A stretch of DNA of 23,317 bases from contig JBHLMP010000054.1 in the NCBI GenBank assembly GCA_048938025.1, positions 1 to 23,317 on the forward strand, read 5' to 3'. Positions 1-23,317 of the stretch are shown piece by piece (positions within the stretch are counted from its first letter, which is position 1; each line of letters begins with the position of its first letter). A program made the position numbers and the translations under genes. The stretch is from Promethearchaeota archaeon (GTDB lineage: Archaea; Asgardarchaeota; Lokiarchaeia; Sigyniarchaeales; SOKP01). The notes under the pieces are model-generated. The model saw nothing but the letters and a program-made list of their open reading frames with translations, did no database searches and was not told the DNA's origin.

Positions 1-1389
1 TACTCCATTAATAGAAGCTTTCATCCCACTTGTCCCACTTGCCTCTAAATATCTTCTAGGATTATTTAACCATAAATCGACTCCACTCACCAACAATTTT
101 GCTAATGAAATCTCATAATTTTCTAAAAATACGAGTCCTATATCGTATGAATTCCATAAATAATTACTATATTCATAAATCTTTCTTATATAAGATTTAG
201 ACTGTAAATCAGCAGGATGAGCTTTTCCTGCAAAAATTAATTGTGCTTTCTTCTTGATAATTTTAGCTAATCGTTCGAGATCAGTGAAAATCAAAAGAGG
301 TCGTTTATATTCAGCCATTCTCCTGCAAAATCCTATAGTTAATAAGTGCTTATCAAATAAAATCCATGAATGTGAATTTTCATATTTAATAAGACGATTT
401 TTTGCCTTATTATGCGCTCTCCACAACTCATAACTATCCAAATTTAAGGCTCTTTCAAAAAGATCTAAATTATGATGCCAGTCTCTTGTTAATTCCTCAT
501 TAAGAAAATCTCTCATATATGGAGATAACCAATATCCTACATGAACTCCATTCGTTATAGAATTAATTTTATAGTTCGGAAACATTTTAATTGAGACTTC
601 AGAATGTTTTTTTGAAACGGCATTAATATACCCACTTGCATTTAAAGCGAGAATTGTCATATTGAGTGCATTTTTTCCCCCAAAATCATGGATTTGATCT
701 GGTAGGCGATTTCGAAAGACATCATACACCAAATTGTAATTAAATTCCTCAAGTCCTGCCCTTACAGGAGTATGAGTTGTAAATACACAATGTTTTTTTA
801 CTTCCTCTAAATTTTTGTATTTTATTAAAAGTTCAAAGATTAAAAAAGCAGCATGTCCTTCATTAAGATGATAGGTTTTTATGTTATAATATCCAAGCTT
901 TTCTAACATTCTATACCCGCAAATACCAAGAATCATCTCTTGAGCTATTCTCTGAAATGGATTTGCATCATATAACATATGAGTTAATTTTCTTTGCCAC
1001 GGCTCATTTTCATCAAGATCAGTGTCTAATAAAATTATTGGTATTTTATGCCCATTTCTGCCTATAATTTCATATTTCCAAGCTTCAACTTTAATTGATT
1101 TATCTTGTAATTCAAGAACTACTTGTTGATCGATTTTTTCAAAATCAGCAAGAAAATCCCATTCCATTTCTTTTTCAATTTGTTCTCCATTTGGTCCAAT
1201 TTGTTGATAAAAATAACCTGCATCATATGTCAAAGTGACAGCGATCATTGGTAAACCCATATCAGCTGCAGATCGAAGCGTATCTCCCGCTAAAATTCCT
1301 AAACCTCCAGAATAAATAGGTAAGCTACTCTCTATAGCAATTTCCATAGAAAAATAAGCAATTTCTTGATTTTTTTCATCAGCACTAAT
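1..1389 (-). CDS. glgP: Alpha-glucan (glycogen) phosphorylase, short form, 3' end runs off the window
   Basis: Manual translation gives IAYFSMEIAIESSLPIYSGGLGILAGDTLRSAAD, YHLNEGHAAF, VFTTHTPV and the PLP-lysine motif EASGTSGMK near position 1-50. Start is uncertain: ATT at 1389 behind AGGTG (1404-1400), or an in-frame ATG at 1464. Confidence 0.95.
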   Translation of the reverse strand, partial: MSADEKNQEIAYFSMEIAIESSLPIYSGGLGILAGDTLRSAADMGLPMIAVTLTYDAGYFYQQIGPNGEQIEKEMEWDFLADFEKIDQQVVLELQDKSIKVEAWKYEIIGRNGHKIPIILLDTDLDENEPWQRKLTHMLYDANPFQRIAQEMILGICGYRMLEKLGYYNIKTYHLNEGHAAFLIFELLIKYKNLEEVKKHCVFTTHTPVRAGLEEFNYNLVYDVFRNRLPDQIHDFGGKNALNMTILALNASGYINAVSKKHSEVSIKMFPNYKINSITNGVHVGYWLSPYMRDFLNEELTRDWHHNLDLFERALNLDSYELWRAHNKAKNRLIKYENSHSWILFDKHLLTIGFCRRMAEYKRPLLIFTDLERLAKIIKKKAQLIFAGKAHPADLQSKSYIRKIYEYSNYLWNSYDIGLVFLENYEISLAKLLVSGVDLWLNNPRRYLEASGTSGMKASINGV

Positions 1390-1676
1390 TTTAATATTAC
1401 ACCTTATTAACTCTATTTTAATGATAAAGAGTAATATTACTTTTAATATTATAAGGATATTCATTAAAAAAAATTAGTTTTAATTTTTATTTTACGAATT
1501 TTCTAATTCTAATTCTTGTATTTATTCTTTAGGATATATAAAAATGGATTTCTTTTTAGAAAGATAATTTTTATAATTTACTGCTTAGATTTATTACCTT
1601 ATAAAATTTTATACATATCTTTAAAAGGAGAATTATCTGAATGAGAATAAAAATAAATTCGAGATTATAATAGAGA

Positions 1677-3773
1677 ATGACTGAAGATTTTAACTTAAAT
1701 AATGTGAGTAGTCAAATCACTGCATTATATTGGTTCTTTTTCCTTTTAGTGATTGTACTTTCTATTCTAGGATTATTTTATATTTTATGGACTTTGAAAA
1801 AGTTGTCGCGTTTAGAGAATGGAACTGAAGAAATGGTAAAAATACACAAATTAATAAAATTAGGATCTAACGCCTATCTAAAAAGACAATTTAAGACAAT
1901 TAGCATAGTTTTAATTATCATTTCCAGTTTACTTTTTATTTTTAATATACCATTGGCAATCTCTTTTATAATCGGTGCAATTACATCTCTAATTGCGAGT
2001 TATATCAGTATGGTTGCTTCTACTTTATCAAATGTAAAAGTAACGCAGGCCTGTAAAAATGACATTAATAGCGCTTTGAACATAGGATTTAGTGCAGGAA
2101 TGATTATTGGAGTTTCAGTAATTTCTATTTCGTTATTAGGAATTAGCATTTTATACATTTTATTTAATTTCAGTATTCAAAATATTGTGGGTTTTGCTTT
2201 TGGAGCCTCTTTCTCAGCACTCTTTGCTCAATTAGGAGGTGGAATTTATACAAAAGGAGCAGATATTGGAGCAGATTTGGTTGGAAAGTTAGAATATGGA
2301 TTACCAGAAGATGATATAAGAAATCCTGCTGCAATAGCTGATAATGTTGGTGACAATGTTGGAGATTGTGCAGGAAGAGGGGCAGATCTCTACGAATCAT
2401 CTTCAGCAAATAATATTGCGGCTATGATAATTGGAGTAACTTTAAGTACAATTACAAATAATCCTTTATTCATAATTTTTTCTTTAATTACTAGAGCTCT
2501 TGGTAACATTGCTGGAATTTTTGGAGGATATTTTGTAAAGGTTAAAGAAGAAGACAAATCCCCTATAGCAGCATTTGCTAGAAGTTTAATTGCTACAGCA
2601 ATCATTAATATTATCTTCTTTCTAATATTAACATTAATTTGTTTTCAATCAGGTTGGCTATTTTTATTCAGTTGTTCTGTTCTAGGAATATTATTAGGGT
2701 TATCTACTTATTTCATTGTAGATTATTACACTTCCTCAAGATATAGACCCGTAAAAGCTGTAATAAAAAATTCAGAAACTGGAGCAGCTACCAATGTAAT
2801 AAGTGGTTTTTCTTTAGGTTTAGAATCCCCTACAATTCCAGTATTATCTTTTATACTAGGAATAATAATAACTTTTTTTCTTGGTGAACAATATGGAAAA
2901 TTGAACAATTTTGATCCATATTTAGGAGGCGTATTTGGGATAACTGTCGCTACAATGGGTTTACTTTCAATCACAACTATCATTTTAGCGTTTGATGGAT
3001 TTGGACCTGTATCCGATAATGCTGCAGGAATAGCAGAAATGTCACATCAAGGAGAAGATGTACGATATAATTTAGATAAGTTAGATGCTGTAGGCAATAC
3101 AACTAAAGCATTAGCAAAAGGTTTTGGTATTACTTGTGCCGCCTTATCTGCTATAATATTATTTGAAGCTTATTTAGAAGAAATTAAGACGATTGATGTT
3201 AATATCTATCATCCAATTATCCTATGCTCATTATTTATAGGAGCGGTAATCCCTTTTATTTTTTCAGCATTAGCAATTAGAGCTGCAGGAGTGGCTGCTT
3301 ATGGAATGATCAAAGAAATTCAAGTACAATTTAAAGAAAATCCAGGGATACTTGAAAATAAATCTTTACCCGATTATGAAAAATGTATTGATACCGGCAC
3401 GAAAGTAGCCCTGAAGCAAATGATCGTACCTGCTTTACTACCTACTTTAACACCTATTATCCTGGGATTCTTATTCGGTCCTGTTGCACTGGCAGCATTT
3501 TTAATATCAGGGACGATATCAGGAATAATATTAGGATTCGTTTTAAATACTGGTGGAGGAGCTCTTGATAATACAAAAAAAGCTATCGAAGGAGGACTTA
3601 TGGGAGGCAAAGGTTCTGAAGCTCATGCAGCTTCCATTATCGGAGATACATTCGGTGATCCCTTAAAAGATACTGCTGGACCATCTCTCCATATCCTTGT
3701 TAAAGTAATAAATACGGTTTCAATAGCTTTTGCTCCCATCTTCTTAACTTTTGGAGCATTAGTAATTTTATAA
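1677..3773 (+). CDS. hppA: Membrane-bound H+-translocating pyrophosphatase, K+-independent type
   Basis: Many TM helices. Motifs GGGIYTKGADIGADLVGKLE, EDDIRNPAAIADNVGDNVGD, GPVSDNAAGIAEM, GDTFGDPLKDTAGPS. GNTTKA carries the Lys diagnostic of K+-independence. Confidence 0.97.
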   Translation: MTEDFNLNNVSSQITALYWFFFLLVIVLSILGLFYILWTLKKLSRLENGTEEMVKIHKLIKLGSNAYLKRQFKTISIVLIIISSLLFIFNIPLAISFIIGAITSLIASYISMVASTLSNVKVTQACKNDINSALNIGFSAGMIIGVSVISISLLGISILYILFNFSIQNIVGFAFGASFSALFAQLGGGIYTKGADIGADLVGKLEYGLPEDDIRNPAAIADNVGDNVGDCAGRGADLYESSSANNIAAMIIGVTLSTITNNPLFIIFSLITRALGNIAGIFGGYFVKVKEEDKSPIAAFARSLIATAIINIIFFLILTLICFQSGWLFLFSCSVLGILLGLSTYFIVDYYTSSRYRPVKAVIKNSETGAATNVISGFSLGLESPTIPVLSFILGIIITFFLGEQYGKLNNFDPYLGGVFGITVATMGLLSITTIILAFDGFGPVSDNAAGIAEMSHQGEDVRYNLDKLDAVGNTTKALAKGFGITCAALSAIILFEAYLEEIKTIDVNIYHPIILCSLFIGAVIPFIFSALAIRAAGVAAYGMIKEIQVQFKENPGILENKSLPDYEKCIDTGTKVALKQMIVPALLPTLTPIILGFLFGPVALAAFLISGTISGIILGFVLNTGGGALDNTKKAIEGGLMGGKGSEAHAASIIGDTFGDPLKDTAGPSLHILVKVINTVSIAFAPIFLTFGALVIL

Positions 3774-3834
3774 AATAAATTTTCTAAAATAAATTTTTAA
3801 TTAAAAAAAAAAAATTTTAAAACTCAATAAAGGT

Positions 3835-3839
3835 GGTGA
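3835..3839 (+). promoter_or_regulatory. Shine-Dalgarno motif GGTGA
   Basis: GGTGA 6 nt upstream of the GTG at 3846, matching the archaeal consensus GGAGGTGA. Confidence 0.7.
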
Positions 3840-3845
3840 AAAAAA

Positions 3846-4484
3846 GTGATAGATAAAATTAAAGATCAAATAATTGAAATGCTTATTGACCATTCAAGAG
3901 GCATCTATTCAATTATTAGCGATATGGGTGTATTTTATATGGCTTGGGCAGAAAATTCAAAACTTAGTAAAGAGACATTGATAAAGAAGTCAAATAAATT
4001 GAAATTAGATATAGAAGAAGCAGCGTTGATAAAAAATCAAATAATTAAAGAATTTTCCGAAGCTTTAACATTAGGATCGGGAGATTGGATCATATTAATT
4101 CTGAAAATGGATAATTTATCAAATCTAGCTTTAAAATTCGTTGACTTATTAATATACATTGAAGTGAGTGATTTAAATTCTGAAATGAAAGGAATGTATC
4201 ATAAATCAATCAATACAATATTAACAATGGCAAAATTATTAAAAGATTCAATTAGATTGTTGCTAGAAAACCCCAATAATGTGGTTTACAATATAAATAA
4301 AATTCATGAGCTTGGTAACTCCATAGATATGATATTCCATCAATTTCTGCATTATCTTTATAAAGATAAAGATTTGAACATTAGAAATTTATTGATAATT
4401 CGAGATAGTGTTATTACATTAGAACAATTCGTTGATAAAATTCATCAGATAGCAGAGATCATTAGAGTTTTGCATTATGAATAA
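3846..4484 (+). CDS. DUF47 / PhoU-like phosphate transport regulator family protein (degenerate paralogue A)
   Basis: 212 aa, all-helical, collinear with 14987..15625 (LIDHSR/LIEHSR, LKMDN/LRMDN, DLNIR-LL-IRDS--LEQ). GTG start 6 nt after GGTGA. Confidence 0.75.
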   Translation: MIDKIKDQIIEMLIDHSRGIYSIISDMGVFYMAWAENSKLSKETLIKKSNKLKLDIEEAALIKNQIIKEFSEALTLGSGDWIILILKMDNLSNLALKFVDLLIYIEVSDLNSEMKGMYHKSINTILTMAKLLKDSIRLLLENPNNVVYNINKIHELGNSIDMIFHQFLHYLYKDKDLNIRNLLIIRDSVITLEQFVDKIHQIAEIIRVLHYE

Positions 4485-4496
4485 AACATATTAATG

Positions 4497-4601
4497 TCAA
4501 ATATAAATATTCATTACATTATTTCTATTTATTATTTTATCGGTTCTCAATGGTCTTCTCGACGCCAAAATTATAAATCTACCTTGTTTAGAAATAGCCA
4601 T
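4497..4601 (-). CDS. Putative 34-aa basic small protein
   Basis: ATG..TGA ORF (MAISKQGRFIILASRRPLRTDKIINRNNVMNIYI) covering the only GC-richer patch of the intergenic region, with a TATA-like tract about 25-30 nt upstream. Confidence 0.25.
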   Translation of the reverse strand: MAISKQGRFIILASRRPLRTDKIINRNNVMNIYI

Positions 4602-4693
4602 TTAAAGTTATATCACATAAAATATATTATATATATGATAATAAGTTAAAAGATTTTAATTTTTAACGAATTAGCTTAAGCTAACTATTCTTT

Positions 4694-5236
4694 TTAATAA
4701 ACATGAATTTTATCCAAAACTGTATAAATCGTAGTTTTATAAATTTCATGAAAATCTTCTGGAGGGATAATTTGTATTATTCTCCCTATAAGGTTTTCAA
4801 TTATTTCAATATTAATGTCTGGAAATCGTTCAAAAAGATCATGATCATATTTATGGAGAAAAAATGTAAACTCTACCCTAATATTAAGTTTTTTTAGCTT
4901 TTCTATAATTTCCTGTAAAAATTTTAATGTTAATTCATAACTCTTTAAATCTTGGATATCAATAACATAAAATATTTCTTTCGTATCATTAATAAAATTA
5001 TTAAAATTTTTTAAAAATTCATTTCGATAAAGTTCTTCACCATTAAAATCCCAAATACTAAATTTTAACTCATCCGTTTCAAATTTGATAATATTAGGAC
5101 TTTTGGTATCATCTAAAGAGACATAGTCAGATAAATTAAATTTACCAATAAAACTTAAGATAATAGAAGTTTTACCACTTTTTTCTAATCCTAATACTAA
5201 GATTTTTTTCTTTTTTGATTCAATACTTATTGACAT
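4694..5236 (-). CDS. Small Ras-superfamily GTPase (Arf/Rag-like, Asgard type)
   Basis: G1 GLEKSGKTS, G3 WDFNG, FYVID strand, G4 HKYD, G5-like KTTIY. 180 aa. Confidence 0.9.
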   Translation of the reverse strand: MSISIESKKKKILVLGLEKSGKTSIILSFIGKFNLSDYVSLDDTKSPNIIKFETDELKFSIWDFNGEELYRNEFLKNFNNFINDTKEIFYVIDIQDLKSYELTLKFLQEIIEKLKKLNIRVEFTFFLHKYDHDLFERFPDINIEIIENLIGRIIQIIPPEDFHEIYKTTIYTVLDKIHVY

Positions 5237-5276
5237 AATTGATTTTAAAAGATAATAGATGTTATACTTTCTTTCG

Positions 5277-5612
5277 TTATTTTAATTTTTCAATATTATC
5301 TGAATCAATTAACCTTTGAAACTTATCTTTACGTAGCTCAATAACAATTGAGTTAATAGCAGAAATTAACCTGAAAATATTATAGCTTTTTATAAAATAT
5401 TGTTTAATACTCCCATTTCGTTTATGAAAGATAATATTTGCTTTTTGCAATTGTTTTAAGAGTTGAGATGTGTAAGATTGGCTAATATTTAAAACATCTT
5501 CGATTTCTTTTGATGTTTTTTCACCATTTTTTAGAAATTTAATAATTTCTAATTTATATGGATCACTCAATAGTTTTAAAAATTCTGATGAAGCTTCTGT
5601 TAATTCATCCAT
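5277..5612 (-). CDS. ArsR/SmtB-family winged-HTH regulator
   Basis: FLKLLSDPYKLEIIKFL...EKTSKEI...ISQSYTSQLLKQL...II---R-G----Y pattern. Confidence 0.9.
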   Translation of the reverse strand: MDELTEASSEFLKLLSDPYKLEIIKFLKNGEKTSKEIEDVLNISQSYTSQLLKQLQKANIIFHKRNGSIKQYFIKSYNIFRLISAINSIVIELRKDKFQRLIDSDNIEKLK

Positions 5613-5710
5613 TCTTATAATGCCCTAAATATCAATTATTCTTAATCTTTGAGAAATAAATTCTACTGAAACATATTCAGAACTTTATCTATATAAATTA
5701 TATCATTAAA

Positions 5711-5770
5711 ATATTTAAATATAATGAAACTAAAATATCATGATATTATAAAATCGCAATATTTAAATAT
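5711..5770. promoter_or_regulatory. Symmetric divergent promoter/operator of three palindromes
   Basis: ATATTTAAATAT at 5711-5722 and 5759-5770 flank AATATCATGATATT at 5734-5747. Centres are 5716.5, 5740.5 and 5764.5. Confidence 0.6.
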
Positions 5771-5864
5771 CATAATATCATTACTTTATAATAAAATAGA
5801 ACTAAAAAAGTTTCTAAAAATAATCAGTAAAACAAAACAAAAGAAAAGAGGAAATTGATTTATT

Positions 5865-6377
5865 ATGGTTAATCAAGCATTTATTTTAGATGATATTGAT
5901 AAAAGAATTGTTGAATTTATCCAAAGAGATCCTAATTCCACTCATACACAAATAGCAAAAAAAATCAATAGAAGCCAACCAACTGTGGGAATGAGAATAA
6001 AAAAACTTGAAAAATCGGGAATATTACAATTTCAAGCTGGTCTAAGTCTAAAAAACACAAGTTGTTATTTAGCAAAGGTAAGTCTTCAATCATCTGACTC
6101 TAATAGTATTATAAGAATAATTAGATCCTGCCCATACATGATCCATGGATATAGATTAAGTGGAATATCAAATTTTGTTATAATTATTGCTTATCCTACG
6201 ATAAAAGGTTTAGATAAAATTGTTAATTATCATTTTAGAAATAATCCTAACGTAAATAAAATTAAGATAGATATTATAACAGATGTAATCAATGAATTCG
6301 TCATTCCAGTTGATTTTAAAGTTAGATCATGTAATTGTGTTGAAAAAACGAAAAAGAATGAATTAATGGACTTGTAA
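5865..6377 (+). CDS. Lrp/AsnC-family transcriptional regulator
   Basis: N-terminal LDDIDKRIV...THTQIAKKINRSQPTVGMRIKKLEKSGIL HTH, followed by a RAM-like domain (YRLSG--NF). Confidence 0.92.
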   Translation: MVNQAFILDDIDKRIVEFIQRDPNSTHTQIAKKINRSQPTVGMRIKKLEKSGILQFQAGLSLKNTSCYLAKVSLQSSDSNSIIRIIRSCPYMIHGYRLSGISNFVIIIAYPTIKGLDKIVNYHFRNNPNVNKIKIDIITDVINEFVIPVDFKVRSCNCVEKTKKNELMDL

Positions 6378-6394
6378 AGGAGAGGGGGTTTAAA

Positions 6395-6598
6395 TTGAAA
6401 ATTTTTATGGATTTTGATAAATCAAACTCAAAAATTTTTATAAATTATTTTGTAGAGGATTTTAAAATTGCAATAAAAATTCCATTGAAGGATGAGCATA
6501 TTGATAAAAATAACGATATCATTTTTGATAAGTTCGATATTTCAAATAAAATATTCTTGGCTAATATAATTCAATTTGAATTTGAAAATACTGCGTGA
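6395..6598 (+). CDS. Hypothetical 67-aa protein
   Basis: Purine-rich SD (GGAGAGGGGG) before TTG. The stop overlaps the TFB start (GTGA). Confidence 0.55.
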   Translation: MKIFMDFDKSNSKIFINYFVEDFKIAIKIPLKDEHIDKNNDIIFDKFDISNKIFLANIIQFEFENTA

Positions 6599-7518
6599 TA
6601 AAAATGGCATATTTAAAAACTACAAAAAGTAATGATAGAGCTTTTTTAAAAGAAATAGATCAAAAATGTTGTGCAAATCCAAACATTATTTCTTCTGATG
6701 GATACGAAGTTTGTACTAATTGTGGAACAACCCACTCAAGGGTAATTTCTTATAAACCCATAAAGAAAATGTTTTTAAAGGGAGAGACTAATTCTTGTAA
6801 TATTGAACCTGTACGTTCCCTATTCGGCCCTCGTACAATAATTAAGGGAAATCTAGATGGAAAAGGAAATTATTTATCACCAGAAGCATTGAGAAATTAT
6901 AAAAGATTATCAAAAATTAATGAAGGTTTAGTAAATGGACTTGAAAAGAATTTATGGATTGCAATACCAAAATTAAATCAAATCAAGACTCAGTTGAACA
7001 TTCCAAATTATATAATAGAAGATGCGTTCAAGATTTATCTTTCTGCTGTTAAAACAAAACTAATACGTGGAAGAACAATTAATGGAATTCTTAGTGTATC
7101 AATTTATTTTGCGCTAAAAGCCTACGGAATACCAATAATAATTGATGATCTTCTTACTTCATTACAAATTTCTAAGAAAAAGTTTGTTTATTGTTATAAA
7201 GCAATTTTTAATAAGATTCTTCCAAGTTTAAATTTGAGATTACACAATTTTACACCTCAGGACTATATAAATAAATTCTATGACGAATTGGATTTATCTA
7301 TAAATTCTCGGAATAGTGCGATAAATGTTGTTGAGGAAAGTGAAATGAGAGGATTACAAACTTCAGGAAAAGATCCTAAAGGAATTGCTGCTGCATCTTT
7401 GTATCTTGTTACAAAAAAAAGTGATGAATTCCGAACACAAAAACAAATATGTAAAATAGCTAATGTTTCTGAAATTACCTTAAGAATGAGACTAAAGGAA
7501 ATTAGTAGTTTATCTTAA
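6595..7518 (+). CDS. tfb: Transcription initiation factor IIB (TFB) paralogue
   Basis: Zn ribbon CC-x14-CTNC and two cyclin repeats (LIRGRTI, TSGKDPKGIAAASLY, RTQKQICKIANVSEITLRMRLKE). Start is GTG 6595 or ATG 6604. Confidence 0.93.
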   Translation: MIKMAYLKTTKSNDRAFLKEIDQKCCANPNIISSDGYEVCTNCGTTHSRVISYKPIKKMFLKGETNSCNIEPVRSLFGPRTIIKGNLDGKGNYLSPEALRNYKRLSKINEGLVNGLEKNLWIAIPKLNQIKTQLNIPNYIIEDAFKIYLSAVKTKLIRGRTINGILSVSIYFALKAYGIPIIIDDLLTSLQISKKKFVYCYKAIFNKILPSLNLRLHNFTPQDYINKFYDELDLSINSRNSAINVVEESEMRGLQTSGKDPKGIAAASLYLVTKKSDEFRTQKQICKIANVSEITLRMRLKEISSLS

Positions 7519-7537
7519 TTTTTTATTGGTTTTTTTT
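7519..7537 (+). terminator. Oligo-T archaeal terminator candidate
   Basis: TTTTTTATTGGTTTTTTTT directly after the tfb stop. Confidence 0.45.
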
Positions 7538-7969
7538 AATAATAATATTTGGAGATCTTAATTATTGGTAAAATTTTTTTTTAAATCCAAATACTAAACT
7601 TATAAATATTAATATAAAGATGCCCCTAACAAATCATTAATGAACGATTTATTTGCCTTATTAACTTAAAGTTATTCTTCTCTTCATTTTTTAAAAAGAA
7701 ATTGTTTTTCATGATTTGATTGAAATATATTCTTTTTAATTTTACCTTCATAAATGAAATCCTTGCTTAGAAATAGAAAAAATTTAAAAAAAGAAAATGA
7801 CACAATTAAAATATTTCTACTCTAAAAATACTGTTTAAAATTTTATAATGCTCAATCTATTAGAGTACGAGAAAAAATAATTATAACATAAGGACTGCTT
7901 GTTAATTTATTTACTACTATTTTAGTTTATAATTGATCTTAATCTTTAATTTTATAATTCTACTAAAGA

Positions 7970-8875
7970 TTACTTATCTTTTTTGAAATCGCTAAGATGT
8001 TTGAATCTTCCCCCTAATATATTTACCATATCTGAAGGAACAATAATCCATGCTCCTTTTTCTTTCATGGATTCGTAAAGAATATTCATTGCTCTTAAAT
8101 TTAATGCAACTTCATCACTTTCATAAATATGAGCTGCATTAATAAATTTGTTCGCAATTTGTTCCTCAGAACCTGCTAGTATAATCCTTGCTTGGCGTTC
8201 TCTTTCTGCTTGTGCTTGTCTACTCATTGCATCTTGTAATGCCGTTGGAATTATGACATCCCGAATTTCCACTGATATAGATTTAACACCCCATTCTTCA
8301 GTACGCTCGTCAATTATTCTTTCAAGATCATGCGATATTTCTTCTCTTCCCGCAAGCATCTGACTCAATTCTGTCTTTCCAATTATATCTCTTAATGAAG
8401 TTTGAGCAGCCCATGAAATTGCGGTTTTATAATCTTGGACACGGAGCGAAGCCTTATATGAATCTACAACTTTCCAAAACAATACAGCATCGACATTAAC
8501 AGGTACATTATCTTTTGTCAAAGTTTGTTCAGCTGAAAATGTTGTTGTAATTATTCGCATATCGAGTGAAAATGGAATTCGATAAAGAAAAGGAAAAAGC
8601 CACAAGACACCTGGGCCTCGCATTTTTCTAAACTTTCCTAGTAATAATGTAGGTACTTTAATCCATTCCGGAATAATGTATAATCCCATACAAATGAATC
8701 CTATAAAAGTCATTATGGTAATTCCAATAAATAATAGTGGATTAATCGGAATTCCAAAGAGATTCAATGCAATTATAAAGCCAATTAATATTATAATCCC
8801 CAAAATGAAGAGGATATAACCTAAGCTCCGTATTACGACTCCGCCAATTAAATTTGATTTATAATATGATGACAT
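7970..8875 (-). CDS. SPFH/band-7 stomatin-like (slipin) membrane protein
   Basis: LDMRI, EQTLTKDNVPVNVDAVLFWKVVD, AAQTSLRDIIG, WGV----VEIRDV, AMSRQAQAERERQARII. ATG 8875 preferred over TTG 8899. Confidence 0.95.
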   Translation of the reverse strand: MSSYYKSNLIGGVVIRSLGYILFILGIIILIGFIIALNLFGIPINPLLFIGITIMTFIGFICMGLYIIPEWIKVPTLLLGKFRKMRGPGVLWLFPFLYRIPFSLDMRIITTTFSAEQTLTKDNVPVNVDAVLFWKVVDSYKASLRVQDYKTAISWAAQTSLRDIIGKTELSQMLAGREEISHDLERIIDERTEEWGVKSISVEIRDVIIPTALQDAMSRQAQAERERQARIILAGSEEQIANKFINAAHIYESDEVALNLRAMNILYESMKEKGAWIIVPSDMVNILGGRFKHLSDFKKDK

Positions 8876-9098
8876 TTTTATCAATTCATATGAAAGCAAT
8901 TGTATATAAATAAATTTTGACTAAGAATTATAAATCGAATGTGGATATCACCTAAGAAAATGGATTATTAATTCATTTGGAACTGACACTTAACTAATAA
9001 ATACATTATTAAAAGGTCCTAAATTACTTAGAAATAGTAAGTACCTTTTCAATATCCATTACTATGATTAGGCATTAAATTGTTCATTCTATCAATAT

Positions 9099-9704
9099 CT
9101 AGGAAAATTTGGATTTTAAATTTGCTATGTCGTTTTGGATTATTTTAACTTCCATTTCTTTCTCGATCAATTCTTTCAAATGATGATCTAAATCTTTTTG
9201 TTTTTGTTTATATTGTGTTTTTATTATCATAGCTTTTTCAGGTGAATTTTTTTGAACTACTTTTACATATTTTAGTTGTAGTTTTCCTAATTTAATTCGA
9301 ATGTTTGCGGCATATATTTTAGAATTCACTAATCTTAACTTACTTTTAGCTAACTTTTCTTCAAGCGTTGCTATTTCTTTATGATGTTTTGCTAACTCCA
9401 ACTGATTTTCAGCAACTTTCTCATGATAATTAATAAAAGCCTTTTCGTTTGTTATTACTTCCTCTGGAAATTTTAATAATTCCTTAGATTTTATCTTGTT
9501 TTCTAATAATTTATCATTACTTTCAACTAAATTCTTTCTTATTAATGCTAATTTTATCTCTTTTTCAACAAACATCTCTCTCGTTTTTGCTTTTTTTAAG
9601 AGACTTTTAGCTAACTTTTTTAATTGTAACGCAACTAATTTTTCTTTTTTAGCGATAATTAAATTCTCTTGTGCTTTTAAATTAAGATTAAAAATTTTTT
9701 CCAT
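9099..9704 (-). CDS. Basic coiled-coil hypothetical protein
   Basis: 201 aa, K/E/L-rich heptad pattern. AGGTGA SD 7 nt before the ATG. Confidence 0.8.
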   Translation of the reverse strand: MEKIFNLNLKAQENLIIAKKEKLVALQLKKLAKSLLKKAKTREMFVEKEIKLALIRKNLVESNDKLLENKIKSKELLKFPEEVITNEKAFINYHEKVAENQLELAKHHKEIATLEEKLAKSKLRLVNSKIYAANIRIKLGKLQLKYVKVVQKNSPEKAMIIKTQYKQKQKDLDHHLKELIEKEMEVKIIQNDIANLKSKFS

Positions 9705-9851
9705 ATGAATTTCACCTTAGTTTTTTTATAATTTACCATAGAAATATTCAACATAATTTTAAATTCTAATCAGATTATTTTATTTTTAAAACTATGGATA
9801 AGCTTTTATAAGAAAAGAAATACAGATTTTTAATTTAGATTTTTTATGGAT

Positions 9852-11216
9852 TTAATTGAACATCTCCATAAACGCACCTAAACGAGTTTTAACTTGCTCT
9901 ATATTCTCTCCAATCTTGTTAAAATTAAGAGCTATACTTGGGATTTCAAGTTCTCTACGAATTTTTTCTCTAAGCATTGCATAACAATTTGAAATTGAAT
10001 GACAACCAAATATTTGTATAAAAACAAGACCATCAGCATTTAATTGCCTAGCTAATCTTATATAGGATTCTGTGAGAGTATCATTATCGCACCCAATTCC
10101 ATTCATAGTTGCATCCAATAAAAATTGTGCATAAGCCTTAACAGGATCTGAAAATTTTGCAATAGGTATTTCTTCTAAAAGTAATAACATATCCCAATCA
10201 GCATATAATGCACGACCCCCTAACTCAAAGATTAATTCATGGGTTTTTGGTTCCCAACCACCAAACATAGGTGTAACTAGAATTCGTGGCATTTTACTAA
10301 CATCCATTCCAATTTTATTCCTAATTCTCTCTTTCATTTCATTAACCAATGATGCCATATTATCTCTATATCGAATAGCATTAGAATTATAGTCTTGAAA
10401 ACTATTGTTCAAAATGACTAATATTTCACTAAATGTGGCAGGATTACAAGGATAGAACCCAGAAGTGCTTATTTCATATAGGATTTTTTTATAATATTTC
10501 CTTATATCATTGGCTACTTGAAAATGATTTCGCAAAATATATTTGTCATAATTATCTCCACTTATTTTTTCTAATTCTTTAATACCATCATAAATATTTT
10601 CTGTTAATAATTCTAAAGCATTACCTATATTTCTTGGAGGAATATCAATCCAAATCTGTTTAGCAGGATTTTTAATTGTTTTCAAAGATTCTAAGTATTT
10701 ATTCCATGCACTACATCGAATAGTATAATTCAAAGTTGCTTCAACATTTTTACCCTTGCTTACATGCATACCATAAAGAGATTTTATTCCATAACAAAAA
10801 TCATTAGGGATACCACTTTCTATTCCAAGATCATACATTTCATTGTATTTATCATTTACAGTATCAATCACATCATTAATTATTTCATCTATAATTCGAC
10901 TTATATCTCTAACACCAAGATTTTTTATAAAACCTAAAAACTTAGAAACATTTTTCCAACCAAAAATATTTGAAGCAGAACCTAAGTAGGTTAGATATTT
11001 ATGTATTTTAAAAATCTGCATTCTGATTGGAAAAGCAGGAACTAGATTAGGAAATCCATATACTAAATCAGAAAACGGCAGAGCAACTGATATTAATTTT
11101 TTCTTTTCTCGGAATTTCTTTCTCTTTAAATAATCTCTACCTGCTAATAGATTATAAGCAATTCTTAAAATAGATGAAAACTGAATGATATCTTCAGCCA
11201 TTAAACTCATTTTCAT
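9852..11216 (-). CDS. 2-hydroxyacyl-CoA dehydratase / benzoyl-CoA reductase family Fe-S subunit
   Basis: Cys motifs DFCYG, RCSAW, GCHS and C-terminal EQVKTRLGAFMEM. ATGA overlap with the upstream subunit. Confidence 0.85.
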   Translation of the reverse strand: MKMSLMAEDIIQFSSILRIAYNLLAGRDYLKRKKFREKKKLISVALPFSDLVYGFPNLVPAFPIRMQIFKIHKYLTYLGSASNIFGWKNVSKFLGFIKNLGVRDISRIIDEIINDVIDTVNDKYNEMYDLGIESGIPNDFCYGIKSLYGMHVSKGKNVEATLNYTIRCSAWNKYLESLKTIKNPAKQIWIDIPPRNIGNALELLTENIYDGIKELEKISGDNYDKYILRNHFQVANDIRKYYKKILYEISTSGFYPCNPATFSEILVILNNSFQDYNSNAIRYRDNMASLVNEMKERIRNKIGMDVSKMPRILVTPMFGGWEPKTHELIFELGGRALYADWDMLLLLEEIPIAKFSDPVKAYAQFLLDATMNGIGCDNDTLTESYIRLARQLNADGLVFIQIFGCHSISNCYAMLREKIRRELEIPSIALNFNKIGENIEQVKTRLGAFMEMFN

Positions 11217-12349
11217 ATCATCTCCATGAACGCTTCTATTCGAGTTGATAGTTGACCTCGATTAGCTCTTGCGTAATCTCTTTCTAAATTTAAAACACGA
11301 ATCCCTTTTTCTTGTAATTGATTTTTAAAATGAGCAGACATAATTGAAATGTGATCACAAAATTTAATAATATGATTTATAACTCCTAATTTCTTACCTG
11401 TTTTCTGCTTATAATCTTGATAGACTTTTTCAATTTGAGAAATTTTATTTTCTAAATAATTAGGGACTGAATGATCTCCATAAATATTATTTTTAAATCT
11501 ATGAACTAATAAATCTAAAGGCTCTTCATCTGATTTTAAGTTTTTATCATCAAATATTTGGGCTAAGTAGCTGTTTCCAATCCAAGTATCGAAAAAAACA
11601 ATATTTCCTCCACTTTCTTCTATTAGATCAATTAAATAATCATTTATAAAGATTGAACACCCTGTAATTATCAGATCTTTTGATTTTTTAGATTCTTGAG
11701 GTGAATTATCTCTAAATCTCTTAAGTAAATCTTCTAATTCAGAGAGAAATTCGGGACCAATTAGTATTGCTTTTTGAAATATTCTTAATTTTTGTGAACC
11801 TTTTATATTTAAATTATTAATTTCAAGAAGTTTTTTCTTAAAATCGTTATATTTTAATATACTCTCTCTCAAATTTTCACTTAGTATTTCACTTCCCTTG
11901 ATCTTTTCAAGTTGTTGTTTCAAATCCATTAATTCTAATTTAAAATATCTTAAACTATTATCATTCTTAGTATATGAAATATAGAATTTTAATTGGGGGA
12001 TATTAAAGTATTTTGAAATTATTTCAGATGCACATATATCAGATACACAATGATTCGATATAATAAAGTAGTCAAGTAAATCTAGAAAATTAAATTCGCT
12101 TGGTTTTAATGCAAACAATCCAATTGAAGATTGGGCAAATGCACAAGTCGAAGGCGGCAGATAATCATGACTAGCATTCATCAGGTCATCATTCCCTGCA
12201 AAAATCATTCTCATGGGAATAAATCCACCAGCATCTAATAATTCTTCAGGTATATTATCATGTGCGATGAATCCGATAATTTTTTTTCCTTCATGTTTCT
12301 TTTCTTTGAGAAATAAAGAATATTTTGTTAATAGTTCTAAATCATCCAT
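11213..12349 (-). CDS. 2-hydroxyacyl-CoA dehydratase family Fe-S subunit (HgdB/BcrC-like)
   Basis: GKKIIG...IPEELLDAGG-IP, TCAF, IKFCD, GQLSTRIEAFMEMI. Confidence 0.88.
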   Translation of the reverse strand: MDDLELLTKYSLFLKEKKHEGKKIIGFIAHDNIPEELLDAGGFIPMRMIFAGNDDLMNASHDYLPPSTCAFAQSSIGLFALKPSEFNFLDLLDYFIISNHCVSDICASEIISKYFNIPQLKFYISYTKNDNSLRYFKLELMDLKQQLEKIKGSEILSENLRESILKYNDFKKKLLEINNLNIKGSQKLRIFQKAILIGPEFLSELEDLLKRFRDNSPQESKKSKDLIITGCSIFINDYLIDLIEESGGNIVFFDTWIGNSYLAQIFDDKNLKSDEEPLDLLVHRFKNNIYGDHSVPNYLENKISQIEKVYQDYKQKTGKKLGVINHIIKFCDHISIMSAHFKNQLQEKGIRVLNLERDYARANRGQLSTRIEAFMEMI

Positions 12350-12460
12350 TTTATATTCTAAAAATTAGTGAATTATTTATCAAAAAAGAGGTAATTCTTC
12401 AAAAAAGTTACTGATTAAAAAAATAATGAGTATTATAATAATTTTAAAATTAAATGATGT

Positions 12461-13240
12461 TTAATTACTTTGATTTTCTTGGGCTATTAAGGCCGCTCCA
12501 ATGGCACCTGTTAATTGAGGGTATTGGGGATTAACTATCTCGAACCCTAGTTCTTCTTCTAAATATTTTTTAACCGCTGGATTTTTAGCAACTCCACCAC
12601 AAAAAACTAGTTTAGGTCCAACTCCAATACGTTTTGCCATGCCTGCGACTCTCTTTGCGATGGATTTATGAATTCCACTTGCTATGTCATGTTTAGAGGC
12701 TCCTCTTGCAAAAAGACTGATAACTTCACTCTCAGCAAAAACAGTACATGTAGAACTAATAGCGGCAGGCTTGGTTGAATTCAAGGCTAAGTCCCCAAAT
12801 TCATCAATAGGGACTTCTAATGCATGGGCCATTACTTCAAGAAACCGTCCAGTTCCTGCTGCACATTTATCATTCATTTGAAAATCAATTACATTTCCAG
12901 TTTTCTGAGACATAACAATAGCCTTACTATCTTGGCCACCTATATCTATAACCGAGTGAGCATCTGGGAAGAAAAATTGCCCTCCGCGAGCATGAGCAGT
13001 AATTTCAGTGATTCGGTCATCCGCAATATCTATGGTATTTCTCCCATACCCCGTTGACATGACAAAAACATCATCTTTCTTTAAGTTATTCTTTTCTAAA
13101 AGCTCCTTAAATAGATTATGACCTATTCTTTTGAAATCAAATGTAGATCGTTCTGTTCGATGATCGATTAGATTGCTATTATTCAATAAGACTATTTTTG
13201 TCGCCAATGACCCAATATCTATCCCAACAAATGCTTTCAA
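12461..13240 (-). CDS. ATP-dependent [4Fe-4S] activator (archerase, HgdC/HadI-like)
   Basis: GIDIGS--TK, TGYGR, EITAHARG, IDIGGQDSK, MNDKCAAGTGRFLE, ISSTCTVFAESE, GGVAKN. Confidence 0.96.
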   Translation of the reverse strand: MKAFVGIDIGSLATKIVLLNNSNLIDHRTERSTFDFKRIGHNLFKELLEKNNLKKDDVFVMSTGYGRNTIDIADDRITEITAHARGGQFFFPDAHSVIDIGGQDSKAIVMSQKTGNVIDFQMNDKCAAGTGRFLEVMAHALEVPIDEFGDLALNSTKPAAISSTCTVFAESEVISLFARGASKHDIASGIHKSIAKRVAGMAKRIGVGPKLVFCGGVAKNPAVKKYLEEELGFEIVNPQYPQLTGAIGAALIAQENQSN

Positions 13241-13317
13241 ATTTGATCTATTCCTTTGTTTTTGTTACATAGAATAATGAAATCCAGAAAATAAAATTTT
13301 TGATGATAGAATAAAAC

Positions 13318-13983
13318 TTATCCTGCAATTTGACCTAGTAATATAGATACAATAAGAGTCACGACGCCAGCGGTAACTAAGTGTATCGAATATCTCAATC
13401 GTCCTCCTCCTGAAATTGTTCCTAGAAAAACTCCTAGATATACTAGCAAGCCTATTAATATAAAATATGAAAACAAAAAATGTAAAAAGGTTAATGAACT
13501 ACCAAAGAAAAATGGAATTAAGGGAAGAGAAGATCCTAAAACAGGAGCACCGCCATCTACTAAAGAAGCAACAATTGTAGCAAAATTTTCTGCTTTTTCA
13601 AGTAAGGTTTTCTTCTTATTCTTTTTAACTTTTACATTATTCTCAGAATGCTCCATTATTTCCTCCGCTTCATCATCTTTCATTGCCATATTTTTTTTCA
13701 TATCCTGTACTTTTTTTTTGCGTTCAGCCTCTTCAGAAAGAAAAGCACCCCATAAACCACTTATACCAATAGCGAGAGCTGTGGCAAATCCAGTAACTAG
13801 TACATTACTAGGAACGAATACATCTGAACCTGAGAGATAAATTATAAATATACCACTTACAATGCCTGCACAAGTTAATGCTCCGTCAAAACAGTTGTTA
13901 AAAAATTTCCTGCGTGCAATTTCTCCCAAATCAGACATTTCAGAATACTTACGCCAATCTTTTAAGGTGGTTTTAAATCCCAT
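13318..13983 (-). CDS. VIT1/CCC1-family (TIGR00267-like) membrane protein, paralogue 2
   Basis: IARRKFFNNCFDGALT, GISGLWGAFLSEEAE, PLIPFFF, five predicted TMs. Confidence 0.8.
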   Translation of the reverse strand: MGFKTTLKDWRKYSEMSDLGEIARRKFFNNCFDGALTCAGIVSGIFIIYLSGSDVFVPSNVLVTGFATALAIGISGLWGAFLSEEAERKKKVQDMKKNMAMKDDEAEEIMEHSENNVKVKKNKKKTLLEKAENFATIVASLVDGGAPVLGSSLPLIPFFFGSSLTFLHFLFSYFILIGLLVYLGVFLGTISGGGRLRYSIHLVTAGVVTLIVSILLGQIAG

Positions 13984-14100
13984 ATAATTAAATCTTCTCT
14001 TTTTATATTTAATATCTTAATCTCTAAAAATTTGGAGATAATTAAAATCTAAACTATTCATTAATTTAAAAGATTTTATATTTTTTTTATCTTAAATTAT

Positions 14101-14814
14101 CTAACCTAAAAAAATTATAACAACTATCATTGTTGCTATAAAGGCAAATAACATCTGCAGAATATTTTTTATAATTGACTCATGTGATACTCTTCCTAAA
14201 AATATTCCTAATAACACAATACATGCGAATATAATCAGAAATGAGAGAATGAATGTAAAAAAACTTGAATTATTTACAAAGAAAAAAGGAATTAAAGGAA
14301 TCATTCCTCCTAAAAGTGGTGCAAAACCATTTACAAATGCAACAAATTTTCCTGCAAAATTTTCTGATTTTTCATAAAGAGTTTTCTTCTTCCGTTTATT
14401 TTCAGTATGATTTTCATTTATATTTAGTTTTACTATGCTTAACATCGCCTTTTTCAAATCCTCTTCTTGCTCTATTATATCAGGCTGATCTTCTTTAATT
14501 TCTTCTTCAATAATTCCCATTGCTTTATCCAAATCAGCATGTCTTTTTTTTAATTCAGCTTTCTCAGAAAGATAAGAACCAGATACTCCAGAAATAAACA
14601 TCGAGATGGAGGTACCTATACCTGGTAGTACAATATATACAGAGGGAATAGTCGGTTGATGAGGATTTTTAAGAACTACTACAAAAAAACCTAAGAGGAT
14701 CCCTAAAACTGTCAGCGCACCGTCATAAAAATTATTAACAAAATATCTACGCGCAATTACAATAAAGTTTGTTATTTTGTTATAAATCTTTATTCTATCT
14801 CTAATTTTAGACAG
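14101..14814 (-). CDS. VIT1/CCC1-family (TIGR00267-like) membrane protein, paralogue 1; extends 71 codons upstream of the ORF-track start
   Basis: The frame stays open upstream of ATG 14601 and encodes IARRYFVNNFYDGALTVLG, which aligns with paralogue 2. It is bounded by TAA at 14826-14824. Proposed start CTG 14814 (or ATA 14817). Confidence 0.8.
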   Translation of the reverse strand: MSKIRDRIKIYNKITNFIVIARRYFVNNFYDGALTVLGILLGFFVVVLKNPHQPTIPSVYIVLPGIGTSISMFISGVSGSYLSEKAELKKRHADLDKAMGIIEEEIKEDQPDIIEQEEDLKKAMLSIVKLNINENHTENKRKKKTLYEKSENFAGKFVAFVNGFAPLLGGMIPLIPFFFVNNSSFFTFILSFLIIFACIVLLGIFLGRVSHESIIKNILQMLFAFIATMIVVIIFLG

Positions 14815-14986
14815 TATTTTTTTTTAACCTTTTGCGAAAAAGTTATTCAAATGATATATAACCTTTATAATAAACATTATTATATTTTCTATATAAATTT
14901 GATATAAATAAGAAATAAAAACTTATTTTTTTTAATGTATCTTTTATATATTATATCTAAAACAATTTTGATGAGATATATACATT

Positions 14987-15625
14987 ATGAATAAGATTAA
15001 GGAAGAAATCATAACAAGACTTATTGAGCATTCAAGAATAATTTACACTGTTATTAGTGATATGGCAGTTTTTTTTAACACATGGACAGAAGGTTACGAG
15101 GCTAATAAAAAAACATTAGAAAAAAAGAAGAACAAAATGCAATTATCCGAAGAAGATGGAGATTCAATTAAAATACAATTAATCAAACAGTTTTCAGAGG
15201 CAGAAGCTCAAGGCGTTGGAGCTTATATGACTTTACTCTTAAGAATGGACAATGTTATTAACTATCCTCTTGAATTTGTCGATATGCTCCCTAAAATTAA
15301 ACTCGAAGAGAAATTTGATAAAGAAATTCAAAAACGCTATAAAAAATTGATAAATAAAATAATTGAAATGGTAGATATTCTAAAAACTATAATAAAAAAC
15401 CTAAGAGATAAGCCCGAAGCTGTATTTGATGATACTACTAAGATTCATGAAATGGAAAATGAAGTTGATACGATATATAGACAATTTTTGGAATACTTAT
15501 ACTCTAATGAGGATCTAAATATCAGAATTCTCCTTAGAATTCGCGATAGTATCGTTCTACTTGAACAACTCGCTGATAGAGTTCACGATATTGGAGATCA
15601 AATTAGAGTTTTATTGTATCAGTAA
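14987..15625 (+). CDS. DUF47 / PhoU-like phosphate transport regulator family protein (paralogue B)
   Basis: Repeated acidic ExxxD motifs: SEEDGD, EMENEVD, LEQLADRVHDIGD. 212 aa, helical. Confidence 0.85.
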   Translation: MNKIKEEIITRLIEHSRIIYTVISDMAVFFNTWTEGYEANKKTLEKKKNKMQLSEEDGDSIKIQLIKQFSEAEAQGVGAYMTLLLRMDNVINYPLEFVDMLPKIKLEEKFDKEIQKRYKKLINKIIEMVDILKTIIKNLRDKPEAVFDDTTKIHEMENEVDTIYRQFLEYLYSNEDLNIRILLRIRDSIVLLEQLADRVHDIGDQIRVLLYQ

Positions 15626-15738
15626 AACCTTCTATTTTATGTATAATTGTTAACATAAACTAAGATATAATCTATTCTATCGATGAAAATTCAGATCTTA
15701 AAAAAACAACGTAAGAATTTATTATAATTGATAGATGA

Positions 15739-17223
15739 TTAATAAATAGTCTCTCCAGTAATTTTATCTACTTTTAAATGTCTGAACCTTGCTTCAGTTT
15801 GATAAATTTCTTTAAGATTTAAGATTTTATTGTATACTTGCTCTGGAAACAAGTATTTTGCGAGAGGAATAATCATTTGTTTTGTTTCTATACAATTGAA
15901 TAATTTTAAGCTTTCAAAGGAATAGAATATCTCACTCACTAAATCATAATTAATGTCTCTTGAAAAGCTAAGAAATTCCAAATTTCTGTAAATTATAGAA
16001 ATAATTTTTTCTAATATATTATAATCTTTCAATTTATCAAGAGTATTTCTCATATAATTACAAAACAAAACATAATAAGTTGCTTCAGAAGATACAAAAC
16101 CGTCCCTATATTGTTTTATTCCTTCAGAAGTGATCCGTAAGTCAATCTCCTCGATAATTGCTTTTTTTTCATAATCTAAGGTTCTCATTCCCAAATAACT
16201 ATAAAGTTTCAATATTACAACTAATTGAGAAGTTTCTAGGTTTCTTAAATAGCTACTTTCGAAAAATTTTTGATCGCCTTTAATAAGAGTATTAATTTGT
16301 TCATCGGTTAGTCTTAATTTCATTAATTCAGTCGATTTTAAAAAATAATAGGTGCCATCAGTTGCTTCTAAAAGTGGTACTTCATATTCATCTATGGCTT
16401 CTTCATATAAATTCAATAAAAATTGAACTACTTTTTTTTTATTAATCTCAACCTTGAGTTGTTTAGCTAAATAAATTCCACAAAAGTAAATATCGGGATT
16501 TTTTAAAGTAATTAATGGAATATCTATTAACCATTCATCAATATTGTTTTTAAGATATTCTTTAATATGAGAAAAATCTAATTGTTTTTTTAGATGAAAA
16601 AAATCAATTATTCTATAAAATAAATATAAAAGTTGAAGTTTATCGCGAGGATCTTTTAAATCCTCAAGTCTTTCAATTTCTTTTTTATTTTTTAGAAATT
16701 TTTTAACAACATTTTCTTGAATTTGAATATATTTCCTTAAATTTCCTTCTTTTTCTATTTGGTTTTCAAATAAATTTTTAAGGTTTTTCAATTCTATTAT
16801 AAGTTCGATTGGTAACAACCCTTTTGATTTAAAGTTTACCATTAAGCTTGCAACATCCATATCGACAAAATAAAAAACAAAAATTTCCAAAAAAATTTCA
16901 TAGATTATTGGTGCAATTTTCTTCTCATAAATGTTTATTGGTGAATTTAAAAACTCTAAATCTTCCTTTCTTATTTCAAGAAAAGGATCTAAAAATCTGT
17001 TTTTGATTACTTCTTTTTGAAATCCTAATTCTTCTAATTGTTTTATTAAGAATAAGGTAATATCTTCAAGAATTTGAGTTAAAGCTAATTTTTCATTTTT
17101 TAATGGAATATTTTTAAAATTCTCATTGATTTTTTCTTGAAAATAATTATCTATATTATTGTAAAAAATGTCAATATTGTCAAAATATAAATCTAGAATA
17201 TTAAATATACCCTGCAGAATCAT
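15739..17223 (-). CDS. Hypothetical protein, possible C-terminal alpha/alpha-toroid (prenyltransferase-like) repeats
   Basis: 494-aa ORF with recurring aromatic helix starts (PDIYFCGI, DGTYYFL, EATYYVL, SEIFYSF). The fold call is weak. Confidence 0.6.
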   Translation of the reverse strand: MILQGIFNILDLYFDNIDIFYNNIDNYFQEKINENFKNIPLKNEKLALTQILEDITLFLIKQLEELGFQKEVIKNRFLDPFLEIRKEDLEFLNSPINIYEKKIAPIIYEIFLEIFVFYFVDMDVASLMVNFKSKGLLPIELIIELKNLKNLFENQIEKEGNLRKYIQIQENVVKKFLKNKKEIERLEDLKDPRDKLQLLYLFYRIIDFFHLKKQLDFSHIKEYLKNNIDEWLIDIPLITLKNPDIYFCGIYLAKQLKVEINKKKVVQFLLNLYEEAIDEYEVPLLEATDGTYYFLKSTELMKLRLTDEQINTLIKGDQKFFESSYLRNLETSQLVVILKLYSYLGMRTLDYEKKAIIEEIDLRITSEGIKQYRDGFVSSEATYYVLFCNYMRNTLDKLKDYNILEKIISIIYRNLEFLSFSRDINYDLVSEIFYSFESLKLFNCIETKQMIIPLAKYLFPEQVYNKILNLKEIYQTEARFRHLKVDKITGETIY

Positions 17224-17537
17224 TTTAGAAAAGAATTAAATCTAATACAAATTATTTTCTTTTTGCATAAAGAAAAGAATCATGAAATTAATATTTTTTT
17301 TATTTATTGTTTAGACTATACTAAATCATTACTATTAAAATCTAATAAATTGAATTCTCTGGAAAAATTTTATTCTTAATGAAAATGTTCAGAGAATAAT
17401 TAAAAGAATTGAAGTATATTGTAAAATTATTTACTTGATTACAAAATAAAAATAAAGCATTTTCGAAATATTTTTACGCTTAAATTTTTTTTATTATATT
17501 AATAAAATAAAAAAAATAACAGTCTAAGGTTATAAAA

Positions 17538-17897
17538 ATGAATGGTAAACAAAAATTTTATTTACTATTGGGGATATTCCAGATTTTACTAGTTGTAATC
17601 GTATTTTTTAGTATAGATGGGATTATTACATTTGCTGCTGCTCAAACACCTAGTGAATCATATAATTCTACTACTGCTGGAATGTTAGGAATAGCTGCTG
17701 CAATAGCAGTTGGTTTAGCTGTATTAGGAAGTGGTATGGCTATAAAGACAGTTGGTACTTCGGCAATAGCAGCGTTAACTGAGAGAGAAGAATTCTTTTT
17801 TAAAGCATTTTTAGTAGTTGCTTTGGGAGAAGCTTTAGCAATATATGGACTTATTATTGGAATACTATTATGGACTAAAATCCCTACGCCTCCTTAA
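17538..17897 (+). CDS. atpK: A/V-type ATPase proteolipid subunit c (K), single hairpin with N-terminal signal-like helix
   Basis: GIAAAIAVGLAVLGSG...FLVVALGEALAIYGLII with the conserved Glu. Confidence 0.95.
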   Translation: MNGKQKFYLLLGIFQILLVVIVFFSIDGIITFAAAQTPSESYNSTTAGMLGIAAAIAVGLAVLGSGMAIKTVGTSAIAALTEREEFFFKAFLVVALGEALAIYGLIIGILLWTKIPTPP

Positions 17898-17921
17898 AAC
17901 ATACTATAAAGCTGTAATTTT

Positions 17922-17926
17922 GGTGA
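17922..17926 (+). promoter_or_regulatory. Shine-Dalgarno motif GGTGA before the ACG start of subunit C
   Basis: GGTGA + 6 nt + ACG, the same geometry as the 3846 gene. Confidence 0.65.
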
Positions 17927-17932
17927 CCTTCA

Positions 17933-18985
17933 ACGAGTGTTCCAGTTCCCTCTTATGTCTATACTTTTATTAAAATAGGGTTTTTAAAACAATTAATAAT
18001 AGATGAAAAGACATTAGAAAAATTAAAAGACTTTAAAGAAATAGAAGAATTTATAGGATTTATTGAGCCTTTTTATCCTGATTTAAAAATTAATGAATAT
18101 TCTATCGAAGAAATTGAGAAAGCCTTATATCATATTTTTTTTAAGTTGATTGGAAAAATAATATCCTTTTCACCGTTTAACATGAGGCGTTTTTTAAAAG
18201 ACTATTTACTTAAATATGAAATAATAAATATCAAACAAATTATTCTAGGTTTAATAATAGGAATGAGTAATGAAGAAAAATCAAAAAATGTTAATTTTTT
18301 AATCGAAGAATATTTAGAAAATACTGATTTTATAAAAAAACTAATTGAACTTTCATCTTTAGACGAAGTTCAATTATATATGAAACCAACACAGTATAAT
18401 AAAGCAATTAGAGAAGGTATTCTTTATTTTAAGAATAATAATGAAATTTTTATACTCGAGGCGTTTTTAGATCAATTATACTATATAACTTTGCTGCAAA
18501 GAGAAAAGACCTATAATAAAAAAGAAAAATATATGATCTCTTTATTTAATTCTTTCATTACAGAAATTTATAATATAAATTTAATTTATCGTGGCTTAAT
18601 AAATAAGATAGATAAGAATTTATTATCTCAATTCATAGTAAATAATTATTTATTTTTAGATGAAAAAAAAATTGAGATTTTTTTGCATCAAGAGAATTTA
18701 AACGATTTTTTTTTAAAACTTGATGATCTCTTCGGAAAAATTATCGAATTAAGATATGATATTAATCTTTCAGAGATCGAACATCCAATATGGGAACTTG
18801 AGAGATTATACAAAAATTATTACTTTAAGAAATTTAAAATTGAAATTGATGATATTGATTATTTAACAATTTACAGAATTTTAGAATTGATTATAAAGAA
18901 AGAAAAAGAAATCAAATTAGAAATAATACCAAATGTAGTTAGAATAATAAATAAAAAATTTAAATCATTAAAATTGGAATTTTAA
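17933..18985 (+). CDS. atpC: A/V-type ATPase subunit C (d/AC39 family), 350 aa, probable ACG start
   Basis: Frame open from TGA 17924-17926 to 18985. N-terminal SYVYTFIKIGFLKQLII and DYLLKYEIINIKQII, LEAFLDQLYY, EIYNINLIYRG resemble subunit C. Operon context supports the call. Confidence 0.85.
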   Translation, partial: TSVPVPSYVYTFIKIGFLKQLIIDEKTLEKLKDFKEIEEFIGFIEPFYPDLKINEYSIEEIEKALYHIFFKLIGKIISFSPFNMRRFLKDYLLKYEIINIKQIILGLIIGMSNEEKSKNVNFLIEEYLENTDFIKKLIELSSLDEVQLYMKPTQYNKAIREGILYFKNNNEIFILEAFLDQLYYITLLQREKTYNKKEKYMISLFNSFITEIYNINLIYRGLINKIDKNLLSQFIVNNYLFLDEKKIEIFLHQENLNDFFLKLDDLFGKIIELRYDINLSEIEHPIWELERLYKNYYFKKFKIEIDDIDYLTIYRILELIIKKEKEIKLEIIPNVVRIINKKFKSLKLEF

Positions 18986-19020
18986 TCACCATATTATAAA
19001 AAAATATTAATTTTAGCGTT

Positions 19021-19332
19021 ATGGAACTCTTCAAATGGTTAAAAGAAATAGAACAAGTCTATCAAGAATTAATTGAAAATGCGAAAAAGGAAAGCTTAGT
19101 TCAAATTCAATTATTAGAAGAACAACAAAAAAAGGACCTAGAAATACTTCTAAAAGAAAAAAAGGGGTTTGTTAATTCAACTTTAACTGATCTTTCAAAT
19201 GAAGTCAAAAACTATCTTGATAATTTAAAAATAAAAAATAGTGAAATAATCAAAAAAATTGAACTTAATTATAAAAAAAATAAGGATAAATTAATTCAAT
19301 CAATAAAAGAAAAATTAGGATATGATTTTTAA
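19021..19332 (+). CDS. Probable A/V-ATPase peripheral stalk subunit G/H
   Basis: 103-aa charged coiled coil (LKEIEQ---ELIENAKKE) within the ATPase operon. Confidence 0.7.
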   Translation: MELFKWLKEIEQVYQELIENAKKESLVQIQLLEEQQKKDLEILLKEKKGFVNSTLTDLSNEVKNYLDNLKIKNSEIIKKIELNYKKNKDKLIQSIKEKLGYDF

Positions 19333-19652
19333 TGCCTAATCAGAAAGTACATGTACTAGGACATGATGAAATTGTTTCAATGTTAGGTTTATTAGGGATA
19401 GAAGGAACAGTTATTAAAGAGAATGATGACTTTTTGAAAGAATTCAATAATTTAGTAAATGATCCCCTAATTTTCATGATAATTATTTCATTAGATTTAT
19501 CAGATAACATTCTTGATTTCTTAATTGATTTTAAAATAAATAGAAGAAAACCATTTATAATGTATATACCTAATATTTTTAATTTAGATAGTGGTTCTGC
19601 AAATCTTTTTTTAACAAGAGTTTACGAATCCATAAATAAAATAATAAGTTAA
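19332..19652 (+). CDS. atpF: A/V-type ATPase subunit F
   Basis: KVHVLGHDEIVSMLGLLGIEG ... MIIIS ... PFIMYIP, 106 aa. Confidence 0.9.
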   Translation: MPNQKVHVLGHDEIVSMLGLLGIEGTVIKENDDFLKEFNNLVNDPLIFMIIISLDLSDNILDFLIDFKINRRKPFIMYIPNIFNLDSGSANLFLTRVYESINKIIS

Positions 19653-19666
19653 GTGAGGCGATATAT

Positions 19667-20392
19667 ATCTCAGAGGAAGAAAATTTAAAGAAATCTGTTG
19701 GTAACTTAGGATTATATTTAATAAGTAAAGCTTTACAAGAAAGTAAAGAAATACACAGACAACTACTATTTCAGAAAACTGAAATTAGAAAGAAATATGA
19801 TGAGAGAACATATAAAGAAACCTTAAAAGTTAAAAACAGTTTTATTGAAAACTATAATCAATTCTTAAATAATAATTTAACAACAACACTAATAAAATCA
19901 AAAGAAAAACTTCTCAATTTAAAGAATCAATTTAAAGAGGATTTAAAAAACTCTCTTAATGATTTAATTAAAAGAAAAATTAGTGAAAATTATCCAAATT
20001 ATATAGATTTTTTATTAGATCTTATTAAAAAACATAGTAATAATATAGATAATCAAGGAGAGATTACCTTTATTTTTAATTCAAGAGATTATAGTTATTT
20101 TATTAAAAATTTTAATCAAATTCAAAGAATATTCAAAAATTCAGTGATTATTCAACAATACATTGATGAATTTCTGGGTGGATTTAAAGTGTCATTTTCT
20201 CAATCAATTATTTCTTATGATTATACATTTGATACTCTAATTAATAAAAATTATATGCAGATTGAATTAGAATTTTCCAATACAATTTCTGATACTACTT
20301 ATAAGAAATTAAATATTGAAGTAGAAGAATTCTTCAATAAAAAAAAAAAAGATATAGAAGGATTTTTAAAGGAATATGATCAAATCAAATAA
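19667..20392 (+). CDS. atpE: A/V-type ATPase subunit E, about 241 aa, probable ATC start
   Basis: Frame open from TAA 19637-19639 to 20392. N-terminal coiled coil, then FIFNSRD and LGGFKV...YDYTFDTL typical of subunit E. The first canonical start (GTG 20144) would delete two thirds of the protein. Confidence 0.85.
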   Translation: MSEEENLKKSVGNLGLYLISKALQESKEIHRQLLFQKTEIRKKYDERTYKETLKVKNSFIENYNQFLNNNLTTTLIKSKEKLLNLKNQFKEDLKNSLNDLIKRKISENYPNYIDFLLDLIKKHSNNIDNQGEITFIFNSRDYSYFIKNFNQIQRIFKNSVIIQQYIDEFLGGFKVSFSQSIISYDYTFDTLINKNYMQIELEFSNTISDTTYKKLNIEVEEFFNKKKKDIEGFLKEYDQIK

Positions 20393-22211
20393 AGATAAAA
20401 ATTTTGGGTATACATCTGGTATCAATGGTTCCTTAATTGAAATAAAGGGATTGGAGCATAATATTCGACTTCATGATTTGATTAAAGTTTCCAAGCATAA
20501 TATATTAGGAGAAGTTATTCAAATATATTCGGATAAGGTAATAGCTCAGTGCTTTGAAAATACTAGCGACATGAGATTAGGTGAAGAAGTAATTGATCTG
20601 AAAGAACCTTTATCTATGGAATTGGCACCGGGCTTATTATCAAGTATTTTTGATGGAATTCAAAGACCATTAGAAAAATTTTTTACACAATTTACAGTTA
20701 CTGGTTTTTTGGAGAGAGGAGCAACCTTACCACCCTTATCAAGGACTAAAAAATGGCATTTTGTCCCACTGAAGAAGGTAAATGATGAGATCATTAATGG
20801 TGAAGTAATTGGAATGGTACAAGAAACACCTTCAATAACTCATTATATTTTATCACATCCAGAAGAATCTGGAATTTTAAGTTTTATTGCTGAAGAAGGA
20901 GATTATACAATAATTAGTGAGATATATAGATTAAAAAAAGGTTTACAAGAAAAAACTTTTAATATGATACAAAGGTGGCCTGTAACACAAAATAGACCTT
21001 TTCTTAAAAAAATAAGTCCAACTGAACCATTAATTACAGGAATTCGCGTAATTGATTTACTATTTCCTGTAGCAAAAGGAGGTACTGTTGCAGTTCCAGG
21101 AGGATTTGGTACTGGTAAAACTGTTATTCAGCAATCATTAGCTAAATGGTGTAATGCTGATGTGATAATTTTTGTTGGATGTGGAGAAAGAGGAAACGAA
21201 ATTGCTGATAGTTTAAGGGAATTTTCCAAAATCATTGATCCTAAAAGTGGTCGTCCATTATTAGAGCGAGTAGTAGTATTTGCAAATACTTCAAATATGC
21301 CTGTATCTGCTCGTGAAGCTAGTATTTTTTCGGGAATAACGATTGGAGAATATTATAGAGATATGGGATATGATGTTGCACTTATGGCAGATAGTACTTC
21401 AAGATGGGCGGAATCTTTAAGAGAAATTTCTGGTTTATTAGAAGAAATGCCTGCTGAAGAAGGGTATCCTGCTTATTTACCTTCAAAACTTTCAAGTTTT
21501 TATGAAAGAGCAGGTGTTATTACCACTATAGGAAATAATAGTTCAAAAGAAGTTAAGACGGGGTCTCTAACGATTATCGGTTCTGTGTCCCCCCCATCTG
21601 GAGATTTTAGTGAACCAGTAACTGCAACTACTAAACGCTTTGTACAGGCATTTTGGGCATTAGATGCTAGATTAGCATATGCTAAACATTATCCTGCATT
21701 AAATTGGCTTGATTCATATTCTAATTACCCTGAATATATTTCTGAATGGTGGAATAAAAGAGATATTAAATGGTTTGAGTTAGATCTCGATTGGCTTAAT
21801 TGTCGAAATCAAGTTAATGAAATTTTATCAATAGAAAATAATCTAAAAAATATAACGCAATTAATAGGAGAAGAGAATTTACCTGAAGACCAACAGCTAA
21901 TTCTTTTTATCTCAAAATTAATTAAAGAAGCGTTTTTGATTCAAAACGCATTTGATAAAATTGATAGTTATATATCAACCACTAAACTATTAGGACAAAT
22001 AAAAATTATCCTCTTACTATATAAAGAAGCAAAAGAACTTATGGATAAGGGGATTATTATTGAAGAAATTAAAGATCTTAAAATTATTAATGACATTTTA
22101 AGAATTAGTAATTCTATACCAAATGATGATTTCATAAAAATAGAAGAAATAAAGAAGAGATTACTTGAAGAAATTAATTCGTTAAAAACAACCTTTCATA
22201 GTTTGAGGTAA
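20376..22211 (+). CDS. atpA: A/V-type ATPase catalytic subunit A
   Basis: [18 protein letters not shown], Walker [46 protein letters not shown]. No intein. Confidence 0.98.
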
Positions 22212-22213
22212 AA

Positions 22214-23317
22214 ATGAGTATAATTTATAAAAATATAAAACAAATTATTGGTCCATTAATTTTTTTAGAAAATAACCATAATGTACATTATGGAGAAATA
22301 GTTGAAATTCATACAGTTGAGCAAGAAAATCGAATTGGTCAAGTTGTAAAAATTGATGAAGACTTAATTGTTATTGAAATTTTTGAAGATACAAAAGGAT
22401 TGTCCTCAGAAAATTCAACTATTTTTTTTACTGGAGATTCTTTTAAATTGAAAATTTCAAATGATATGTTTGGAGGTATTTTTAACTCTTTAGGGAAACA
22501 AATTGATATTTATACGAAAAAAGTTTTACAATCTGATATCTTAACTGATGTTGAACGAGATGTTAATGGTGTACCAATAAATCCATTTGCTAGACAATAT
22601 CCTTCAGAGGTAATACAGACTGGTATTTCTACCATTGATGGCTTATTTACACTAATTAGAGGTCAAAAACTTCCAATATTTAGTGGACAAGGCCTCTCAC
22701 ATAATAAAATGGCAGCCCAAATTGTAACTCAAGCAAAAGTTCTAACGGAAGAACCTTTTTTAATAATTTTTTGTGGAATAGGAATAACTCAAGATGACGC
22801 AATTTTTTTCACAGATCGCTTTCAAAAAAGCGGAAATATCCAAAATATAATCTCATTTATTAATTTTGCCGACGATCCTGTAATGGAAAGATTACTTATT
22901 CCAAGAATTGCCTTAACAACAGCAGAATATTTTGCTTTTGAAAAAGATATGCACGTTCTTGTTATATTAATTGACATGACCAACTATGCTGAGGCTTTAA
23001 GAGAATTAAGTTCTGCTAAAGAAGAAATTCCTAGCAGAAAAGGATATCCTGGATACTTATATTCGGATTTTGCTTCCATCTATGAAAGAACGGGTATTAT
23101 TAAGGGTAAAAAAGGATCCATTACTCAAATACCAATATTAACTATGCCAAATGATGATATTTCTCATCCAATTCCAGACACATCAGCATATATTACTGAA
23201 GGACAATTGGTACTCAATCGAAATTTAGAAAAAAAAGGGATTTATCCTCCTATTGAAGTTTTAGCTTCTATATCACGACTTATGAAAGATGCAATTGGTG
23301 AAAGAACTACCAGAGAG
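22214..23317 (+). CDS. atpB: A/V-type ATPase subunit B, 3' end runs off the window
   Basis: Manual translation from ATG 22214: [68 protein letters not shown]. Confidence 0.97.

Follow-up and report, generated by a model that had tools for sequence, protein, structure and literature searches.

Gene content of the locus

The window, the whole 23,317-nucleotide stretch of DNA analyzed here, carries an A/V-type ATP synthase operon in which the K, C, F and A genes are recognized by family models (PF00137, PF01992, PF01990 and PF00006), as well as minus-strand genes of the VIT1 and glgP families. Its features are as follows.

1..1389, minus strand: glgP-type alpha-glucan phosphorylase, running off the contig; start probably ATT 1387-1389
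13318..13983, minus strand: second VIT1 paralogue, ordinary ATG start
14101..14823, minus strand: VIT1-family paralogue without a canonical start (Pfam VIT1)
17538..17897, plus strand: atpK, proteolipid c subunit, ATG start (Pfam ATP-synt_C, PF00137)
17922..17926, plus strand: Shine-Dalgarno (SD) core GGTGA of atpC, its TGA in frame with atpC
17933..18985, plus strand: atpC, A/V-type ATPase subunit C of the AC39 family, ACG start at 17933-17935
19021..19332, plus strand: 103-aa coiled-coil protein, ATG start; H/G-like stalk subunit by position only
19332..19652, plus strand: atpF, ATG start (Pfam ATP-synt_F, PF01990)
19655..19661, plus strand: SD-like GAGGCGA of the subunit E gene
19667..20392, plus strand: subunit E (peripheral stalk) gene, ATC start at 19667-19669
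20376..22211, plus strand: atpA, ATG start (Pfam ATP-synt_ab, PF00006, and associated domains)
22214..23317, plus strand: putative atpB by operon position, the open frame after atpA; ATG start, frame cut by the contig end

The 103-aa coiled-coil protein is matched by F0F1 subunit B models only below threshold. The gene between atpF and atpA has no match by sequence in Pfam, NCBIfam or the PDB sequences. Its AlphaFold model (pLDDT 73.5) is matched by Foldseek to V-ATPase subunit E chains such as 4efa_E and 2dm9_A, with E down to 7e-5 and TMq up to 0.65; judged by this modeled fold only, the gene encodes subunit E. The atpK stop codon lies 36 nt before the start of atpC, and the atpF stop codon 15 nt before that of the subunit E gene.

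Start codons of the ATP synthase genes

The original prediction proposed that atpC, the subunit E gene (there called atpE) and the first VIT1 paralogue have no canonical start codon between an in-frame stop and the conserved N-terminus of the protein. This is true of all three, and the motifs quoted for these genes and for glgP are all present in the sequence. In atpC, GGTGA (17922-17926) is followed by a 6-nt spacer, ACG and AGT, and the TGA within the motif (17924-17926) is an in-frame stop. The first canonical codon, TTG 18146, lies 71 codons past the ACG, while the AC39 domain (Pfam PF01992, 2.9e-23) matches from residue 20 of the stop-to-stop frame; the protein is also matched by TIGR02923 AhaC of NCBIfam. 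Both this match and the Pfam VIT1 match in the VIT1 paralogue begin far upstream of the first canonical codon. An alternative genetic code does not supply a start for atpC, as reading through the TGA leads to a TAA three codons further up with no start codon on the way. A non-standard code is also disfavored by the long open reading frames obtained with table 11.

The atpC start codon is ACG in 20 of 23 loci of the genus, TTG in two and ATG in one; among the named MAG loci, five of seven have ACG. The same position holds ATG in six and ATT in one of seven loci of other genera. The GGTGA motif upstream of the ACG is conserved in the genus, and L001, L009, L010, L021, L094, L095 and L096 have an in-frame stop 0-2 codons ahead of the start. 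As to a possible base error at the ACG, the covering contig X3 carries six differences, four of which were inspected; the recurrence of ACG across the genus and the named MAG loci speaks against an error.

In the subunit E gene, GAGGCGA (19655-19661) precedes ATC (19667-19669) by a 5-nt spacer, the next codon is TCA, and the first canonical codon is GTG 20144. Start codons at 21 loci of the genus are ATT (16), ATA (4) and ATC (1) and never ATG, while all three loci of other genera start at ATG; TTT occupies the position in one relative, L094. GAGTTGA- or GAGGTGA-like motifs stand 6 nt before the ATT of orthologues, and most of the 21 loci have an in-frame TGA two codons upstream of the start. 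An ATG-AGT-TGA mini-frame in front of the gene was considered as a read-through start and rejected, its ATG being AAG, AAT, GGG or GTA in six of the 21 loci. A base error at the start of this gene is unlikely, since contigs from three other studies (X2, X3 and X6) cover the ATC and agree there, with every difference accounted for elsewhere.

VIT1 paralogue and glgP

The VIT1 paralogue on the minus strand was predicted to start at CTG (14812-14814), preceded by AAGGT and 12 nt and followed by TCT. The Pfam VIT1 match begins at residue 28 of the stop-to-stop frame, and a canonical codon first appears with ATG 14601, so that the missing canonical start is borne out. The choice of CTG is uncertain, because the ATG present in all 18 other orthologues of the genus aligns with ATT 14803-14805 and no SD was found in register at any of the candidate starts (ATA 14815-14817, CTG 14812-14814 and ATT 14803-14805). 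Only G000 and G012, which are two species, lack this ATG. Between them the first 74 codons, which precede the first canonical codon, have a dN/dS of 0.10; the paralogue is under purifying selection even though the ATG has been lost in two species.

The glgP gene had been put forward as a possible fourth case. Its ATT (1387-1389 on the minus strand, followed by AGT) is probably the start, judging from alignment of six close orthologues, in which the position is ATT in G000, G014, G005 and G017 and ATG in G015 and G008. In G014 a TAA lies two codons upstream of the ATT, and an upstream ATG at 1464 is not conserved among orthologues. AGGTG lies 10 nt upstream of the ATT, outside the optimal register. 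An optimally placed SD is lacking in both VIT1 and glgP, so that not every case can be put down to SD direction.

Near-cognate start codons across the genome

The SD consensus of the genome is GGTGA/GGTGAT, ending about 5-6 nt before starts. A position weight matrix was first built from 759 unambiguous ATG starts, taking the 18 nt in front of each. It failed to tell starts from background, since an SD is missing from most genes, and in-register SD matching was used instead. Near-cognate codons were counted as ATT, ATA, ATC, CTG and ACG and canonical ones as ATG, TTG and GTG. An in-register SD of at least 5 nt precedes 197 canonical starts (ATG 140, TTG 44, GTG 13) and 82 near-cognate codons (ATT 38, ATA 25, ATC 12, CTG 4, ACG 3).

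A stricter set of leaders was restricted to those with no canonical codon within the next 10 codons. Near-cognate codons make up 15% of this pool (1342/8754), yet 56 of them have an in-register SD of at least 5 nt, compared to 52 for all other codon types combined. The excess over the rate for other codons is about 47-55, and about nine of the 56 candidates are expected by chance. SD matches of at least 6 nt precede 25 of the 56 near-cognate starts and 40 of 140 ATG starts, and the perfect 7/7 AGGTGAT precedes eight near-cognate and seven canonical starts. In a comparison between families in which the control genomes were 400-kb samples only, this genus had 66 near-cognate vs 213 canonical starts and two genomes of another family had 5 vs 50 (Fisher p = 0.018). 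The predicted rule that such codons are followed by serine did not hold up as a specific feature: serine at codon 2 is found in 11 of the 56 near-cognate starts and in 141 of 752 (19%) unambiguous ATG starts, and is a general property of starts in this genome.

Protein domains and orthologues support individual candidates. Of 33 candidates tested, 13 have a Pfam match that opens at profile position 1-2, starts no more than ~20 residues into the protein and precedes the first canonical codon; the other 20 were uninformative. Supported starts include those of MCM (ACG), TFB (ATT), L21e (ATC) and GatB (CTG). At 23 readable MCM loci of the genus, one position is held by ATG (16), ACG (5), GTG (1) or ATA (1). 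L21e starts at ATA (10), ATC (6), ATT (4), TTG (2) or CTG (1) at 23 loci of the genus and never at ATG, whereas seven loci of other genera have ATG (4) or TTG (3). A near-cognate codon thus takes the position of an orthologous ATG in atpC, the subunit E gene, MCM, glgP and L21e; that ATG or other near-cognate codons might hold the same position in relatives is what the original prediction had asked of such alignments. An SD at working distance accompanies the near-cognate start in atpC, the subunit E gene, L21e, MCM and the 56 genome-wide candidates, and in many loci in-frame stops lie 0-2 codons upstream of it.

The start codon of aIF1

The gene of initiation factor aIF1, identified by its SUI1 fold (Pfam PF01253), itself starts at ATT in all 22 readable genomes of the genus (21/21 loci and G087) and at all five loci of two sister genera (g14 3/3, g12 2/2). 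Stops directly precede the ATT, and the frame contains canonical codons at just two places, codons 40 and 86. Its SD, GTGAT, ends 8 nt before the ATT vs the usual distance of about 5-6 nt. Other Asgard families, too, have aIF1 genes with weak or near-cognate starts. The cultured strains of Promethearchaeota probably fall outside this genus, in genera whose aIF1 begins with TTG, GTG or ATA and in which the number of affected genes is smaller.

Gene models differ in length. Those of JGI, ENA and Logan and this genome's own are 70-90 aa long vs 105-113 aa for NCBI, which already calls the ATT; this genome's own model is the 70-aa form from a GTG. The prediction that standard gene callers would truncate such proteins is thus seen in this gene.

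We also looked for changes that could relax fidelity in the factor itself, as had been proposed. Residues R31, Y32 and K34 are described for Pa-aIF1 (PMC6237735). The loop 1 motif RKWG(R/K) is identical in this genus and in Asgard families with ATG-started aIF1, so that this partial comparison shows no fidelity-relaxing change in loop 1; what the inspection did bring out is the ATT start of the gene. Sulfolobus aIF1 is described as discriminating against AUU (PMC4705826). If this finding from another organism is applied here, the aIF1 gene starts with the very codon its product rejects, which suggests a feedback that would hold start-codon stringency at a level where near-cognate codons work.

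Interpretation and alternative explanations

Taken on the comparative sequence evidence, intact genes are probably translated from near-cognate codons throughout this lineage, and this would not be a peculiarity of the ATPase operon. The relaxed, SD-directed start selection put forward in the original prediction is supported by the orthologue alignments, by the genome-wide excess of SD-led near-cognate codons over chance, by the Pfam N-termini and by a rate above that in two genomes of another family. Near-cognate starts thus appear to be a habit of this genus and family of Promethearchaeota (Lokiarchaeia), with roughly 50 or more genes of the genome predicted to be affected, essential ones included. 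In the simplest mechanism, a GGTGA-type SD ~6 nt upstream would position the 30S subunit on the near-cognate codon, and the ordinary initiator Met-tRNA would most likely read ACG, ATT/ATC/ATA and CTG, probably as weaker starts than ATG.

Several other explanations could produce the same codons. Base or assembly errors, pseudogenes, or truncated proteins made from downstream canonical codons might be suspected in a MAG with an estimated contamination of 5% whose own aIF1 model is the short GTG form. However, up to 23 species genomes, each assembled independently, show the same codons, and contigs from other studies match at the start of atpE. The frames are intact, and dN/dS is low in the VIT1 leader. 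Starting downstream would moreover remove the conserved N-terminal parts of domains, among them MCM_N, the zinc ribbon of TFB and, in aIF1, both the zinc knuckle and the first SUI1 strand. Artefact or decay is already largely refuted and we give it virtually no weight. In plant organelles, ACG start codons are edited to AUG, and C-to-U editing of RNA could likewise turn ACG into AUG and CUG into UUG here. The atpC ACG, kept by 20 of the 23 genus genomes, resembles edited plant starts in that the genome conserves ACG at a site that is ATG in homologues. Editing is nonetheless extremely unlikely, given that 75 of the 82 SD-registered near-cognate codons are ATT, ATA or ATC, a majority that C-to-U changes would not make canonical, and that the MCM position alternates among ACG, ATG, GTG and ATA within the genus, as in drift among usable codons; to our knowledge, C-to-U editing of mRNA is not known in archaea. 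Ribosomes leaving an upstream cistron might also reinitiate at near-cognate codons, which would be an effect of operon coupling and not of relaxed selection. The spacing of atpC and the subunit E gene (36 and 15 nt past the preceding stops) would suit this, but a same-strand open reading frame ends between -60 and +25 nt of only 13 of the 56 SD-led near-cognate starts, compared to 86 of 197 canonical SD-led starts and 664 of 2971 starts overall, and AT-rich intergenic DNA precedes aIF1, MCM and VIT1. Translational coupling is not supported as the cause, and we consider reinitiation very unlikely.

A further alternative is dedicated decoding, in which a second initiator-like tRNA or a modified anticodon would read AUH, perhaps also ACG, at full strength. 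In 21 of the 23 genus genomes L21e begins with ATH or CTG, and in none with ATG; the subunit E gene has ATH at all 21 loci, and near-cognate starts equal canonical ones at perfect SDs (8 vs 7). A third position that varies freely between A, C and T but never holds G would be odd for a codon that is merely tolerated, although G-poor third positions are expected at the genomic GC content of 29%. Mismatches at the third (ATH), second (ACG) and first (CTG) codon position together are, on the other hand, the classic near-cognate set of a single CAU anticodon, and no such tRNA was seen among 25 Rfam hits in an assembly where tRNA detection is poor. An initiator tRNA was likewise not found in this assembly by Aragorn with and without introns, by Rfam RF00005, none of whose 25 hits was recognized as an initiator on reading, or by anticodon-arm patterns. 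We regard dedicated decoding as very unlikely. The case of L21e, which is presumably highly expressed and has no ATG in the genus, fits a weak start poorly, and ATH may be read efficiently in this organism by some other means.

Returning to initiation at near-cognate codons by the ordinary machinery, aIF1, the factor that rejects non-AUG codons, could autoregulate through its own ATT. It is possible, and we propose it tentatively, that aIF1 with its ATT and invariant leader forms a self-feedback that sets the output of ~50 or more near-cognate genes, a start-codon-stringency regulon that would be an SD-based forerunner of eIF1/eIF5 control. Its proposed members include stalk and rotor subunits of the V/A-ATPase, L21e, MCM, TFB, GatB and enzymes of the ubiquitin system.

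Comparison with known systems

The usual view is that archaeal initiation is confined to AUG, GUG and UUG. Supplements aside, we found no published account of near-cognate starts throughout an archaeal lineage or of an archaeal aIF1 gene with a non-AUG start.

The closest bacterial parallel is infC of Escherichia coli, which encodes IF3, has an AUU start and represses its own translation (Butler et al. 1987, cited in PMC4705826). In both cases the gene of a factor that rejects non-canonical starts sits behind such a codon, here the ATT of aIF1. The aIF1 fold is, however, unrelated to IF3, and feedback is a prediction in the case of aIF1. In this lineage the codon class also extends to dozens of further genes, compared to very few in E. 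coli. In eukaryotes, eIF1 autoregulates via an AUG in poor context, and the levels of eIF1 and eIF5 govern initiation at ACG and CUG (Ivanov et al. 2010, cited in PMC4705826 and PMC6237735). The likeness extends to a homologous SUI1-fold factor with a weak start of its own and to the codons, as ACG, CUG and AUU/AUC/AUA are the eukaryotic set. In the archaeon, by contrast, positioning would be by SD and not by scanning and Kozak context, with no eIF5 and no uORF logic.

For Asgard archaea, a “rare ATT start codon” has been proposed for the AtubA tubulin gene in a Kariarchaeaceae (Heimdall-group) MAG (PMC13394414). There too an N-terminally short deposited model was mended by an ATT at a plausible distance from the ribosome binding site, but this is a single gene noted in passing, with no genome-wide or comparative claim and no mention of ACG or aIF1. 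Ribosome profiling of Haloferax volcanii found ~30% of putative alternative initiation sites to be near-cognate (PMC7261190), which gives an experimental hint of such initiation by archaeal ribosomes. Those sites are alternative or extra ones, possibly false positives according to the authors, and not the sole starts of conserved genes.

Implications

Proteins that start at near-cognate codons are truncated or missed by Prodigal-type gene callers. Table 11 does not allow ACG as a start, so that no standard pipeline can arrive at the right models for atpC and MCM. Truncated models distort the Asgard protein sets used in structural and evolutionary work.

In the closest relatives of eukaryotes, the eukaryotic near-cognate set would account for roughly one SD-led start in five, as counted from the genome sequence. 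With the gene of the fidelity factor also placed behind a weak codon, Asgard cultures or in vitro systems offer a way to test how eIF1-type stringency control arose. If the proposed regulon is true, the archaea most closely related to eukaryotes would hold a prokaryotic, SD-based forerunner of the non-AUG initiation that eIF1 and eIF5 control in eukaryotes.

Gene content of the window and the predicted starts

The window is the entire contig C74 of assembly G000, which comprises 3.52 Mb in 88 contigs (29% GC, completeness 96.7%, contamination 5.1%). An A/V-type ATPase operon lies on its plus strand from 17538.

Genes of the window considered here
Operon gene 1, plus strand: subunit K (PF00137)
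Operon gene 2, plus strand: subunit C, atpC (PF01992; TIGR02923)
Operon gene 3, plus strand: 103-aa coiled-coil protein
Operon gene 4, plus strand: subunit F (PF01990)
Operon gene 5, plus strand: 241-aa protein (subunit E gene)
Operon gene 6, plus strand: subunit A
Operon gene 7, plus strand: ATG-started open frame ending at the contig edge, read as B from position only
13318-14823, minus strand: two VIT1 paralogues
Running past the contig start: glgP-type phosphorylase
15739-17223, minus strand: 494-aa ORF between a PhoU-like gene and the operon, no Pfam family at E up to 5

The 241-aa protein had no match to any sequence family searched. An AlphaFold model based on 18 orthologues (mean pLDDT 73.5) resembles chains of V-ATPase subunit E, among them 4efa_E and the P. 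horikoshii E fragment 2dm9_A, at TMq values of at most 0.65.

The original prediction was that atpC, the subunit E gene and one VIT1 paralogue start at ACG, ATC and CTG, and that glgP may start at ATT; all the motifs it quoted are present where it had placed them. In atpC, GGTGA (17922-17926) is followed after 6 bases by ACG AGT from 17933; the TGA of the Shine-Dalgarno (SD) motif is in frame, and the earliest canonical codon (ATG, GTG or TTG) lies 71 codons downstream. In the subunit E gene, GAGGCGA and 5 bases precede ATC TCA from 19667, with the earliest canonical codon 159 codons downstream, while the VIT1 paralogue continues for 74 codons past a stop without a canonical codon. Pfam alignments start well within the leaders of these genes.

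Start codons in relatives

Alignment of orthologues bore out near-cognate codons (ACG, ATT, ATC, ATA or CTG) at the same position in relatives for atpC, the subunit E gene and glgP. The start-aligned codon of atpC is ACG in 20 of 23 genomes of the genus (G000 included), ATG in one and TTG in two; seven loci from the order's other genera have ATG (6) or ATT (1), and ACG recurs in 5/7 further loci of named MAGs. A GGTGA/GGTGAT motif is conserved 6-8 nt upstream, and an upstream start is impossible in seven loci (L001, L009, L010, L021, L094, L095 and L096), since an in-frame stop lies 0-2 codons ahead of ACG. The subunit E gene never starts at ATG in 21 genus loci (ATT 16, ATA 4, ATC 1), and in most of them TGA precedes the start by two codons; ATG is found at three loci from other genera. 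Six close orthologues of glgP have ATT (4) or ATG (2) at the start position, one ATT orthologue has TAA two codons upstream, and the upstream ATG of the window is not conserved among them.

In the VIT1 paralogue, the predicted absence of a canonical start holds for G000 and its nearest relative G012 only, since all 18 other genus orthologues have ATG. The proposed CTG is uncertain, as this ATG aligns with ATT at 14803-14805; no SD was found in register, so the start may be ATA, CTG or ATT. The gene is not decaying, with dN/dS between G000 and G012 at 0.21 overall and 0.10 in the 74-codon stretch ahead of the first canonical codon.

No RNA run was found to cover the stretch, and DNA contigs from four runs were compared with the window. 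Around the subunit E start, the contigs of X2, X3 and X6, three other studies, differ from it at 5, 8 and 4 sites, all at other positions, and thus read ATC as well. The X3 contig covering atpC has 6 differences, with positions known for 4/6; sequencing error at this start is implausible because ACG recurs in assemblies of other species.

The subunit E start of L094, a named Promethearchaeota MAG, reads AGGAGGTGA-ATAAAT-TTT TCA, with TTT precisely in SD register. TTT (and GTT) also at times head ORFs in exact SD register in G000 (C11, C68, C71 and C56), and may be errors, chance or two-mismatch starts.

Genome-wide association with Shine-Dalgarno motifs

Across 759 unambiguous ATG starts of G000, the SD consensus is GGTGAT ending at -6, i.e. 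GGTGA with a 6-nt spacer. Non-shadow ORFs of 100 codons or more (2972 in all) were then scanned, and every codon from the upstream stop to the first canonical codon was scored for an in-register (+/-1) run of 5 or more bases of GGAGGTGATC. SD-registered codons included ATG (140), TTG (44) and GTG (13), and among near-cognates ATT (38), ATA (25), ATC (12), CTG (4) and ACG (3). In a stricter set, with no canonical codon among the next 10, the whole genome proved biased as the window is: 56 SD-led near-cognates vs 52 for all other codon types combined, while near-cognates make up 1342 of the 8754 codons in the pool. This amounts to an excess of about 47 near-cognates, rising to about 54 when 4 nt suffice. 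Many of the "other" matches are internal Gly-Asp codons in truly coding leaders. The count is a lower bound because GGTGT-type SDs also precede ATT/ATA in other long-leader ORFs, e.g. those for an XPD-like helicase and a roadblock protein; of the 102 ORFs whose leaders reach 30 codons or more, 28 hold an SD and near-cognate candidate.

Perfect AGGTGAT precedes 8 near-cognate vs 7 canonical codons, and SDs of at least 6 nt are commoner before near-cognates (25/56) than before ATG (40/140), which fits a strong SD compensating for a weak codon. Ser at codon 2, originally taken as a special mark, is a general preference seen at 19% of ATG starts. Coupling to upstream cistrons was not supported as the driver, with a same-strand ORF ending nearby (-60 to +25 nt) at 13/56 near-cognate vs 86/197 canonical SD-led starts.

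Applied to 400-kb samples, the same statistic gave 10 near-cognate and 16 canonical SD-led starts in G023 of the same genus, and 2 and 28 in G032 and 3 and 22 in G038 of another family. The pooled comparison (G000 and G023, 66 vs 213; other family, 5 vs 50; Fisher p = 0.018) is only indicative, given small samples and related genomes. The near-cognate habit is stronger in the genus and also present outside it.

Some frames that open after a stop are probably selenocysteine (TGA) sites rather than missing starts. In G000, G(V/I)NI(G/A) directly follows a stop codon in four HdrA-like frames, as NCKLNAKKLD does in a SelD-like one.

HdrA-like and SelD-like frames in G000
C85:4969-5517, minus strand
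C87:40201-40749, plus strand
C15:33114-33662, minus strand
C26:4658-5209, plus strand
C35:31672-32643, plus strand

A small Rab/Arf-like GTPase of G000 (C12:21621-22118, minus strand) has an apparent frameshift just ahead of the P-loop, where MRNNEDKKGFVFKITDLLKKFSRVDLL in one frame resumes as IGDGAVGKTS in the next.

Near-cognate starts in other genes

Outside the window, 34 SD-led near-cognate candidates precede the next canonical codon by at least 20 codons. Pfam was searched with 33 of them, leaving out a second candidate within the same ORF. In 13/33, the first ~20 residues contain the start of a domain, matched from profile position 1-2: L21e (ATC), AFOR (ATA), FolE2 (ATT), ferredoxin (ATT), TFB zinc ribbon (ATT), CbiM (ATT), ubiquitin-conjugating E2 (ATC), GatB/E (CTG), ThiF (ATT), MCM (ACG), a response regulator (ATA), a hydrogenase small-subunit-like protein (CTG) and ETF-alpha with an N-terminal ferredoxin (CTG). 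Eight of the other 20 have no family and 12 gave uninformative or weak matches.

In 23 genus genomes L21e starts at ATA (10), ATC (6), ATT (4), CTG (1) or TTG (2), and AAGGTG(T) precedes the start in every case; in other genera, seven loci start at ATG (4) or TTG (3). Weak starts might tune ATPase stoichiometry, as originally suggested for subunit levels. Since L21e never uses ATG in the genus, ATH (ATA, ATC or ATT) may not be very weak there. The MCM start, at a single position after GTGAT, is ATG (16), ACG (5), GTG (1) or ATA (1) in 23 readable genus genomes. The variation in both genes indicates that start codons turn over among usable forms. The MCM of G000 is uninterrupted; among relatives (L240-L242, L246, L247, L249 and L250), several matches are split (residues 1-432 and 429-708) within a single open frame of 1128-1774 aa, suggesting at least one intein near residue 430.

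The initiation factor aIF1

The original prediction pointed to aIF1, which polices start-codon fidelity, and a SUI1 family search in relatives revealed that its gene itself starts at ATT in 21/21 readable genus loci. With minor variants, all read AGG TTG TGA TAA GAG AGT ATT AAA GAC GAC GAC ATT TGT, so that 2-3 in-frame stops lie immediately ahead of (AGT) ATT. Read from ATT, the protein has 110 aa and includes the zinc knuckle described for archaeal aIF1 in passages of PMC6237735. The frame holds just two canonical codons, GTG (codon 40, within the SUI1 domain) and ATG (codon 86). The ~90 nt upstream of the gene, which include a TATA-like TTTTTATAAG, are almost invariant. ATT is also found in G087 and in two sister genera (3/3 and 2/2 loci).

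aIF1 start codons by family, in the wider order and phylum
f2: TTG, GTG or ATA
f6: CTG
f9: GTG or CTG
f11 and f17: ATA
f4, f5, f8, f10, f13-f16, f18, f20-f22: ATG

NCBI models begin MKDDDICPIC, so PGAP already calls this ATT; models from JGI, ENA, Logan and G000 itself are truncated to 70-90 aa. Two genus genomes, G087 (C32 and C2) and G007 (C60 and C18), have a second, diverged aIF1/SUI1 copy; the G087 copy, with GTG or ATA as its possible start, is preceded by GGAGGTGA, and that of G007 has an internal TAA.

Another initiation factor gene of G000, aIF2-gamma (C39, ~14885-14915, outside the window), is interrupted precisely within the P-loop, GHVDHG | KTTLV (loci L295, L296 and L297). The insert is 29 nt and shifts the frame in G000; in G003 and G001 it is 30 nt long and contains both a GAAGG/CCTTC hairpin and in-frame stops. 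The gene is uninterrupted in five other same-genus genomes read (G006, G008, G011, G012 and G013) and, as match coordinates imply, in about eight more. The insert is a candidate mRNA mini-intron, possibly of the bulge-helix-bulge type; MFE folds gave no clean bulge-helix-bulge.

Possible explanations

Near-cognate starts are known as single cases, such as infC and pcnB. The literature searched gave no account of archaea using near-cognate starts across a lineage, starting genes at ACG, or having an aIF1 gene with a non-AUG start. A "rare ATT" start in an Asgard tubulin gene is mentioned in a passage of PMC13394414.

The near-cognate-started genes described here have no canonical start, show conservation and constraint, and bear near-cognates at the orthologous start position; most have an SD in register, and the genome is biased alike. 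Artefact or decay is contradicted by the recurrence of the same codons across species and by the dN/dS evidence. C-to-U editing, restoring canonical starts, cannot account for the ATH majority. A dedicated AUH-reading initiator is a less likely alternative; a search of the G000 assembly found no initiator tRNA.

In the most likely reading, relaxed SD-directed initiation, the SD would position the 30S subunit, Met-tRNAi would pair with two of the three codon bases, and aIF1-dependent proofreading would be lenient enough for such complexes to go on. According to a review (PMC4705826), Sulfolobus aIF1 causes rejection of AUU by the 30S complex, and infC (AUU) and eIF1 (poor context) are autoregulated via their own weak starts. 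A paper on P. abyssi aIF1 (PMC6237735) also draws the eIF1 parallel, and its available passages are silent on any aIF1 gene with a non-AUG start. By analogy, aIF1 feedback may operate in the genus, and the ATT start of aIF1 would itself stabilise this permissiveness.
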